From the IMG/VR virus record IMGVR_UViG_3300011116_000673, positions 7,532 to 71,531 of that record: DNA of 64,000 bases; one strand, written 5' to 3'. Below the pieces are notes generated by a model. The model was not told the origin of the DNA and did not search any database. It was given only the letters and a program-made list of their open reading frames with translations. Numbering within the stretch: the first letter of the stretch is position 1; each line of letters opens with the position of its first letter. Below, piece by piece: positions 1 to 64,000 of this stretch. The DNA is from a virus. Made by a program: the position numbers and the translations under genes.

Positions 1-156
1 GTTAGAAAAGCATTTGAAAAAGAATTAAATGTTTTTGAAGGTGTATTTGATGTGTATGTTCCCATGGGTTCTAGAATTCCAGTGGGTGATCGTCGTGTCA
101 TCGTTGGCGTAGGTGCTGTATTATTGAGTGTCCCAGTTCGCGTGCGAGTTGGGTAA
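1..156 (+). CDS. 3' end of a hypothetical protein with hydrophobic C-terminus (partial)
   Basis: Frame 1 is open from the window edge: VRKAFEKELNVFEGVFDVYVPMGSRIPVGDRRVIVGVGAVLLSVPVRVRVG*. Confidence 0.6.
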   Translation, partial: VRKAFEKELNVFEGVFDVYVPMGSRIPVGDRRVIVGVGAVLLSVPVRVRVG

Positions 157-269
157 GGTTAATCATCTACAATCGCGTTAGAGGCCTCTAGGAGGCTATT
201 ACAGGCGACAAAATACCACATGGGCTACTTGATAGCGGACTTTATCAAAACGAGCGTATATGGAGTTTT

Positions 270-434
270 ATGGAAAATCTTAAAAAAGAGTTAAAAGGTC
301 TGATTTGGACTTTAGCCGGAACTGGGTTGGTGCTAATCACCCTATCTGGAAGTACTCGTACAACTGGTATTTGGATCAGTATTGCTGCTATAGTGCTCTC
401 ACTAGGAAGTGCGTATTTATCTAAAGACGAGTAA
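270..434 (+). CDS. small membrane protein (54 aa, not in ORF track)
   Basis: GGAG RBS; MENLKKELKGLIWTLAGTGLVLITLSGSTRTTGIWISIAAIVLSLGSAYLSKDE; two hydrophobic segments. Confidence 0.65.
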   Translation: MENLKKELKGLIWTLAGTGLVLITLSGSTRTTGIWISIAAIVLSLGSAYLSKDE

Positions 435-440
435 GGATGC

Positions 441-1523
441 ATGAAACGGAACACAATAGGTTTTTTAACGCACGATTGGGCATTCGGAACAAAACCACTA
501 CAACCTAACGGATGCGCTTGGTACAGATGTTTGCTACCAATGCGGGAATTAGAAAAGCACGGTTGGAGAGTTGGCATTGGTTTGCCACAGTTCAATAAAC
601 AACACGGCTTTGGAATGATTTTAAATGAGAACCAGGCCGTACATGGTTGGGATATTTTGGTGTTTAAACTTCTTATGAGAAAAGAAGTGGCATCAGCAAT
701 GCCAATTGCTAAAGCCCTTGGTCAAAAGATTGTTGTAGACATTGATGACTTTTTTGATGGTCTAGACGAAACTAACCAAGCTTATGCTGTCACTGACCCA
801 AAAAGAAATTCAGAAAACAACAGAGAACATTACAACTCTATTATTGCCCAAGCAGATGCGATAGTAACATCAACACCATTTTTGTACGAGTATTACAAAG
901 CAAAATATAAAAATGTTTATCTTGTACGCAACGGTATTGATTTACCTCGGTGGGTGCGCAGAAAAGACAGAGCAGCAAGTAGACCGACAATAGGTTGGGT
1001 AGGTGCAACTCCTTGGAGGTCTAGAGATTTAGAAACTCTATCTTCTTGGATTGGTCCGTTTATGAAAAAAAACAATTTATTGTTTCACCACTCTGGGCAC
1101 ACTAGAAATTCTCCGTTAGCTAGAGATCAATTAAAGATAGACAAACAACGATGCACGGAAACTCCGCTATGCCCAATTAGGGAATATCCCAAGCTATTTA
1201 ACAAGATAGATATTGGGATTGTTCCGCTAAATGATTTGCCGTTTAACCACGCTAAGTCTTACATCAAAGGACTTGAGTACGCCGCTTCTGGGGTTCCATT
1301 TGTATCTTCTTATTCTCCTGAGTACGAGTATCTAGCAGACGCTGGTATTGGCAGAGTGGCTCGTAGTGCTGAAGAATGGCAATACCATTTAAAAGAATTG
1401 ATCAACCCACAACTTCGTAAAGATGAAGCCGACGTCAATTACGAAATATTAAAAGAAAACTTTACAATGACCCAAACTGGTGCCGATTGGCACGAGGTAA
1501 TGCTTAAAATACTAGCTTTGTAG
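441..1523 (+). CDS. glycosyltransferase, GT-B/GT4-like
   Basis: DIDD, ADAIVTST, NGID, IGWVG and DIGIVPL...KSYIKGLEYAASGVPFVSS motifs. Confidence 0.85.
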   Translation: MKRNTIGFLTHDWAFGTKPLQPNGCAWYRCLLPMRELEKHGWRVGIGLPQFNKQHGFGMILNENQAVHGWDILVFKLLMRKEVASAMPIAKALGQKIVVDIDDFFDGLDETNQAYAVTDPKRNSENNREHYNSIIAQADAIVTSTPFLYEYYKAKYKNVYLVRNGIDLPRWVRRKDRAASRPTIGWVGATPWRSRDLETLSSWIGPFMKKNNLLFHHSGHTRNSPLARDQLKIDKQRCTETPLCPIREYPKLFNKIDIGIVPLNDLPFNHAKSYIKGLEYAASGVPFVSSYSPEYEYLADAGIGRVARSAEEWQYHLKELINPQLRKDEADVNYEILKENFTMTQTGADWHEVMLKILAL

Positions 1524-1543
1524 ATTGTTCTATAATATGAGCC

Positions 1544-2167
1544 ATGGCTAGAAAAAGAGGAATCAACCCTGACGCTCTTAGCCGTATTAGAGCTGCCCGT
1601 GCTATGACTAACGTGCAAGACTCTAAAGATTCTTTTTCCCTTTCGTCTGACGAAACTAAAGAAGCTTTGTTTTACCCTGAAGAAAGGTTTGATCCATGGG
1701 TAGCTGCCACACGTGGTCATGACAATGAAGATCCTAGTCAATTAGGTGAACGAACCAACGGTCAAGACAGTACAAGACTATTGTCTGCCCAATATTTTTT
1801 TAATAAAGAAACTCTGGTTGGAGATATTTATATAAACTTTAGAGGAAAAAAAAATAGAGAAAATGGTACTTATTACGTGTTTAATAATGTTCCAGCGTTT
1901 GTTGCAAAACGCTACATGACCGCATTATCTAAAGGTAAATCTTTTAATACAATGGGTTTATCTGGTGGGTACACGAGAGATGAAAGTAAATATAAGTTGG
2001 AACCAGCCACTCCATTTGGCGAAAAAATACAAAAAGGTAATTATGGAAACGTTCCTCCAATACCTGGAATACCAAGGGCAAACCCTCTTTCCGAAGAGTC
2101 TTTTGAGTCAGGTCTTGGTATACCACAACAATCAGATGAAGGACCAGCGCAAGGAAAACTGTTTTAA
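1544..2167 (+). CDS. KTSC-like domain protein
   Basis: IYINF...YYVFNNVP...YMTALSKGKSFN resembles the KTSC domain; C-terminus QGKLF. Confidence 0.5.
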   Translation: MARKRGINPDALSRIRAARAMTNVQDSKDSFSLSSDETKEALFYPEERFDPWVAATRGHDNEDPSQLGERTNGQDSTRLLSAQYFFNKETLVGDIYINFRGKKNRENGTYYVFNNVPAFVAKRYMTALSKGKSFNTMGLSGGYTRDESKYKLEPATPFGEKIQKGNYGNVPPIPGIPRANPLSEESFESGLGIPQQSDEGPAQGKLF

Positions 2168-2187
2168 CTAACGCTAGGCTACACAAC

Positions 2188-2463
2188 ATGTCTATTAACA
2201 CGGTTCACGGTTTTTGGTTTGTTTATTGGATAGTTCGTGATACCGCAGTTAAGTCTACGCCCAGATTAGCTATCGGTTGGCTTCGAGAACTAGGTGGTTA
2301 TTGGCGTGTAGGAAAAGGAATTCAATTTAAAACAGGGAAATACATTACACAAATTGGCATTTGCAAAAAACGAGAATTCACAAATGAAGAAGAAGGAACA
2401 CTAAGCGTCCTTGAGGGTAGGATGATGGCAACACCTACTAGTGAGATTGGAGATTGGCGTTGA
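2188..2463 (+). CDS. hypothetical protein
   Basis: ORF with TAGGCT 7 nt before the ATG. Confidence 0.6.
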   Translation: MSINTVHGFWFVYWIVRDTAVKSTPRLAIGWLRELGGYWRVGKGIQFKTGKYITQIGICKKREFTNEEEGTLSVLEGRMMATPTSEIGDWR

Positions 2464-2708
2464 GATTGTTTAAGACCAACAAGTTGTTGACTGAAGAAAA
2501 GGAAAGAACCCGTGCACAGATGCGTGCGGAAAGATTAGACACTTCTTCGTTATACACATGGATGGACAACTCCATCATGTCCTTGGGTGCTTCTTTTGAT
2601 AATTGGCGTTTTAAAGATGCGCCAGCATCAGAAGTTGCTTCATGCATAGAAGCCATTGCTGTGGTATGGTCGGAAATTGAAAAGAGGAAAAATGACCGAC
2701 ACAAGTAG
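2454..2708 (+). CDS. hypothetical protein
   Basis: ORF overlapping both neighbours in operon fashion. Confidence 0.55.
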   Translation: MALRLFKTNKLLTEEKERTRAQMRAERLDTSSLYTWMDNSIMSLGASFDNWRFKDAPASEVASCIEAIAVVWSEIEKRKNDRHK

Positions 2709-2943
2709 ATCACCAGAAGAATTAAAAATGGACAAGGTTGTAGCAATGCTACGTAAAATGGCAAACGACATTGGATCGTTTCCTCGCAACAACATCATTA
2801 AACGAGAAGACTATCGTTTAATTGCTGACGTTGACGACCTTTACAACTTTTTAATTTGCGTTGAAGACCTTTACGAATACCACAAGGGTTTGGTACGTCC
2901 AACGGAAGTACATCCAGACCAACTATCACTATTTGAGATGTAG
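2692..2943 (+). CDS. hypothetical protein with C-terminal QLSLF
   Basis: AGAGGA RBS before ATG 2692; ends HPDQLSLFEM. Confidence 0.6.
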   Translation: MTDTSRSPEELKMDKVVAMLRKMANDIGSFPRNNIIKREDYRLIADVDDLYNFLICVEDLYEYHKGLVRPTEVHPDQLSLFEM

Positions 2944-2958
2944 TGTATCCTTGTATGA

Positions 2959-4515
2959 ATGAGCGAAACACTAACTGACGAACAATTACCTGAGGATTTA
3001 GTTGAAGAATTAGACGAAACCTCGGCTGAATTTGTAGAGCAACTCGTCACAAAATTGGTTTTGTTCACAGAGCAGTTCTGTGATGTTGAGTTTTTTCCTT
3101 ATCAAATTCCCATTGCTTATCGGGTAATTGAGTCTATCGTATTGGGTGACGGCGAAGAAATAACGTTGGTTGCAACTCGCCAAAGCGGTAAATCAGAAGT
3201 TATTTCTAACGTGCTTGCATCAATGATGGTCATTCTTCCAAAACTGGCTCCTGTATACCCAACGTGGTTGTCCAAGTTTAGTAAAGGGTTTTGGTGCGGT
3301 GTATTTGCTCCAGTTGAAGACCAAGCCGACACGGTGTTTAGTCGCATAGTTAATCGTTTAACATCCGATCACGCTTTGACATTCTTGCTAGACCCAGAAA
3401 TTGATGACACTACAAAAGCTGGTGGTACACGAGGCAAAGGAAAGATTCTGGCTTTAAAAAATGCTGGGTCGTTGTGTCGTATGCAAACTTGTAACCCCAA
3501 AGCCAAGATTGAATCTAAAACATATCACTTTGTGCTAATTGACGAAGCTCAAGAAGCCGACGAATATGTAATTGCTAAGTCCATTAAACCAATGTTGGCG
3601 TTTAACAACGGAAGCATCATGTTGACTGGTACGGCTTCCCGAACCAAATCTTATTTTTACAAGATGATTCAATACAACAAACGACGGATGACCAGTAGCA
3701 AAAAAAGTATGCGAGAGTGTCACTTTGAATACGATTGGCGAGTTGCTTCTAAGTACAACCAGAACTATTTAAAGTTCATTGCCAAAGAAAAATTGAGAAT
3801 TGGCGAAGATTCTGACGAGTTTCAAATGTCCTACTGCAATCGTTGGATGCTTGAGAAGGGTATGTTTGTTACCGAAGAACGAATGGAACGTCTATACGAA
3901 CCATCCATGCCGTTAGTCAAACAATGGTGGAGAACTCCTGTAGTTGCAGGAATTGACGTGGCTAGGTCCAACGACTCTACGGTAGTGACTGTTGTGTGGG
4001 TGGACTGGGATCATCCAGATCCGTTTGGTTTTTACGAACACAGAATCTTGAATTGGTTAGAAATAAATGACCAGGAATGGGAAAGTCAGTACTTTCAAAT
4101 TGTTGATTTTTTGCGCAATTACGAAGTTTGCAAAGTTGCTGTAGATGCCCAAGGCGTTGGTGGAGCCGTTGCCGAACGTTTACAAATCCTATTGCCCCAC
4201 ATAGAAGTCACAGCAGCATCATCTGATTCAAAAAGCCAAAACGAAAGATGGGTTCATTTAACAGAATTAATCCAAAGAGAACAACTTATTATTCCAGGTC
4301 ACTCAAAAGCCCGACGCACTAAATCATGGAAACGTTTTAACCAACAAATGAATGATTTGGAAAAAGTTTATAAAGGTCCGTATATGTTGGCAGAAGCCCC
4401 AGACGAAAAGGGAGCTTTTGACGACTACCCAGATTCCCTTGCTTTGGCGTGCTCTACAACCCTGCATGACACAATGCCTACAATCCAAGTTGGGGAAAAC
4501 CCGTTCTTTAAATAA
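2959..4515 (+). CDS. terL: terminase large subunit
   Basis: Walker A ATRQSGKS, Walker B FVLIDEAQ, LTGT coupling motif, nuclease GIDVA and DDYPDS. Confidence 0.93.
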   Translation: MSETLTDEQLPEDLVEELDETSAEFVEQLVTKLVLFTEQFCDVEFFPYQIPIAYRVIESIVLGDGEEITLVATRQSGKSEVISNVLASMMVILPKLAPVYPTWLSKFSKGFWCGVFAPVEDQADTVFSRIVNRLTSDHALTFLLDPEIDDTTKAGGTRGKGKILALKNAGSLCRMQTCNPKAKIESKTYHFVLIDEAQEADEYVIAKSIKPMLAFNNGSIMLTGTASRTKSYFYKMIQYNKRRMTSSKKSMRECHFEYDWRVASKYNQNYLKFIAKEKLRIGEDSDEFQMSYCNRWMLEKGMFVTEERMERLYEPSMPLVKQWWRTPVVAGIDVARSNDSTVVTVVWVDWDHPDPFGFYEHRILNWLEINDQEWESQYFQIVDFLRNYEVCKVAVDAQGVGGAVAERLQILLPHIEVTAASSDSKSQNERWVHLTELIQREQLIIPGHSKARRTKSWKRFNQQMNDLEKVYKGPYMLAEAPDEKGAFDDYPDSLALACSTTLHDTMPTIQVGENPFFK

Positions 4516-4555
4516 TGGTATTCTTTAATATCCGATTAACTCTAAGGAGTGACAC

Positions 4556-4963
4556 ATGACAGTATCACCAGCACCTATGTTCCCAGAAGTAGGTCGTAAC
4601 GAAATTATGTTTGAAGGCGAGTACGCCCCAAGCATTCCAGGCAACAAGGGTCCGCTTCGCTTTGAAGAAGGCGTTGCTACAGACACCGACGTTCCAAACG
4701 ACTTTGCTAAAGGCGCATACGAGGACACAGCCCCATCGCCAATGCGAATGAACCAGAACAACCCGGAGATGTTCTACAAGCATGCCGCAGACACTATGCG
4801 CGAGCGTGCACACGTAGGTTCAGCTTCGTGGGTTGAAGCACCATCGGTGCTCAGCGAGTTTGTGGAAGGTGCTATGGCTGGCGACGACATGCCGAAGTGG
4901 GAATATTCCTACAACAGCGGTGGCCACATGAACCGTCCAAACGTAACTGTTGTTAGCGACTAA
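4556..4963 (+). CDS. hypothetical, probable virion protein
   Basis: AAGGAG RBS; lies directly after terminase. Confidence 0.6.
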   Translation: MTVSPAPMFPEVGRNEIMFEGEYAPSIPGNKGPLRFEEGVATDTDVPNDFAKGAYEDTAPSPMRMNQNNPEMFYKHAADTMRERAHVGSASWVEAPSVLSEFVEGAMAGDDMPKWEYSYNSGGHMNRPNVTVVSD

Positions 4964-4965
4964 CA

Positions 4966-5499
4966 ATGGAAGGCGGAACAGCTTCCGCATCTGAGTCCGG
5001 CGGTCTTGAATCTGGAGACAGCGGTCTCACAGGAACGCAAGAACTATCTGAAAGCATTGCTCAAACTTATGGGCTAAGTCCCGTAGGTGCGTTTAACCCA
5101 CGAGGTTATAAAAGCAGAAAAGGTATTTTTCAAACTCTTGTTTTGCGTACCCCACCAGCATCTGCTGAGTTGCGAGAACGACGACACCCGTTTGTCCTTA
5201 ACTCGTATTTAAAAAATACACTTGGCGTTTCGGTTTACCAACCAACTGGCTATGCTATGCCAAAGAACTTAGCGGGTTCGGGTTTACAACCAACTGCTCT
5301 ATCTAATCAACAGTTTTCAGAAGAACCTGTGGACCCAGTTGATTCCGCATTTGGTACACAGTCTCCGCATTTGGATTCGGGTGTTCGTGACGTTGACCGA
5401 CCAGAAGAAGAAGGCCGCTTAAGCAAAGAAACAGATCTTCGTAGGCGTGCATTGCACGTTGAAAAAGGTCGCAAAGACAAATACGACTACGGGAGCTAA
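4966..5499 (+). CDS. hypothetical low-complexity protein
   Basis: ORF tightly packed between neighbours. Confidence 0.55.
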   Translation: MEGGTASASESGGLESGDSGLTGTQELSESIAQTYGLSPVGAFNPRGYKSRKGIFQTLVLRTPPASAELRERRHPFVLNSYLKNTLGVSVYQPTGYAMPKNLAGSGLQPTALSNQQFSEEPVDPVDSAFGTQSPHLDSGVRDVDRPEEEGRLSKETDLRRRALHVEKGRKDKYDYGS

Positions 5500-5503
5500 T
5501 CAT

Positions 5504-6580
5504 ATGGATGGAGAAAAACAAACACAAATAGAACGTAACTTGTCTCAAATATCGCCTAGAGACATAGAAAAAGTTGATTTAGCAGACGCCGAAGGTTTAT
5601 TTTCTCACGTATCTAGAAATACCTTTCATCCGGTAACTGGTAAGCCAGGAAGTGAAGATCCAAAATTTCTATCAGGCAGTGTTAAGTGGGATAAAGCAGA
5701 ACACTCTCAAAACGAAATTATAAAAAATGTTCGTTTAAAGGGAATGTATTTAGTAGCGGCTGGAAAACACGGAACTAAAAACGTGTGTTGTGCAGCAGGT
5801 AATTGTTCAGGACCTTGTATTGATGAACAGGGTAGGTTGCCCAAGTATTTGGCAAACATGATGGCTAGAAACACCATGATTGAAAAGTATCCTGTGGAAT
5901 CAATGGCTTTAATTGCGCACGAAGCGCATACGTTTTTTAATAAGACCATAAGAAAAGGATTACATCCATCACTTAGGTTAGATGGAACTTCAGAATTGCA
6001 CATAGACAACATGGAAATAGGAGATTATATATACGGTGGTAAAGGTGGTAAATATCAAGAAACACACAAGTCTGGAATCTTCAAAGGAATGCCAATGGCT
6101 TCGGGCAGTGAATATGGTAAAAGATATGCTTTGGCATCTAGGGGAGGTAGACCCACACCACAGTCGCGTCAATCAAATGTTGTTCGGCAAGACAGTTGGA
6201 GCGAACACTTAACTGACAAAAGATCTGAAGAGTTACGTTCTGAAGGACGTTCAATTGCAGTGCCAATGATTAACTACGGCACATCAAAAAAACCTCATCC
6301 TCTTCCGTCACACATTGACGTAAATTTAAAACGAGAAGACGGTGGGGGACGCACTACTTCTTCGTGGCCAGCTGTTGATTATGATTTAGACGATTTTAGA
6401 TTCTTGCAACCAGGGCAGCCATCTGTTGGAGCGTTAAGAGCTAAGACTCCTTCATATGGTCATAAATTGTCAGAAAAAGCACTAAGACAAGCAGATAACT
6501 TTTTGCTTCCACATTACCCTTCCGCTGGTGCAACCATTCCTGTAAGCTTTAGACGAAGGCCGTCAAGGAAGCAGATGTAA
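5504..6580 (+). CDS. GP88-like Cys-motif protein
   Basis: NVCCAAGNCSGPC and LRLDGTSEL motifs as in phage gene-88-like proteins. Confidence 0.5.
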   Translation: MDGEKQTQIERNLSQISPRDIEKVDLADAEGLFSHVSRNTFHPVTGKPGSEDPKFLSGSVKWDKAEHSQNEIIKNVRLKGMYLVAAGKHGTKNVCCAAGNCSGPCIDEQGRLPKYLANMMARNTMIEKYPVESMALIAHEAHTFFNKTIRKGLHPSLRLDGTSELHIDNMEIGDYIYGGKGGKYQETHKSGIFKGMPMASGSEYGKRYALASRGGRPTPQSRQSNVVRQDSWSEHLTDKRSEELRSEGRSIAVPMINYGTSKKPHPLPSHIDVNLKREDGGGRTTSSWPAVDYDLDDFRFLQPGQPSVGALRAKTPSYGHKLSEKALRQADNFLLPHYPSAGATIPVSFRRRPSRKQM

Positions 6581-6581
6581 T

Positions 6582-6794
6582 ATGACTGATGCTTGGGCAA
6601 TAGTTATCGCTGCATCCATTCCTGTTTTGGCTACAGGCATTGGTTGGGTTATAAGACTTATAAGTTCCCTTGCAAAAACAAACAGGGATGACCACAATAA
6701 AGTTATGGAAGAAATGCAGGTTTTGTCTAAAGGCATTAAGAAAGTTAATAAGAAATTAGATAGACACATAGATTGGCACATGGATGAAAAATAA
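6582..6794 (+). CDS. membrane protein (lysis module)
   Basis: N-terminal TM helix, coiled coil, ends RHIDWH. Confidence 0.6.
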   Translation: MTDAWAIVIAASIPVLATGIGWVIRLISSLAKTNRDDHNKVMEEMQVLSKGIKKVNKKLDRHIDWHMDEK

Positions 6795-7086
6795 AGATTT
6801 GATTGTAAATGTCCTTCTTAGGATTCTTGCAACCTTTGCCGCATCTGGTTTGGGTGTGATTGGTGCAGGCGCAATTGCCGGAGTTCCTTTGTGGAAAGCC
6901 TGTTTTATGGCTGGTATCGCTGGTGTTGCTTTTGTTGTAGAAGGATTGTCTCGCTCTTTCCTAGACGATGGAAAACTTACACTTTCAGAAATTAATGACG
7001 TTTTCAACAAAGTTGACGGCAAAGAGTCTGCAGTAAAAGAAGAACCAAAGAAAACAGTTAAACCTAAAACAAAGGATGTACAATGA
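6784..7086 (+). CDS. putative holin
   Basis: Hydrophobic helices, charged C-tail, immediately upstream of endolysin. Confidence 0.6.
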   Translation: MKNKDLIVNVLLRILATFAASGLGVIGAGAIAGVPLWKACFMAGIAGVAFVVEGLSRSFLDDGKLTLSEINDVFNKVDGKESAVKEEPKKTVKPKTKDVQ

Positions 7087-7850
7087 GTAAAGTTGCATGG
7101 GATTACATCGTTCCTATTGTCATGCCCAAAGATCTTAAAGGAGTTGAACCTGGAAAATTGCCCGAATCTTTACTTAGACCAATCCCAGGAGGAGGAAAAC
7201 TCCACTGGCTTGCAGCAAACGCATGGAACGCAATGGTCGCCAAAGCCAAAGCAGACGGACTTGAACTCAAGCCGACATCATCGGGCGACCTCTATCGCTC
7301 TTACGAGTCGCAACTGGCAAGTTTTAAGCAGCGCTACGTATTGGAAAAAATTGAAGGAACAAGCACAAAATCATTTGAAGGAAAAACCTGGTACCTAAAA
7401 AAAGGTATGGCAATGCTCGCCACTCCAGGAAAATCAAACCATAATCTTGGTATTGCTGTTGATGTTCATTCAGCAGGAGAGCCAAAGCGTCTTAACTGGT
7501 TGATTGCAAACGTTAAAGATTTTGGATTTTCATGGGAAGTGGTTCCAAGTGAGCCATGGCATCTGCGCTATGTATGTGGTGATACACCTCCTCCAGCCGT
7601 CGTTGCTTTTACTAGCGGACAACCAGCACCTGCAGCAAGTGCGGTAGAAACACCAACAACTGACGCTCCTAAAGATGCAAATAAAGAACTTCAACAAGCC
7701 CTTAAAGACAAGGGTTTTTATAACGGTGCAATTGATGGAGACCTTGGTCCAAAGACGCAAGAAGCAATCAAAGCATTTAAAGTTGCAAACAAACTCAATG
7801 CCGATTCAGTAGTTGGTCCAAAAGTTAAGGAACTACTAAACCTTAAATAG
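7083..7850 (+). CDS. endolysin: M15 (VanY-like) peptidase plus peptidoglycan-binding domain
   Basis: YRSYESQ, SNHNLGIAVD, EPWH; C-terminal LQQAL...DGDLGPKT...ADSVVGP. Confidence 0.88.
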   Translation: MSKVAWDYIVPIVMPKDLKGVEPGKLPESLLRPIPGGGKLHWLAANAWNAMVAKAKADGLELKPTSSGDLYRSYESQLASFKQRYVLEKIEGTSTKSFEGKTWYLKKGMAMLATPGKSNHNLGIAVDVHSAGEPKRLNWLIANVKDFGFSWEVVPSEPWHLRYVCGDTPPPAVVAFTSGQPAPAASAVETPTTDAPKDANKELQQALKDKGFYNGAIDGDLGPKTQEAIKAFKVANKLNADSVVGPKVKELLNLK

Positions 7851-7900
7851 ACATTACAACAGTCGTTGCTTAACCCGCACAATGTTGCTAGTATGCGTTT

Positions 7901-8044
7901 ATGAAAACTTCTGACATTGACCTAATCGTTTACTTTCTACGCAAAGTCTATCCAGGTAAAATGGAAGAAGAAACACTGGTAAATTTAATAGATAAACTAC
8001 TCTTGGAAAAGAAAAACAGGTTGGCTAAAAAGGAAGCAAAATGA
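7901..8044 (+). CDS. small hypothetical protein (not in ORF track)
   Basis: MKTSDIDLIVYFLRKVYPGKMEEETLVNLIDKLLLEKKNRLAKKEAK*; TGC-TAGTAT 6 nt upstream; ATGA overlap with next gene. Confidence 0.55.
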   Translation: MKTSDIDLIVYFLRKVYPGKMEEETLVNLIDKLLLEKKNRLAKKEAK

Positions 8045-8328
8045 CAAAAAGTACACAACAAGAAACTTTGTTATCCAAACTGTCTTCTCTATCCAAGTGT
8101 GTTGATGCTCCTTGCCCCATAGGTAAATTGCACAAATCATTAGACAAAGAAACAGCATTGGCTTTGCTTACAGCATTACAAAGTCCAGCGTCTTCTAAGT
8201 CTATTCATCAAGCGTTAATAGACGAAGGTTATTCAATATCACGAACAACAATTAACCAACGTCGTCAATGTTTTAAATCCGGTACGGACAAATCATGTTT
8301 GTGCTTCCCTAACAACCTGGAGAAATAA
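8041..8328 (+). CDS. hypothetical Cys-containing, HTH-like protein
   Basis: SSKSIHQALIDEGYSISRTTINQRRQC resembles an HTH; precedes the phosphoesterase. Confidence 0.5.
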   Translation: MTKSTQQETLLSKLSSLSKCVDAPCPIGKLHKSLDKETALALLTALQSPASSKSIHQALIDEGYSISRTTINQRRQCFKSGTDKSCLCFPNNLEK

Positions 8329-8329
8329 C

Positions 8330-9499
8330 ATGGGAAAATTACAAGAAAAACTCAACAACATCAGCAGTGAACAAGAAGCTAAGAAGAGGAAAGAAAAGCT
8401 AATTGATGCATTGGCAGATGTGCTTGTTGAAAAGAACATTGATCTTGCTGAGTTAGGTGACTTAAAAAAAGTTACAGTTACACAAAAATTCAGTAAGGAC
8501 AAAGAAGGTGAACCACAAACTCAAGAGACTGTAGTCGTACAGCTTTCTCCAAAATGGGAAGCTGGACCAGAATGGCCAGTAGTTAAACAAGGTCCATCTT
8601 TTAAATTACCAATTAGTAAAGCTTCCGCTAAACCAGCAGTTGGCTTTAAAACCTGTGTTGTTGTTCCCGATTTGCAGATTGGATTTTATCGTGGCAGGTC
8701 TGGTGAACTAGAGCCAACTCATGATGAGAAAGCAATAGCTGTTTCAGTAGCAATCATCAAGGCAGTAAAGCCAGATGTCATTGTTTGCGTTGGTGACAAC
8801 TTAGATTTACCAGAAATGGGTAAGTACCTTACGTACCCAGCGTATGCGCAAACTACACAAGCATCTGTTGACAGAGCAACAGAGTTTTGTGCGGAGATGC
8901 GAAACGCAGCACCAAATGCTCAGATAGTTTGGTTGGCAGGTAATCACGAAGAGAGAATGCCTAAGTATCTTCTTACTAATGCTGGAGCAGCATATGGCTT
9001 GAGGAGAGGAAACGTTCCAGAATCTTGGCCAGTATTAAGCGTTCCCTATCTTTGCAGAATGGATGAATTTGGTGTTGAGTACCGACCAGGGTATCCCGCA
9101 TCTGACTTTTGGATAAATGAAAAGTTACGAGTAATACATGGAGATAGAGTTAAATCATCAGGATCAACAGCACACGTTTATTTAAATGCGGAGAAAACGA
9201 GCGTAATTTATGGACACATTCACAGAATTGAAACTGCGTATAAGACTAGAGAGGACTTTGATGGTCCTCGCACAATCATGGCGGCGTCGCCTGGCTGTCT
9301 CGCTCGTATTGATGGCGCTATCCCTTCTACTAAAGGTGGCGTAGATTTAGACGGTAGACCATTGACTCGCTACGAAAACTGGCAACAAGGTCTTGGCATA
9401 GTTACCTACGAAGACACTGGTATGCATAAGTTTGCTTACGAAGTAATTCCAATTTATGATGGTTGGGCAATGTACCACGGCAAAGAGTACAGTGCGTAA
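8330..9499 (+). CDS. calcineurin-like metallophosphoesterase
   Basis: PDLQ, GDNLD, GNHE, HGD and GHIHR motifs. Confidence 0.85.
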   Translation: MGKLQEKLNNISSEQEAKKRKEKLIDALADVLVEKNIDLAELGDLKKVTVTQKFSKDKEGEPQTQETVVVQLSPKWEAGPEWPVVKQGPSFKLPISKASAKPAVGFKTCVVVPDLQIGFYRGRSGELEPTHDEKAIAVSVAIIKAVKPDVIVCVGDNLDLPEMGKYLTYPAYAQTTQASVDRATEFCAEMRNAAPNAQIVWLAGNHEERMPKYLLTNAGAAYGLRRGNVPESWPVLSVPYLCRMDEFGVEYRPGYPASDFWINEKLRVIHGDRVKSSGSTAHVYLNAEKTSVIYGHIHRIETAYKTREDFDGPRTIMAASPGCLARIDGAIPSTKGGVDLDGRPLTRYENWQQGLGIVTYEDTGMHKFAYEVIPIYDGWAMYHGKEYSA

Positions 9500-9504
9500 C
9501 ATAC

Positions 9505-10140
9505 ATGACAACAATTATTGCTATTCAAGGAGATGGGTTTTCAGTAATTTGTGCTGACTCTCGTATTAGCGATTCTTACGCTGATGGGATGATTTCACAA
9601 ATAGGAACTTTGCGTGAAGGTTCTGGAAAAGTAGCTGTAAACGGAAAATACCTATTAGCAACTGCTGGAGACCTCAGAGCAATCAACATTCTTCAACACG
9701 TGTTTCAACCACCAACCCCAACGCCTAACACTAGAGGTAAAAAGCTAGATCAGTTTATTACCAGCAAGTTTATTCCGGCACTACGAGAGTGTTTTGATTC
9801 TCAAGGGTACTCAGTTCCTGATCGTGATGATAAAGAACATATGGCTGAACAAGGGTCAACTATTCTTTTGTCAATCAATGGAACGTTGTATTTAATTGAC
9901 GGAGATTATTCGTGGTATTCCGACTTTACTGGGCTGTACGCAATTGGCACTGGCTCTTCGTATGCTCTTGGAGCACTACAAGCTTTGGTACATAACAAGA
10001 AACAGACGGTCATTCAAGCAAAAGCCAACGCTATAAAAGCCATAGCAATCTCTGCTAAGTTTGACCCATACACGGGTGCGCCATACCACACCTTTGTGCA
10101 AGAATACGAAGTACGCAGTAAATCGCGTAAACCTGTATAA
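9505..10140 (+). CDS. HslV/proteasome beta-subunit-like Ntn peptidase
   Basis: M-TTIIA start (Thr1 nucleophile), ADSR, GKV, AGD, AIGTGSSYALGAL, DPYT. Confidence 0.8.
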   Translation: MTTIIAIQGDGFSVICADSRISDSYADGMISQIGTLREGSGKVAVNGKYLLATAGDLRAINILQHVFQPPTPTPNTRGKKLDQFITSKFIPALRECFDSQGYSVPDRDDKEHMAEQGSTILLSINGTLYLIDGDYSWYSDFTGLYAIGTGSSYALGALQALVHNKKQTVIQAKANAIKAIAISAKFDPYTGAPYHTFVQEYEVRSKSRKPV

Positions 10141-10168
10141 TTAACAAACCAACAAAAGGAGTAATACC

Positions 10169-10420
10169 ATGAAAACAGCTCATGTAGACGCAACAGCAAA
10201 AGGAGCCTTGTTAGGCTTGTTGACATACGTCGGCACAAAATACGACGTTTCAGCAGAGGTAGTAGCTGCCTGTGTTCCAGTAGCAGCCCTTGCTCTGTCG
10301 TTCATTTCAACCAAGATTGGTGACAAAAATACAACCATGTTGATTGACTTGGCTACTAAAGCCGTAGCTGCAGCCCCAGCAAAACCTGCTGCCAAAAAAG
10401 CTCCAGCAAAAAAGAAGTAA
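10169..10420 (+). CDS. small membrane protein with basic PAKK tail
   Basis: AAGGAG RBS; two hydrophobic segments; AAPAKPAAKKAPAKKK. Confidence 0.6.
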   Translation: MKTAHVDATAKGALLGLLTYVGTKYDVSAEVVAACVPVAALALSFISTKIGDKNTTMLIDLATKAVAAAPAKPAAKKAPAKKK

Positions 10421-10450
10421 TATCTTATTACTTTCTTAAAGAGGTTTTAA

Positions 10451-12145
10451 ATGCCTATTGATTTTTGGTCTCCGTCTTATAGGGCTGCATCTAGCGATCT
10501 AACAGTTGCTATCAGCCCTTTAGGACTAGTTGAACTTGCCGACGAAGAGTTTGAAGTTCACGGCCCACGCCTTAACCGTTACTCTGCTGCATGGGCTTGG
10601 TATCTAGGACACCATTGGTCATACCGTCGCGAAATGGGCGACAACAACATCACGATGAATTATGTCCGAACAATGTCGGACTTCATCACCAACTTTTGTT
10701 TTGGTAAAGGAATTCAATTTAAAGTTCCTGAGCAAAACCAAGCAATCATCCCACGACTTCTTCATGAGATTTGGGATAACCAAAACAATAAACATTATTT
10801 GCTTTGGCAAATGGGTCAATTAGCCAGTGTTACTGGAGATTGTTTTGTAAAAGTTGCGTATGATGAACCATACACGGATGGTGCTGGTGTTGTTCGTCCA
10901 GGTCGTGTGCGAATTTTGCCTCTTAACCCAGCTCATTGTTTCCCTGAATATCACCCACATGATCGTGAACGTTTGTTGCGCTTTAAACTTAAGTATCGTT
11001 TTTGGGGCACATCTCCAGAAGGTACTCGTCAGGTTTACACCTTTACAGAAATTCTTACCGACGAACTAGTTCAACAATATGTAAACGACGAACTAATTGA
11101 TTCATATCCAAACCCAATTGGCACAGTTCCTATTGTGCACATTCCAAATATAACTATTACTTCGTCACCTTGGGGACAATCAGACATTTGGGATGTAATT
11201 CAGTTGAATCGTGAACTTAACGAAAAGATGACTGAAGTTTCAGACATCATTAACTACCACGCTGCTCCAGTAACAATTATTACTGGCGCAAAAGCAAGCC
11301 AACTTGAACGAGGACCAAAGAAAGTTTGGGCTGGCCTTCCAAAAGATGCGCAGGTATTTAACCTTGAATCTCGTGGAGAAATGGCTGGAGCGCTTGAGTA
11401 CATTCAAATGATTAAGCGAGCAATGCATGAGATTACTGGTGTTCCAGAAACAGCATTAGGACAATTCCAACCAGTATCTAATACTTCTGGTGTTGCTTTG
11501 GCTATTCAGTATCAGCCTTTGATGAACCGTTATCAAATGAAAAAAGTGCACTTTACTAACGGTTTAGAAAAACTTAATGAAATTATTATTAGAACAGCAG
11601 CCGTATTCATGCCAGAACTTTTGGTGTACGACGCATCACAATCAGCAATGCCGGAAGCAGATCAACTAACGCAGTTAGATCCGATGGACCCAAATACTTA
11701 CAAGACAACAATCCATTGGCCTGAACCACTTCCTGTTGATGCTCTTATCAAACTTAACGAAGCCCAAGCAAAAATGGCATTGGGTATTGAGTCCAAGAAA
11801 GGTGCTCTTCGTTCACTAGGCGAAGAATTCCCGAACGAAAAGATGATTGAAATTTTTGATGAACTTATGGACGATGCAATTGACCAAGGTGCACTTGATA
11901 TGGTGCGTGCACAAATTGGTCAAGCAGTAATGCTTGCTACAGGCCTATTGCCTGATACATCTGGTATGCAAACGACTTCCGCTGGAGGTGCTAATGTATC
12001 TAGTGCGGGAAGTTCGGGAACGGGCGGACCGCTTCCAGGTGTTGGTGGTATTCCACCAATTGAGGAAGACTTAATTAATAAAATGACTAGTCGGGCATAT
12101 GGCGCAAGATTTGCACAGCGTCGTATTCCTGATGAAGACAAATAA
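10451..12145 (+). CDS. portal protein (SPP1 gp6-like)
   Basis: Size, position before scaffold/capsid, PIVHIPN...WGQSDI, NTSGVAL. Confidence 0.85.
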   Translation: MPIDFWSPSYRAASSDLTVAISPLGLVELADEEFEVHGPRLNRYSAAWAWYLGHHWSYRREMGDNNITMNYVRTMSDFITNFCFGKGIQFKVPEQNQAIIPRLLHEIWDNQNNKHYLLWQMGQLASVTGDCFVKVAYDEPYTDGAGVVRPGRVRILPLNPAHCFPEYHPHDRERLLRFKLKYRFWGTSPEGTRQVYTFTEILTDELVQQYVNDELIDSYPNPIGTVPIVHIPNITITSSPWGQSDIWDVIQLNRELNEKMTEVSDIINYHAAPVTIITGAKASQLERGPKKVWAGLPKDAQVFNLESRGEMAGALEYIQMIKRAMHEITGVPETALGQFQPVSNTSGVALAIQYQPLMNRYQMKKVHFTNGLEKLNEIIIRTAAVFMPELLVYDASQSAMPEADQLTQLDPMDPNTYKTTIHWPEPLPVDALIKLNEAQAKMALGIESKKGALRSLGEEFPNEKMIEIFDELMDDAIDQGALDMVRAQIGQAVMLATGLLPDTSGMQTTSAGGANVSSAGSSGTGGPLPGVGGIPPIEEDLINKMTSRAYGARFAQRRIPDEDK

Positions 12146-12196
12146 TTCGTAAACTACATCAGTAAATATTCGCTAAACAACACATAGGAGAAAATT

Positions 12197-13000
12197 ATGG
12201 CAAAGCGAGAAACAGATGAAATCACCATCCCTGCAATTGCAGTTGATGCGTTTAATGAAGAGGCTCAACAAGTAGCCCCAAATAATCAAGTTACCCCAAC
12301 GGGTAAAATCTTTTCTGAAACAGATGTTGAAAACATCCGTAAACAGGAAAAAGACAAGATGTACAAGCGTCTTGAAGAAGCTGATGCACGAGCAAAGGCA
12401 ATGGAAGAGCAACTCAAAGTCCTTGCACAGGACCGTGAAGCAGCAATTAAAAAAGCTGAAGAAAAGGCTCGTGCTGAGGAAGAAATCCGCAAACAACGAG
12501 AATTTGAAGAGCTTACATCCAAGCAATTGTTGGCAAAGACTGAAGATGAATTCAACACCAAGATTAAAAACATTGATGCTGAATGGCAATCTCGGTTTGC
12601 AGCAATTGAAGAGGATCGCAAAGCTCAACAAGCGTTGCTTGAGAAAGAACGAGAATTGCGTGAATTAGAAGCTTATCGTCAGCGCAAGCTTCACGAGGAA
12701 CAAGAAAATATCATCCCAGAATTGATTGATCTTGTTGCTGGTAACTCTATTGAAGAGGTAGACGCTTCAGTAGATATCTTGCGCCAACGCAGTGCTGCTA
12801 TACTTCAAAGTGTCCAGCAAGCGACGCAACCACGCCAACTTAAAGGCGTATCAGTTACTTCGCCAGTGTCTGGGCCAATGGAAAACCAAACGGAATACCA
12901 GACGTTGAACTCGGATGACATCCGAAACATGACAATGGACCAGTATGTTAAAATGAGAGACAGGCTATTAAGTTCACGATCCAATAAAGGTCGTTTTTAA
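12197..13000 (+). CDS. capsid scaffolding protein
   Basis: E/K/A-rich coiled coil between portal and capsid; C-terminal MTMDQYVKMR. Confidence 0.75.
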   Translation: MAKRETDEITIPAIAVDAFNEEAQQVAPNNQVTPTGKIFSETDVENIRKQEKDKMYKRLEEADARAKAMEEQLKVLAQDREAAIKKAEEKARAEEEIRKQREFEELTSKQLLAKTEDEFNTKIKNIDAEWQSRFAAIEEDRKAQQALLEKERELRELEAYRQRKLHEEQENIIPELIDLVAGNSIEEVDASVDILRQRSAAILQSVQQATQPRQLKGVSVTSPVSGPMENQTEYQTLNSDDIRNMTMDQYVKMRDRLLSSRSNKGRF

Positions 13001-13036
13001 GGTCCAATATTCAACATGAAATTTAGGAGATAAATT

Positions 13037-14122
13037 ATGGCAATTCCAGGCCCACAGGGTGGCGCAATTACGGGTGCAGGTCTTACTTCGGTAACGACAA
13101 CTGGTTACTCAAGTGATGCAACACTCTCACCAGCGATTCAACAGATTTGGTCAAAAGAAATTTTGTTCCAAGCAATGCCTGTTCTTCGTTTTGAGCAATT
13201 CGCAGTGAAGAAGACTGAACTTGGTGTAATGCCTGGTTTGACAATCAACTTCATGCGTTACACCAATCTTGGTGTTAACGAGACAACTGGCGCGACCCTT
13301 ACTGAAGGTGTTCGTCTTGAGCCAGTAGCTTTGTCAGCATCGCAGATTCAGATCACAGTTGGCGAACAAGGACAAGCTCTTGCCGTAACCGAACTGTTGC
13401 TCAACGCATCGTTTGACGACGTAATGGCTTCATCAAGCCGTTTGCTTGGTCGTCACATGGCACAGTCAATGGACATTCAAGCACGTAACACGCTCTATCA
13501 GAACGCTATTCCGTTCGGTGGTGGCGCAGCAGTTCCACCAAGCGTTGTCTTTGGTCGCAAAACCAATGGCGCAACACGTGGTTCAATTGCTCCTTACGAG
13601 TATTCGGCAGCTGGCACATACAACGATCCTGGCTACCTCTCACCTGCAACAATTAAAGATGCAGTTGAAATTCTTGCTGGTCAGAACATCCCACGTCTTG
13701 GTGACACATACGTGTGCTTCGTTCACCCATCACAAAGCCGTGCGCTTCGTGACTGGCCGGAATTCATTGAAGTAACAAAATATGCTGCTCCAGGCAACTT
13801 CATGCTTGGTGAAATTGGTCGTATCTACGACGTAGTTTTCATTGAGACAACTCAAGTTGCTCAAGGTGGCGGTCCTGCAGACCTTGTGTCGGGCACGACT
13901 GGCAACCAAGCACCAACAGCAACTTCATACAGCGCCATCATGATTGGTGACAACGCTTTCGGTCACGCTATTGCATTGCCAGTAGAACTCCGTGACGGTG
14001 GTGTCATTGACTTTGGTCGTGAGCATGGTCTTGCTTGGTACGCAATTTGGGGCTTCGGTATGATCACTGGAGAATCCCGTGTTGTACTTAACACCAAGGG
14101 TGGCGCAATCGGCGCTTCGTAA
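13037..14122 (+). CDS. major capsid protein (N4-gp56-like)
   Basis: LTEGV, YVCFVHPSQ, GEIGRIYDVVFIET, GLAWYAIWGFG; strong RBS and downstream terminator. Confidence 0.9.
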   Translation: MAIPGPQGGAITGAGLTSVTTTGYSSDATLSPAIQQIWSKEILFQAMPVLRFEQFAVKKTELGVMPGLTINFMRYTNLGVNETTGATLTEGVRLEPVALSASQIQITVGEQGQALAVTELLLNASFDDVMASSSRLLGRHMAQSMDIQARNTLYQNAIPFGGGAAVPPSVVFGRKTNGATRGSIAPYEYSAAGTYNDPGYLSPATIKDAVEILAGQNIPRLGDTYVCFVHPSQSRALRDWPEFIEVTKYAAPGNFMLGEIGRIYDVVFIETTQVAQGGGPADLVSGTTGNQAPTATSYSAIMIGDNAFGHAIALPVELRDGGVIDFGREHGLAWYAIWGFGMITGESRVVLNTKGGAIGAS

Positions 14123-14137
14123 TTATCTCTAAGATGT

Positions 14138-14168
14138 AAGTGGGGGTTAATACCCCCACTTTATTCTT
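14138..14168 (+). terminator. intrinsic terminator after the capsid gene
   Basis: AAGTGGGGGT-TAAT-ACCCCCACTT followed by a T-rich tract. Confidence 0.8.
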
Positions 14169-14192
14169 AACTACACAAAAAGGAGCCATAAA

Positions 14193-14444
14193 ATGGCACG
14201 TGCTAAAAAAGAAATTAAAGAATTTGTTGAACAAGACCAAAGTTTGTACGCAATTGAGCGTGATGAAGCCGAAGTACTTGATCCAACCACCAAAGACGAA
14301 TTGGTATCAGCAAGAGTCAAGGGTAGTTGGGTTATGTTTTGGAGCCAATCAAGCTATTCATTTGTTGACGGACAACGATACAAACTTCCTCGTGAACTGT
14401 TTAACTATCTTAAGAAAACAGGAAATATCTACGACACACTCTGA
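14193..14444 (+). CDS. hypothetical head-associated protein
   Basis: AAGGAG RBS; follows capsid gene. Confidence 0.6.
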   Translation: MARAKKEIKEFVEQDQSLYAIERDEAEVLDPTTKDELVSARVKGSWVMFWSQSSYSFVDGQRYKLPRELFNYLKKTGNIYDTL

Positions 14445-14454
14445 GGTTTAAATA

Positions 14455-15096
14455 ATGACAGGATTTATAGTACCGAACGCAAAACAATTTGGTGTATCAA
14501 TCCAAAGTTTAGACCAAGCAGAACCTGATTCATTAGATTTTGAAATTGTTGGCAACAACCGCTATGCGGTTCTTTCTGGACTATCCGCTACCTTTAACGC
14601 AGCAGTCAACGGATCAGCAATCATTACTTCCGGTGAAGTTATTATTGATGGTGTTTACGGACAGGTTTCTGGAACTACTTTAAACTTTACAGCCCCTGCT
14701 GTTGATCCACGTTTTGATTTAATTGTTGCCCAAAACAGCGCTGGAGTATTTTCTTTAAATACAATTATTGGAACTGCAGACGCAACCAATCCTATTTTCC
14801 CAACAGTAGCTTCTACTCAAATTGTTCTCTATGCTTTGTACCGAAAGTCTGGAGAAACTTTTGGCAACAACAGCGTTGTAGATAAACGAAAATTAACATC
14901 TACAGTAATCCGCAGTGGAACTGGTACTCCTCCTGCAGTTGGCGTAGACGGAGATTTGTATATCCGAACTGGGTTTACACCAGCAGTAGGTCAATCATCT
15001 CTGTATGTAAAACAGTCTGGGTCTTGGCAAAACTTAGGTGTATACACTGTAGTTCCTGATGTTCCTTTAAACCCATTTTTGCTTGTTGGATTGTGA
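14455..15096 (+). CDS. virion structural protein (head fibre/decoration-like)
   Basis: PRFDLIV and GTGTPPAVGVDGDLYIR motifs typical of phage structural proteins. Confidence 0.6.
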   Translation: MTGFIVPNAKQFGVSIQSLDQAEPDSLDFEIVGNNRYAVLSGLSATFNAAVNGSAIITSGEVIIDGVYGQVSGTTLNFTAPAVDPRFDLIVAQNSAGVFSLNTIIGTADATNPIFPTVASTQIVLYALYRKSGETFGNNSVVDKRKLTSTVIRSGTGTPPAVGVDGDLYIRTGFTPAVGQSSLYVKQSGSWQNLGVYTVVPDVPLNPFLLVGL

Positions 15097-15245
15097 GCGA
15101 AGAACTACTTCCTACTCCCACGGGAACTGTTGCAGACATTACAAGAGTTCGCCGCGTTAGTTTAGGGCGTTTTAGAGAACAGCAACCAGCAATGAACCAA
15201 GAGTTGCAAGACACAGTTCCTGGCTCTGGTTCTGGCGATCAATAA
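15093..15245 (+). CDS. small hypothetical protein (50 aa, not in ORF track)
   Basis: GTGA overlap with the upstream stop; MSEELLPTPTGTVADITRVRRVSLGRFREQQPAMNQ... Confidence 0.5.
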   Translation: MSEELLPTPTGTVADITRVRRVSLGRFREQQPAMNQELQDTVPGSGSGDQ

Positions 15246-15262
15246 TAAAGTAAACTGTTAGC

Positions 15263-16096
15263 ATGCATACAGTATTTGACCCTGCTTCCGTAAACACCAT
15301 TACAACAATTGCTAGAGGGTTCTTAAGAGATTTTCCTAAGTTTTTTCAAGTATCGTTTAATGCGGTAGGAAGAACCTACGAATTAGGTAATCCAAATATT
15401 GATGCTGACTCCCTATGGGTTGCTTCATACACAAACAGCGCCCCAGTAACTATAACTTCAAGCACTTCCGCTAGTTCTTATTACTCACTAGATGCACGCA
15501 ATGGCATTTTGCGGTTTAACCAAACCCCAACTGCTGGCGCAAACATCTTGGTTGAAGGTTACTATTATGAATGGGTTTTGCCGTCAGACCTTGAGTTTTA
15601 CGCAAACCATGCTATTGAACAACATGTCTATAACTTAGATTTACCTCTTGAAAACATGTCTGGGATTGTCATTGACACTATTGGTATGAGTTGTGTTGTT
15701 GAAGCCCTTTGGGGTTTGCTTACTGAATACAGCCGAGACATTGACGTTACTACCTCAGAGTCCGTACATATCCCGGCAAGCCAGCGGTTCAGAATGGTTC
15801 AAAGCCTTCTTGATTATTGGTCAAAAGCATATGAGAAACAAGCCAAAGCTTTAAACATTGGTCTTGAAAGAATTGAGATAATGAATCTTCGCCGTGTGTC
15901 CAGAAGTACAAACAGGTATGTTCCTATTTACAAGTCTAAAGAACTTGGAGAATACGGTCCAATTGAACGTCTCTTTCCAGAAATTGGAGATGGCGTTATC
16001 AATATTGAAGAACCTGAGGATGAGCAAATTAGAAACGTATATGTAGCTGTAGAACCTGGAACTACCTTAAACACAACTGCTATCTACGGGATGTAA
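15263..16096 (+). CDS. head-tail adaptor/neck protein
   Basis: Position between capsid and sheath genes; IPASQRFR motif. Confidence 0.55.
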   Translation: MHTVFDPASVNTITTIARGFLRDFPKFFQVSFNAVGRTYELGNPNIDADSLWVASYTNSAPVTITSSTSASSYYSLDARNGILRFNQTPTAGANILVEGYYYEWVLPSDLEFYANHAIEQHVYNLDLPLENMSGIVIDTIGMSCVVEALWGLLTEYSRDIDVTTSESVHIPASQRFRMVQSLLDYWSKAYEKQAKALNIGLERIEIMNLRRVSRSTNRYVPIYKSKELGEYGPIERLFPEIGDGVINIEEPEDEQIRNVYVAVEPGTTLNTTAIYGM

Positions 16097-16099
16097 CCC

Positions 16100-16630
16100 A
16101 TGGATGGTCGCAGAGAACTTGCCCACATTCGCAAGAACTATCGTCAGTACCACCGACAAATTGGCGAAACCATAACATGGTTTAGTTTTATACCTTTCTC
16201 ACCTACAGGCAGCGAATACGATGACGTATACGATGAGGGTCCATCTGGTCCAGACGGTAAAAAGTACAAAGACAAAGTCATCATTCCAGTATTGATGGTC
16301 ACTGAAACTGAAGACACAAAACGAGCTATTCCAGAAGGTAGGCAGCCAGTTCAAGTAGTAAACGTTGTTATGTCTATTGCTGACATGCGTGATGCTGGTG
16401 TTGAAGAGCCGTACGAGTATCAACGGCATTTAAACGATATTTTTATGTACGACGCTAGGTATTACAGCGTCACCATGTACCGTGTTCGTGGTCGTGTAAA
16501 AGATGACGTATTGGTAGTTGTAGAAGGAATTGAAATTTACGTAAGTGATGAAATGCCTAATGATCCAGGTCCTGCAGCACTAACCGTAAATGACTTTCCT
16601 TGGCCCTCTACGTTGCCATCCCTTACCTGA
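16100..16630 (+). CDS. head closure/neck protein
   Basis: Synteny in the neck module. Confidence 0.5.
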   Translation: MDGRRELAHIRKNYRQYHRQIGETITWFSFIPFSPTGSEYDDVYDEGPSGPDGKKYKDKVIIPVLMVTETEDTKRAIPEGRQPVQVVNVVMSIADMRDAGVEEPYEYQRHLNDIFMYDARYYSVTMYRVRGRVKDDVLVVVEGIEIYVSDEMPNDPGPAALTVNDFPWPSTLPSLT

Positions 16631-16639
16631 TAAACTGTA

Positions 16640-16663
16640 ATTGCTTAGCGTGCGCTAAGCAAT
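16640..16663. promoter_or_regulatory. perfect 11 bp inverted repeat just downstream of an extended -10
   Basis: TGA-TAAACT (16628-16636), then ATTGCTTAGCG-TG-CGCTAAGCAAT. Confidence 0.55.
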
Positions 16664-16690
16664 ACAACGCCTAGGGTTAAAGGAGTGCCA

Positions 16691-17089
16691 ATGACTGGCA
16701 AGACAACTTCATCTGCCACTTCTCGCCCTGTTATCCAAGGGGTTCCTTCCCCGATTGGTTATTTAGCTGAGCTTTCAGTAAACTTTGAACATCATTTAGG
16801 TCGTATTATCAATGCTGAAATGGTCAAAGAAACAAAGAGAATTAGAAAAGCTCTTGTCCAAAAAGAACCTGAATGGAAAGACATTGCTCAGTACCTTGAT
16901 GTTTATTGGGATCCTAAAGTTTTAAGTTTTTCATATGCTTTAAGAACCAAAACAGCAAGAGAAAAGTTTAAACAATTAGAATATGGTCCTCCTGCTAAGT
17001 CGCTTCTTAGACACGAACTTCTTGAATTGAACAAAACTTTTGGCGTTGAGATCAACAACTCTATAAATAAGTTTTTAGGAAACAAATGA
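16691..17089 (+). CDS. neck/tail completion protein
   Basis: AGGAG RBS; LEYG motif; synteny. Confidence 0.5.
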   Translation: MTGKTTSSATSRPVIQGVPSPIGYLAELSVNFEHHLGRIINAEMVKETKRIRKALVQKEPEWKDIAQYLDVYWDPKVLSFSYALRTKTAREKFKQLEYGPPAKSLLRHELLELNKTFGVEINNSINKFLGNK

Positions 17090-17757
17090 AAACTGGGTTT
17101 TTACTTGCAGAAGATGAAGCTATTAAACTTAGGTTTTCTAATATCTACGTTACAGATGACCGTAATGCGCAACGCCCTGTAAAAGTCTTTTTTAGGTATC
17201 CTGAGTCTGAAACAGAACGGGATTATCCGTTTATTACTATTGAATTAATTGACGTTTTACATGCAACAGACCGCCAACATTCATATGTAGAGTTGTATTC
17301 TGGAAATGCTGGGGGCTGGTCTTTAGATAGCCCGGCATACGTTAACTACTTGCCTAGCCTTGTAGACAACATTAACGGTTCATCCACATCCACCTTTAAG
17401 AAGATTCCAGATTTTATACCCGTAGACCTTTTGTATCAGGTATCTACTTATTGCCGTACCGCCTTACATGACCGTCAATTAACAGCTAGGTTTTTGCAAA
17501 AAGTTGTTCCTTTTAGGTTTAATAGTATTGCAGTAGAAGCAGATCAAACTACTAGAAGATTTGATATGCTGGACTGGACGAATGCTGACCTTTTAGACCA
17601 AGAGTCGGGTTTTAGAAAACGTATATTTCGTAAGGTTTATACGTTAAAAATGTCGGCAGAAATAAGTGATGCTACCTTAACTAACATCACATCTGTCAAA
17701 CCTGTGTCCACAATTAATAGTACAATTAGTGAGCAATTACATGTTTTTAACCCGTAA
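17086..17757 (+). CDS. tail terminator/completion protein
   Basis: YPFITIE and VDLLYQV motifs; directly upstream of sheath. Confidence 0.6.
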   Translation: MKTGFLLAEDEAIKLRFSNIYVTDDRNAQRPVKVFFRYPESETERDYPFITIELIDVLHATDRQHSYVELYSGNAGGWSLDSPAYVNYLPSLVDNINGSSTSTFKKIPDFIPVDLLYQVSTYCRTALHDRQLTARFLQKVVPFRFNSIAVEADQTTRRFDMLDWTNADLLDQESGFRKRIFRKVYTLKMSAEISDATLTNITSVKPVSTINSTISEQLHVFNP

Positions 17758-17791
17758 TTCATTGTCCACATACACATAAATAGGAGTTATC

Positions 17792-19336
17792 ATGGCATAT
17801 GAGCGTCCAGGAGTATACGTTTCCGAATCAACGTTTACTACCAACATTCAAGCAAACACAGGGGTTACGGCTGCAGCGTTTGTAGGCACGGCTGAACGTG
17901 GCCCAACTACAGCAACACTGGTGACAAACTGGTCACAGTACACAAGTTTGTTTGGTGAACTGTTTAACACTTATGATCTTGGTTATGCTGTCTACCATTT
18001 TTTTGCAAACGGTGGTCAATCGGCATACGTTACACGTGTAGCAGACAGTTCTGCTGTAGTAGCTACTAGCACTATTCAAGGAACACCTGCAGCTGGACCT
18101 GCTGCTGACATTTGGACACTTCAAGCTAAATCAGTTGGTGTTTGGGGAAACAACTTAACCGTTGATTACACCTTTGACGATACCACACTGGTTAATCCTA
18201 CAACAGCTCCAAAATTCACAAAAAGCACGTTGTTTACAGTTACTGTAAAAGCTGGTGGTGTTCAGGTAGAAGAGTGGTCTGGATTGTCAGTTAACCCTGA
18301 AAGCAACAGGTACATTACAACAGTTCTTGACCTGTATTCGTCATACGTAACAACTGCAAGTGTTGCTACTGTTGCAACAGGTGCTCAATTGACAATTAGC
18401 GGATTGACACCATCTGCATACACAGTTACCAAAACTTTTGCAAACGGTAGCGACGGCGTTGGTTCAATTGACGCATCTGATTGGCAAACAGCACTAAATA
18501 CTTACGACACAGTTAATCAATCATTGATTTTTAACTTAGTTGGTCAAACGTCATCTACAATTGTGAATAACGCAATTACCAAGATGATTTCTCGTGGTAA
18601 CTCGTTCTTGGTCGTAGACACGCCGTTAACCGCAACAAGCAAAGCTTTGTTGTCGTCAGCAGTTGCTGGATACACACAATCTAGTTATGCAGCTGTTTAC
18701 GGTCCTGCTCTTAAAATGTACGACCCAACCAAGTCTGGTGCCGCAGCAATTCGCAATACCTATCCAGGAGGAGCCGTTGTTGGTGCAATGATTCGTTCAG
18801 AAGTAGCACGAGGAGTTGCTAAAGCCCCAGCTGGTTACGGTTTGGATTTGCGCAACGTATTTGGTCTTGTTGCAAACCTCACTGAAACAGAACAGGGTTC
18901 TTTGTACAAGACAGAACAAATGAACGTGCTTAGTATTGTTCCTGGAGTTGGAGCCATCATTAATGGTGCTCGTACCCAGGCTAGAAACACGTCAGATAAG
19001 TTTGTTACTGTGCGTCGTTCTCTCAACTTCCTAAAGCAAACACTCAAAGATTCAACTGCATACGCTTTGTTTGAGCCGAATGATCCTCGTTTGTGGGAAG
19101 CCCTTACAGTTAAAGTTTCGTCAATCCTTACAACATTCTGGGCATCCGGTGGTTTGAAAGGAAAAACAACTGGTGAAGCTTTTTATGTAGTATGTAACGA
19201 CACAAACAACACGCCTACCTCAGTAGAAAATGGAATAGTAAACATTCAAGTTGGTGTAGCTTTGCAGACTCCAGCAGAATTCATTGTAATCAACATCAGC
19301 CAGTTTACTGGCGGATCAACAGCAACTTCAATATAG
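17792..19336 (+). CDS. tail sheath protein
   Basis: RPGVYV, FVGTAERGP, FFANGG, KAPAG, VRR, FEPND, PAEFIVI. Confidence 0.95.
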   Translation: MAYERPGVYVSESTFTTNIQANTGVTAAAFVGTAERGPTTATLVTNWSQYTSLFGELFNTYDLGYAVYHFFANGGQSAYVTRVADSSAVVATSTIQGTPAAGPAADIWTLQAKSVGVWGNNLTVDYTFDDTTLVNPTTAPKFTKSTLFTVTVKAGGVQVEEWSGLSVNPESNRYITTVLDLYSSYVTTASVATVATGAQLTISGLTPSAYTVTKTFANGSDGVGSIDASDWQTALNTYDTVNQSLIFNLVGQTSSTIVNNAITKMISRGNSFLVVDTPLTATSKALLSSAVAGYTQSSYAAVYGPALKMYDPTKSGAAAIRNTYPGGAVVGAMIRSEVARGVAKAPAGYGLDLRNVFGLVANLTETEQGSLYKTEQMNVLSIVPGVGAIINGARTQARNTSDKFVTVRRSLNFLKQTLKDSTAYALFEPNDPRLWEALTVKVSSILTTFWASGGLKGKTTGEAFYVVCNDTNNTPTSVENGIVNIQVGVALQTPAEFIVINISQFTGGSTATSI

Positions 19337-19345
19337 GAGATAAAC

Positions 19346-19975
19346 ATGGCAGTTAATTCTGTAAAAACGACAAGAACAGATCCACTTCGTAACTTCAAAT
19401 TTACGGTTAAGTTTGTTCCACTTGACACCGAACTTGAACTACTTACTAAAGGAATTGGCGATCTGGGTTTTGCCCAAATGGGTGGACTTTCAGTTCAAAA
19501 CGAATTGATTGCTTATCGTGAAGGTGGCATGAACACACACCCACACAAAATGGTTGGTCAATCAGATTTTCCACCAATTTCTTTTGCACGTGGGGCTTTT
19601 GCTGAGCAAGATCATCTATACCAATGGCAGCGTTTTATGCATGCATGGCTTGGTGGAGGCGTAGAGGGTATTGCTGGTGGTGCTGCAGGTGACGGAACAA
19701 ACTACCGATGCAATATCATTGTTAAGGTGTTTGATCACCCGTACACTGCAAGTGGGGTTCAGTACCAATACAACACTGACAACACCAATCCAATTGTTCC
19801 AGGAACACCAAAGCTTGCATTTAAAATTTTTAATGCATGGCCTGGCGCTTACGGCCTTAGCGATCTTAACGCTGGTGACAACGGTATTATGATTCAACAA
19901 TTAAACATTCACCACGAAGGTTTTCAAATAGCTTGGACTAAAGCAGAAATTGATGCAATTGCACCACTAAACTAA
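19346..19975 (+). CDS. tail tube protein (T4 gp19-like)
   Basis: DPLRNFKF, YREGG, NAWP, LNAG, HEG. Confidence 0.9.
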   Translation: MAVNSVKTTRTDPLRNFKFTVKFVPLDTELELLTKGIGDLGFAQMGGLSVQNELIAYREGGMNTHPHKMVGQSDFPPISFARGAFAEQDHLYQWQRFMHAWLGGGVEGIAGGAAGDGTNYRCNIIVKVFDHPYTASGVQYQYNTDNTNPIVPGTPKLAFKIFNAWPGAYGLSDLNAGDNGIMIQQLNIHHEGFQIAWTKAEIDAIAPLN

Positions 19976-20001
19976 TAACAAGTACAACATAGGAGCACAA
20001 A

Positions 20002-20796
20002 ATGAATACTAAAAATGATGCTGCAGCTATAAACGCGGCTATTGCCGACCCTGTTCCACGCATTCAACCCACACCAAACACTACTGTTGAGTTGTCTCGT
20101 GGGGTCTTCAATGAGGAAACTGACGAGTGGGAAACCACAACTGTAGTAAAAGAACTTACTGGTGAGGACGAGGAGGCCTTAGCAGCCCTAGATGCTGACG
20201 GTGATCTTTTGTACGCTCAATACATGTCAGCGTTATTAAAACGAAGTGTTGTATCTATTGGCAACACTAAAGTGGCTGAAAACCAATCAATAATTGATGA
20301 TTTAATTCTTGGTGATCGTGACACGTTGTTTTTAGCAACAGTTACTGCTACTTATGGAGATCATCGTGAGTACCAAATAAATTGTCCTCAATGTAAGAAA
20401 TCAAACGATGTTCTTATTGATTTGAAAGCATTTCCAGTAAAAGAAACAAAATTAGATCCAAAATTGCCCATTTCTGTAACTCTACGCAACGGCGAAGTAC
20501 AACAGTTCAGGTTGGTTACTGGCGGAGATAGTCAGGCTGTAAGTAAAAAAGCAAACAGTGTTCCAGAACAGAACACAACTTTAATTGCACGATGCGCTTT
20601 GTGGGAAGGTAAGGAAAAACCAAAAGATGTTGAAAAGTGGGCCAAGAAACTTGGCATGAAAGATCGTGCCGTGATTATTGACAAACTACTTGAAGCACAA
20701 CCAGGCCCAGAAATCAAGGAGGTGGAAGCCCACTGTGCCCATTGCGAAAAACCTTTTCCAATCGCACTAAACTGGGCCTCCCTTTTATTCGGCTAA
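20002..20796 (+). CDS. tail assembly/baseplate hub assembly protein
   Basis: ELTGEDEE, LGDRD, CPQC and CAHC motifs; between tube and tape measure. Confidence 0.65.
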   Translation: MNTKNDAAAINAAIADPVPRIQPTPNTTVELSRGVFNEETDEWETTTVVKELTGEDEEALAALDADGDLLYAQYMSALLKRSVVSIGNTKVAENQSIIDDLILGDRDTLFLATVTATYGDHREYQINCPQCKKSNDVLIDLKAFPVKETKLDPKLPISVTLRNGEVQQFRLVTGGDSQAVSKKANSVPEQNTTLIARCALWEGKEKPKDVEKWAKKLGMKDRAVIIDKLLEAQPGPEIKEVEAHCAHCEKPFPIALNWASLLFG

Positions 20797-20932
20797 TATA
20801 GTACATACATATTGGGACTACGATTCAATCGCATCTGTTTACAAGGGCTTTTCGCTCAGTGATATAAAATTGATGACCGTGCGTCAGCGCACCTATTGGT
20901 CAGACATGAGTAAATGGAGAAAATCGGGGTAA
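20771..20932 (+). CDS. start-less ORF, probable frameshift extension of the tail assembly protein
   Basis: +1 frame is open 20771-20932 (..YWDYDSIASVYKGFSLSDIKLMTVRQRTYW..), fills the gap before tape measure, CCCTTTTA at the overlap. Confidence 0.6.
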   Translation, partial: TGPPFYSANIVHTYWDYDSIASVYKGFSLSDIKLMTVRQRTYWSDMSKWRKSG

Positions 20933-20934
20933 CG

Positions 20935-23643
20935 ATGGCAGAAAAAAATCTAGGTGATTTAAAAGCCAAATTTAAAGTCGACGTTGACCAAGTTACAAAA
21001 CTGGTCAAGGGCGTTTCAGACATGCGCAAAGACTTTGCCACCATGGAAACCCAGTTAAAAAAAGTAAACTACCAGTTAAACGAAGTATTTAAAAACTTAA
21101 ATAAAATTAAAGGGGTAGGAGGACTTTCAGGAGGGATTGGAGGAGGAACAACACCAGCGGGTGGTCATCCACTTCCTTTAGGTGATCCTAAAACACAAAC
21201 GCCTTCATCGGTTACTCAAAATCAGACTGTTAATCTTCCTGCACAGGAACTACTGTACCTAGACCCACCAGGTGGTCGGGGAGGTGGTGGCGTTCCTTTA
21301 GCGAGAATGTCAAGAATGGGATCTGCCATGACTATGGCTGGTCAAGCGGTTGCTGCTGCTATTGAAGTGATGAACCGAAGAATGGATTCTAATTATGATC
21401 GTTCTCTAGGTGCTGACAAATTAGGTGTCTATTACCAACAAAACAAAGGCATTTCTCAACAAAACTATGTTGACACTATGCGACTGCCATTAGCCAATCA
21501 ACGATTGGGCTACGGTGGAATTAGCACAATGCTTGCATTGCAAGCATCAACTGGTTTGAGCGCTGAAAAAAACGCTGCTGGTTTTGCTGCACAAAGAGCG
21601 TTATCTGGTTATTCAATAGGAACAGATCAGCTTGCGCAACAAGCCGCAACTCTTGCGGGACCAGCAGCCAACAATCGTATGACAATGATGTTGGGCACTG
21701 GTATGTACGGTCTTGGAGGAAAACAAAAATCATCAATGCAAGTAATGCAAGATGTTATTCAACGCACTGGATTAACTGACCCTAATCGTCTTAAAGGCGC
21801 TCGTCAACTTGGCTCAAACACACGTGCGATGCTTCTCGCTTCGGGCGTTCCAGAAGACATGGTTGATCAATATCTAGATTACGCAGAAGCAAACAGCAAC
21901 TTTCAAAAAAAGACTGGGTCAAAATCAATGTATGACCCTTCTACTTTAAGAGATAGAAAAGTCATGGGAATTGAAGATAACTTCTCAACTCAAGCTGAAG
22001 AAACCGCTAGAACAAAAGAACAACGAGACGAAAACTTTTACAATAGACAAAAAGATAACTTAGCTGCATTTGAAAAAAACATTCAAAAGGTTACTGAAGC
22101 CCTTGGATACCTTGAAGATAGACTAAGCACAATTGCTGGAGCAAACATTTCTACACGAGGAGGTATGGGTAGAAAAATTGCTGGCTACGGGTTGATGGCA
22201 GCAGGTGTAGCCACAACTTTCGCAACCTTTGGAGGAGCAACTCCTCTTGGTTTGGGAATGGTGGCGGCTGGTGGCGCCATGTTGGGTGACCCTGAGAAAT
22301 CAACAAAAGCTCCGGCTGGTACAGGCGGAAGCATCTTGTACGGGTACAGCAAACCTCCAGAAAGAAAAAGCATAGGAGAAGTTCAAAACACTGCTGGATT
22401 TAGAAACTTAAACGCTACGTTTAGAGATCGTTTGTTAAGAATGTTTGAAGCCAATCCCGCAGTAGGACTTGGCTCAGGACACCGTTCAGAAGCGGAACAA
22501 GAACGTTTGTTCTTGTCACGTTACTCTGAAGTAACTGATGGCAGCAAAGGCGACGCAACATACAAAGGCAAACAATACAAACGCCATTCTGGTGCAGCCG
22601 TTGCCCCACCAGGAAGGTCAATGCACGAAGTAGGTTTAGCTGCGGACTTGGTAGGAGATTTAGATTGGGTTGCCAAACATGCTCACGAATTTGGTTTAAA
22701 AACAATTGATGGTCTAAACGAACCTTGGCACATCCAACCAGCCGAACTCCCAGATTCTCGTTACGAATGGGAAAAACAAGGTTCTAAAATGGGGCATCCT
22801 TCTGATGCATCTAAAGGAGAAGTTGCTACCGATCCATCAACAGGTGGTCCAGAAGGAGTAAACGTTGTTGGCGACAAAATTGTTAAAGGATCGTCGCTTG
22901 CTGGTGCGGTAGAAACGTTTAACCAACCGTCCATTGCAAGCATTGTGGGTGCTGGTTCGCAATATGATGCGATGGATGGTGGAGGAACAAGCAATGTTGT
23001 TTCAAAGGCAGCTTTAAATGAAAACCCTTCGTCTACTCCAACCTCTAAAGGATCTGGCGTCTCAGGAACAATGGACCCAGTTGAGATGGCTCAGATCATG
23101 TTGCGAAGAAAGTTTCCTAAAGAATCAATTGCAAAAATGTTAGCAATTTCTTATCGTGAATCTCGTTGGCAACCTGGTGCTCGTAAGAATGATGATATTG
23201 AAGATTCTTTTGGTTTGTTTCAAATAAATATGAAAGGAAACCTAGGTCCTGTTCGTAGAGGGCACTATGGTTTATCCAGCAACGAAGAATTGTTTGATCC
23301 AATTATGAACATTAAGGCCGCTCGCATTTTATTTGGAGACGGTCAGGGAATTAAACATTGGGCAATTGACGGAGACCCCATGCACAATACTGCGGAGGGT
23401 ATGCCTAAAGCAATAGCCGCGGCCCAAGCTGTGGGTATAGATAGTATTGGCGACCCTACTTTTTCAGAACCTACTCGTGGAGGAGGTAATGTAACTGTTG
23501 GTGGAGCGACAACTGTTACTATCGCCCCAAACATTTATATAACGTCATCTGGCAGCACCGCATCAGATGCGCAACAAATGGCATTGGAGTTGGCTAGGTT
23601 ACTAGACAACAACCTTAAACGAGAATTGCTAAGGAGCATGTAA
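20935..23643 (+). CDS. tape measure protein with M15 peptidase and lytic transglycosylase domains
   Basis: Long A/G-rich helical protein; RSMHEVGLAADL...EPWH; YRESRW...GLFQIN. Confidence 0.85.
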   Translation: MAEKNLGDLKAKFKVDVDQVTKLVKGVSDMRKDFATMETQLKKVNYQLNEVFKNLNKIKGVGGLSGGIGGGTTPAGGHPLPLGDPKTQTPSSVTQNQTVNLPAQELLYLDPPGGRGGGGVPLARMSRMGSAMTMAGQAVAAAIEVMNRRMDSNYDRSLGADKLGVYYQQNKGISQQNYVDTMRLPLANQRLGYGGISTMLALQASTGLSAEKNAAGFAAQRALSGYSIGTDQLAQQAATLAGPAANNRMTMMLGTGMYGLGGKQKSSMQVMQDVIQRTGLTDPNRLKGARQLGSNTRAMLLASGVPEDMVDQYLDYAEANSNFQKKTGSKSMYDPSTLRDRKVMGIEDNFSTQAEETARTKEQRDENFYNRQKDNLAAFEKNIQKVTEALGYLEDRLSTIAGANISTRGGMGRKIAGYGLMAAGVATTFATFGGATPLGLGMVAAGGAMLGDPEKSTKAPAGTGGSILYGYSKPPERKSIGEVQNTAGFRNLNATFRDRLLRMFEANPAVGLGSGHRSEAEQERLFLSRYSEVTDGSKGDATYKGKQYKRHSGAAVAPPGRSMHEVGLAADLVGDLDWVAKHAHEFGLKTIDGLNEPWHIQPAELPDSRYEWEKQGSKMGHPSDASKGEVATDPSTGGPEGVNVVGDKIVKGSSLAGAVETFNQPSIASIVGAGSQYDAMDGGGTSNVVSKAALNENPSSTPTSKGSGVSGTMDPVEMAQIMLRRKFPKESIAKMLAISYRESRWQPGARKNDDIEDSFGLFQINMKGNLGPVRRGHYGLSSNEELFDPIMNIKAARILFGDGQGIKHWAIDGDPMHNTAEGMPKAIAAAQAVGIDSIGDPTFSEPTRGGGNVTVGGATTVTIAPNIYITSSGSTASDAQQMALELARLLDNNLKRELLRSM

Positions 23644-25427
23644 TGGCTGTTAATGAAGATGCTGAAAAACGTCAAGCAAAAGCTGATGTTCAAGTTAATC
23701 TTGAAAAACGAAAAGAATACGGAGCAGCTTATGGCGCAGCTTTAAACCTACCAACGGCGTCTTCTTCTTTTAAAGAACCTTCGGGAAGTCTTTTAGACAA
23801 TCCACCTTTTATATTTCCCGGACCACTAACAACCATTGCAGTAACGGGTGAACAATACAAACCTAAACGAGGGTATATACGCAGACTAAACGAGTTCTAC
23901 TCACGCATGGGTCCAGAGGCCAAATCTATTACAGGTCGTCGTTGTAATTTTCAATTTCAACCAGAAACTATAGTTCGTAGTGTTAGTGCACAAAGTACAG
24001 ATACCCAATTCTTTTTTAATCAAGATCCAGCACAGCTAAGTGTTCCAATTCCAGGACAATCTAATTACAACATAACGTTAATGTTTAATAGAGAAGCAGA
24101 AGTAGCTTCTGGAAAATACACAAATAATTTTGGAAAAATGATGAGATCAAAAAACCTTATAAACAAAGGTTCAGAACTTGACGTAAACAAATTTATTACG
24201 GGAGATTACCAACAAGAGTGGGTTTGCAGTATAGGAGTTCTTGCAGACATCATGGTACTAGACGGGGTTATTGGTCAAGGTATTAGCACTGAAACCATTA
24301 AAATATTAAACACAATTAGCAGCACTCAAGCAGCAGCTACAGCAACAGACAGCACTGCAACAGAAGAACAAAAAAAACAAGCTCAAGATATTTTAGAAAA
24401 AGAATCTCAAAAGGTTAAATACTGGACACAAGACGCGGCTACTAATCCAAACTTAGGAAACACAGCATTTTTAGTACCAACCCCTGTACGAATAATGTTG
24501 TCCAACATGATGATGATAGAAGGTTTTATCTTAACCAGTTCAGTTAATTTTCACAAATTCTCAAAACACTACATACCAACACAATGCCGAGTGGACTTAA
24601 CGGTTCAAGCTTTGTACATTGGTTTTGCCAAAAATCAAACTCTATTGACCCAAGACACCCCTTTGTCTTTAACTAGCGGTGGTTCTGGGCCTGATGAAGT
24701 AACTGTAAAAGAAAAAGATGCAAACATACTTAAAGCAACCCAAGATGGTATAGACGGTTTTTTCAAAACTTGTAAATTTAACGAAAATCTTGTTCCAAAA
24801 AACGCTATTTTTCTTACGGGAACACAAGGATTTCAGACTGGTTATTTTTTAAGTAATTTCTTAATGTCAATAACCAATCCAGCTGGAGAAGAATTTTACA
24901 AAATATACACCAGTGCTAATGGTGGAGAAGTAACTTGGTTTTGGGAAGCAACCATTAAAATGTTTTGGTATTCAATGGCTGTAAATCAGCAAAACAATCG
25001 TGTAACAGGAGTGGTTTCTGCCCCTGTTGGAACTGCTTTTAGAAAAGTTACAAAAGAAGATTTTCTGCCAAATGGTCAATTATTTAACCTAAAAGAATGG
25101 GGCACTGAAGAATCTCCTTTTATCATAACAGCTTCCGGAATAGGTGCTAAAGATGTAAATAATTTTGGGCGACAAGATCGTTGGTGGCTACAAGGTGCCG
25201 AAGGTGATCCTAATGATAATAAAGCTAAATGGTCTTTTTCACCTCCAACTTCTCCTACGTACAAAAGACCATTTAATGAAGAACAATTTCGTTTTCAATT
25301 AGAAGTAACAATTTCCGCAAAACGTTATGGTGCAGATTATGTTTCTAAACAAAAATTTAAACTTGACGAAGTTCCTGGTGGTATAAACTTTAGTACTCTT
25401 TCACCAGCAATGATTGCAACTATTTAA
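23643..25427 (+). CDS. baseplate hub/tail tube initiator-like protein
   Basis: FQFQPETI and TQCRVDLT motifs; follows tape measure. Confidence 0.55.
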   Translation: MAVNEDAEKRQAKADVQVNLEKRKEYGAAYGAALNLPTASSSFKEPSGSLLDNPPFIFPGPLTTIAVTGEQYKPKRGYIRRLNEFYSRMGPEAKSITGRRCNFQFQPETIVRSVSAQSTDTQFFFNQDPAQLSVPIPGQSNYNITLMFNREAEVASGKYTNNFGKMMRSKNLINKGSELDVNKFITGDYQQEWVCSIGVLADIMVLDGVIGQGISTETIKILNTISSTQAAATATDSTATEEQKKQAQDILEKESQKVKYWTQDAATNPNLGNTAFLVPTPVRIMLSNMMMIEGFILTSSVNFHKFSKHYIPTQCRVDLTVQALYIGFAKNQTLLTQDTPLSLTSGGSGPDEVTVKEKDANILKATQDGIDGFFKTCKFNENLVPKNAIFLTGTQGFQTGYFLSNFLMSITNPAGEEFYKIYTSANGGEVTWFWEATIKMFWYSMAVNQQNNRVTGVVSAPVGTAFRKVTKEDFLPNGQLFNLKEWGTEESPFIITASGIGAKDVNNFGRQDRWWLQGAEGDPNDNKAKWSFSPPTSPTYKRPFNEEQFRFQLEVTISAKRYGADYVSKQKFKLDEVPGGINFSTLSPAMIATI

Positions 25428-25429
25428 TT

Positions 25430-25684
25430 ATGGCTATTTTTTCAACTTCCAGATACACTTTTAGTCAAGAACTAAGGACTGACGGTAAAGTTTTAGCTAA
25501 ACGGAAACCACCGCAACAGTTAACCTATCAAATGTATATTGTACGCCCAGGCGACACGTTTGAAAATTTAGCTGCTAAAATTTATGGAGATAGTTCTCAA
25601 CACTGGCGTTTGTTAGATTTAAATCCAGAAATTGAATTCTCGTTAGACTTGGCACCTAACGATAAAATAAGAATTCCCGTATGA
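25430..25684 (+). CDS. LysM/tail X baseplate protein
   Basis: YIVRPGDTFENLAAKIYGDSSQHWRLLDLNP...IRIP. Confidence 0.85.
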   Translation: MAIFSTSRYTFSQELRTDGKVLAKRKPPQQLTYQMYIVRPGDTFENLAAKIYGDSSQHWRLLDLNPEIEFSLDLAPNDKIRIPV

Positions 25685-26844
25685 TTTTTTCAAATGCGTT
25701 TCCTGAAGTTCCAGTTTTAGATGTAGCTGTAATTGGTGGGGAAGTTCCTCCATCTCAAATTGCAGTTGTAGATTTAACTTTTTCTGAAAACAAACACGAC
25801 ATTGCAACAATAACCTATGCGGGATTTCCTGGAATAGCAGTTACGTCATACATAGGACTTCCAGTTCAAATTAAATTTGGAAACAATGAATCTAATTTAG
25901 TAGATTTTGTTGGGTATGTTGCATACGTTGAGATCGAAGCAAACACCAGAATGGGAATTACAAACGACTCTTTAATCCAAATGGCAAAAGTGGTTTGCTT
26001 TGGAAGCAGTTACCAGATGAAACCAATTAGAAACACTGCCTACACTAATAAAACTATTAAACAAATTGTTGAAATATTTGCAAACAAATATAATTTTTCT
26101 TACTCTGTTCCTAACAACAACTATGTTTTTTCTAATCTAAATCAAAACCAAAAAAGTGATTGGGAAATGCTGGTGGGTGCTTGCAACAAATTAGGATACT
26201 CGGTGACAGCACATGGAACTCATCTAGCTGTATACGATAACTACTCTTCGTACTATCGTGGGTTGCCTGAAACTGTTTTGTACACCCTGGAAGACAGCAA
26301 AGGAACTGAGCGAAGGCCTGGAAACATTTACGAGTTTAAAGGTTTCTTTGGTGACATTACTCCACACGGACAAAGTTCTGCCTATGTGTTTAACTCACTA
26401 GACAACCTTGGAAAAGAAAACACATACACTTCAACTGAAAACAGCACAAGTGGTCTAGGAGCTAAATTTCCTGCAAGGTTTACCCATCAAATTACAACAA
26501 ACACTGTTTCTAAAAACGACCTAGAACAGGCTTTAAGACAATACACAAGAAAGACATTTCCAATGACAGCTATGGCAAAAGTGATAGGGGTATCTTCAGC
26601 CATGCCTGGTCGCTTAGCAAAAGTTCAATCGTACAGTTCTGCATTTGATGGTTACTGGATCATTGAAGAAGCCCGTCATGAGATTAATTCTAAACATTAC
26701 ATTACAACACTTAAATTAAAAACAGATTCAACTAATGGCGCCGGACTAGCCCCCAACAAAGGCTCTGGATACACGCCTCCTCCGTCTTCTCGCTTGTCTA
26801 ACAACTTGTGGCAAACTGAAAGAGAACTAGCTAATGTTTACTGA
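25681..26844 (+). CDS. baseplate hub (P2 gpD/Mu gp44-like)
   Basis: QKSDWEML and FDGYWIIEEARH motifs; synteny. Confidence 0.75.
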   Translation: MIFSNAFPEVPVLDVAVIGGEVPPSQIAVVDLTFSENKHDIATITYAGFPGIAVTSYIGLPVQIKFGNNESNLVDFVGYVAYVEIEANTRMGITNDSLIQMAKVVCFGSSYQMKPIRNTAYTNKTIKQIVEIFANKYNFSYSVPNNNYVFSNLNQNQKSDWEMLVGACNKLGYSVTAHGTHLAVYDNYSSYYRGLPETVLYTLEDSKGTERRPGNIYEFKGFFGDITPHGQSSAYVFNSLDNLGKENTYTSTENSTSGLGAKFPARFTHQITTNTVSKNDLEQALRQYTRKTFPMTAMAKVIGVSSAMPGRLAKVQSYSSAFDGYWIIEEARHEINSKHYITTLKLKTDSTNGAGLAPNKGSGYTPPPSSRLSNNLWQTERELANVY

Positions 26845-27127
26845 TTCTCTTATTAACAGAGCCATAGTCTCTTACGCTGACCAAAATACTGGGGTAATAA
26901 AAGTGCGAATACCGTCTAAGTTTGAACCTAATGTTGTTTTAGATGTATCATTTATTGGTAGAAAAAAAGTAAATGGGGTCTGGCCTGTACCAGCAATTGG
27001 AGATCAAGTAGTGGTTACTGCCGATAACTCTGACTACACAAATGTGTTTATTCTTAACCTTAATCCACCAACAACTACCCCAACAGATGGATATGGATCT
27101 ATCCTTTCTGTACAAGTTTTTAGTTAA
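26834..27127 (+). CDS. baseplate spike OB-fold protein (short)
   Basis: GVIKVRIP...VPAIGDQVVV. Confidence 0.65.
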   Translation: MFTDSLINRAIVSYADQNTGVIKVRIPSKFEPNVVLDVSFIGRKKVNGVWPVPAIGDQVVVTADNSDYTNVFILNLNPPTTTPTDGYGSILSVQVFS

Positions 27128-27139
27128 ATTAGGAAAATT

Positions 27140-27535
27140 ATGTCAATGTTAAAAATTCCTTTAGAGATTTCTTCTTCAGGGGGTTTTGCTCGCCTGGACA
27201 CTATAGAACAAAAAGTAAAACAAAAAATAATAGATTATCTAAGCACCTCAACATTTGAACGAGCCATGTCTCCAGCTTATGGTGCAAATGCTAACGCTTT
27301 AATTTTTGAAAATTATGATTCGTTGTTTTTTGAAGAATTTAAAATAGATGCGTTAGATGGTTTAAGAAAACATGTTTCTGGAGTTCAAATATTAGACGTG
27401 AGACTAACTCCTACAGACACAACCACTGGGTTTGCCGCCGTAGCTCTTAGCGTAGATTATGTTATTCCTACTTTTGGAAAGCAACAAGTAACTCTTGATA
27501 TATTTACACCAGCATCTATTAGCGAGGACTTTTAA
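27140..27535 (+). CDS. baseplate wedge/sheath initiator (T4 gp25-like)
   Basis: LSTSTFERAMSPAYGAN resembles the GERxMxPxFG signature. Confidence 0.75.
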   Translation: MSMLKIPLEISSSGGFARLDTIEQKVKQKIIDYLSTSTFERAMSPAYGANANALIFENYDSLFFEEFKIDALDGLRKHVSGVQILDVRLTPTDTTTGFAAVALSVDYVIPTFGKQQVTLDIFTPASISEDF

Positions 27536-27537
27536 TT

Positions 27538-29343
27538 ATGGCCGGATTTGATTACACCAGCAGAGACTACAACTCTATTAGAACTGATTTGTTTGCTAGA
27601 GCAACCGAGATTTTGCCTGAATGGACCTCTCGTGACAGTTCTGATTTTGGTGTTTTGTTCATTGACCTAGTTGCCTACATGGGAGATATCTTTCATTATT
27701 ACTTAGACGAAGCGGCTAAAGAGTCCTTTTTGGATACTGCAACACGTCGTTCATCCCTTTTGGCCATTGCAAGTCTTTTGGATTATTTGCCTCACGGAAG
27801 AACACCAGCTAAAACTAGTATCACATTAAACGCAGCATCTTCTATAGCGACTAATGCTGTTCCTATTTTAATTCCTGCAAATACTGTGTTTCTTGCTCGT
27901 CCATTAATTAGTACTGCAGAGCCAGTTGCGTTCACATCAAACACTTCTATTGCATTTAATGCAGACGGAACTCCAATCCCTGGATACACAACTTATGCTA
28001 AAGCAAGTCCTGCGACACTCCAACTAACTGAAGGAGAGTTGTTTACCGAAACCTTTACTAGCAATGGCGCTCTTTCTCAAAAATTTACGTTGTCTAAATT
28101 AGGAGTGGTTGTAGATTCAATCACGGTAGATGTTGCTGAAGGCCTTAACGGAGCAAACGTTTCTTACGCAAGAGTTGACCGTTTAATTGAAAGCACTAGT
28201 TCTGATCTAGTATTTACCACACGAATACTTGCCACTGATGAACTGGAACTTAGTTTTGGTAATGCAATTCACGGTAAAGTCCCAACAACTAATGCCGTGG
28301 TGACTATTAACTACCGAAGAAGTCGTGGGTCGGCTGGAAACGTTGAAGCAAACTCTGTTAATCAATTTGCTTCATTAACTAACCCATTTGGACCTGCATA
28401 TGACGGAATAGTAATTACTCCAAATGCCTCAAGAGCTTTTGGTGGATCTGATTCTGAAAGCATTGCATCGTTAAAAAACAACATTCCAGCATCGTTTAGA
28501 TCACAAGATAGAGCTGTGTCTTTATCTGATTATGAAGAACTTACTTTGCGAGTTCCAGGAATTGTCAAAGCAAAAGCCGAAGTAGTATCTGGTGCTGCAG
28601 CAAAGCAAGGTGTGATAACTAACAAAGCTAAAACATCGACTGTGGCCCTGTTAACAACAAGTTCAGCACATGGACTGACCACTAACGAGTACGTAGGTGT
28701 ATTTGGTGTTGATGACACCTTTGATGGGACTTATGTAGTAACGGGTACACCTACTCCTACAACGTTTACTTATGCTCTTGTTTCGGCAAGCGTAGCGTCT
28801 GCAAGTGTGGCGTCAACCGCAACATACAAAAATGCGCAAGTTAAAATTTATGCATTAATTAGTCCCGATGTCTACGATGGTTTACTACCTTCTAACCCAA
28901 CCACTAGCCCCCTTACGTTAGACACACATGCAAGAGATCTTGTATACGAATACATTTCTCCACGAGAAATTGTTGGCGTTAATTCTTTAGTCATGCCTTC
29001 TGTAGCGTTGTCTTCTGTAAAAATTACTTGTTCAATTTCTGCATTGTCTAACTTTGTACAAAACTCAGTGCAAGATAGTGTTGAAGACGCAATTAAAGAA
29101 TTATTTGTTTTTGATAAATTGTCTTTTGGACAAACCTTAACGTTGGGTGTTTTGTATAGAACTATTTTGGCTGTTCCTGGTGTGGATTATGTAAACATCA
29201 CACGATTTACTACTGGAAATTCAAACGTTATAGATACTGCAAGTCTTAGCCCCAATGTTCAAGGAGTTCAAGCAGCTGCAAACTCGTTGTTATTGCTAAC
29301 CCAATTGGCAGTTACTGTTACTGGCGGAATTGCTGCTGTCTAA
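27538..29343 (+). CDS. baseplate J/T4 gp6-like wedge protein
   Basis: DYTSRDY, ESFLDTA, FGGSDSES, QDRAVSLSDY, VPGV. Confidence 0.9.
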   Translation: MAGFDYTSRDYNSIRTDLFARATEILPEWTSRDSSDFGVLFIDLVAYMGDIFHYYLDEAAKESFLDTATRRSSLLAIASLLDYLPHGRTPAKTSITLNAASSIATNAVPILIPANTVFLARPLISTAEPVAFTSNTSIAFNADGTPIPGYTTYAKASPATLQLTEGELFTETFTSNGALSQKFTLSKLGVVVDSITVDVAEGLNGANVSYARVDRLIESTSSDLVFTTRILATDELELSFGNAIHGKVPTTNAVVTINYRRSRGSAGNVEANSVNQFASLTNPFGPAYDGIVITPNASRAFGGSDSESIASLKNNIPASFRSQDRAVSLSDYEELTLRVPGIVKAKAEVVSGAAAKQGVITNKAKTSTVALLTTSSAHGLTTNEYVGVFGVDDTFDGTYVVTGTPTPTTFTYALVSASVASASVASTATYKNAQVKIYALISPDVYDGLLPSNPTTSPLTLDTHARDLVYEYISPREIVGVNSLVMPSVALSSVKITCSISALSNFVQNSVQDSVEDAIKELFVFDKLSFGQTLTLGVLYRTILAVPGVDYVNITRFTTGNSNVIDTASLSPNVQGVQAAANSLLLLTQLAVTVTGGIAAV

Positions 29344-30983
29344 TGGCTTTTAAATCTTTTAGAGTTCGTAGGGTTGACCTAGTCGGAAGTCCCGACATCA
29401 ACCCGTTTGGCTCCTATGTTCGTGGAACAGACACAGATGCTCCTGCAGGTTTAACACGTTCAGACGCCGATAGTGCGCTGCGAGCAGATGGGTTTATTGC
29501 AGCTATCCCTGTTTTTGCAAACGCAGAATTTAGCGCAACATCAACAACATATTCTTCTGTTAATTTATCGTGGTCACCTTTTGTGTTAATTAATCCCGCT
29601 ACAAATGGAGTTGGTATTTCAAACATTCAAGCAGTTGTAGTTGTCTACTCATCTACTGGTGCACCAGAAACTGTTGCCGATGGAACTATCATTAAAACAC
29701 AATCGTATAATGACCTAACGTACGCCGTAACTCATCAAAACGTTCCATCTGGTAAATGGGCTTATTACTCTTTGTTCTTATACTACAACCAGAGTGGAGT
29801 TGGAGCATCTGGAGTTAACTGGTATGAAAGGGTTGCAACATTACAAGAATTAGTGCCCAAAGATTATGGATTAACAGAACAACTTTGGAATCGCATCCCC
29901 TCTTATTATCGGGTAAACGACACTTTAGGAGCAGCAACTGACCCGATTGGTTTGTCTCGTGGATACCTGTATCGGTTTTTAGATGTTTTTGGTTTTGAAT
30001 TTAATAAAATGCGAACTTTATTACAATCTGTTATTTCCCAATATGATCCTGAAGAAACAGAAACTGAAAGCATTGAGCAACTATCTAAATTAGTAGGTTT
30101 AGAAGTAACTCCACAGGACATTGGTACATCACGAATCAGAACAATTATTAAAGATATTACTTACTACAGACAACGTAAAGGAACGTTAGATGCGTTTAAA
30201 CAATATCTTGTTGCGCTTACGGGTTCTCAAGTTGACGTTGAAGAGTCAACAAGTAATCCTCGTTATTCCTTTAAGGTCCACGCCGAGCGAGCAAACTTAG
30301 TAGCAGATTCATTATTTGTAGTTGAATCTGGAACTAAAAAATGGAACTTAACAACACAATCTGCTTCTGTTACTTACACAAAATCAGGCAAGTACATTAC
30401 TGTAACTAACTCAGGAAGTTCATCAGCACAATTTGCTTTGATGTCCACCGTGGCTGTTCCAGTAAAAGACAATACCGATTATTGGTCTTCTATTGAAATT
30501 ACAACGGCTTCTGCTGGAAGTATTTGGAGTGCTCAATGGGCATCGGCATCGGCATCATGGTCTAACTGGTCAACCAGTAACCAAAGCAATCAAATTATTC
30601 CTGCAAACCTAAGTCCAGATAATAGAAAAATAATCTTAAAACCAGTACAGAACACCACGGCTATGTTGTATCCAGTTCTTATTTTTGGTTTAGAAGCTGG
30701 AAAATCCACCACAATAACTAAATGGATGGTTGAACCAAACACGTATGGAAGTTTTTTTAACGGAGACACAGATTTTGGTGGATTCGTATATCAAAACAAT
30801 AAATCAGATTACGGTTGGAGCGGCTCTCCATATGCTTCGTACTCAACTTATTCAACCAACCGAACAAAAGTTCAAGAAACTATTGAACTGTTGTTGCCAA
30901 AATTGTTGCCTGTTACTATGCTAATAAATACAGCAACAACTTTAGGACCAACTTCTTTTGATTGGATACCAGGAAAAACATGA
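29343..30983 (+). CDS. baseplate wedge/tail protein (P2 gpI-like central domain)
   Basis: LWNRIPSYYR, LYRFLDVFG, YRQRKGT. Confidence 0.65.
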   Translation: MAFKSFRVRRVDLVGSPDINPFGSYVRGTDTDAPAGLTRSDADSALRADGFIAAIPVFANAEFSATSTTYSSVNLSWSPFVLINPATNGVGISNIQAVVVVYSSTGAPETVADGTIIKTQSYNDLTYAVTHQNVPSGKWAYYSLFLYYNQSGVGASGVNWYERVATLQELVPKDYGLTEQLWNRIPSYYRVNDTLGAATDPIGLSRGYLYRFLDVFGFEFNKMRTLLQSVISQYDPEETETESIEQLSKLVGLEVTPQDIGTSRIRTIIKDITYYRQRKGTLDAFKQYLVALTGSQVDVEESTSNPRYSFKVHAERANLVADSLFVVESGTKKWNLTTQSASVTYTKSGKYITVTNSGSSSAQFALMSTVAVPVKDNTDYWSSIEITTASAGSIWSAQWASASASWSNWSTSNQSNQIIPANLSPDNRKIILKPVQNTTAMLYPVLIFGLEAGKSTTITKWMVEPNTYGSFFNGDTDFGGFVYQNNKSDYGWSGSPYASYSTYSTNRTKVQETIELLLPKLLPVTMLINTATTLGPTSFDWIPGKT

Positions 30984-31234
30984 ACTACATAATTTGTGCA
31001 CTAGCCGTTTACAAACTGTTACAAGTAATTGATTTGCTTTTACCTAAAGAAGCAATGCCTTGGGTTAAAGTTTTAGCGGGAGTTGTTGTCTCTTATGCAG
31101 CTTCGTTTATTGTTGATGTAGAAAACATTTGGTTGGGCGGTTTAGTCATTGCAACACTTGCTGGTTTATGCCACACAGTGCTACGATGTCTGACTTATCT
31201 AGGAGATATGGCACATAACAAGTCTTTAAAATAG
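30980..31234 (+). CDS. small membrane protein
   Basis: Three hydrophobic segments; ATGA overlap. Confidence 0.6.
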   Translation: MNYIICALAVYKLLQVIDLLLPKEAMPWVKVLAGVVVSYAASFIVDVENIWLGGLVIATLAGLCHTVLRCLTYLGDMAHNKSLK

Positions 31235-31243
31235 GAGGACAAC

Positions 31244-31870
31244 ATGCAGAAGTCTAGGTACTACATAATTGCTGGTACTGGTAATTCAAGCGCCAATGTA
31301 ATAGAAACTGGTTTAAGCGACGTGTCGTTGACCGCAAAAGAGTTTGTGGTTCTTTGGACTGGCAAACCCACCGATGGTCAGAGTCGTGTTTACGATTGGC
31401 TCATAGAACATTCAGCGTCATTCACAGTAATTCATTCCGATACAAAAGTTCATCACATTGTTGAGGGTGCTGCAAACAGAGTATTAAAAGTAGACAACCT
31501 TGTTGAAGATAGTTTGGACAGTTACCCTGATGCCACAGTACTTGTTTTATGGGATGAAGTTGCTACTTTTGACCAGCCCACTCAGTTTGTAGAAGAGACC
31601 GTTCTTATGGCTAATTCAAAGGGTATGGAGACTTTAGACCTTTGCAACGGTTTAGTCCCACTAACAGTTGGGGAACCAACAGAAGACAAGCCCGTAGAGG
31701 CCTCTAGGAAGCCCCAGGATGCGTCAAAAAAGGATACCCTTCCCCCTACACAGGATTCAAGTTCTAAGCCCTCTAATGAGCTGTATACGCTTACCTATGT
31801 AAATAACGGTCAACTTGCCACAATTAGTGGTTCTAAGAAAAAAATACTGGAGTTCTTAAACCCACAGTGA
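31244..31870 (+). CDS. hypothetical protein (possible SLOG-like fold)
   Basis: AGGAGG RBS; IIAGTG...VLVLWD pattern. Confidence 0.5.
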   Translation: MQKSRYYIIAGTGNSSANVIETGLSDVSLTAKEFVVLWTGKPTDGQSRVYDWLIEHSASFTVIHSDTKVHHIVEGAANRVLKVDNLVEDSLDSYPDATVLVLWDEVATFDQPTQFVEETVLMANSKGMETLDLCNGLVPLTVGEPTEDKPVEASRKPQDASKKDTLPPTQDSSSKPSNELYTLTYVNNGQLATISGSKKKILEFLNPQ

Positions 31871-31973
31871 GGACGTTGGTAAGAAGGGAAACCAACGCCC
31901 CCACTATCAAGTGGGCCTTGCGCAGTTACTAAATAACTCGCAATAGTAAACAGGAGAAGGGAACTGTTTACTT
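31866..31973 (-). ncRNA. putative antisense small RNA with three hairpins
   Basis: Minus-strand TGT-TATGCT -10 lies 6 nt before hairpin 1; two loops read UUCCCUUCU; stem mismatches resolve as G-U only on the minus strand. Confidence 0.6.
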
Positions 31974-32013
31974 ACCAAAAGCATAACACGATCACTAGAG
32001 AGGATGCAACTAT

Positions 32014-32589
32014 ATGAAACAGAAAAGTGCAGGCGAGAATACCAAATTAGGAGGTCCTTGGATTTCCATACCGACTTGGGTTGTTAAGTACATGAAAGGC
32101 GATTCCATAGCTTTGCACGTATTGACTTGTGCCATTGGTTACATGAATACACATGATCAAACTTTATCTACGACCTATGACGTTTTGGCTAGAGATACCG
32201 GATACAACCGTAGGACTGTGATTAGGGCTATGCATCGTTTGGTTGAGATTGGGGTCATTCGCAAAATTGTAAAGATGGGTAGGCATGGAAAGAACATGCC
32301 AAATTTGTACGTAATTACGTACAATACGGCAGCCGCAGAAGCCTTAATTAATGGGGGTGACTCCAGAGACACTGGGGTATTTAGTAGTGACTCTACAGAC
32401 ACTCCTGCAGTGACTCCAGAGACACTCATATTGAGTGACTCCACAGACACCCAAATAAGAAAGAAAAATAATTATAAGAAGGAAAACCAAAAGAAAGGGA
32501 AGAGTACTAAGAGCTTAGATCTATACTCAACGGACAGTCGGTGGAACCGACAGTTAAAACTTACTGACGGGAGAAACAGCAATGGGTAA
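32014..32589 (+). CDS. HTH replication initiator protein
   Basis: TYDVLARDTGYNRRTVIRAMHRLVEIGVI...PNLYVI HTH; internal iterons; upstream of DnaC/DnaB. Confidence 0.8.
   Translation: MKQKSAGENTKLGGPWISIPTWVVKYMKGDSIALHVLTCAIGYMNTHDQTLSTTYDVLARDTGYNRRTVIRAMHRLVEIGVIRKIVKMGRHGKNMPNLYVITYNTAAAEALINGGDSRDTGVFSSDSTDTPAVTPETLILSDSTDTQIRKKNNYKKENQKKGKSTKSLDLYSTDSRWNRQLKLTDGRNSNG
32357..32500. repeat. putative replication origin: four 16 bp iterons plus A-rich tract
   Basis: GTGACTCYASAGACAC at 32357, 32387, 32410 and 32435, then an A/purine-rich stretch. Confidence 0.8.
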
Positions 32590-32749
32590 AGGTATGCGGT
32601 GGATGTGGGAGTACAGCGAAAAAGAAATAAACGATAAAGGCAAAGAAGTGATAGTGCCCAAATTGTCTTTGACTCCAGTTGAGAACGGCAAAAAAATTAA
32701 AGTCATGTACATCGTTGATAAAAGCAAAAAGAGTTTGGATAATGATTGA
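32582..32749 (+). CDS. small hypothetical protein (not in ORF track)
   Basis: MGKGMRWMWEYSEKEINDKGKEVIVPKLSL...; overlaps both neighbours. Confidence 0.5.
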   Translation: MGKGMRWMWEYSEKEINDKGKEVIVPKLSLTPVENGKKIKVMYIVDKSKKSLDND

Positions 32750-33140
32750 TGATTGGGGCGGTAAAACATTAGGCGCCGACGAACCCGTCAGTAAACCGCC
32801 TGCTAAAAAGAAAAGTTCAACAACTGGATTGGTGGCTTACTTTAGAGATGCAACAATTAGTAAGAACATGACATTAAACGCTCCGGTTAACGGTATGGCT
32901 TTGATGAAAGTATTTAAGAACCTGCAAGAAAAAGGCGTGACAATAGAACAGATTTACAAAATGATTGACGTGTTTGCTCACGAGATTAAACAAACACCAT
33001 TGCCAACAGATGTACCAACGTGGAAAGGGTTTGCGTCGCGCTTGGATGCTTTAAAGAAAAAAGTAGATACACCATTGTCAAAGTACGATTATTCCGAATA
33101 CACTGTTGACAAGAGATTGATGAAAGGTACACATGAGTGA
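32742..33140 (+). CDS. hypothetical replication-module protein
   Basis: ORF from ATG 32742, coupled to the dnaC-like gene. Confidence 0.55.
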   Translation: MIDDWGGKTLGADEPVSKPPAKKKSSTTGLVAYFRDATISKNMTLNAPVNGMALMKVFKNLQEKGVTIEQIYKMIDVFAHEIKQTPLPTDVPTWKGFASRLDALKKKVDTPLSKYDYSEYTVDKRLMKGTHE

Positions 33141-33783
33141 ATGGCACTCTGCAAAGTATTGGCGCAACAGACAACCTATAGAGCGCCTAAAGAATGCGCA
33201 CATACCAAAACGCTTTACTAAAAAAACTTTAGATGATTACAACACGGAATTAGGAAGTCCTGATGTTGTTACATACGTTCGCCAATGGTTAACCAACATT
33301 GAACACAATAAAGAATGCGGAGAAGGTCTTTATTTCTTTGGCGGTTCTGGAAGTGGAAAGACACATGTTGCATGTGGTTTACTTCGTGAGATCGTTTTAA
33401 ATCACCAACTAAGTGGCTTTTTTATAACGGCTGAAAAGTTTGTTGAAGCATCATACGATGAGATGAATCCTGACAATGTTTTATCTGACATGTACTCCGA
33501 CGAATATATGTTGAAGTACATCAACGCTGTGTACGACGTTTTGGTTTTGGACAACCTTGGTTCAGAACGAATGACTGACTTTACAAAGAAGGCAATTACT
33601 TCTATGTTGAATAGTCGCTACGAACAACAGTTAATTACAATCATTACTAGTGAGATTCCATTATCACGTTTAAGCGATATTTATGGACCACGTGTTGCTT
33701 CTATTTTGAGTGAATGTTGCTGCGTGTTGCCTTTCTTAGGAAAGGATTATCGTTTATTGGACCCACATTATGCAGGGGAATGA
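33133..33783 (+). CDS. dnaC: DnaC/IstB-like helicase loader
   Basis: IPKRF, Walker A GGSGSGKT, LVLDNLGSE, SRY, ITS, GKDYR. Confidence 0.88.
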   Translation: MSEWHSAKYWRNRQPIERLKNAHIPKRFTKKTLDDYNTELGSPDVVTYVRQWLTNIEHNKECGEGLYFFGGSGSGKTHVACGLLREIVLNHQLSGFFITAEKFVEASYDEMNPDNVLSDMYSDEYMLKYINAVYDVLVLDNLGSERMTDFTKKAITSMLNSRYEQQLITIITSEIPLSRLSDIYGPRVASILSECCCVLPFLGKDYRLLDPHYAGE

Positions 33784-34210
33784 TTTAGCTTCCTTTTCTC
33801 CAATCTCTCAAGCAACAATGTTTGAGGGCGTTCTGGCATCAGAGCCGGAAGGGTTATCTAAAATTAGAGCACGTGTTGCACTGACTGCAAAAAATTGGGA
33901 ACAGTACATATCTTTTTGGAAGGTAAACGAAATACCTGTAAAGCACGCAATTGATTTAATTAACAGATATAACGTGGGGATAGTTGTTTATACGCTGTTG
34001 CCCGACTATCTTGTTGACAGCATTGAAAAGTGGTTAGTAAGAAAAGGGATATCAACAGTAGTAACGGCGTATAAATCAATTGATGAGTTAGCATACGACC
34101 TCAGATTTTTTCCGTCCATACAGAAGGTGTACACAGCAAATGAAGAGCACGCAAAGATTATTGGATTTAGATCCACGGTGGTTACACCCAAGACTGCGTG
34201 GTCTGCGTAA
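33770..34210 (+). CDS. hypothetical protein (degenerate HAD-like)
   Basis: MFEGVLA start resembles HAD motif I without the aspartates. Confidence 0.5.
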   Translation: MQGNDLASFSPISQATMFEGVLASEPEGLSKIRARVALTAKNWEQYISFWKVNEIPVKHAIDLINRYNVGIVVYTLLPDYLVDSIEKWLVRKGISTVVTAYKSIDELAYDLRFFPSIQKVYTANEEHAKIIGFRSTVVTPKTAWSA

Positions 34211-35469
34211 TGGCTAGTGCAGAACATCTCTTAATCAGCAAGGTAATTCAAACTAAAGATTTATCAGTTGCTCTAAAGGCTGGCGTAAAAGAAGACCACT
34301 TCACAGCAGAGTGGTCCAAAGTTTGGTCATGGTTAATTACCTTTTGGAGAGACCACGGCGAAGTTCCATCTAAGCGAGCGCTTAGTCAAGAGTTTGGAGA
34401 CATTCGTTTAATCACTGCTGAAGATGAACCATTTACAGCACTCATTGACGAGGTCTACGAAGCGTATCGTCATCGCAACTTGCTCGAGGCTATGGCTCTT
34501 GCAATGCCGTCTTTGGAAGCTGGAGACACTGCTAAAGCATTACTTGATCTTGCAAATGGTTTACAAAAGGCATCTGCAGAAACAGCACGGTTGCGTGACA
34601 TCAACCTTATTGAAACCTGGGAATCACGAGTTGACAAATACAAAGAATTACAAAGCACTCCAAACGCATTGCGTGGTATTCCAACTGGCCTACTTGGTTT
34701 AGACAGAATCACATCTGGGTTTAGACCACAGCAACTTATTACATTTGTAGGTGAAGCAAAGAAAGGTAAGTCCTTGATGACTCTCATCATGGCAAATGCC
34801 GCCCACCTTCACGGCAAGTCACCGCTATTTGTTTCGTTTGAAATGTCTGCTGAAGAGCAAGCAGCACGATACGACGCAATTGTTTCTAAGGTTGCCTACA
34901 CAAACATCTTGCGTGGTTCTTTGACGAACAACGAATTAGAAAAGATTGCAAGCACCTTGCGTATGCGAAAAAACATGCATCCATTTGTAGTCACGGAAGA
35001 TACGTCATCTCTAACAACCGTAAGTGCTCTTGCTGCGAAGGTAAAAGAATTTAAACCCGACATCTTGTTTGTTGACGGTGTGTACCTTATGGACGATGAG
35101 AATGGTGAGCCTAAAGGTTCGCCACAAGCACTTACCAACATCACTAGGTCGCTAAAACGTTTGGCACAAAATGCAGACATTCCAGTAATTGGCACAACTC
35201 AAGTTTTGTCTTGGAAACTTGGCAACAAGAAATCACGCAAGATTACTGCTGACTCAATTGGCTATACATCGTCTTTTGCCCAAGACTCAGACCTTATCGT
35301 TGGCGTGGAGTCAGACCCTGATATTGACAACCAATCAATCATCCGTGTGGTTCTTGCTCGTTCAGCACCACTAGGTGAGATTCGCATTAACTGGGATTGG
35401 AAGAACATGGACTTCACAGAAGTAGGAGAGGACGATGACGATGATGACAGCGATTCATGGTACTACTGA
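34210..35469 (+). CDS. dnaB: DnaB-like replicative helicase
   Basis: GIPTG, GEAKKGKS, SFEMS, FVDGVYLM, QDSD; acidic tail. Confidence 0.92.
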   Translation: MASAEHLLISKVIQTKDLSVALKAGVKEDHFTAEWSKVWSWLITFWRDHGEVPSKRALSQEFGDIRLITAEDEPFTALIDEVYEAYRHRNLLEAMALAMPSLEAGDTAKALLDLANGLQKASAETARLRDINLIETWESRVDKYKELQSTPNALRGIPTGLLGLDRITSGFRPQQLITFVGEAKKGKSLMTLIMANAAHLHGKSPLFVSFEMSAEEQAARYDAIVSKVAYTNILRGSLTNNELEKIASTLRMRKNMHPFVVTEDTSSLTTVSALAAKVKEFKPDILFVDGVYLMDDENGEPKGSPQALTNITRSLKRLAQNADIPVIGTTQVLSWKLGNKKSRKITADSIGYTSSFAQDSDLIVGVESDPDIDNQSIIRVVLARSAPLGEIRINWDWKNMDFTEVGEDDDDDDSDSWYY

Positions 35470-36364
35470 TATTGCAGATGTTTTAAAAAGTTTAGGTGTT
35501 GATGTCGTACGTGTTGGCGACACTGAGATTTCTGCTAGGTGTCCAGTACATCTAAACAGGACTGGTAAAGCTGATAGATCACCATCGTGGTCTATGAACG
35601 CTTCTAACGGATTATGGATTTGTTATTCGTGCGGCGCTAAAGGCACACTATCTCATTTAGTTTCTGAGCTAACCGGAGAAGCTGACTCTATTGTTGCTGT
35701 GCATGAGTTCTTAATCAACAACGGTCTTAACAGATTAACTAACCCAGTAGAAGTAGAACCTCAACAGCCAGTTGTGGATTGGATGGCGTTTAGTAAATTT
35801 GCCGTTCCTTCGGATGAGTTGTTGGCAAGTAGGAACTTAGATAGAGATGCGGCTCGTCGGTACGGTATCCGCTGGGATACCTCCACAAAAGCGTGGGTTA
35901 TCCCTATCGTGTCTCCTTTTGGAGAACTTCTAGGTTGGCAATCTAAATCCAAAACTAGAGTTTTAAATTACCCAGTGGGTGTTTCAAAATCAAGCACGCT
36001 GTTTGGTCTTGACAAAGCAGACTGTGACACTTGCGTTTTGGTTGAGTCCCCACTTGACGTTGTACGACTACACACTGCAATGGGCGGTTGCTGTGGATTA
36101 GCTTCGTTTGGTGCGCACATAAGTAAAACACAAATTTCATTACTTGCTAATCATGTTAATAAGTTGATAATCGCATTAGACAATGACTCAGCAGGAATTG
36201 CAGCAGCTCAAAAATTAAAAGAAAAATTGCCTGCGTTTAGAACCCCAGTACTGTGGGCTAAGTATTCTCATACTGAAGCAAAGGACATTGGGGACATGAC
36301 AGACGCGGAAGTTTACGAATCAATATCTAAAGCATCTGTATTCCCATGGTGGTTACATGTTTAA
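35435..36364 (+). CDS. dnaG: DNA primase (CHC2 Zn finger plus TOPRIM)
   Basis: CPVH...CYSC, VESPLD, ALDNDSAG, KDIGD. Confidence 0.9.
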   Translation: MTMMTAIHGTTDIADVLKSLGVDVVRVGDTEISARCPVHLNRTGKADRSPSWSMNASNGLWICYSCGAKGTLSHLVSELTGEADSIVAVHEFLINNGLNRLTNPVEVEPQQPVVDWMAFSKFAVPSDELLASRNLDRDAARRYGIRWDTSTKAWVIPIVSPFGELLGWQSKSKTRVLNYPVGVSKSSTLFGLDKADCDTCVLVESPLDVVRLHTAMGGCCGLASFGAHISKTQISLLANHVNKLIIALDNDSAGIAAAQKLKEKLPAFRTPVLWAKYSHTEAKDIGDMTDAEVYESISKASVFPWWLHV

Positions 36365-37901
36365 AGGAAACTTGTACCCATTCCAACAAGAAGCATCTGA
36401 CGCAATGGTAGACCGTGGTCAAATGCTTCTAGCTTTAGTTATGGGTGCTGGTAAGACCATTACAACATTATCTGCTTTGGAAACCCTAAAAGATCAAGGG
36501 GAAATAAAAAAAGCTTTGATTGTTGTGCCTTCATCACTTAAGTATCAATGGGAACGGGAAATTAAAAAGTTTACTGACTCTTCTAGCATTGTCATAGACG
36601 GAACAGTTAGCACTAGAAAAAAACAATGGAGGGCATCGCTTAGTGCCACTTACGTAATCATCAATTCTGAATCTTTAAAAAATGATTTGGCTGACTTTGA
36701 GAAACATACGTTTGATGCAATGGTTGTGGATGAAGCCACCATTATTAAATCGGCTAAAGCCAGGCGTTCTCGTTTAATAAAGAGAATAGGAAAGAGATAC
36801 CACTATCGATTTGCCTTAACTGGACAACCAATTGAAAATCGCCCTGAAGAATTGTTTTCCATTATGGAGTTTGTTGACCCCAAAGTGCTGGGTAAAGTTG
36901 ACATCTTTGATAGGACTTTTATCGTAAGAGACAGGTTTGGTAAACCAAGTCGTTACCGAAATCTAAAACAACTTCATAACAGCATGGAAGGTGTAATGAT
37001 TCGTAAGACTAGAGAAGACATTGCCGATCAACTACCCCAAGTTATACAACAAGTAATACCAGTTCCTTTTGATACTGCGGGCGCTGTTGTATACAGGAAG
37101 ATTGCACACGATCTATTGCAATCAATCCAGAAAGCAATTTCTCAAACAGGACGAGGCTTTGACATTTGGAGCCATTACTACGGCTCATCAGGCAACAAAG
37201 AAGCACAAGGAGACATCATGTCTAAGTTAATTGTGCTGCGAATGTTTTGTGACAACCCAGAGTTAGTTCATTGGTCGGCCAAGATGTATGCAGATGCGTC
37301 AACAGATTTAGGTAGCGAGTACGCAAATAAACTAGTGAACCAAGGTGTTATGCCACCAACATCCGGAACGCCAAAACTAGAAGCAGTAGTTCAGTACATT
37401 ACAGATGTTTTGGAACAGTCACCAAACAACAAAGTTGTTTTGTTTTCCTTCTTTAAAGAAAACCTTAGGTTGATTCAACGAGCTACTAAAAACCTAACTA
37501 ACAGCGTATTGTTCATGGGAGGCATGACAATGTTAGATAGGGATTCATCTAAACAACAATTTACCCAAGATCCCAAGACACGGCTGTTCCTATCGTCGGA
37601 TGCTGGTGGTTATGGAGTTGACTTACCCATTGCCAATTATTTAATTTCGTACGACCTGCCTTGGTCAGCAGGTAAACTAGATCAAAGAGAAGCCCGTATC
37701 ATCAGACTTTCTTCAGAATTTCCCCATGTCAATGTTGTTTCATTTGTGATGAAAGGTAGCATTGAGGAAAGACAATACGAAATGTTACAAGAAAAAAGAA
37801 ATATCAACAAAGCGTTTATAGATGGTGGATATGACACCAAAGGCGACTATAAACTTACTTTGGGAGCACTATCCGATTTCATAGCACATAGCGAGGTATG
37901 A
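36357..37901 (+). CDS. SNF2-family helicase
   Basis: MGAGKT, VVDEA, LTGQP, GGYGVDL, QREARIIR. Confidence 0.9.
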   Translation: MFKGNLYPFQQEASDAMVDRGQMLLALVMGAGKTITTLSALETLKDQGEIKKALIVVPSSLKYQWEREIKKFTDSSSIVIDGTVSTRKKQWRASLSATYVIINSESLKNDLADFEKHTFDAMVVDEATIIKSAKARRSRLIKRIGKRYHYRFALTGQPIENRPEELFSIMEFVDPKVLGKVDIFDRTFIVRDRFGKPSRYRNLKQLHNSMEGVMIRKTREDIADQLPQVIQQVIPVPFDTAGAVVYRKIAHDLLQSIQKAISQTGRGFDIWSHYYGSSGNKEAQGDIMSKLIVLRMFCDNPELVHWSAKMYADASTDLGSEYANKLVNQGVMPPTSGTPKLEAVVQYITDVLEQSPNNKVVLFSFFKENLRLIQRATKNLTNSVLFMGGMTMLDRDSSKQQFTQDPKTRLFLSSDAGGYGVDLPIANYLISYDLPWSAGKLDQREARIIRLSSEFPHVNVVSFVMKGSIEERQYEMLQEKRNINKAFIDGGYDTKGDYKLTLGALSDFIAHSEV

Positions 37902-37902
37902 C

Positions 37903-38322
37903 ATGAGCAAAATAATTAGACAACAACCTGAATCAACTTTTGATGAAACTTATGTCAGTAAACTTGTTAGTGAATTTCAAAACCACAAAGCAATGTTGGA
38001 AACAACACAAAAACGTTTGGACGGTTTTAAAAAAGAATTGACAGAAGTTCTTGACGCACACGGCAAGCCAGACGACAAAGGAAATTTGTGGATCAATCTT
38101 CCATCGTGCGAAATCAAACGAGAGCGCCGTGTTTCTAAAACTTTCAATGCTGCAGCAGCAGAAGCTTGGGCAAAAGAAAACGGGTATTGGGAAACCGTTA
38201 AAGAAGTCATTGAAGTTATCAGCGAAGACCGCTTGCTTGGTTTAGCATGGGATGATGATGACCTTCAAGAAAAAGTTAAATCGTTTTACGTGGAGAAGGA
38301 AACGTGGGCTTTAAAGGTATAG
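37903..38322 (+). CDS. hypothetical protein
   Basis: GAGG RBS; coiled-coil N-terminus. Confidence 0.6.
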   Translation: MSKIIRQQPESTFDETYVSKLVSEFQNHKAMLETTQKRLDGFKKELTEVLDAHGKPDDKGNLWINLPSCEIKRERRVSKTFNAAAAEAWAKENGYWETVKEVIEVISEDRLLGLAWDDDDLQEKVKSFYVEKETWALKV

Positions 38323-38729
38323 AAGACTACCCAGGAAAGCGCCCTCCAAAGAACAGGACAAAGCGTAAACCAAAGAAGATTGACGACCCATTTTTTGGTG
38401 TTAAATCTTCTTATTACGTCATCAAAGGGGAACGTACTGAAGTGTTTACAATTGGTCAATTAGCTAAAGTTTTAGGAAAAAAAACAGGAACTGTACGATC
38501 ATGGGAAACAAAAGGAATAATCCCAAAACCCATTTACCGGACAGCCCCTCCAGACAGAGGGCAGCTTCCTGGTGTAGAGGCAAAAGGAAGGAGGATTTAT
38601 ACACGCAAGCAGGTAGACTTGATAGTATTCGCAGTAAGCACAATAATTGGAGATACAGATCCAAGGGTTGTGACTGCTGAGAATTGGAATAAATTAAAGC
38701 AATACATAACAGACAACTGGAAAAAATAA
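38304..38729 (+). CDS. MerR-like HTH DNA-binding protein
   Basis: FTIGQLAKVLGKKTGTVRSWETKGIIP...RRIYT. Confidence 0.8.
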   Translation: MGFKGIEDYPGKRPPKNRTKRKPKKIDDPFFGVKSSYYVIKGERTEVFTIGQLAKVLGKKTGTVRSWETKGIIPKPIYRTAPPDRGQLPGVEAKGRRIYTRKQVDLIVFAVSTIIGDTDPRVVTAENWNKLKQYITDNWKK

Positions 38730-38755
38730 AACACACACACAAAGGACAAAGACAA

Positions 38756-39475
38756 ATGCCAAATAAATACGACGATGACTTTGACACAGACGAAGTAGAG
38801 TTTGATTCGCCTGTCAAGGTCGCAACAAAGAAAGAATCCCTCACTCAAAAAGAGCGAGTAGAAACACCAGTGGCTAATCCTGGAAAGAAAAGCGTAATCA
38901 ACCGAGGTTGGGGTGCAGCACAAAAAGTGCAAGAATCAACTTCAGCGTTTGCTCAACGTTTCAAAGTCACAGAAGACCCACAGATTATTAAGTTCCTAGA
39001 GGACGAACCTTATGCATCGTTTCGCACACACTGGATTGATGGCCGTGCTGGTCAGAAATCTTTTGTCTGTTTGGCAGATCATCCTGAAGGTTGTCCACTC
39101 TGTGACGCTGGTAATCGCCCATCAACTAAGTTTGCATTTAACATTGCAGTACTTGGTGAAGACGGAGACCTATCAGTTAAGTCATTTGAGGTTGGCGTTC
39201 GTTTGATTGATCAACTTAAGAACTTCCACACAAACCCACAGCAAGGTCCATTGTCCAAACACTATTGGGCAGTATCCAAGACTGGCAAAGGCGCACAAAC
39301 ACAAACCATTCTTCAAATGGTTCGTGAGCGTGACTTGTCCGAGTGGTCAATGGTTGGCTACACAGATGAGGATATGTCTGTGCTTAAGCGCAACTGCTAC
39401 ACACCTGAAATCATTTCAATACCAACACGTTCAGAGCTTTTGGACATTTCATCCGAGATCAACGACGCACGGTAA
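38756..39475 (+). CDS. single-stranded DNA-binding protein (gp32-like)
   Basis: HW...FVC...CPLC Zn site; located before polA. Confidence 0.65.
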   Translation: MPNKYDDDFDTDEVEFDSPVKVATKKESLTQKERVETPVANPGKKSVINRGWGAAQKVQESTSAFAQRFKVTEDPQIIKFLEDEPYASFRTHWIDGRAGQKSFVCLADHPEGCPLCDAGNRPSTKFAFNIAVLGEDGDLSVKSFEVGVRLIDQLKNFHTNPQQGPLSKHYWAVSKTGKGAQTQTILQMVRERDLSEWSMVGYTDEDMSVLKRNCYTPEIISIPTRSELLDISSEINDAR

Positions 39476-39478
39476 TCA

Positions 39479-41527
39479 ATGTACAAAACGGTAAACACCG
39501 TTGATGAATTAAAGCAAATAGTAGATGTAGTCACAGAATTTGGCTCGTTTGCTTTTGACATTGAATCGCGGGGTGTTCTTGAGCGTCACGATGATGTAAA
39601 CGCACACTTTCAAAAAGAGTGCGCACAACACATTGCAACACTCAAGAACCCCAGCGAGGATGTTGTTGAAAGATCTACTGAAGCAATTCGCCAACGATAT
39701 CTTAAAGACCTTGCAGTCAACCCACTACGTAATGAAGTGTTTTGGTTGGGCATTGCAACACATGGGCACTCGTGGGCTATTCCCATGGGACATAAGTTGG
39801 GAGAAGTGCTTGTACCAGAACAGCGTGGTGACGGAGCGACATTGCCACCTCTTGAGTATCGCAAAGTTTTAAAGAACGGTAAAGTTTCAACGGCTAAAAC
39901 AAAGTATTACATTCCTGCTGTTCACTCAGAACCTCCGGCTCAGTTGTCTCGCTATGACGTGTTTGAGTGTTTACGCCCATTGTTTTTTGGCAACGCAATA
40001 AAGGTAGGGCACAACGTAAAGTTTGATGCTCTGTCTATTCAAAAGTATTACGGAGAGTTACCGCCAGGACCATATAGAGACACAATGGTTTTGCAGCATA
40101 TTTGCGATGAAAACATTCCAAGCTTTTCTTTGGTTAATTTAATTGCTCACAATTTTGGCGAGCATGCTCCTTACGACAAAGAAGGAAAACTTGGTAAAAC
40201 AATTGACTTGGCAACGTATGGAGCAGCGTCTCGTTATGTCCACTTAGACGTTCGTTGGACATGGATGCTCTACATAAAGCTGATGGCTAAATTAAAAGCA
40301 GAATCTTCACTGTTACCTGTAATGGAACAAGACATGGATGTACTGCAAGTATTAATGAGTATGGAGCAAGAGGGAATTACTGTAGATGGCTATAATTTAA
40401 AGAATTTGCGAAAAGAATTAGATACCAAGTTAAACGACACGTTATTACTTTTATCAGAGTTTGCTTACCCTGGATTCAATCCAGATTCAAATAAGGACAA
40501 GCAATTGTTTTTATTTAACAAAAAGCGAGAAGGTGGGTTAGGTTTAAAGCCCACCAAGAAAACACCAAAAGGCGCACCATCAGTGGACACAGAGTCTCTG
40601 GAAAGTCTTCGGGGTAAGCATCCAGTCATACCATTACTTTTGGAGTGGTCAGAAACACAAAAGTTAAAGAACACTTATGTAGACGGTTTGTTGCCCAAAC
40701 TTAACAACAACAAACTACATCCTTCATTTAACTTACATAGAACAGCCACTGGTCGGTTGTCTTCATCATCTCCAAACCTTCAAAACATTCCTCGTGATTC
40801 CAGCATTAGAAAATTGTTTGTGCCACCAGATGGGTACACAATGTTGGTTGCCGACTACGACCAGATTGAATTGCGTGTTATGGCTATGTTTAGCCAAGAC
40901 TCCCGCTTAGTTGAGATCTTTAAAAATAATGAGGACATTCACTCAGCAACGGCTGCTGCTGTATTCAAGAAGAGTGTTGACGAAGTCACTTCAGAAGAAC
41001 GACAGATTGGTAAAGGTGTCAACTTTCTAACAGCGTACGGAGGTGGTTCAAACAAACTTGCCAGAGTTACTGGGGTTACTCCAGAGCATGCCGAGGAACT
41101 GTTAGCTTCTTACTACAAAAGCTTTTCTGGACTAACTAAGTGGAAACAAACAGCGATAGCCACAGCTACTAAAAAGGGATATGTTACAACACTTAGTGGA
41201 AGACGAAGAAGGTTGCCTGACCTAACATCTCGTTCTTCTGAATCAGTAGCTAGGGCACAGAGACAAGCAATTAATGCAATCATTCAAGGAAGTGCTGCTG
41301 ACATTTGTAAGCAAGCAATGATCGACGTGGACAACGCTTTTAGGGATACCAAAACAAAAATGCTTGTGCAAGTTCATGACGAGCTTGTTGCGATTACTCC
41401 CGAAGATCAAGAAGAAACATCAATAAACACGTTGATCACCGCCATGGGTCATAATAGAGATATCATGGGAGTCACATTAAAAGTTTCGTGTCACTCGGCA
41501 CGAAGTTGGGCGGAGGCAAAACAATGA
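39479..41527 (+). CDS. polA: family A DNA polymerase with 3'-5' exonuclease
   Basis: DIE, HNVKFD, TGRLSSSSPNLQNIP, DYDQIELR, KGVNFLTAYG, VHDEL. Confidence 0.95.
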   Translation: MYKTVNTVDELKQIVDVVTEFGSFAFDIESRGVLERHDDVNAHFQKECAQHIATLKNPSEDVVERSTEAIRQRYLKDLAVNPLRNEVFWLGIATHGHSWAIPMGHKLGEVLVPEQRGDGATLPPLEYRKVLKNGKVSTAKTKYYIPAVHSEPPAQLSRYDVFECLRPLFFGNAIKVGHNVKFDALSIQKYYGELPPGPYRDTMVLQHICDENIPSFSLVNLIAHNFGEHAPYDKEGKLGKTIDLATYGAASRYVHLDVRWTWMLYIKLMAKLKAESSLLPVMEQDMDVLQVLMSMEQEGITVDGYNLKNLRKELDTKLNDTLLLLSEFAYPGFNPDSNKDKQLFLFNKKREGGLGLKPTKKTPKGAPSVDTESLESLRGKHPVIPLLLEWSETQKLKNTYVDGLLPKLNNNKLHPSFNLHRTATGRLSSSSPNLQNIPRDSSIRKLFVPPDGYTMLVADYDQIELRVMAMFSQDSRLVEIFKNNEDIHSATAAAVFKKSVDEVTSEERQIGKGVNFLTAYGGGSNKLARVTGVTPEHAEELLASYYKSFSGLTKWKQTAIATATKKGYVTTLSGRRRRLPDLTSRSSESVARAQRQAINAIIQGSAADICKQAMIDVDNAFRDTKTKMLVQVHDELVAITPEDQEETSINTLITAMGHNRDIMGVTLKVSCHSARSWAEAKQ

Positions 41528-41898
41528 CAACTACTCTTGATAAACGAAATTTTTGTTTAATGCTTTCTTCTATTACCGGACAGGATGTTGCAAACCAATT
41601 AGGTTTTGCGCCAGTTTCAAAAGACGTTGAAGAACTAGAGAATCAATTGATTGAAGGTCAATGGGAGACATTACATGATTTTGGTATCTTTGATGAGATA
41701 GTTGAGTCTGTTGAATGGTTTACACAAGTGCTATCTACAACCCAACCTGAGCTTCAAGGTCCTAATGCTGCAATCGTAGAAAGCACCAAAGCGGTTATCT
41801 TGTCCTACAGTATGGCATTAGTTCAAAAACTACTGTCAAACCAAAAGGTTGCCTTGCTTGGACACATTGAGTATGATGAAGAGTACGAAGACGATTAA
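41524..41898 (+). CDS. hypothetical protein
   Basis: GGAGG RBS; ATGA overlap with polA. Confidence 0.6.
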   Translation: MTTTLDKRNFCLMLSSITGQDVANQLGFAPVSKDVEELENQLIEGQWETLHDFGIFDEIVESVEWFTQVLSTTQPELQGPNAAIVESTKAVILSYSMALVQKLLSNQKVALLGHIEYDEEYEDD

Positions 41899-41920
41899 CA
41901 CAAAATGAGGTTTACACGAC

Positions 41921-42277
41921 ATGTCATCGTGGTGGGATAAAAAATTAAGTAACAAAGACCAACAAGAGAGTTCATCTCTGCCTCCTGTTACTAAAAATGT
42001 AATTCTTCCTGCACTGCGTCAACAAGCCGCAACAGTTGCTGTTCAAGAACAAAGAGACCCCAACGGTCAAACAGACATGGGAACGGCAATAAGAACGTGG
42101 AAAGGTGGTGAAGCCCACAGACGAGAAGGCTCTCTTTCTTGTCCACGTTGCAGTAGTAAAAACGTATTTAGTAGATCAAACGGTGGTAGCCTAGGACACG
42201 CACCAGCACCAAGATGTTTTGAATGTGGGTGGAACGGTTTATACGAACAAGCAGACCAAGCATCCTGGTCAGTATGA
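41921..42277 (+). CDS. Zn-ribbon hypothetical protein
   Basis: CPRC...CFEC. Confidence 0.6.
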   Translation: MSSWWDKKLSNKDQQESSSLPPVTKNVILPALRQQAATVAVQEQRDPNGQTDMGTAIRTWKGGEAHRREGSLSCPRCSSKNVFSRSNGGSLGHAPAPRCFECGWNGLYEQADQASWSV

Positions 42278-42287
42278 GGAACACAAA

Positions 42288-43310
42288 ATGGAAACTGATT
42301 ACGAGTCAATCTCGGCAATAATCAACAAGATAAACAAAAAACAAAACGACGTTTCAATTTTAAGGGCTGATGCTATGCACCAGCAATTAGAACGAACAAC
42401 CACAGGCATTCTTGCTTATGATTTGATGCTTGGTGGCGGTTGGCCTGCCAATCAATGGTCAGAGATTATTGGTGATGAGTCTTCTGGAAAGACTGCACTT
42501 GCGTTTAAAACTATCGCAGCCAACCAAGCGCTTGACCCAGATTGGACAGCAGTTTGGGTTGCAGCAGAAGAATTTGTGCCCGACTACGCAAAGTCAATTG
42601 GTGTTGACCTTGCTCGCCTGTGGGTTATTGAAACCAACAGCATGGAGCAAGCGTACAACTTGGTCATTGAGCTTATGAAGAATCGTGCTGCTGATTGCAT
42701 CGTCATTGATTCTTTACCAGCACTTGTACCAACGGATGAGTCAGAGCGCATGATGGATGAGTTCACCGTTGGTTTGGGTGCTCGTATCACATCAAAGTTT
42801 TTCCGCAAAGCCTCAGAAGCACAGAAGCGTTCAATGGTAGAAAAAGAACGTTCATGCACTGGTTTGATGATTAACCAATGGCGTCAAAAGATTGGTGTCA
42901 TGTGGGGAGACAGCAGAACAACACCAGGTGGTCTTGCTAAGAATTTTAGTTACTTTGTTCGTGTTGAGGTCAGACGAGATGAATGGCTTAAAGAAAAAGA
43001 CGAAATTGTAGGTCAAACAATTAAAGCCCGTACTTTAAAAAACAAAACATACAAACCATCGCAACAAGCAGTTGTTGACTTCTACTTTACTGATGCCACA
43101 GGGTTTTCTAAAGGTTCTTTTGATACCTTAAAAGATATGATCAACATTGCAACAGTTATTGATGTGATAACTCGTTCAGGAGCGTATTACGCCTATGGAA
43201 GTCAAAAGTGGCAAGGCAAGGACAAGATGCTTGAAGCTTTTAGAGAAGACTTGTTTATGCAAAAAGAATTAAAGCATGACATTGAAGAGTATTACAAAGT
43301 GGTTAGATGA
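42288..43310 (+). CDS. recA: RecA-like recombinase
   Basis: LGGGWP, GDESSGKT, VIDSLPAL, INQWR, TTPGG, KNK. Confidence 0.93.
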   Translation: METDYESISAIINKINKKQNDVSILRADAMHQQLERTTTGILAYDLMLGGGWPANQWSEIIGDESSGKTALAFKTIAANQALDPDWTAVWVAAEEFVPDYAKSIGVDLARLWVIETNSMEQAYNLVIELMKNRAADCIVIDSLPALVPTDESERMMDEFTVGLGARITSKFFRKASEAQKRSMVEKERSCTGLMINQWRQKIGVMWGDSRTTPGGLAKNFSYFVRVEVRRDEWLKEKDEIVGQTIKARTLKNKTYKPSQQAVVDFYFTDATGFSKGSFDTLKDMINIATVIDVITRSGAYYAYGSQKWQGKDKMLEAFREDLFMQKELKHDIEEYYKVVR

Positions 43311-43645
43311 CCATACTAGGAAGAGATCCAGACAGACATACACGGATCATGAAGTCCTCTAAAAAACAGGAAAAGAGGACTGCGGATAGGTACAAAGGTT
43401 CTAGAAACGCCCGTTCCGGAGCTGGTTGGCTTAGAAAGAATGACGTACGCAGCCATGAATATCTTATTGAAAACAAGTTGACTGAGAACAAAAAAACCAT
43501 TACGCTTAAAGAAGTTGATTTAAGAGAATTGAGGGATCGTGCGTTACTTGAAGATCGTGTACCTGTGTTGCAGTTTGACCTCGCTGGTCGTCGTTACGTG
43601 GTCATTGGTGAGGATGATTTTTTGGAGATAACAACTGATGTCTGA
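43307..43645 (+). CDS. PD-(D/E)xK nuclease, Holliday junction resolvase-like
   Basis: QE...SGAG...KNDV...IENK. Confidence 0.65.
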   Translation: MTILGRDPDRHTRIMKSSKKQEKRTADRYKGSRNARSGAGWLRKNDVRSHEYLIENKLTENKKTITLKEVDLRELRDRALLEDRVPVLQFDLAGRRYVVIGEDDFLEITTDV

Positions 43646-44504
43646 TATGCACAACTACAAGAACCTACTTAAGATGAACGGTAGGGTTTTGCCAACTGTT
43701 GCAATTCAGTTGTTAAAGAGCAAGAAACAAAAAGACAAGAAAAGAGATACGTCTTTTTTTCACCCTAGCGAATTGGCAAAAAGAGATTGGTGTCCAAGAG
43801 CGTCTTGGTACACAATCAAGAACGAAGTTAAAGCTGATGAAAACTTTTCTTTTCAACGTTTAAACGTTTTTGAAGAAGGTCATGCAATTCATCACAAATG
43901 GCAAACTTGGCTTTGGGAAGCAGGCGTACTAGAAGGAAACTTTAGTTGCGGGTCTTGTCACCATTTGTGGTGGGATTTGTCTCCGGATCATTGCCCAGAA
44001 TGTGGTTCAACTATTGCATTAAGGTATGCCGAAGTACCAGTCAAGGATGAAGAGCACGGTATCCAAGGAAGCGCTGACGGCATTGTTTCGGATAAAAAAG
44101 GAAGAACTTTAATTGAAATTAAATCAATTGGTGTAGGCACAGTTCGTTTTGAGGATTTTGATTTGTACAAACAGTATGAAGAAAATCCCAACATGGGCAT
44201 TGACGGATTGTGGAAGAAGATTCGCCAACCATTTCCAAGCCATGTTCGTCAAGGTATGTTGTACATGCATTGCACTGGGATACATGATTTAACTTTCATC
44301 TATGAATGGAAACCTTCTCAAGAAGTTAAAGAGTTCTCAATTAAGTATTTACCCCATTTGGTTCAACCAATACTTGATAGTTGTCGTATTTTGTTAGTAG
44401 CATTACAACAAAAGATTCCACCCATGCGACCAGCGTGGGCAGAAGCAGCGACTTGCAATGGTTGTAAGTACTGTCCATATAAAAATACATGTTGGAGCAA
44501 ATAA
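43638..44504 (+). CDS. Cas4/RecB-like exonuclease
   Basis: CPR, GHAIH, ADG, EIKS, Q..LYM; C-terminal CKYCPYKNTC; inserted CGSC/CPEC. Confidence 0.8.
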   Translation: MSDMHNYKNLLKMNGRVLPTVAIQLLKSKKQKDKKRDTSFFHPSELAKRDWCPRASWYTIKNEVKADENFSFQRLNVFEEGHAIHHKWQTWLWEAGVLEGNFSCGSCHHLWWDLSPDHCPECGSTIALRYAEVPVKDEEHGIQGSADGIVSDKKGRTLIEIKSIGVGTVRFEDFDLYKQYEENPNMGIDGLWKKIRQPFPSHVRQGMLYMHCTGIHDLTFIYEWKPSQEVKEFSIKYLPHLVQPILDSCRILLVALQQKIPPMRPAWAEAATCNGCKYCPYKNTCWSK

Positions 44505-44986
44505 TGATTGTAGAAGAGACACCGGAGATGAATAGGTTTTTAAAAACTTTTGCATTGCCTGAAAAACCACACAGCTTACTTCCAGTAGTTCCACGAAACC
44601 TTGGTGACATTTCAGAAGTTGAATTGATGTCTTTGTATTCTGAGTTTATGTCTTGGGTCAACTACGCTCAAGCACAGTTGATTGCTGCTGAGATTGTTGA
44701 AGAACGTGAATTAAACACGTTTGAATACACAAAGGCTTGCACCTTGATTGAACAGTGGGGAAACAAGATTAAAGGAGAGCTAGTAACCATTGCCAAAGCA
44801 AAACGGGATGTGGAAGATAAAGTACAAAAACAACAAGAAGCGTACACACAAGCACGTGCATACCGAAAACTTGTGGAAACAGTTTTTGAACGGTGCGAAC
44901 GAGGTGCACAAGTTTTGTCAAGAGAGTTAAGTCGTCGCATCAGTCTTGCTCCAAAAGAAAACAGAGCTGCAAGGTTTATTGCTTAG
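44489..44986 (+). CDS. helical hypothetical protein (possible recombination mediator)
   Basis: Coiled-coil ORF in the recombination module. Confidence 0.5.
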   Translation: MLEQIMIVEETPEMNRFLKTFALPEKPHSLLPVVPRNLGDISEVELMSLYSEFMSWVNYAQAQLIAAEIVEERELNTFEYTKACTLIEQWGNKIKGELVTIAKAKRDVEDKVQKQQEAYTQARAYRKLVETVFERCERGAQVLSRELSRRISLAPKENRAARFIA

Positions 44987-44988
44987 CC

Positions 44989-45150
44989 ATGAAGATTCGT
45001 TGTAACTCTTGCGGACATGTGTTTTCTAATGATGAGCGCAGAACTGTAGGTTGTCTATGCGATAGCGACGCCCCAACATGGATTGGTGTATCACCAGACA
45101 AAAGGTTAATTTTGATGAGTTACGCCAATTATGACATTTTGGAGGATTAG
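44989..45150 (+). CDS. small Cys-rich protein
   Basis: MKIRCNSCG...CLCD. Confidence 0.5.
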   Translation: MKIRCNSCGHVFSNDERRTVGCLCDSDAPTWIGVSPDKRLILMSYANYDILED

Positions 45151-45512
45151 TGGGCAACAAGCATAAAGCAAAAGGAACATCGTTTGAAACAGCAATTGTT
45201 GGTTACTTGAAAGAAAAAGATTTTCCCAATGCCAGAAGAACTGCTTTGGCTGGAGAAAACGATTCTGGAGATATCCACGGTGTTAAACACCCTGATGCTA
45301 CCGAAATAGCAATTCAATGCAAAAACCAAAAGTCTTTTAAATTGAGCGAATGGTTAAATGACACGGTAACCCAAGCATCCAAATTGCCTAAAGGACTGCC
45401 TTTGCTGGTCGTAAAACGACCCGGAAAAGGGGCAGCAGCATTAGGTGAATCGTATGCTGTAATGCGCTTAGAAGACATGGTTACATTGCTTAAATCCGCC
45501 AAATTCACATAA
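45150..45512 (+). CDS. Holliday junction resolvase (Hjc-like PD-(D/E)xK)
   Basis: KAKGTSFE...DSGDI...IQCKN...LVVKR. Confidence 0.75.
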   Translation: MGNKHKAKGTSFETAIVGYLKEKDFPNARRTALAGENDSGDIHGVKHPDATEIAIQCKNQKSFKLSEWLNDTVTQASKLPKGLPLLVVKRPGKGAAALGESYAVMRLEDMVTLLKSAKFT

Positions 45513-45557
45513 CGTGGTAATATAGGCCTTCCGTATGATTTACAAACAGGAGTCTAT

Positions 45558-45848
45558 ATGTCACAAGAACTTAATCAAAAGGTTGAAGATGTCTTAAAAG
45601 TGTCAGGTAGCAGCAACCCTCAAAGTGTTGGCTCTATTCTTGCCCGATCCATTATCGCTGGGCATCTTCCAAAGATTCGCGCTATTGGCGCAAGTGCTGT
45701 AAACCAAGCAGCAAAAGCTGCTGCAATTGCCCGTGGCTTTGTTGCCCCACGAGGTCTTGATCTTTATTTCATTATTGGGTTTGATGATATTATTGGAGAG
45801 AACGGAGAGAGTATTTCAGCAATCTCTTTTAAACCAGTATTGAGGTAG
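45558..45848 (+). CDS. spoVS: SpoVS-family protein (Alba-like fold)
   Basis: LKVSGSSNPQSV...AIGASAVNQAAKAAAIARGFVAP closely matches the SpoVS signature. Confidence 0.85.
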   Translation: MSQELNQKVEDVLKVSGSSNPQSVGSILARSIIAGHLPKIRAIGASAVNQAAKAAAIARGFVAPRGLDLYFIIGFDDIIGENGESISAISFKPVLR

Positions 45849-45850
45849 AC

Positions 45851-46264
45851 ATGGGCATTATTTTTCACAGAAAACCCCACGGTGGACGATATGACGATCC
45901 ACACGGCGTAACAGCACCGCCACCGCCACCAGTAAAAGAAAAAAAAGATTATGGTGCACCTCCTGCTCCAACAAAGAGGGTCAAAATTTCTAGCGAGCCA
46001 CCTGCCCCAACTAAAGCGTCACGCAAAGCCGCAAAGAAAAGCCAGAAAGCTATTGAGAAATCTGGCATTAACGACCCTGCATATCGTGAAGCTTCTGCAA
46101 AACGTGGAAAGCAATACGCACAGGCAAAGAAAGAAGAAGAGTGGCGTTTAGACAGTAATAAAAGATACGGCCAAGAAGCTAAACCAGGCGGCACGGAGAG
46201 AGCATACCTTGAAGGTGGCTTTGAAGGTGTTGATGAATACCACAGTGGAGTACCAAAGATTTAA
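45851..46264 (+). CDS. basic Pro-rich low-complexity protein
   Basis: GAGG RBS; composition. Confidence 0.55.
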   Translation: MGIIFHRKPHGGRYDDPHGVTAPPPPPVKEKKDYGAPPAPTKRVKISSEPPAPTKASRKAAKKSQKAIEKSGINDPAYREASAKRGKQYAQAKKEEEWRLDSNKRYGQEAKPGGTERAYLEGGFEGVDEYHSGVPKI

Positions 46265-46265
46265 T

Positions 46266-46475
46266 ATGGGATACATCCAACCAAGCATGAAGAAAAATGT
46301 TGTTGACATGGCTGAGTACAAAGGTAGAAAAGCCCGTCGTCAAATTGATCAATCACACAATCCTTCACGTAAAGTCACTATGACTGACATTGATGAAACA
46401 CGAGGAGACGACGCCCCACCGCACGGTATTCCACGACCAACAGGTGCTGGAAAGATTAACGTTTGGACTGAGTAA
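46266..46475 (+). CDS. small low-complexity protein
   Basis: ATG 46266; motifs VVDMAEYK, NPSRKV, PHGIPR. Confidence 0.55.
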   Translation: MGYIQPSMKKNVVDMAEYKGRKARRQIDQSHNPSRKVTMTDIDETRGDDAPPHGIPRPTGAGKINVWTE

Positions 46476-46477
46476 TA

Positions 46478-46609
46478 GTGGCTACTAAAAAAAAGAAAGT
46501 TACTAAAAAAGTTGTTAACAAAGTAAAACCACGCCCCATTTCGTCAGTTTCAGGTGCTGCAGGAGGTTTTATGACTTCGTTTGACCACAGTAGGGCAGGC
46601 AATCAATGA
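46478..46609 (+). CDS. small Lys-rich peptide (not in ORF track)
   Basis: GTG start MATKKKKVTKKVVNKVKPRP...; ATGA overlap with next gene. Confidence 0.45.
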   Translation: MATKKKKVTKKVVNKVKPRPISSVSGAAGGFMTSFDHSRAGNQ

Positions 46610-47094
46610 AGCAAGCGTTCTCTGATTGGCAAAGCCCTAACTCAGTTAGCGAATCTTCGTCATTACCTGTATTTGGTCCAGAACCTGTATTTAGGAACAA
46701 CAAGGATTATCAACTTGCTGGCTACCGTACGATGCAAGACACCACGTATCCAGACGGATACCTTGGAACAATGTCGTCTAACCGACGACAAGACAAGACT
46801 TTAGGAACTTTAAGTCGTCAAAACGCCCGACAGTATTCTCGTGGCGTACACAAAGGTGAGAGAGTGAACCCAGGCGATTATGTTTGGCCTGATGAGTTTA
46901 ATTTGTGGACAGGTATTTCCTACCAAGACGCAGGAGTAAAGTTTGCCCCACCAGGAGCCATGCCTGTAGTTCTTACCAATGATGGCAAGGTTGGACCTCG
47001 TGGCATTCCACGAACTCTTTATGCTGAAAACCCAGAGTATATTGACCTAGAACGTCGTGCAGGACTAAAAGCTCTTCAACCAACTTGGCGATAA
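46606..47094 (+). CDS. hypothetical protein, possibly virion-associated
   Basis: YPDGYLGT, YSRGVHKGER. Confidence 0.6.
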   Translation: MKQAFSDWQSPNSVSESSSLPVFGPEPVFRNNKDYQLAGYRTMQDTTYPDGYLGTMSSNRRQDKTLGTLSRQNARQYSRGVHKGERVNPGDYVWPDEFNLWTGISYQDAGVKFAPPGAMPVVLTNDGKVGPRGIPRTLYAENPEYIDLERRAGLKALQPTWR

Positions 47095-47097
47095 ATT

Positions 47098-47808
47098 ATG
47101 GCCAAAAGAAAACCTAACCCCATAAAACCAGCATCTTTAAGCAACCCTAACCCTGATTACGTTTTTCCAATTCCAGAGGCCAACAAACTTTTAGGTCCTA
47201 CCTATATAAGAGAAGCACAGTTTATTCGACAAATGCAAGAAAGATATACTAAAAGAGAAAAAAATAAGTATGTTAAAGGTATATTAAAAAACCTACAAGA
47301 AGCTGATGACAGGGAGCGAATAGGCAAAGAATATTTAAGCGGAAAACGCAACGCTTTTAATAATAGACTTACTTTAAAAAAAGACGAACATCGTGAGATA
47401 TACGACCCAGCCATGCAAACATTAGAATCTGGTGAGGGGCCAAAATTAACAACCACGGAATATCATGTTGGTCAGCGCAACAGAGGGATTGTTCTACATA
47501 AACAGAACGACTGGTCAGGAAATCTTATTTCCAAACAAAGACACATATGGGAAGGCATTGACACGTGGGCCGATGAAACAAAAATACCAACTCACCTTCA
47601 AAAATGGCAACACAAAAAATGGACTAGCAAAAATGACCCGTTTATGCGTGCTGAAGATTATGAAAACGTTCTAGGTGCTAGTTACGACAAAAAAACTAAG
47701 GAAGTGAGCGCACTTGTAGCGAATCCGGATTGGCATAAAAATGTAGAGGAAGCGTATAAAACAGGGACATTAAAACCACGTAATGACGACCAGTTAAAGT
47801 TGTTTTAA
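47098..47808 (+). CDS. paralog A of MAKRKPNP...QLxLF pair
   Basis: Shares N-terminal, central and C-terminal blocks with 47809. Confidence 0.7.
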   Translation: MAKRKPNPIKPASLSNPNPDYVFPIPEANKLLGPTYIREAQFIRQMQERYTKREKNKYVKGILKNLQEADDRERIGKEYLSGKRNAFNNRLTLKKDEHREIYDPAMQTLESGEGPKLTTTEYHVGQRNRGIVLHKQNDWSGNLISKQRHIWEGIDTWADETKIPTHLQKWQHKKWTSKNDPFMRAEDYENVLGASYDKKTKEVSALVANPDWHKNVEEAYKTGTLKPRNDDQLKLF

Positions 47809-48363
47809 ATGGCAAAAAGAAAACCTAATCCCATAAAGCCAGCATCGTTGGCTAATCCTAACCCTGATTACGTTTTCCCAATTCCAGAAGCCAATAAGAT
47901 TTTAGGAAATGCTTACATTTACGACGGAAATGCAACTGCGGAGCGAGTGGAGTCTGATTCTCACAACAAAAGAAATGTAGATGAAATGCGTTCTGATAAA
48001 GAACAACTTGGTTTTGCTGCCGATGATATTCGGGTGGGTAAAGAGTATCTAAGCGGCAAACGTCATGCTTTTAATGTGCAGCGGAAATTAGATATAGAAA
48101 GAGAAGACGGATACATGCCCGACCTATATCAACCAATGATGAATTTAGATCAAGAGCCGCACCGAATAGATACTTATGACTGGCGACATTACAGAGATGA
48201 CGGTCCAGAATGGGTAGGAAATTTTGTCGCTAGTCAAATAGAAGATTTAGAAAGAACTAACCGCCAAATAGAAACTCCACTTCAACATATTCAAATAAAA
48301 CAGTTTAAAACATACACTAAAACAAGAAAACCGCATAACGACGACCAGTTAAGGTTGTTTTAA
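47809..48363 (+). CDS. paralog B of MAKRKPNP...QLxLF pair
   Basis: Shares N-terminal, central and C-terminal blocks with 47098. Confidence 0.7.
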   Translation: MAKRKPNPIKPASLANPNPDYVFPIPEANKILGNAYIYDGNATAERVESDSHNKRNVDEMRSDKEQLGFAADDIRVGKEYLSGKRHAFNVQRKLDIEREDGYMPDLYQPMMNLDQEPHRIDTYDWRHYRDDGPEWVGNFVASQIEDLERTNRQIETPLQHIQIKQFKTYTKTRKPHNDDQLRLF

Positions 48364-48421
48364 GTGGTTTTCGCTAGCTTCTGGTAGAATTAACACGCAA
48401 CAAATGTCCAAGGAGTCTGCC

Positions 48422-50035
48422 ATGCCCACAAACGATGCAAAAAAGAGAAAAGCATTGGTAGATGACGTTCGTAAACGCAACAAAAAGGACAAGAATCCCG
48501 AAGTTAGGAATAGAAAAGTTACACATATGGACGACTATTTAGCTCAAATGGGTCCAGATAATGTAAAAAAAGCTCTAGCTTCAATTGATCGAGAAGATAG
48601 AAAAACTGGGCATACAAGATTTAAAAAAGAGCAATCCGAAAAACAACGTAAAGCAGCTACTGCACCGCTTAACAGCAAACAGCGAGACAAGTTAATGGCA
48701 GATTTAGAAGTAGCAGGCGGATCTTATAAAGAAATAGAACCAAGTGAGGAAACTACCATGGCATCTAAGAAAAAAGGAACAAAGGTTTCCGATAAAAAAT
48801 CAAAAAAGACTAAAGGCAAAGCCGCTTCCACGGGTAAAACTGATGCCGTAGATGCTGCTGGTGCTAAAGCAAAAGATGCCGTAGATGCCGCTAAAGATCG
48901 AAATCCAATTGTTCAACCTGCAAGTGAGGGTGATAAACAAGGACCACCAAGTCCAGCAGGTTCCAAAGACAACACTGGATACGGTACATCTACACAACGT
49001 ACTCCTAAACCATCTTCAAAAGACAGTGCTCCTGCAAGCACTGACGACGATGGTACGCCGTTTGATGGTGATGCTTACGCGAAAAGTGAAGAAGGAAAAG
49101 CAAGGAGAGCAGAAGGGATGGCAAAAGCTAAAAACAAAACTCCATTGCGTGCAGCAGAAGATGCTGATGCAAGAGCAGGAAGCCCTTCTGGACGAGCAGA
49201 CAGAGCAGCTCAACAATGGAAACAAAAAAGACTTCGTGCAGGTGCAGAGGGTACAAGTGGAAAATCTGGTCCTCTTTTTAGACAAAACGACACTACAACA
49301 GAAATGCCAGCAACAGGAAACTATTCAGATGAAGCTCGCACAGCACGCATTAAAGAATTAGCAAACAAAAATCGTTACAATGAAAGTGATGGCATTAACA
49401 AAGACCCAAACAGCAAGGGCGAAATGCCAGACGATCCAAGACCACGATCAAAACCAACAGTTTTGACTACACCAACTAAAGATGGTGAAATGCCAAAAGC
49501 GGACAAACCTGGATTTATGAGCCGTTTGCGTAGCCGCATTGGTTCATTTACTTCACGACCTGGTGCTCCTGCCGCTCCTGCCGCACCACCAACACCACCA
49601 ACACCACCAAGTGGTAGTGGCGGAGGCGCAACCCCACCAACACCGCCAAGTGGCGGAGGATATGTTCCAGCAGATGAGCCAGCGGTTACACAATCACAAG
49701 ACACAAAAAATGGTAAACAAACACAGACAGCACCAGCCGGAGCATCGATTAATTTTGCTCCGCAAATTGGAGGAGATGACAACAGTGTTGGTAAAGGTGC
49801 GTCAGGCGGCGGTCAAATAACTGGAAGAGATTCTGCTGGACGTGATTTTGTTAAAGGAAACACCCACAATCAAAAAATTAATGCAGGATACGGACCAGTA
49901 ACTGCAACAACTTCAGGTAGAGCAACTAGTTCAGGTAAAGGTGGCGTTACAGCCAGCACTACAGGAACTGCGTCATCACATCCACGTGCTCAAAACGCAA
50001 GTCGTGGTGGTCGCCCAACATCAAGAAAGAAATAA
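48422..50035 (+). CDS. large basic, probably disordered protein
   Basis: AAGGAG RBS before ATG 48422; K/A/P/G/S-rich; PPTPP repeats. Confidence 0.7.
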   Translation: MPTNDAKKRKALVDDVRKRNKKDKNPEVRNRKVTHMDDYLAQMGPDNVKKALASIDREDRKTGHTRFKKEQSEKQRKAATAPLNSKQRDKLMADLEVAGGSYKEIEPSEETTMASKKKGTKVSDKKSKKTKGKAASTGKTDAVDAAGAKAKDAVDAAKDRNPIVQPASEGDKQGPPSPAGSKDNTGYGTSTQRTPKPSSKDSAPASTDDDGTPFDGDAYAKSEEGKARRAEGMAKAKNKTPLRAAEDADARAGSPSGRADRAAQQWKQKRLRAGAEGTSGKSGPLFRQNDTTTEMPATGNYSDEARTARIKELANKNRYNESDGINKDPNSKGEMPDDPRPRSKPTVLTTPTKDGEMPKADKPGFMSRLRSRIGSFTSRPGAPAAPAAPPTPPTPPSGSGGGATPPTPPSGGGYVPADEPAVTQSQDTKNGKQTQTAPAGASINFAPQIGGDDNSVGKGASGGGQITGRDSAGRDFVKGNTHNQKINAGYGPVTATTSGRATSSGKGGVTASTTGTASSHPRAQNASRGGRPTSRKK

Positions 50036-50037
50036 TT

Positions 50038-50334
50038 ATGAGTGATTTTGAATTAGGTCAATATCATGGTTGGGGTGTTGCACAACAACATCACGTAAGT
50101 GGTATGCGTTCAATTGTTACAGTAGACGGAAAACATCATAAAGAATTTAGAGGTGAAACTGCTGAAATGGATGCAAATCGCCATGCAATGGATTTAGCAA
50201 ATAGACGACGTTTAGCTGCCAATAGTATAGATGTAACTAGATCTGGACATGAACAATTTAAAGATGTTCAACACGAAGGAGTTTGGTATCGTCAGCATCC
50301 AGGAGATGAATTTCATTCTCCGATGGGGAGTTAA
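50038..50334 (+). CDS. His-rich hypothetical protein
   Basis: ORF packed in operon. Confidence 0.55.
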   Translation: MSDFELGQYHGWGVAQQHHVSGMRSIVTVDGKHHKEFRGETAEMDANRHAMDLANRRRLAANSIDVTRSGHEQFKDVQHEGVWYRQHPGDEFHSPMGS

Positions 50335-50337
50335 TTA

Positions 50338-50535
50338 ATGCCTGGCGGAAGAGACACTAGGTTTGATTCAAACCGTAAGGTTGCCAAAGAAGCAATGGGT
50401 GACAGATACGTTGAAATCGGTGTTGGATTTGGTGATGATCCACGTATTCAAAAAGCGATAGAAGAACAAAAGGCAATGTGGGGCACCATTGATCCTGCAA
50501 AAATTGCAAGCAGTGTTGCTGAAGAGGACGAATAA
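50338..50535 (+). CDS. small protein with GRDTRFDSNRKV N-motif
   Basis: Motif shared with 52600 and 52900. Confidence 0.6.
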   Translation: MPGGRDTRFDSNRKVAKEAMGDRYVEIGVGFGDDPRIQKAIEEQKAMWGTIDPAKIASSVAEEDE

Positions 50536-50849
50536 TGTCTCAAAGTGCCCCCCGCACACGACCATGGCAAACTCGTGAAGAAATGCTTGTAGACATGGCT
50601 TTAGAATCTGCCATTTCAGATCCAGAAACTATCCGTCAAATTCGCCCAACAGTTCCTCAACAATTGATGCCACAGAGCAGAGGTTTTAACAAACAAGAAC
50701 TTGGAGTTATGGACATTTTGTCTATTGATAGAAACGCCCCAACATATCGTTCATGGGTGTCTGGAGCAGTAAACATGCTCACTAGGGCACAAATGAATGA
50801 CGATGCCTTTACGGGTTCGGGCCGTTACTCTATGAACAACCTTTGGTAA
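50535..50849 (+). CDS. hypothetical protein
   Basis: TAATG stop/start coupling. Confidence 0.6.
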   Translation: MSQSAPRTRPWQTREEMLVDMALESAISDPETIRQIRPTVPQQLMPQSRGFNKQELGVMDILSIDRNAPTYRSWVSGAVNMLTRAQMNDDAFTGSGRYSMNNLW

Positions 50850-50866
50850 TAGAGTAAACTGTAGCC

Positions 50867-51646
50867 ATGGCTTCTGACAAGTTTGGCAACAATCCCGTAG
50901 CACCGTTGTACAATGCCACAGGTCGCAACCCAAGAGATTTAGATATGGGCAGCGTTGGCAAAGGTTTGGGTAGCGTAGGCAGTAGTGGCGCTGGTGGAAA
51001 GGATTTTGGCATTTCAAATAGACCAGCGCAAACGCAACCACTTGGACAATCAATGATGTCCCCATTTAATATGTGGGGACCAAATAGCATGTATCAAACC
51101 GCACTAGGAAGAGGAGCAAGAGGAAGAGGAAGAAAAGGAGGAGGTGGCGATTATGCAGATTCAGAAGACACAGTATATGATGCATCGGGCAGAAGAGTGG
51201 CTGTTGATGCTATGGAACGAACTAAACCAAACTATACTGTTAATTTTGCTGACCAAATTGCAGGAGACGACAATAGCGTAGGTAAGAAGGCAACAGTGGA
51301 AGAAGGCGGTGAAATAGTCGGAAGAGATAAAGCTGGTAATGACATGATCAAAAATAACGAATTTACCCAAAATGCAACAATTAACGATTCAGAACCTGCT
51401 AAACCAACCAGAGTACCAAGAACTGCCGAACAAAAAGCAGCAACTGCAGCTAAACGAGAAGAAAAAAAAGCAGCAAATCCTAAGTATGGTACAAGAAACT
51501 TAAATCGCCCTCCTAAAGAAGCGTCACCTATTGCAAGAAGAAGGTCTGCACCCGCTTCACCTAAGCCTGCACCCATTAAAGGCAGCCGAATTAATCAAAC
51601 AATGTCTATTGGTGACATTAAAAAAATGGCTGCACCAGGAATGTAA
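50867..51646 (+). CDS. Gly/Arg-rich, probably disordered protein
   Basis: GRGARGRGRKGGGG; shares a ~45 aa module with 48422. Confidence 0.65.
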   Translation: MASDKFGNNPVAPLYNATGRNPRDLDMGSVGKGLGSVGSSGAGGKDFGISNRPAQTQPLGQSMMSPFNMWGPNSMYQTALGRGARGRGRKGGGGDYADSEDTVYDASGRRVAVDAMERTKPNYTVNFADQIAGDDNSVGKKATVEEGGEIVGRDKAGNDMIKNNEFTQNATINDSEPAKPTRVPRTAEQKAATAAKREEKKAANPKYGTRNLNRPPKEASPIARRRSAPASPKPAPIKGSRINQTMSIGDIKKMAAPGM

Positions 51647-51678
51647 AACCTTTTATAAGAAAGTGGTAAACTAATACT

Positions 51679-51879
51679 ATGGCTGTAAACACATCTCGTT
51701 CCCAAAATGCCGATCTTCGGTTAGGTGCTACTGACGGCACTTTTAAAAACACAACACCAAATCGTGGTGGTGAGCTTGACATGCACTGCCCCACCAAACT
51801 AACAATGGTGCTAAACGAGCAATATAATTTTGTTCCACGTTCACCATTGGCTGAAAACGATCCAATCCTAAACTCGTAA
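51679..51879 (+). CDS. small hypothetical protein
   Basis: TGG-TAAACT 6 nt before the ATG. Confidence 0.6.
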   Translation: MAVNTSRSQNADLRLGATDGTFKNTTPNRGGELDMHCPTKLTMVLNEQYNFVPRSPLAENDPILNS

Positions 51880-51884
51880 GCCTT

Positions 51885-52208
51885 ATGGCTTACTCAGATA
51901 GAGATCGTCGTCCTAACTGGGCTAAATCGCGTAACAAATTTCGCGTAAGAGAATACGTAGACACCTCTCCTGACCCAAAAACAATTATGCACCATGCTAA
52001 AGGCGTTCCGGGTGGTCATTTTTTTGTTGTGCCCGAAACAAACGGCGAATACCGCATACATCGCAGAACTACTTTGGGCAAAAGGGATAAAACCGAGATA
52101 CCTGCCAATGTGACTCAACCTTACGAACGTCATCATGAAGCTTTAGCCCACGCCAACATGTTAAATGAACAAATGGTTCAGTACGGCGAAATAAGAAAGT
52201 GGAGCTAA
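51885..52208 (+). CDS. His/Arg-rich hypothetical protein
   Basis: ORF in array. Confidence 0.55.
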   Translation: MAYSDRDRRPNWAKSRNKFRVREYVDTSPDPKTIMHHAKGVPGGHFFVVPETNGEYRIHRRTTLGKRDKTEIPANVTQPYERHHEALAHANMLNEQMVQYGEIRKWS

Positions 52209-52235
52209 CCAAGCAATCCTTGGTACAATGTAGGT

Positions 52236-52607
52236 ATGCCTGACAAAAATACACCCGATATTATTGACATTGGCGCAAACGGAAAAGTCACCCATATTGA
52301 CTCACAGGGTGTATCTCAAGGAATAAACATGATTCCTTTTCATTGGCGAAGCCGAGAAACAGGAAAACCTATTGCTGCAACCATGTATGCTTTAGGGTAT
52401 AACAATTTGGAATTTCGGCGTGCTGAGGCAGACCGACACGGCTACGACTTGGTTGAGGGTCATCACACAAACTCTCAAACAACATTTTCTGCTGATGATA
52501 ATGATGCAGCTGATTATGCGTACGATACTCAATACGAACCTTCACAAGATGCCAACGACAGGTCTGATTATGAAAGAGATGCAATGGACGGAGGTTCCGA
52601 TGTCTAA
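52236..52607 (+). CDS. hypothetical protein with acidic tail
   Basis: TGG-TACAAT 6 nt before the ATG. Confidence 0.6.
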   Translation: MPDKNTPDIIDIGANGKVTHIDSQGVSQGINMIPFHWRSRETGKPIAATMYALGYNNLEFRRAEADRHGYDLVEGHHTNSQTTFSADDNDAADYAYDTQYEPSQDANDRSDYERDAMDGGSDV

Positions 52608-52893
52608 CGGTAAAGATGAACGATATAACAGCAATCGTTCCGTAACTCGTACTCGTAATTGGGGATATGTTGGTACTCCTTCAACCAGTTTGCCATCAGG
52701 TTCACATATGGGCGATGATCCTCAACTAGCTCCAATAAAAGTTGGTTCAACAGCAGCAACTCCACAAAAAGGATATTTTCCAGTAGTTGAAAACTTAAAA
52801 ACTAAAGAAACATCAGTAGATACGGCTAACCGAAAAAGAACTAGGTTTGGAGCTTCCAGACAAGCAAAAAAGAATGTACGTAAAGGTCAATAA
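52600..52893 (+). CDS. protein with MSNGKDERYNSNRSV N-motif
   Basis: GGAGG RBS before ATG 52600. Confidence 0.65.
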   Translation: MSNGKDERYNSNRSVTRTRNWGYVGTPSTSLPSGSHMGDDPQLAPIKVGSTAATPQKGYFPVVENLKTKETSVDTANRKRTRFGASRQAKKNVRKGQ

Positions 52894-52899
52894 ACACAT

Positions 52900-53169
52900 A
52901 TGGCTAACGGTAAAGACGAACGACATAACACAAATCGCAAAGTTGATTTTGACTCTATGTATTTAGAGAAAGCCCGTCAAAAATTAGAGGGCAGTGGGCG
53001 CATCCCATCCTATGACACACCCTTGGAAGATCACATGAATTACGATTTGATTGAGTCTGTAGCCCAAGACATGATGGATAACGATGCTTACGAATCAGAA
53101 CAAGTGGCAAAAGATAATGACGGCGTGGAAGCCCCAAGGAAGTTTGACAAAAACACCGACGGTTGGTAA
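52900..53169 (+). CDS. protein with MANGKDERHNTNRKV N-motif
   Basis: Shared N-terminus with 52600. Confidence 0.65.
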   Translation: MANGKDERHNTNRKVDFDSMYLEKARQKLEGSGRIPSYDTPLEDHMNYDLIESVAQDMMDNDAYESEQVAKDNDGVEAPRKFDKNTDGW

Positions 53170-53175
53170 TCCGCT

Positions 53176-53520
53176 ATGGGCAAAATCGTTAATTTAAACG
53201 AATACAAACAGAACAAAGTAAACAGCGATTTAGGTTCACACTTGTCTCAGCAATTATCTGTAGCAATGCACCCTGCTAAAACACAGAAATTACACCCAAA
53301 GACAACCGAATCATTTGAGCATCTTACGTCTCTTAGTGATGCCACAATAGGTCACTATTCTCAGTCTTTAGGGCTACTCCACGAATCCGTTGATCCTAGT
53401 AAATTGTCATCAAACGATGCCAACACCCTTAGAAAACTGTTAGTTTTACACCCAAATGTGCAAGAAGAACTACATCAAAGTGGTACGATTAATCCTGAGG
53501 ACACAAGACCACATCTGTAA
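53176..53520 (+). CDS. hypothetical protein
   Basis: N-terminal KIVNLNEYKQNK. Confidence 0.55.
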   Translation: MGKIVNLNEYKQNKVNSDLGSHLSQQLSVAMHPAKTQKLHPKTTESFEHLTSLSDATIGHYSQSLGLLHESVDPSKLSSNDANTLRKLLVLHPNVQEELHQSGTINPEDTRPHL

Positions 53521-53543
53521 ATAACTAAAGAAAGTAGCACTAA

Positions 53544-54065
53544 ATGGAACCCAAAGAGTTTACTAACGAGCAAGAACATCGCCTACTCGTATGCTGGCGA
53601 GAAGAGCCATCGGGTAAAAAGAGTGGGGCAGTAATGTACAAAATGCGCCCGTATCAAGGCGAACCCGAATACGACATGGAACTCATTGACATTCTTGAAA
53701 GGCACAAAGCAAGAAACCCTGACCACGAAATGTGGCGTGGCATGATTTTCAGAACTGACAAAGAAACAGCAAGCAAACTTGACGCTGAAACAGCCATCAA
53801 GAACGAATTAAAGTCGCACGATTTATACATTAGTGATTTCCGTGACGAACTAAAAGTAGATGCAATGCGTTGTTTTAACAAACACGACAGACCAAAAGAT
53901 TTCTGCATTGATTGGTGTGACGAATCTAAAACCATTGGTCGCAAAACTGGTGTCCCAAAAAACAAACGACAGTACTTATGCATGTATTGCCCATGCGCAT
54001 CTTACGTTGCCCACAAAGAACGTAAAGAGTTGGGCATATACGACATAGACGTCGGTAAGAACTAA
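53544..54065 (+). CDS. Cys-containing hypothetical protein
   Basis: CFNKH...CIDW...LCMYCPC. Confidence 0.6.
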   Translation: MEPKEFTNEQEHRLLVCWREEPSGKKSGAVMYKMRPYQGEPEYDMELIDILERHKARNPDHEMWRGMIFRTDKETASKLDAETAIKNELKSHDLYISDFRDELKVDAMRCFNKHDRPKDFCIDWCDESKTIGRKTGVPKNKRQYLCMYCPCASYVAHKERKELGIYDIDVGKN

Positions 54066-54550
54066 TGCTCATTGTTACGTTTGACGTGTTGGCTTACCCA
54101 ACAACGGACAAATCCATGTCTATTGGCGCACGACAACCAGCCCACGAATCTAGAAAACTATGGCATGCCCTGTACAACCAATATCATGGCAATTTGATCA
54201 TTATGGCTACAGGAACAAACAGAACAGATTTGATCGAAGGTTGGGCAAAATTAGAAGGGTACAAATACGCCCACATAGATGTTGTTGAATCCACCAAACC
54301 CGAAGATATACGTGACCGTGTACGAGATTTTAATGCCATTTATGGAAAGATTCATTGGTTTGTGGATTCCAATCCACGTACTGTAAAACTTGTGATGGAG
54401 GATGCCATACCGTCGTTGCTTGTAGGTTTGCCTGCTTTTGTGCGACCAGAATGGCGTGAAAACAAACAACGTGAGCATCAACTGTGGGATGATCTAGTCA
54501 GGGAAATAGAAGTACAAACCATTTACAGAGCAGAAAAAGAGCAAAAATGA
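54065..54550 (+). CDS. HAD-like hypothetical protein
   Basis: LIVTFDVLA...WFVDSNP resembles HAD motifs I and IV. Confidence 0.45.
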   Translation: MLIVTFDVLAYPTTDKSMSIGARQPAHESRKLWHALYNQYHGNLIIMATGTNRTDLIEGWAKLEGYKYAHIDVVESTKPEDIRDRVRDFNAIYGKIHWFVDSNPRTVKLVMEDAIPSLLVGLPAFVRPEWRENKQREHQLWDDLVREIEVQTIYRAEKEQK

Positions 54551-55983
54551 AGATTTATTTTGCAAACTCAGAGAAATCGTCTTTTAGGTCTTTGCTCATC
54601 GCCTCGGGGGTAACACGGTTTGCCGTCAATTTGACCCATCTTGCCATACCAAAAAAGAAACAACTAGACCTGCCAACGATGTTTAATGGCGGGGAGTTAA
54701 TCCTGTACACGTCTGAAAATGATGAAGATGTCAATCGTTATGACGCTTTTGTTAGGGAGCATTACGAAACTTTGACCCATGTAATTGGTCGCCCCGACTA
54801 TGACGGTTCTTGGATGGGTGAACGATACATTCCACTATGGAACGACCCCGAAGACATGGAACGCCTATCTTGGTTGTGCCAAAAATACGGAAAAGCAGCG
54901 ATCAGTGATAAAGCCGTAAACGGTAAAACCATATCCAAAATTAGAAATGCCATGACAAGATGGGATGCAAAACTTATAGCAGTTTCTTCAAAACCCGACG
55001 TACTTGAAACCCTTGCTTGGGATTCGGCTGTAGTGGGTTCATGGACTAGTGCTGTCCGGTACGGCGAAACTCAGGTGTGGGATGGGCATGGATTAAGACG
55101 ATATCCAGCCCAGCAAAAAGAGTCTTCTCGCAAGAAGCACCGTGCCGACATTATGAGGTTAGGCATTGATATGGATGCCATTATTCAAGACGACAACAAC
55201 GAGGTGGCAAAACTTGCAATTAAGTCTTGGAAGGCGTGGGAAAGTCAAACTTTTGGGGTCTATGACCCTGTAAAAGACGATGACGAACAAGAATTAGGTC
55301 TATCTGAAAGTGACCCTGATAGTAATAATTTCACGCAAAATCAAAGTTTGCAAAATGTGGCACGAGGGGGTGACAATATTACTATCAGGGGGGTAGAAAA
55401 GCGGCACGAAAACGAAAAAGTTGTTTTACCAATTATGGGCGTTGAGCAATACGCAAGCCCGTTAGCCGAAACCCTTGCAGAACAAGGGGAAGATGGCGAA
55501 ATTAACATAGAAACAGTATCTACAATTAGGTATAATTCTAACCTTTTAAGGCAGTGTAATAATTGCTATCTCTCGTCACGTTGCCCTGCGTTTCGTGAGA
55601 ATGCGGAATGTGGTTTTAAGTTGCCGATTGAGATCAAAACAAAAGATCAATTACAGTCCGCTTTGAGGGCAATGTTAGAGATGCAGGTAAGTCGTGTTTT
55701 GTTTGCCCGATTTGCTGAAGAATTAGAAGGTCAGGGTCTTGACCCAGCACTCTCAGATGAGATCGATAGGTTGTTTTCTTTTGTTGAAAAGTTCAGAGAC
55801 ATATCTGACACAAGGGATATGGTCAGGTTGGAGGTTGAGGCAAGAGGCAGCAGTGGGGTGCTGAGCAGATTGTTCGGTGCAAATGTCGGTGACTCAACAA
55901 AACGCTTGACAGGTGGGGGTTTTAACGCCCAACAAAGTGATGCAATGTACTCTGAAATATTGGACTTGAGCGAGGATAATTGA
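54547..55983 (+). CDS. divergent TGT/DpdA-like TIM barrel fused to a Cys-rich C-terminal domain
   Basis: MKIYFA, YIPLW, WDSAVVGSWTSAVRYG; CNNC...CPAF...C. Confidence 0.45.
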   Translation: MKIYFANSEKSSFRSLLIASGVTRFAVNLTHLAIPKKKQLDLPTMFNGGELILYTSENDEDVNRYDAFVREHYETLTHVIGRPDYDGSWMGERYIPLWNDPEDMERLSWLCQKYGKAAISDKAVNGKTISKIRNAMTRWDAKLIAVSSKPDVLETLAWDSAVVGSWTSAVRYGETQVWDGHGLRRYPAQQKESSRKKHRADIMRLGIDMDAIIQDDNNEVAKLAIKSWKAWESQTFGVYDPVKDDDEQELGLSESDPDSNNFTQNQSLQNVARGGDNITIRGVEKRHENEKVVLPIMGVEQYASPLAETLAEQGEDGEINIETVSTIRYNSNLLRQCNNCYLSSRCPAFRENAECGFKLPIEIKTKDQLQSALRAMLEMQVSRVLFARFAEELEGQGLDPALSDEIDRLFSFVEKFRDISDTRDMVRLEVEARGSSGVLSRLFGANVGDSTKRLTGGGFNAQQSDAMYSEILDLSEDN

Positions 55984-56009
55984 CAAACCCCGTAAATATA
56001 AGGTACATT
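55980..56009 (+). promoter_or_regulatory. sigma-A-type promoter
   Basis: TTGACA-N18-TACATT. Confidence 0.55.
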
Positions 56010-56040
56010 TGATACGTACCCTATAGAAAGCGAGGAAATC

Positions 56041-56292
56041 ATGGGAATAGACACTATGTACGAATATGCTGTTATCCAAGATTTGCAAACTTCCTTAGAA
56101 CGGGCAAACGAAGACAAAGCCGAATTACGAGAATTGGTTGATGTTCTTTTACAGAAACTAGCGTATGCACAGCCTGTCATCACTCAGACTAATAAATACT
56201 GCAAGGCATTGGAAGACGGTGAAGACCTTACTGGTCACCTAGTGTCTCTAATTCGGGCAATTTCAGACTGGAATACAAAATCCGTTAAATAA
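56041..56292 (+). CDS. coiled-coil hypothetical protein
   Basis: GAGG RBS. Confidence 0.55.
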   Translation: MGIDTMYEYAVIQDLQTSLERANEDKAELRELVDVLLQKLAYAQPVITQTNKYCKALEDGEDLTGHLVSLIRAISDWNTKSVK

Positions 56293-56314
56293 CTTGTAAT
56301 ACCATAAGGACACA

Positions 56315-56761
56315 ATGATAGAAAAATCTGGTTACACAATTCGTAATTATTCTGAAGACATTAGTGACCCTAATCTAAGCGAAGACGAGAGAAGTGGCTT
56401 AAGAATGTTGGCACACTTGTTGTTGCCCCATGTCTACATTTCTGCTCCCTATGCTTTTCCTGACCCCATAGAAAACACCAACAGGGCAATCTGCATTGCA
56501 GACGATCTATACACCTCAGGTGTGTGTATGCCCATTTTGCCCCATTTAACAATGCTGTGGAATACGGTAATACCTCACGAACCAGCATTTTGGTCAGAGT
56601 ACTGCTTGTTGATGATGCGTCGCTGTGATGCTCTTTTGCGTATTGATGGATTGTCACAAGGTGCGGATAGGGAAATTGTTGAGGCTAAAAAAGTAGGTAT
56701 CCCCATCTTTTACCATTTAGACGATTTATCAAACTGGCTTGAATCGAGTCCTGACGTATGA
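56315..56761 (+). CDS. nucleoside 2-deoxyribosyltransferase-like protein (DUF4406/DUF1937-like)
   Basis: VYISAPY, PH, RRCDALL, SQGADRE, GIPIF. Confidence 0.7.
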   Translation: MIEKSGYTIRNYSEDISDPNLSEDERSGLRMLAHLLLPHVYISAPYAFPDPIENTNRAICIADDLYTSGVCMPILPHLTMLWNTVIPHEPAFWSEYCLLMMRRCDALLRIDGLSQGADREIVEAKKVGIPIFYHLDDLSNWLESSPDV

Positions 56762-57084
56762 GTAAACGATTTGAAAACCTTCATGGACACCCAATGTTTT
56801 TTCAAGTGCTTGAAGAAATGGCACTGTTGCACGACAAAAAAGGAAGAGACTACGGAATTGGCATAGATACTCTTGGCAATGTTCGTTCATCAGAACAATG
56901 GGGTGTGCCAGCATGGATTGGAACACTCATAAGAGCCAATGACAAAGTTGTAAGGTTACAAAACGCTGCAAAGGGCAGTGCGTTAGTCAATGAAGGCATT
57001 GAAGATTCTTTAATGGACTTAGCCGCTTATTCAATAATTGCTTTAGTCCTTTACAGAGAGTCTTTGGTTGATGGAAACTCCTGA
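56758..57084 (+). CDS. nucleotide-modification-associated alpha-helical protein (DUF1599-like)
   Basis: KKGRDYG...IRANDKVVRL...IEDSLMDLAAYSII. Confidence 0.75.
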   Translation: MSKRFENLHGHPMFFQVLEEMALLHDKKGRDYGIGIDTLGNVRSSEQWGVPAWIGTLIRANDKVVRLQNAAKGSALVNEGIEDSLMDLAAYSIIALVLYRESLVDGNS

Positions 57085-57493
57085 TTGGGTAACAAAAGCG
57101 CAATGTAGAGGCTTACACGGGGATTTGTGGTTTCCACCAGTTGAGCATGAGAATCATCAGATTTATTACGACGTTGCTGTAACCGTTTGTGCATCGTGTC
57201 CGGTATGGAAAGAATGTTTGAAAACGGGCGCAAAAGAAACTTATGGAATGTGGGGTGGCTTAACACCACAAGAGCGATCATCCTATTTAAACAAAACGGA
57301 CAAGCATCTTGCTCGCCACGGAACTGTTGCACGTTTTAGGCAAAGTTGTCGCTGCAGCGATTGTGTATCGAATCACGAAAAAGTTTTTAATAAAAAATTA
57401 GATAAATCTCTGTATCCCAAAGTGGGTAAGGGTTTGACGGACATTGAAAATGTTCATAACAGGTTGTTTAACCCCACTGATGGGGTAAACTAG
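57071..57493 (+). CDS. whiB: WhiB-family transcription factor with extra Cys-rich C-terminal domain
   Basis: W..AQC...WFP...CASCPVWKEC...GMWGGLT..ER; HGT...CRCSDC. Confidence 0.9.
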   Translation: METPDWVTKAQCRGLHGDLWFPPVEHENHQIYYDVAVTVCASCPVWKECLKTGAKETYGMWGGLTPQERSSYLNKTDKHLARHGTVARFRQSCRCSDCVSNHEKVFNKKLDKSLYPKVGKGLTDIENVHNRLFNPTDGVN

Positions 57494-57514
57494 GAGTAAG
57501 CCTTTAGCAGGCAC

Positions 57515-57546
57515 GACCCTATGTAATTTGTAGGGTCTTTTTTATT
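57515..57546 (+). terminator. intrinsic terminator
   Basis: GACCCTAT...GTAGGGTC followed by TTTTTT. Confidence 0.7.
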
Positions 57547-57566
57547 AACCGACCAAAGGATGATGA

Positions 57567-58118
57567 ATGTTCAAAGTTCCTTTCGTAGTCTTTATGGCTA
57601 TTTCAAACTTGCTTACAGCAACTGTCATAGGCATACTGACCCCAAAAGAAATCAGTACACAAAAAGCACCCGAAGCGAAAAGTTATGTAATGGTTGAGCC
57701 GTTAATGGCTTCACTGGCTACCTTGCCAGCCAAAAAAAGGTTAGTAATCCCCCCCGACGCTGAATGTCCACAATGGTGGCAAACAGCCGTAGATGCTGGT
57801 TGGGCAATTAAAGAACTGCCCACTTTAGACATGATTATGTACCGAGAGAGCCGATGTTTGCCCACAGCATTGAACAGCAATGACCCAAACACGGTAGATG
57901 GCATCAAAGGTTCATTGGGTTTGACCCAGTTAAACGCCTTTTGGGTTAAGTCCACGACCTATTACCCCAAAGGCTATCTACAGAGCCAAAACGCGGTAAA
58001 CAACATACGCGATTTGTATGACCCATACTTAAACTTGCTTTCTGCCCTAGAAGTGTGGAAGTATGGACAAGACAAACATGGGTGTGGCTGGTACGCATGG
58101 GCGACATCCTGTAAATAA
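57567..58118 (+). CDS. exported lytic transglycosylase (SLT-like)
   Basis: Signal/anchor sequence; MYRESRC, GLTQLN, LYDPYLN, W..W. Confidence 0.75.
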   Translation: MFKVPFVVFMAISNLLTATVIGILTPKEISTQKAPEAKSYVMVEPLMASLATLPAKKRLVIPPDAECPQWWQTAVDAGWAIKELPTLDMIMYRESRCLPTALNSNDPNTVDGIKGSLGLTQLNAFWVKSTTYYPKGYLQSQNAVNNIRDLYDPYLNLLSALEVWKYGQDKHGCGWYAWATSCK

Positions 58119-58130
58119 CTCAGGAGTGAA

Positions 58131-58301
58131 ATGCCGACAATTAATTACAACTGTCCGGACTGTGACGAGGTTTTAACTGTATTTGTAAAACTGTCAGAAC
58201 CACCAATGCACAGATGCGGTAACAGCAGCCACCAATCCAACTGGAAGCCTTTAGTGGAAACTTCAAAAAAGAAAGTTGCAAAAGAGATCATCGACCTGTA
58301 A
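58131..58301 (+). CDS. small Zn-ribbon (FmdB-like) protein (not in ORF track)
   Basis: AGGAG RBS; MPTINYNCPDC...HRC. Confidence 0.55.
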   Translation: MPTINYNCPDCDEVLTVFVKLSEPPMHRCGNSSHQSNWKPLVETSKKKVAKEIIDL

Positions 58302-58304
58302 TGT
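58276..58304 (+). promoter_or_regulatory. early sigma-A promoter
   Basis: TTGCAA-N17-TAATGT, followed by an AAGGAGG RBS. Confidence 0.65.
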
Positions 58305-58332
58305 CATAACTACCTATAGAAGGAGGTACAGC

Positions 58333-58623
58333 ATGACAACAATTTGTGATGAAGTTGAAGTGTGGGAAAAATGGTACAAGCCAATAACCAATCACTTCGT
58401 GTCTGAAGAAGAAACAACCTTATTTGAAACTTATGGGCAAGAAGTTGAGTTTGTTTATATGCAACCCCATAACCATGTTTGGACTTGGGTAGACGGTTCA
58501 GATGGCACATACATAGTCGCTGGTCGCAACCGTGTTAATCGGATTGGTTATTTCGTTACCGAAGAACCGTGGTCTGATTGGGAAATGGTTGTCCCCTACG
58601 AGAAGTATGAAGAGGGCGTATGA
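58333..58623 (+). CDS. early hypothetical protein
   Basis: AAGGAGG RBS; FETYG...VWT...VNRIGYFVT. Confidence 0.7.
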   Translation: MTTICDEVEVWEKWYKPITNHFVSEEETTLFETYGQEVEFVYMQPHNHVWTWVDGSDGTYIVAGRNRVNRIGYFVTEEPWSDWEMVVPYEKYEEGV

Positions 58624-58766
58624 GTGAAGCAGAACTACTCAACGAACTAAACACAGTTGTCCGTAATCGTTTCGGTGATAACGCTGTAGAAGCATTGATT
58701 GGCGTTCTTTCTACGCTGGTTAATGAAAGCCAACTAAAAGATTTAATCGCAAACTTAAAAAGTTAA
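58620..58766 (+). CDS. small hypothetical protein (not in ORF track)
   Basis: ATGA overlap; 48 aa. Confidence 0.5.
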   Translation: MSEAELLNELNTVVRNRFGDNAVEALIGVLSTLVNESQLKDLIANLKS

Positions 58767-58775
58767 GGAGGAGTA

Positions 58776-59339
58776 ATGGAAGACAATTTAGAAACTTGCT
58801 GCGATTGCAACGAGAAATATCCAACCGACGACATTGGTTGGAGTCACTCACAAGAAGCACCACTGTGCCGTATGTGTGAAGAATCAGATATGCAGTACGC
58901 ATCAACTTTGCGAATCATCACCTTAAACAGTGTTCGTTTGTACTACATCGGCAAACACGTTCGCATGACAGAATACGGTGATGATTTGGCATACGATGAC
59001 ACCATTGACCCTAAATGGGTTTCACATAGTTGGGTTTCAACAGACGCTTGGCGAGGGTACACCGAAACAAAACTAAAAGGGTGGGACATGGTTATGGATG
59101 GTTGGACAACTGGTGGTTGGGATGACGCAACTGCAATACGAAAACAGAAGTTCAATAAATGGTGTCAAGATTTGTGCGATATGAAAATAACAGTTCCTTG
59201 TCCTGTGGCTTTGATCGCTGATCGAACCAGCAATGTATTCAGCACGGCGATGACCGTTGCAGTTAAAACAGAAGATGTCGAATTGTTCAAAGAATGGTTA
59301 GACTCTGATTACGAAGAGTTGCAGGAGGCACTTAGATGA
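58776..59339 (+). CDS. early hypothetical protein with Zn-finger N-terminus
   Basis: AAGGAGG RBS; CCDC...CRMC; TDAWRGY. Confidence 0.65.
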   Translation: MEDNLETCCDCNEKYPTDDIGWSHSQEAPLCRMCEESDMQYASTLRIITLNSVRLYYIGKHVRMTEYGDDLAYDDTIDPKWVSHSWVSTDAWRGYTETKLKGWDMVMDGWTTGGWDDATAIRKQKFNKWCQDLCDMKITVPCPVALIADRTSNVFSTAMTVAVKTEDVELFKEWLDSDYEELQEALR

Positions 59340-59659
59340 CATTGTTTCAACTTAACCAACTTGGTGACGAGTGGAAAGGCGTAATAGTTTCTGACGGAAC
59401 TTTGCGACCACAGGATTTGATAAATAATTTGTTCAAAGTTCTGTACGAAACCAACACAAACTTTGCCCATGATTTTTACAATACATGGGAAGACATTTTC
59501 ACAGAAGACTGGGACAACGCTGACCCTGATGATGTGAACCAAATGCTCACAGAACTTTTTGACGCAATGGATGCGATTGCACCCGTTGGTTATTCGTTTC
59601 AAGCAACTGACGATGATGGTGCTTGCTTTGGTTTCATCAATCAAATTGAGGAAGATTAA
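59336..59659 (+). CDS. acidic hypothetical protein
   Basis: GTLRPQDL...APVGYSF...DGACFGF. Confidence 0.65.
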   Translation: MTLFQLNQLGDEWKGVIVSDGTLRPQDLINNLFKVLYETNTNFAHDFYNTWEDIFTEDWDNADPDDVNQMLTELFDAMDAIAPVGYSFQATDDDGACFGFINQIEED

Positions 59660-59941
59660 ATGACTGCTACAAGTCTTGACTGGTTTTTAAATCCAGTGAT
59701 CGAAAGACAAAACCCAGTATGGAGGCAGTGGGCAAATTGCAAAGATGTGCCTAAAGATGTGTTCGTCATTAAGAAAGGTCAATCCACTGAACGAGCGTTG
59801 TGGTTTTGCGAAACTTGCGTGGTCAAAAAGGCTTGCCTTGAATACGCATTAGACAACAACTGCGTTGGTGTATGGGGGGGAACAACCCAAAAACAACGAG
59901 CAAGAATTAAACGACAACAGAAGTTGTCAAACGCAAAATAA
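59660..59941 (+). CDS. whiB: WhiB-family transcription factor
   Basis: W...ANC...CETCVVKKAC...GVWGGTTQKQR. Confidence 0.88.
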   Translation: MTATSLDWFLNPVIERQNPVWRQWANCKDVPKDVFVIKKGQSTERALWFCETCVVKKACLEYALDNNCVGVWGGTTQKQRARIKRQQKLSNAK

Positions 59942-59952
59942 TGTTGTAATGT
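59924..59952 (+). promoter_or_regulatory. early sigma-A promoter
   Basis: TTGTCA-N17-TAATGT, followed by AAGGAGG. Confidence 0.7.
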
Positions 59953-59973
59953 CAATAGCAAGGAGGAAACAAA

Positions 59974-60150
59974 ATGGGAAGAAAAAATATATGGACAGTA
60001 GAGTTTGCAGGTGACTACTTTACTTTGCAAACAACTGTTTCAGCAAAAGACGAAGAGCAGGCAACAGCCGTCGCAATAGAATTGTTGAACGAGCAATACG
60101 GGTTCGACATGGAATCTATTTCAAACGAAATAAACGCTTTAGAGGGGTAA
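59974..60150 (+). CDS. small hypothetical protein (not in ORF track)
   Basis: AAGGAGG RBS; 58 aa MGRKNIWTVEF... Confidence 0.6.
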   Translation: MGRKNIWTVEFAGDYFTLQTTVSAKDEEQATAVAIELLNEQYGFDMESISNEINALEG

Positions 60151-60152
60151 CA

Positions 60153-60407
60153 ATGAGCGAGACCAAATACATTGGCGCAAACTGTTGCGTTTATTACTCT
60201 GACGAATCATTTGATAAAGCGTTTAATGCTTTTATCAAGTTTGCTGAGTGGGTAGATGAAGACAACTTTACAGAAGAAGAGCGTCGCATTGATGAAGGTG
60301 TGTTCTTTTACTGCAAAGACAAGGAAGAGTTAGAACAACTTTATAGCCAAGATTTTGTTGAAGACTTTGTTATCGTGTCTTACGAACTAGTGGAGGAAGC
60401 AGTATGA
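60153..60407 (+). CDS. acidic hypothetical protein
   Basis: GAGG RBS. Confidence 0.6.
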   Translation: MSETKYIGANCCVYYSDESFDKAFNAFIKFAEWVDEDNFTEEERRIDEGVFFYCKDKEELEQLYSQDFVEDFVIVSYELVEEAV

Positions 60408-60724
60408 GCGTTGGTGCAGACTCTTTGATGGGGTCAATAGATATGTTTAAACTTTTAAACAAAGAAACTTTAGAACAAGGTCGTGTCATTAGAAAGGACA
60501 AAATGTTAGTCAGAATGCGTTGTGATCTAGTAGCAGAAGGTTTAAAGATTCCGGCAAACAATAATGACAAGTTCTATGCTGCAGAAGAAGTTGCAGACAT
60601 GGAGTTTATTCATTGTGTAAATGAACTTGGTCAAAAAGATGATGATGGTGCTTACTACGCCATGAAAACCAAAGATGGCGAAATTGTTCACCTTTATTCG
60701 ATTGATTTGGACTTTATTCAGTGA
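60404..60724 (+). CDS. hypothetical protein
   Basis: GGAGG RBS; ATGA overlap. Confidence 0.6.
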   Translation: MSVGADSLMGSIDMFKLLNKETLEQGRVIRKDKMLVRMRCDLVAEGLKIPANNNDKFYAAEEVADMEFIHCVNELGQKDDDGAYYAMKTKDGEIVHLYSIDLDFIQ

Positions 60725-60729
60725 TCGGG

Positions 60730-60758
60730 TTGTAAAACAATAAATAATCATGTACTGT
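60730..60758 (+). promoter_or_regulatory. early sigma-A promoter
   Basis: TTGTAA-N17-TACTGT, followed by GAGGAGG. Confidence 0.65.
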
Positions 60759-60778
60759 CGTTATGAGGAGGAAACAAA

Positions 60779-61171
60779 ATGACAACAAAAACAAAGAAGC
60801 AGTTGGTAACACCAACAGAAGAAATACAAACACGGTTAAACAATGATGTGTGGTCAAACTGGTGCGTTCCAACAAACTTAACACCACTAAAACCATACGC
60901 ACTCGTGATCGTTCATTCCCGCAACCATCGCAGAGGCAACCATTGGGAAGCCAAACTATACAAAGATGGCAAACCAATCATATTTGTTGAGAATGAAGGT
61001 AACGGTGGATGTAATCGTTATTACGGAATAAAGAAAGATGAGTTTCACAGCCCATTTGAAAAAGAGTTTGAAAAAGCAGCCAAACTTGCTTACCCTGATG
61101 AGAAACACGCATCATCAGCCAAAGACATGGCAGTTGCGTTTTTAGATTTGGTGTCGCTATGTCAAAAGTAA
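60779..61171 (+). CDS. hypothetical protein
   Basis: AKLYKDGK...VENEGNGG motif; strong RBS. Confidence 0.65.
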   Translation: MTTKTKKQLVTPTEEIQTRLNNDVWSNWCVPTNLTPLKPYALVIVHSRNHRRGNHWEAKLYKDGKPIIFVENEGNGGCNRYYGIKKDEFHSPFEKEFEKAAKLAYPDEKHASSAKDMAVAFLDLVSLCQK

Positions 61172-61599
61172 TCATAAATGTAGAAGATGGCACGGTGTGC
61201 GATTTGACCAGCAGCGTCGTAGTGGATTTAGACAAACTCGATGCCACTGGTCAGCAGTTGTGGGATGAGTGGCTTGAAAGTGGCAACGATGGCACAGCAT
61301 CAGAACTTGGTACTAAGCATGGCACGGCAATACAAACATTTACTGACAATGAGTTGAATTACGGAAACTCCATTGCCTTCAGTGGGAAGGCATTGCGTGA
61401 AGAAGTAGAGCAACGATTGGAATGTGGGTATGACAGCGATGCGTACAAACTGGCTTCATCATTTACCGACGAACAATTTGACCAATTAGGGCAATATATT
61501 TTGTCGTCGGATTACTTGTGGAATGTGTTCACTGAGGAGTTAAACTCAGGAATAGTAAATTATGCAAATGATATTTTAGGAAAGAGGGAAACGCAATGA
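61159..61599 (+). CDS. acidic hypothetical protein
   Basis: Operon packing. Confidence 0.6.
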   Translation: MSKVIINVEDGTVCDLTSSVVVDLDKLDATGQQLWDEWLESGNDGTASELGTKHGTAIQTFTDNELNYGNSIAFSGKALREEVEQRLECGYDSDAYKLASSFTDEQFDQLGQYILSSDYLWNVFTEELNSGIVNYANDILGKRETQ

Positions 61600-61823
61600 A
61601 ACAATTTATAGTTCACCAAACAATAGAAGTCGCAATGTGTTATGTCATTGAAGCAGAAACGCTGGAAGAAGCACGAGACTTAGGCAACGAGTCCTATGAC
61701 CGTAGCAAAGTGATCGACATTCAGGTTTTGGATTGGGATCATCCTTGGGATGTTGAGGAAGCCGAAGCACCAGTTAAACCTGTTTCAGAAGACACACTTA
61801 TGTACTGGAACAACATATTGTGA
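61596..61823 (+). CDS. hypothetical protein
   Basis: IEAETLEEA motif; RBS. Confidence 0.6.
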   Translation: MKQFIVHQTIEVAMCYVIEAETLEEARDLGNESYDRSKVIDIQVLDWDHPWDVEEAEAPVKPVSEDTLMYWNNIL

Positions 61824-62146
61824 AGATAATCATCCGAGATCATGTGCGTCACAATGGCGTGAGTTACAAAGTGTTGAATTACGCACTATTCAAGTCACGC
61901 ATTGGTGACGGCACATTTTCGGTAAACGATTACCTTGAGTTTTGTTTAAAGATGTATAAGCCGTCGGATGTCAAGAGAGCAGTTGCTTCGCTTATCCGTT
62001 ACGGACATTTACGCAAACTAAAAACTGGTCGTTTGATGTTTGTCCAAACAAATGTGATTACTAAACTGAACAAGGCTTACAATCAATCACAGTGGAATAA
62101 GCAAAGAACTATGGGACAAAAGGAGGAAGAAAATGCAAGTTATTAA
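61820..62146 (+). CDS. basic protein, possible winged helix
   Basis: VKRAVASLIRYGHL; GTGA overlap. Confidence 0.5.
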   Translation: MKIIIRDHVRHNGVSYKVLNYALFKSRIGDGTFSVNDYLEFCLKMYKPSDVKRAVASLIRYGHLRKLKTGRLMFVQTNVITKLNKAYNQSQWNKQRTMGQKEEENASY

Positions 62147-62420
62147 TTTAGACAAAACAATGAATGAGGTGACAGAGGGAACTGTTGTCAATACAACTGC
62201 TGTTGTCATCAAATGTCAAAAAAGGTTTGACAGGGTAGTTGGCGATTGTTTCGCCAGTTGGCTTGCGATCTGTTTTGATAAGGCTAATCCAATTCATCCG
62301 TATGTGGTTTGGAATGTCATCGCACGACCTGAAGGCTTCGCTGCAGAGCACGGTGACTACCGAAAAACTTTGACCGATGCAGTTGATGCGTACGAGGCAC
62401 GAGGAGGTGACATTTCATGA
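62133..62420 (+). CDS. hypothetical protein
   Basis: AAGGAGG RBS; HPYVVW. Confidence 0.6.
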   Translation: MQVINLDKTMNEVTEGTVVNTTAVVIKCQKRFDRVVGDCFASWLAICFDKANPIHPYVVWNVIARPEGFAAEHGDYRKTLTDAVDAYEARGGDIS

Positions 62421-62668
62421 GGAAAAAGCAAACAGGCGATACCCATATCCAGTTGATTAACTCACCAATCGTCGTTGATGACGATTCTGACAAAGTTGTA
62501 ATCAGATGGTCTTGGGAAGATGTTCAATCTCTTCGCCCTCACTACTCTAAACAACAAAGTCTTGAAATGTTGGAAAAGATTTCTCGAAACCTAGAAGAGC
62601 GTTCAATAGAACTTGGCTGGGACATAATGGAAATGTCAATACAAATGAATGAGGATGTCGAAGAATGA
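62417..62668 (+). CDS. hypothetical protein
   Basis: GGAGG RBS; WSWEDV...LGWD. Confidence 0.6.
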   Translation: MRKKQTGDTHIQLINSPIVVDDDSDKVVIRWSWEDVQSLRPHYSKQQSLEMLEKISRNLEERSIELGWDIMEMSIQMNEDVEE

Positions 62669-62874
62669 TTACTGCAAAAGAAATAATTGCTCAAGGCTTC
62701 TGCCCACACACCGACAACGGAGTATGCGTAGATTGTGCCAATGACCCATCACAGTTGAGTTATTCGTGGGGTGCTATGTTGCAATTAACTCACGCCACGC
62801 AAGTAGAGATATTTAACTGGTGTGGTTGCGAAGACGGTGAACGCCAATACGACGATTGCCCAGTTCAATCGTGA
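62665..62874 (+). CDS. Cys-rich hypothetical protein
   Basis: GAGG RBS; ATGA overlap. Confidence 0.55.
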   Translation: MITAKEIIAQGFCPHTDNGVCVDCANDPSQLSYSWGAMLQLTHATQVEIFNWCGCEDGERQYDDCPVQS

Positions 62875-62953
62875 TTGTTCGGTCATTACTTCTTTGGATT
62901 GTTGTAATGTATTGGGGTTTGGCTTACCTACTTAGGAAGAAAAAGGAAAACTA

Positions 62954-63250
62954 ATGGGATTGGTGTCATTGCTTGGAATGCTAGATGCGACTGACAACAT
63001 TGAAGAGGTTGTTCGCTGGCACTTGTCTTCAAATTGTTATCCACCATTGAACGAGACATATGTTCCAATGTGTGTTGAAGCAATTCGTGCTTGCAAAATG
63101 CAAACAGACGAAAACGAAAAAATCATGCTGCAATTACCCACCAAAATGTACTACAAAGGTGACCAAACTTTGGTTGATGCTTGGACTGTGATCGAGGCGT
63201 TTCATTTGGAAGGTTTTTTGATGGAAGATGAGTATGAAAACGAAAACTAA
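62954..63250 (+). CDS. hypothetical protein
   Basis: WHLSSNCYPP...FHLEGF. Confidence 0.6.
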   Translation: MGLVSLLGMLDATDNIEEVVRWHLSSNCYPPLNETYVPMCVEAIRACKMQTDENEKIMLQLPTKMYYKGDQTLVDAWTVIEAFHLEGFLMEDEYENEN

Positions 63251-63467
63251 AGTTGATTACGATCAGTTTTTAGAAATGGTCACAAAGTACAACAACCAGT
63301 TAGGTGCAAACACCGACACTGGCTGGAAGTATGGTCAAGTATTTTTTAATGTTCTTGCAAGTGTGCGATCTGATTTAGCAGAATTGATTCGAGGCACAAT
63401 GCATGACCCGTTTCACCACGACACGGTGAGTAAAGAGACTTACAACTACTTAGCATCTAAGTGGTAA
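63228..63467 (+). CDS. hypothetical protein
   Basis: WKYGQVFFN...DPFH. Confidence 0.6.
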   Translation: MSMKTKTKVDYDQFLEMVTKYNNQLGANTDTGWKYGQVFFNVLASVRSDLAELIRGTMHDPFHHDTVSKETYNYLASKW

Positions 63468-63470
63468 GAC

Positions 63471-63572
63471 CGAGGTAGCCCTTTACCCTCCTTCAGGGTT
63501 ACCCGAAAAGAGTCTGCCTGTGAACACTTTCTTTCAGGGGTTGTTAGCAGTTAATAGCAGGCAGACTTTTTT
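63471..63572 (+). ncRNA. putative structured RNA: anti-SD-loop hairpin plus long terminator-like stem
   Basis: GGTAGCCCT-[TTACCCTCCTTC]-AGGGTTACC; AAAAGAGTCTGCCTG...CAGGCAGACTTTTTT; G-U pairs on the + strand. Confidence 0.5.
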
Positions 63573-63642
63573 AATAAATTGTTGTAATGTCGAGTTGTGA
63601 TCTGCAACACGCACCCACTAATCTGTTGTCAAGGAGGAAACA

Positions 63643-63900
63643 ATGGAACAACCAAACAAATACTCACCGTTTTTTAACACGATGGGTAATGCAAGTTCAG
63701 ATTTTCTGAAAATATCAATAAAAAGAACACTAGAACAAGCAATCGCTGATGGTGAAGGCAAAGACGGAACTGCACTTGACATGGTGATCGGTGCGTGTTT
63801 TGCAGATGGTCAAACTTACACCGATGGCGAGTGTTTAGATTTAGTTGCACACATTATTCAAGCATGGAATGAAATTGGTGATGAGGAGGAAGCATCATGA
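63643..63900 (+). CDS. hypothetical protein
   Basis: AAGGAGG RBS; TDGECLD. Confidence 0.6.
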   Translation: MEQPNKYSPFFNTMGNASSDFLKISIKRTLEQAIADGEGKDGTALDMVIGACFADGQTYTDGECLDLVAHIIQAWNEIGDEEEAS

Positions 63901-64000
63901 TGGAATACTTTTACACGCTGTCCGATAACGACAGAGACATGGCAATGTATTTGAAAGCACACGAGTTGCTTGATATGTGGCTTGACGAACGCATTCAAGA
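63897..64000 (+). CDS. hypothetical protein (partial, runs off window)
   Basis: GAGGAGG RBS; ATGA overlap; open to the edge. Confidence 0.5.
   Translation, partial: MMEYFYTLSDNDRDMAMYLKAHELLDMWLDERIQ

Follow-up and report, generated by a model that had tools for sequence, protein, structure and literature searches.

Control of replication by antisense RNA is textbook knowledge for plasmids and for phage lambda. CopA of plasmid R1, RNA I of ColE1, and RNA III of pIP501/pAMbeta1 are constitutive antisense RNAs that lie opposite rep leaders, with loops that are thought to start the pairing; the loops of such plasmid counter-transcripts are short and diverge as incompatibility determinants, and a YUNR U-turn motif is typical of fast antisense loops. 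The OOP RNA of lambda covers much of the 3′ end of cII and has a defined terminator. The 6C small RNAs are recognized by loops that hold at least six C. As described in the available part of PMC3985674, the lambda pO promoter gives rise to a short leftward antisense RNA beside the origin, which acts on the cII mRNA through RNase III, and pO firing interferes with rightward transcription into O. The targets of the 6C small RNA include a replication gene, according to the accessible portion of PMC6486639.

The DNA analyzed here, referred to as the window, is a 64-kb stretch from a 71.5-kb phage genome in which all protein genes are on the plus strand. A minus-strand element was located at 31856-31990, between a gene designated X (208 aa) and an O-like, iteron-bearing initiator. 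The assignment to a "large myovirus" in the preliminary description proved to be loose, as the genome measures 71.5 kb and the sole tail-type hint checked was a weak P2 baseplate-protein-I domain match in a 546-aa ORF of the tail region (29343-30983), two genes before gene X. The features of the locus are as follows.

31179..31187, plus strand: candidate gene X promoter TGCTACGAT, within the 90-aa ORF that precedes X, at its 3′ end
31244..31870, plus strand: gene X, 208 aa, always upstream of the element
31859..31917, minus strand: hairpin 3, from the fold, with a 15-bp inner stem (31905->31866) and the apical loop UUCCCUUCUU (31881-31890)
31918..31943, minus strand: hairpin 2, from the fold, UUGCG...CGCAA, 5+5 bp with one bulge and a variable loop
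31945..31972, minus strand: hairpin 1, from the fold, with a 9-bp stem and the 10-nt all-pyrimidine loop UUCCCUUCUC (31954-31963)
31980..31988, minus strand: extended -10 box TGTTATGCT, pattern TGnTAnnnT, 26-34 nt before the initiator ATG
32004..32009, minus strand: -35-like box TTGCAT, 18 nt before the -10 hexamer
32014..32589, plus strand: replication initiator, winged-helix/O-like, matching PHROG replication-initiation and O-like families (best E 3e-11)
32356-32456, within the initiator gene: four 23-nt iterons, family D1

In its arrangement, the locus resembles lambda pO/OOP as far as the part of PMC3985674 at hand describes that system: a backward promoter motif stands directly before an O-type, iteron-bearing initiator in an otherwise forward operon, the predicted antisense RNA enters the 3′ end of the upstream gene, and the putative promoter faces oncoming transcription bound for the initiator and the origin. 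Unlike OOP, the RNA predicted here has an overlap of ~10 nt with X and no visible U-tract terminator, its two or three hairpins are long and bear conserved pyrimidine loops similar to the 16S tail, and the upstream gene is SLOG-like, not a cII-type regulator. No sequence relation to OOP was found, nor an Rfam match to it; at the gathering score, Rfam gave 0 matches in the window and seven related loci, and at E up to 10 only three chance microRNA models were returned, at 15 bits. The plasmid counter-transcripts share with this locus a small stem-loop antisense RNA, here predicted, opposite the leader of a replication gene. They differ in that neither an attenuator terminator nor a leader peptide can be seen here between the hairpins and the initiator start, and in that the loops here are 10-19 nt long, purine-free, and conserved between diverged phages; as they contain no purine, the YUNR U-turn motif is absent from them.

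The extended -10 box that the preliminary description had placed on the minus strand at 31980-31988 was confirmed in the window (TGTTATGCT, 31988->31980), and the -35-like box was found to sit between the initiator SD (31998-32004) and the initiator ATG (32014). The three hairpins of that description were recovered as well, with a spacing from the -10 box of seven rather than six nucleotides, and its observations that both outer stems carry the same loop and that A-C mismatches in the plus-strand stem become G-U pairs on the minus strand held for the loops of hairpins 1 and 3, which share the identical pyrimidine motif UUCCCUUCU, and for both mismatches of hairpin 3. Hairpin 3 is the part of the element that is kept in all seven clades; it is extended by an outer helix of 5-7 bp (31915-31911 with 31865-31861) and overlaps the last codons of gene X together with its TGA stop (31868-31870). 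The 64-kb window contains TTCCCTTCT exactly twice, each time on the minus strand and within one of the outer hairpin loops. Because two or more matches were reached in 13 of 100 shuffles, this count alone is not significant, and the telling feature of TTCCCTTCT is its placement in two loops 73 nt apart, not its number. Folding of both strands, which had been proposed as a check, gave a minimum free energy (MFE) of -53.2 kcal/mol for the minus strand (z -5.3) vs. -41.9 kcal/mol for the plus strand (z -4.1). The minus-strand value ranked second lowest among 397 tiled 146-nt segments of the genome, and the difference between the strands (-11.3) was equalled or exceeded in 15 of the 397, so that the energy difference by itself is not exceptional.

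The element was found at the same place in all initiator relatives examined with upstream sequence, and it forms a family whose distinct sequences number at least 34, spread over seven clades. Within clade 1 (15 sequences), compensatory double changes occurred in 12 of 39 predicted pairs and the loops were invariant, that of hairpin 1 showing no variation over all 15 sequences. Trained on 14 clade-1 sequences, a covariance model found one copy in the window and full-length minus-strand matches at the expected place in clades 5, 4, 6, and 2 (E 4e-7 to 0.08); in 12 loci with only distant HTH relatives, it gave zero matches. Across 26 distinct sequences, in an alignment that was fitted to the model and hence favors the structure, 97.7% of 902 cells paired and double changes were seen in 33 of 40 pairs. 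These pairing and double-change values were reached by none of 500 shuffles, and slid controls paired at 40–47%. Compensatory changes, counted by cell and partly on the model-fitted alignment, affected 6 of 8 model pairs in hairpin 1 (helix 1), 9 of 10 in hairpin 2 (helix 2), and, in hairpin 3, 7 of 7 pairs of helix 3 and 11 of 15 pairs of helix 4. The stems are rewritten between relatives and the loops are held constant. Covariation and loop conservation among relatives, on which the preliminary description had made its case depend, were thus both found, and these data confirmed that the element is a real conserved structure.

The conserved structure belongs to the minus strand. In the helices of clade 1, 64 cells read as G-U on the minus strand and one did so on the plus strand, the G-U pairs of hairpin 3 were on the minus strand only, and inspection by eye of the big hairpin of clades 3, 4, 5, 6, and 7 showed mismatches that are A-C on the plus strand. 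When 1x1 mismatches were counted symmetrically for both strands in 38 distinct regions, the result was 45 for the minus strand vs. 13 for the plus strand, a figure that understates the asymmetry because this 1x1 no-GU count spans coding flanks and misses some known mismatches. The minus strand was also the more stable one in the consensus fold of all six other clades and in the single-sequence fold of 33 of the 38 regions.

These counts bear on the proposal that the plus-strand mRNA is the functional molecule, its orphan SD-like purine loops holding the 30S subunit as a standby or loading site, or serving as a 5′ stabilizer, with the minus-strand features being incidental. SD-like 5′ stabilizers (STAB-SD) are described in the Bacillus literature. 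The plus-strand loops are SD-like, and in clades 3 and 7 they complement the 16S tail perfectly over 11-14 nt and lack a start codon at SD distance; the plus strand folds well too, at the energy given above, and a standby site upstream of the ribosome-binding site that is blocked by a small RNA is known from tisB/IstR-1, as reported in the available part of PMC6690012. However, the stem mismatches are nearly all A-C on this strand (64:1 in clade 1), the conserved backward promoter motif (-10 in 24 of 24, -35 in 16 of 24 representatives) is left unexplained, and, as the ribosome site of the initiator is unsequestered in the plus-strand fold of the window, a standby site is not obviously needed. 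We consider a plus-strand function a slim possibility, and it is compatible with the antisense model as the target side of the same switch. With IstR-1/tisB, as far as the accessible text of PMC6690012 covers it, the locus would share pairing far upstream of the ribosome-binding site, where the 30S subunit first loads, the SD-like mRNA loops here lying 50-130 nt upstream of the initiator start. Unlike in that case, the window shows no visible structure at the ribosome site of the initiator, and a toxin-antitoxin pair is not involved.

Single-stranded DNA could be another source of the strand asymmetry, since G-T is the least destabilizing mismatch in DNA, and a distance of ~380 nt separates the element from the iterons at the presumed origin. 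Hairpins in minus-strand single-stranded DNA, acting as a priming or strand-initiation signal, or palindromes bound by a protein, would in that case function with no RNA involved. Against this stand the maintenance of a promoter motif at a fixed distance and the free rewriting of the stems with pairing kept, which argues against sequence-specific protein binding to them. Moreover, the phage encodes its own replication set of DnaB-type helicase, loader, and primase, and systems so equipped are not known to need structured priming signals. An explanation at the DNA level therefore appears very improbable to us.

To follow the putative promoter across the family, the pattern TGnTAnnnT was located on the minus strand at the corresponding position of 24 of 24 representatives, covering all clades, and it was invariant in clade 1. 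A TTGnnn element 16-19 nt upstream of the -10 box was present in 16 of the 24, namely, in clades 1, 4, 5, and 6, in two of three members of clade 2, and in one of eight in clades 3/7. TGnTAnnnT is rarer than expected in the window (81 vs. 166 +/- 13 in shuffles), a depletion that is expected if the host polymerase reads the motif; the backward promoter is a prediction from this sequence motif. Judged from promoter spacing only, the RNA would start at approximately 31973-31975. A search of public sequencing runs with 30800-33200 listed no RNA run. At the other end, no U-tract follows hairpin 3, where the tail reads GUUUAAGAAC, the 8 nt after the last hairpin held 0-3 U in 19 of 19 sequences from clades 1, 2, 4, 5, and 6, and a terminator scan gave no minus-strand terminator at the element. 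The tails of clade 3 are U-richer (UAUUUU and UAUUUCU), and the phage's own plus-strand terminators have clear T-runs.

On the plus strand, TGnTAnnnT was present in the X-initiator gap in none of 19 representatives, suggesting that the initiator is most likely co-transcribed with X; the small RNA would then be fully complementary to the intergenic stretch of the mRNA. A plus-strand TGnTAnnnT, the candidate X promoter, from which the mRNA targeted by the antisense RNA would be made, was observed 59-82 nt upstream of X in 13 of the 19 representatives and was absent in the other 6, and because it overlaps a coding sequence, its conservation may be partly at the protein level. In one clade (L081), a plus-strand hairpin followed by TTATTT was seen by eye just before the element and could end the X transcript; it was not called by the terminator scan.

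The genomic address of the element is fixed. Homologues of gene X (29–85% identity) stood directly upstream of it in 19 of 19 other representatives examined, and the order X-RNA-initiator was constant in all clades. Gene X had no Pfam or PHROG match. Its predicted model (pLDDT 80.5) consists of an N-terminal Rossmann-like domain that is SLOG-type-like, a disordered linker, and a small C-terminal domain, and Foldseek returned weak similarities to the Moco carrier protein, LOG, and DprA (best E 6.8e-4, TM 0.44-0.57). The initiator additionally gave a sub-threshold match to Pfam HTH_36. The DnaB and the DNA polymerase of the phage are closest to those of Streptomyces phages, with 32–35% identity; the comparable region of Streptomyces phage Alone3, the closest isolate for these two proteins, contained no match to covariance model R1. 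A DNA search with 31200-32700 and protein searches with gene X and the initiator found no match in 50,697 isolate phage records, and a scan of one prokaryotic genome per species returned nothing beyond two remote HTH relatives, one in a Metabacillus and one in a Phycisphaerales MAG, and thus identified no host. When viral contigs were scanned for the twin-loop pattern, 27 stretches were obtained, of which 11 were contigs already known; the other 16 were rejected, being without flanking stems and resembling purine-rich coding or repeat sequence.

The loops were compared with the 3′ tail of 16S rRNA, GAUCACCUCCUUUCU(A), which is printed for several bacteria in the available part of PMC6288834. 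In clades 3 and 7, the loop contains ACCUCCUUUCU, 11 nt on which 8 of 8 sequences agree despite varying stems, and single members of these clades match 12-14 nt of GAUCACCUCCUUUCU(A), the 14 nt being reached in L059. The loops of the other clades carry the pyrimidine variant UCCC(C)UUCU, and those of the window, with UUCCCUUCU, share just a CCUUCU-like core with the tail.

Such loops could make the RNA a trans-acting riboregulator or decoy, pairing with the SD sequences of phage or host and lowering translation, or binding a factor that recognizes the tail. The identity of the loops of clades 3 and 7 to the tail is in accord with this, as is the concerted change of the twin loops in clades 1, 4, and 5, which is expected for one shared partner; C-rich loop pairing without a chaperone is, moreover, established for the actinobacterial 6C small RNA, as described in the accessible part of PMC6486639. 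The present RNA would also resemble 6C in having hairpins with C-rich loops that pair purine-rich mRNA segments without a chaperone (same partial source) and in belonging to a phage whose DnaB and polymerase are nearest to those of Streptomyces phages. It differs from 6C in that its loops have 3-4 consecutive C and many U, and in that a phage encodes it, in cis-antisense orientation to a replication operon; the lack of an Rfam match includes 6C. The best-pairing translation starts in the genome were those of strong-SD genes, 7 of the best 10 lying in the small-gene block at 56-64 kb; as any pyrimidine oligomer favors strong SDs, this enrichment is not specific. The ribosome site of the initiator ranked only 27th of 108 genes as a loop target, and the loops fitted the initiator site of their own clade no better than others (2nd to 13th of 14, in a cross-clade comparison that includes a few loops with no pyrimidine core), and this site was rejected as a specific loop target on the grounds of its rank and the lack of cross-clade co-evolution. 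Within the initiator gene, 32475-32490 matches the loop region of hairpin 3 at 15 of 16 positions; this match was treated as chance because it is kept only in close relatives and falls in purine-rich Lys/Glu codons. In the 71.5-kb genome, the loops are matched in full at the two cis sites alone, no second co-varying site of the repeated-target kind known for the c4/CI antisense RNAs of P1, P7, and P4 was found within 1.5-3 kb in 15 representatives, Rfam gave no C4 match, and the clade-1 loops are imperfect copies of the tail. The suggestion in the preliminary description that the loops bind SD-like or purine-rich sites is therefore upheld insofar as the loop copies the 16S tail in two clades, but no specific target emerged. 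Overall, a trans-acting riboregulator or decoy seems to us unlikely, though worth keeping in view.

A more particular form of trans action, which we hold to be rather improbable, is a phage-made RNA copy of the 16S 3′ tail that masks SD sequences or acts as a decoy for a tail-recognizing host factor or defense nuclease. If it masked Shine-Dalgarno sequences, it would do so in proportion to their strength, and its position before the initiator would merely time its synthesis. T4 RegB achieves shut-off of early mRNA, and SD masking by a phage RNA would be the RNA counterpart of this shut-off. The titles and abstracts listed by a literature search described no phage RNA mimicking the anti-SD tail.

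Taken together, the data described above are consistent with a ~118-nt cis-encoded minus-strand antisense RNA, placed like lambda pO/oop and acting on the X-initiator transcript, a reading of the sequence that we judge to have about an even chance of being correct. Under this cis-antisense model, host RNA polymerase would start at the extended -10 promoter facing backward from the initiator gene, and the RNA would begin ~40 nt upstream of the initiator ATG, cross the gap, and run on into the last codons of X; as modelled, it overlaps the X stop codon and about three X codons (~10 nt). The RNA is predicted to fold into two or three stable hairpins, whose exposed all-pyrimidine loops would engage the mRNA first, at its purine loops. 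Formation of the full duplex may then change the fate of the mRNA, either through double-strand cleavage or by keeping the 30S subunit off the SD-like loops, and firing of the backward promoter may also impede polymerases entering the initiator gene. The outcome would be a tuning of the amount of initiator and hence of phage replication. Of the antisense control of an iteron-type initiator put forward in the preliminary description, the conserved minus-strand structure, the -10 box, and an O-like initiator with iterons are in place, and the control itself is a prediction. In clades 1, 4, and 5, both loops change together (CCC vs. CCCC), and the loop sequence is constant across clades. Since complementarity is automatic for a purely cis-acting antisense RNA, neither this constancy nor the concerted change is needed for it, which points to an additional common partner.

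Conserved small RNA genes have rarely been documented in uncultured environmental phages, and the family described here, which is absent from Rfam, combines clear covariation, a readable promoter motif, and a fixed genomic address. An RNA resembling the 16S tail and lying opposite a perfect orphan ribosome-binding sequence could couple initiator synthesis to ribosome availability, or it could alternatively interfere directly with translation initiation. As the module of X, RNA, and iteron-bearing initiator spans less than 1.5 kb, it could be rebuilt in a laboratory host.

The window comes from one contig of 71,531 bp (G+C content 41.7%), on which all credible genes of the phage lie on the plus strand. 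The element lies in the 143-nt gap between gene X (31244-31870, 208 aa) and a 191-aa initiator ORF (32014-32589), which matched the PHROG replication-initiation and O-like families (best E value 3e-11). The genes after this ORF encode a DnaC-like loader, a DnaB-like helicase, a primase, and a DNA polymerase. Four 23-nt direct repeats were found within the initiator's own coding sequence (32356-32456), the arrangement of lambda gene O, where the iterons likewise lie inside the gene. Among isolates, Streptomyces phages have the closest DnaB and DNA polymerase (32-35% identity), and the predicted TANNNT-type promoter fits Actinobacteria. Gene X had no Pfam or PHROG match, and neither gene X, the initiator, nor the region matched anything in a collection of 50,697 isolate phage records. 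A structure model of gene X (pLDDT 80.5) has a Rossmann-like domain at its N-terminus, for which Foldseek gave weak matches to SLOG-type folds (Moco carrier protein, LOG, DprA, and ShosA). Ahead of gene X lies a 90-aa hydrophobic ORF (30962-31234) with DNA-level conservation across clades, the block ACACTTGCTGG recurring upstream of X; a small membrane protein is also present after the minor tail gene in Streptomyces phage Alone3.

The preliminary description of the gap was found to be accurate, as the sequence and folds confirmed the box and three minus-strand hairpins:

31988 to 31980, minus strand: extended -10 box TGTTATGCT, read from the sequence; the first hairpin begins 7 nt later
Hairpin 1, minus strand: 9-bp stem with loop UUCCCUUCUC (sequence and fold)
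Hairpin 2, minus strand: bulged 10-bp stem (sequence and fold)
Hairpin 3, minus strand: 15-bp stem with loop UUCCCUUCUU, lengthened by an outer helix extending into the last codons of gene X (sequence and fold)

The fold energy of the element was -53.2 kcal/mol on the minus strand (z -5.3) versus -41.9 kcal/mol on the plus strand (z -4.1). Only 1 of 397 tiled genome windows was more stable than the element on the minus strand; the difference between the strands, taken alone, was matched by 15 of the 397. The single more stable 146-nt window (~49530-49675; -58.5 versus -46.7 kcal/mol on the plus strand) sits within a 543-aa ORF (48404-50035).

A scan with the initiator protein yielded 11 loci in viral contigs, and a scan with a nine-sequence protein alignment yielded a further 30 metagenome-contig and 42 viral-contig loci, many of them the same contigs under two names. 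The loci were grouped by eye into seven clades, across which initiator identity to the window ranged from 100% down to about 33%. A common layout was observed in every locus whose sequence extends upstream and whose initiator match reached E 1e-22 or better (L050 does not extend upstream, and L058 breaks off within the loop). A gene X homologue ends, and directly after its stop codon stands a long hairpin rich in G+C, whose loop of 10-19 nt, read on the plus strand, is rich in purines; then come one or two more hairpins and a minus-strand TGnTAnnnT box, with the initiator start about 26-56 nt beyond. The layout was absent from the ten loci with remote HTH matches only (L061-L068, L109, and L110). 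Since homologues of gene X (29-85% identity) stand before the element in each of the 19 other representatives that were examined, X, RNA, and initiator form a conserved three-part module.

RNAalifold predicted 39 pairs from 15 clade-1 sequences, with compensatory double changes in 12. A covariance model made from 14 clade-1 sequences found the only copy of the 64-kb window at 31856-31990 on the minus strand (163 bits). It also gave full-length minus-strand matches, each where expected, in clade 5 (E 4e-7), clade 4 (1e-5 to 2e-3), clade 6 (1.6e-3), and clade 2 (5e-3 to 0.08). No match to this model was obtained in eight sources of clades 3 and 7 or in twelve distant loci. When 26 distinct sequences were aligned to the model, which biases the alignment toward the structure, standard pairs filled 97.7% of 902 cells and both sides had changed in 33 of 40 pairs; these pairing values were reached by none of 500 shuffles, and slid controls paired at 40-47%. 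The same compensatory changes were visible in independent MAFFT alignments. A separate alignment of eight sequences from clades 3 and 7 gave 21 predicted pairs, five with double changes, and an 11-nt loop block identical in all eight. Thus, the covariation and conserved loop proposed earlier as a check were both observed, the loops being invariant within clade 1. We consider it very likely that the element is a real minus-strand structured RNA gene.

The assignment to the minus strand, made originally from G-U versus A-C mismatches, was also borne out. The clade-1 helices contained 505 Watson-Crick cells, 64 cells pairing as G-U on the minus strand, which makes them A-C on the other, and only 1 of the reverse type; 12 cells held other mismatches, due mostly to two sequences being misaligned by one column. 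In the big hairpin of the other clades, read by eye, all mismatches were again of the minus-strand G-U type. A strand-symmetric count, in which 38 distinct regions (230-270 nt, coding flanks included) were folded with G-U forbidden and the 1x1 mismatches then classified, gave 45 minus, 13 plus, and 26 other. The minus strand was more stable in the consensus fold of all six other clades and in the single-sequence fold of 33 of the 38 regions. The G-U asymmetry and the fold stabilities together indicate that it is the minus strand, as a single strand, on which selection acts. The same hairpins also form on the plus strand, where they contain internal mismatches; it is improbable that a plus-strand leader role is the primary one, and an element acting at the DNA level is more improbable still.

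All 24 representatives carry a minus-strand TGnTAnnnT at the corresponding position, with TTGnnn 16-19 nt upstream in 16 of the 24, exactly between the initiator Shine-Dalgarno (SD) sequence and start codon. Over both strands of the window, the extended -10 pattern TGNTANNNT is frequent in itself, with 81 matches, but strongly depleted, at half the number in shuffles (166 +/- 13, higher in 100 of 100), a depletion expected if the host polymerase reads the motif and one that looks like promoter-motif avoidance. A similar extended -10-like repeat, TTGTTGTAATGT, occurs on the plus strand in three intergenic gaps of the small-gene block (~59950, 62900, and 63590), and ordinary hairpin-plus-T-run terminators lie on that strand near 57520-57560 and 63520-63580; the two sets probably represent early promoters and early terminators. 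The last hairpin of the element is followed by only 0-3 U residues in clades 1, 2, 4, 5, and 6, clade 3 tails being U-richer, and the predicted RNA may be about 118 nt or a longer antisense transcript running into gene X.

No plus-strand TGnTAnnnT was found in the X-initiator gap of any of 19 representatives, and a sigma-70 consensus scan of the gap gave nothing convincing; therefore, the initiator would most simply be co-transcribed with X, and the small RNA would be complementary to the intercistronic stretch. In 13 of the 19, a plus-strand TGnTAnnnT occurs 59-82 nt upstream of gene X, in a stretch that is coding. In one clade (L081, ~1300-1340), a plus-strand hairpin followed by TTATTT was seen by eye in the last gene X codons, directly before the element; it was not flagged by the terminator scan, and may end the X transcript there.

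The loops are what is unusual about the element; in clade 1, they are invariant while the stems vary. The minus-strand loops of the terminal hairpin are as follows:

Clade 1: UUCCCUUCUU
Clade 2: UUUUCCUUCCUUCUUGA or UUUUCCCUUCUUGA
Clade 3: CCACCUCCUUUCU
Clade 4: UUUCCCCUUCUUUG
Clade 5: UUUCUUCCCCUUUUU
Clade 6: UUGCCCUUCU
Clade 7: ACCUCCUUUCU

Clades 1, 4, and 5 have a second, promoter-adjoining hairpin whose loop core is that of the same clade's terminal loop (CCC in clade 1 and CCCC in clades 4 and 5), so the two loops change together. Over 11-14 nt, the loops of clades 3 and 7 exactly match the 16S rRNA 3' tail GAUCACCUCCUUUCU(A), printed for several bacteria in PMC6288834, and the corresponding plus-strand loop is a perfect extended SD sequence with no start codon at SD distance. 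Constancy of the loops is not required of a purely cis-antisense pair, whose complementarity is automatic. A common partner is therefore probable for the loops or for their plus-strand complements; most obviously, the minus-strand RNA could meet SD sequences, and the plus-strand mRNA the tail of the ribosome itself. A search of the genome for a specific loop target found none, the only full loop matches being the two cis sites, and no second co-varying site was found within 1.5-3 kb. As a pairing site for the loops, the initiator ribosome site ranked 27th of 108 genes, and the loops fitted their own clade's initiator site no better than those of other clades. The best-pairing translation starts are those of strong-SD genes, seven of the ten best lying in the 56-64-kb small-gene block; this clustering is a lead, not evidence. 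A 15/16 match to the hairpin-3 loop and upper stem at 32475-32490, inside the initiator gene in an A-rich stretch just past the iterons, is probably chance in Lys/Glu codons, since it is kept in close relatives only. A trans-acting anti-SD RNA or decoy is, in our estimate, unlikely.

The reading that we prefer is a small minus-strand RNA that would be made from its own promoter, antisense to the X-initiator junction; we rate a cis-antisense regulatory mechanism there at even odds. The predicted RNA has the same placement as that of lambda pO/oop, where, according to PMC3985674, the short leftward RNA from pO is an antisense RNA acting on cII via RNase III, and pO firing hampers transcription that runs rightward to O and the origin. 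The SD-like loops of the mRNA and the tail-like loops of the small RNA suggest a possible competition between the small RNA and the 30S subunit for the same loops of the mRNA, in a standby-like control for which tisB/IstR-1 is a precedent (PMC6690012). Neither the window nor seven related loci had a match in Rfam 15, and no description of such an RNA was found in the literature searched. By analogy, the phage RNA would work like OOP and the plasmid counter-transcripts, yet stand outside every curated family; it differs from them in being without a clear terminator, in its conserved pyrimidine, 16S-tail-like loops, and in having gene X as its partner.
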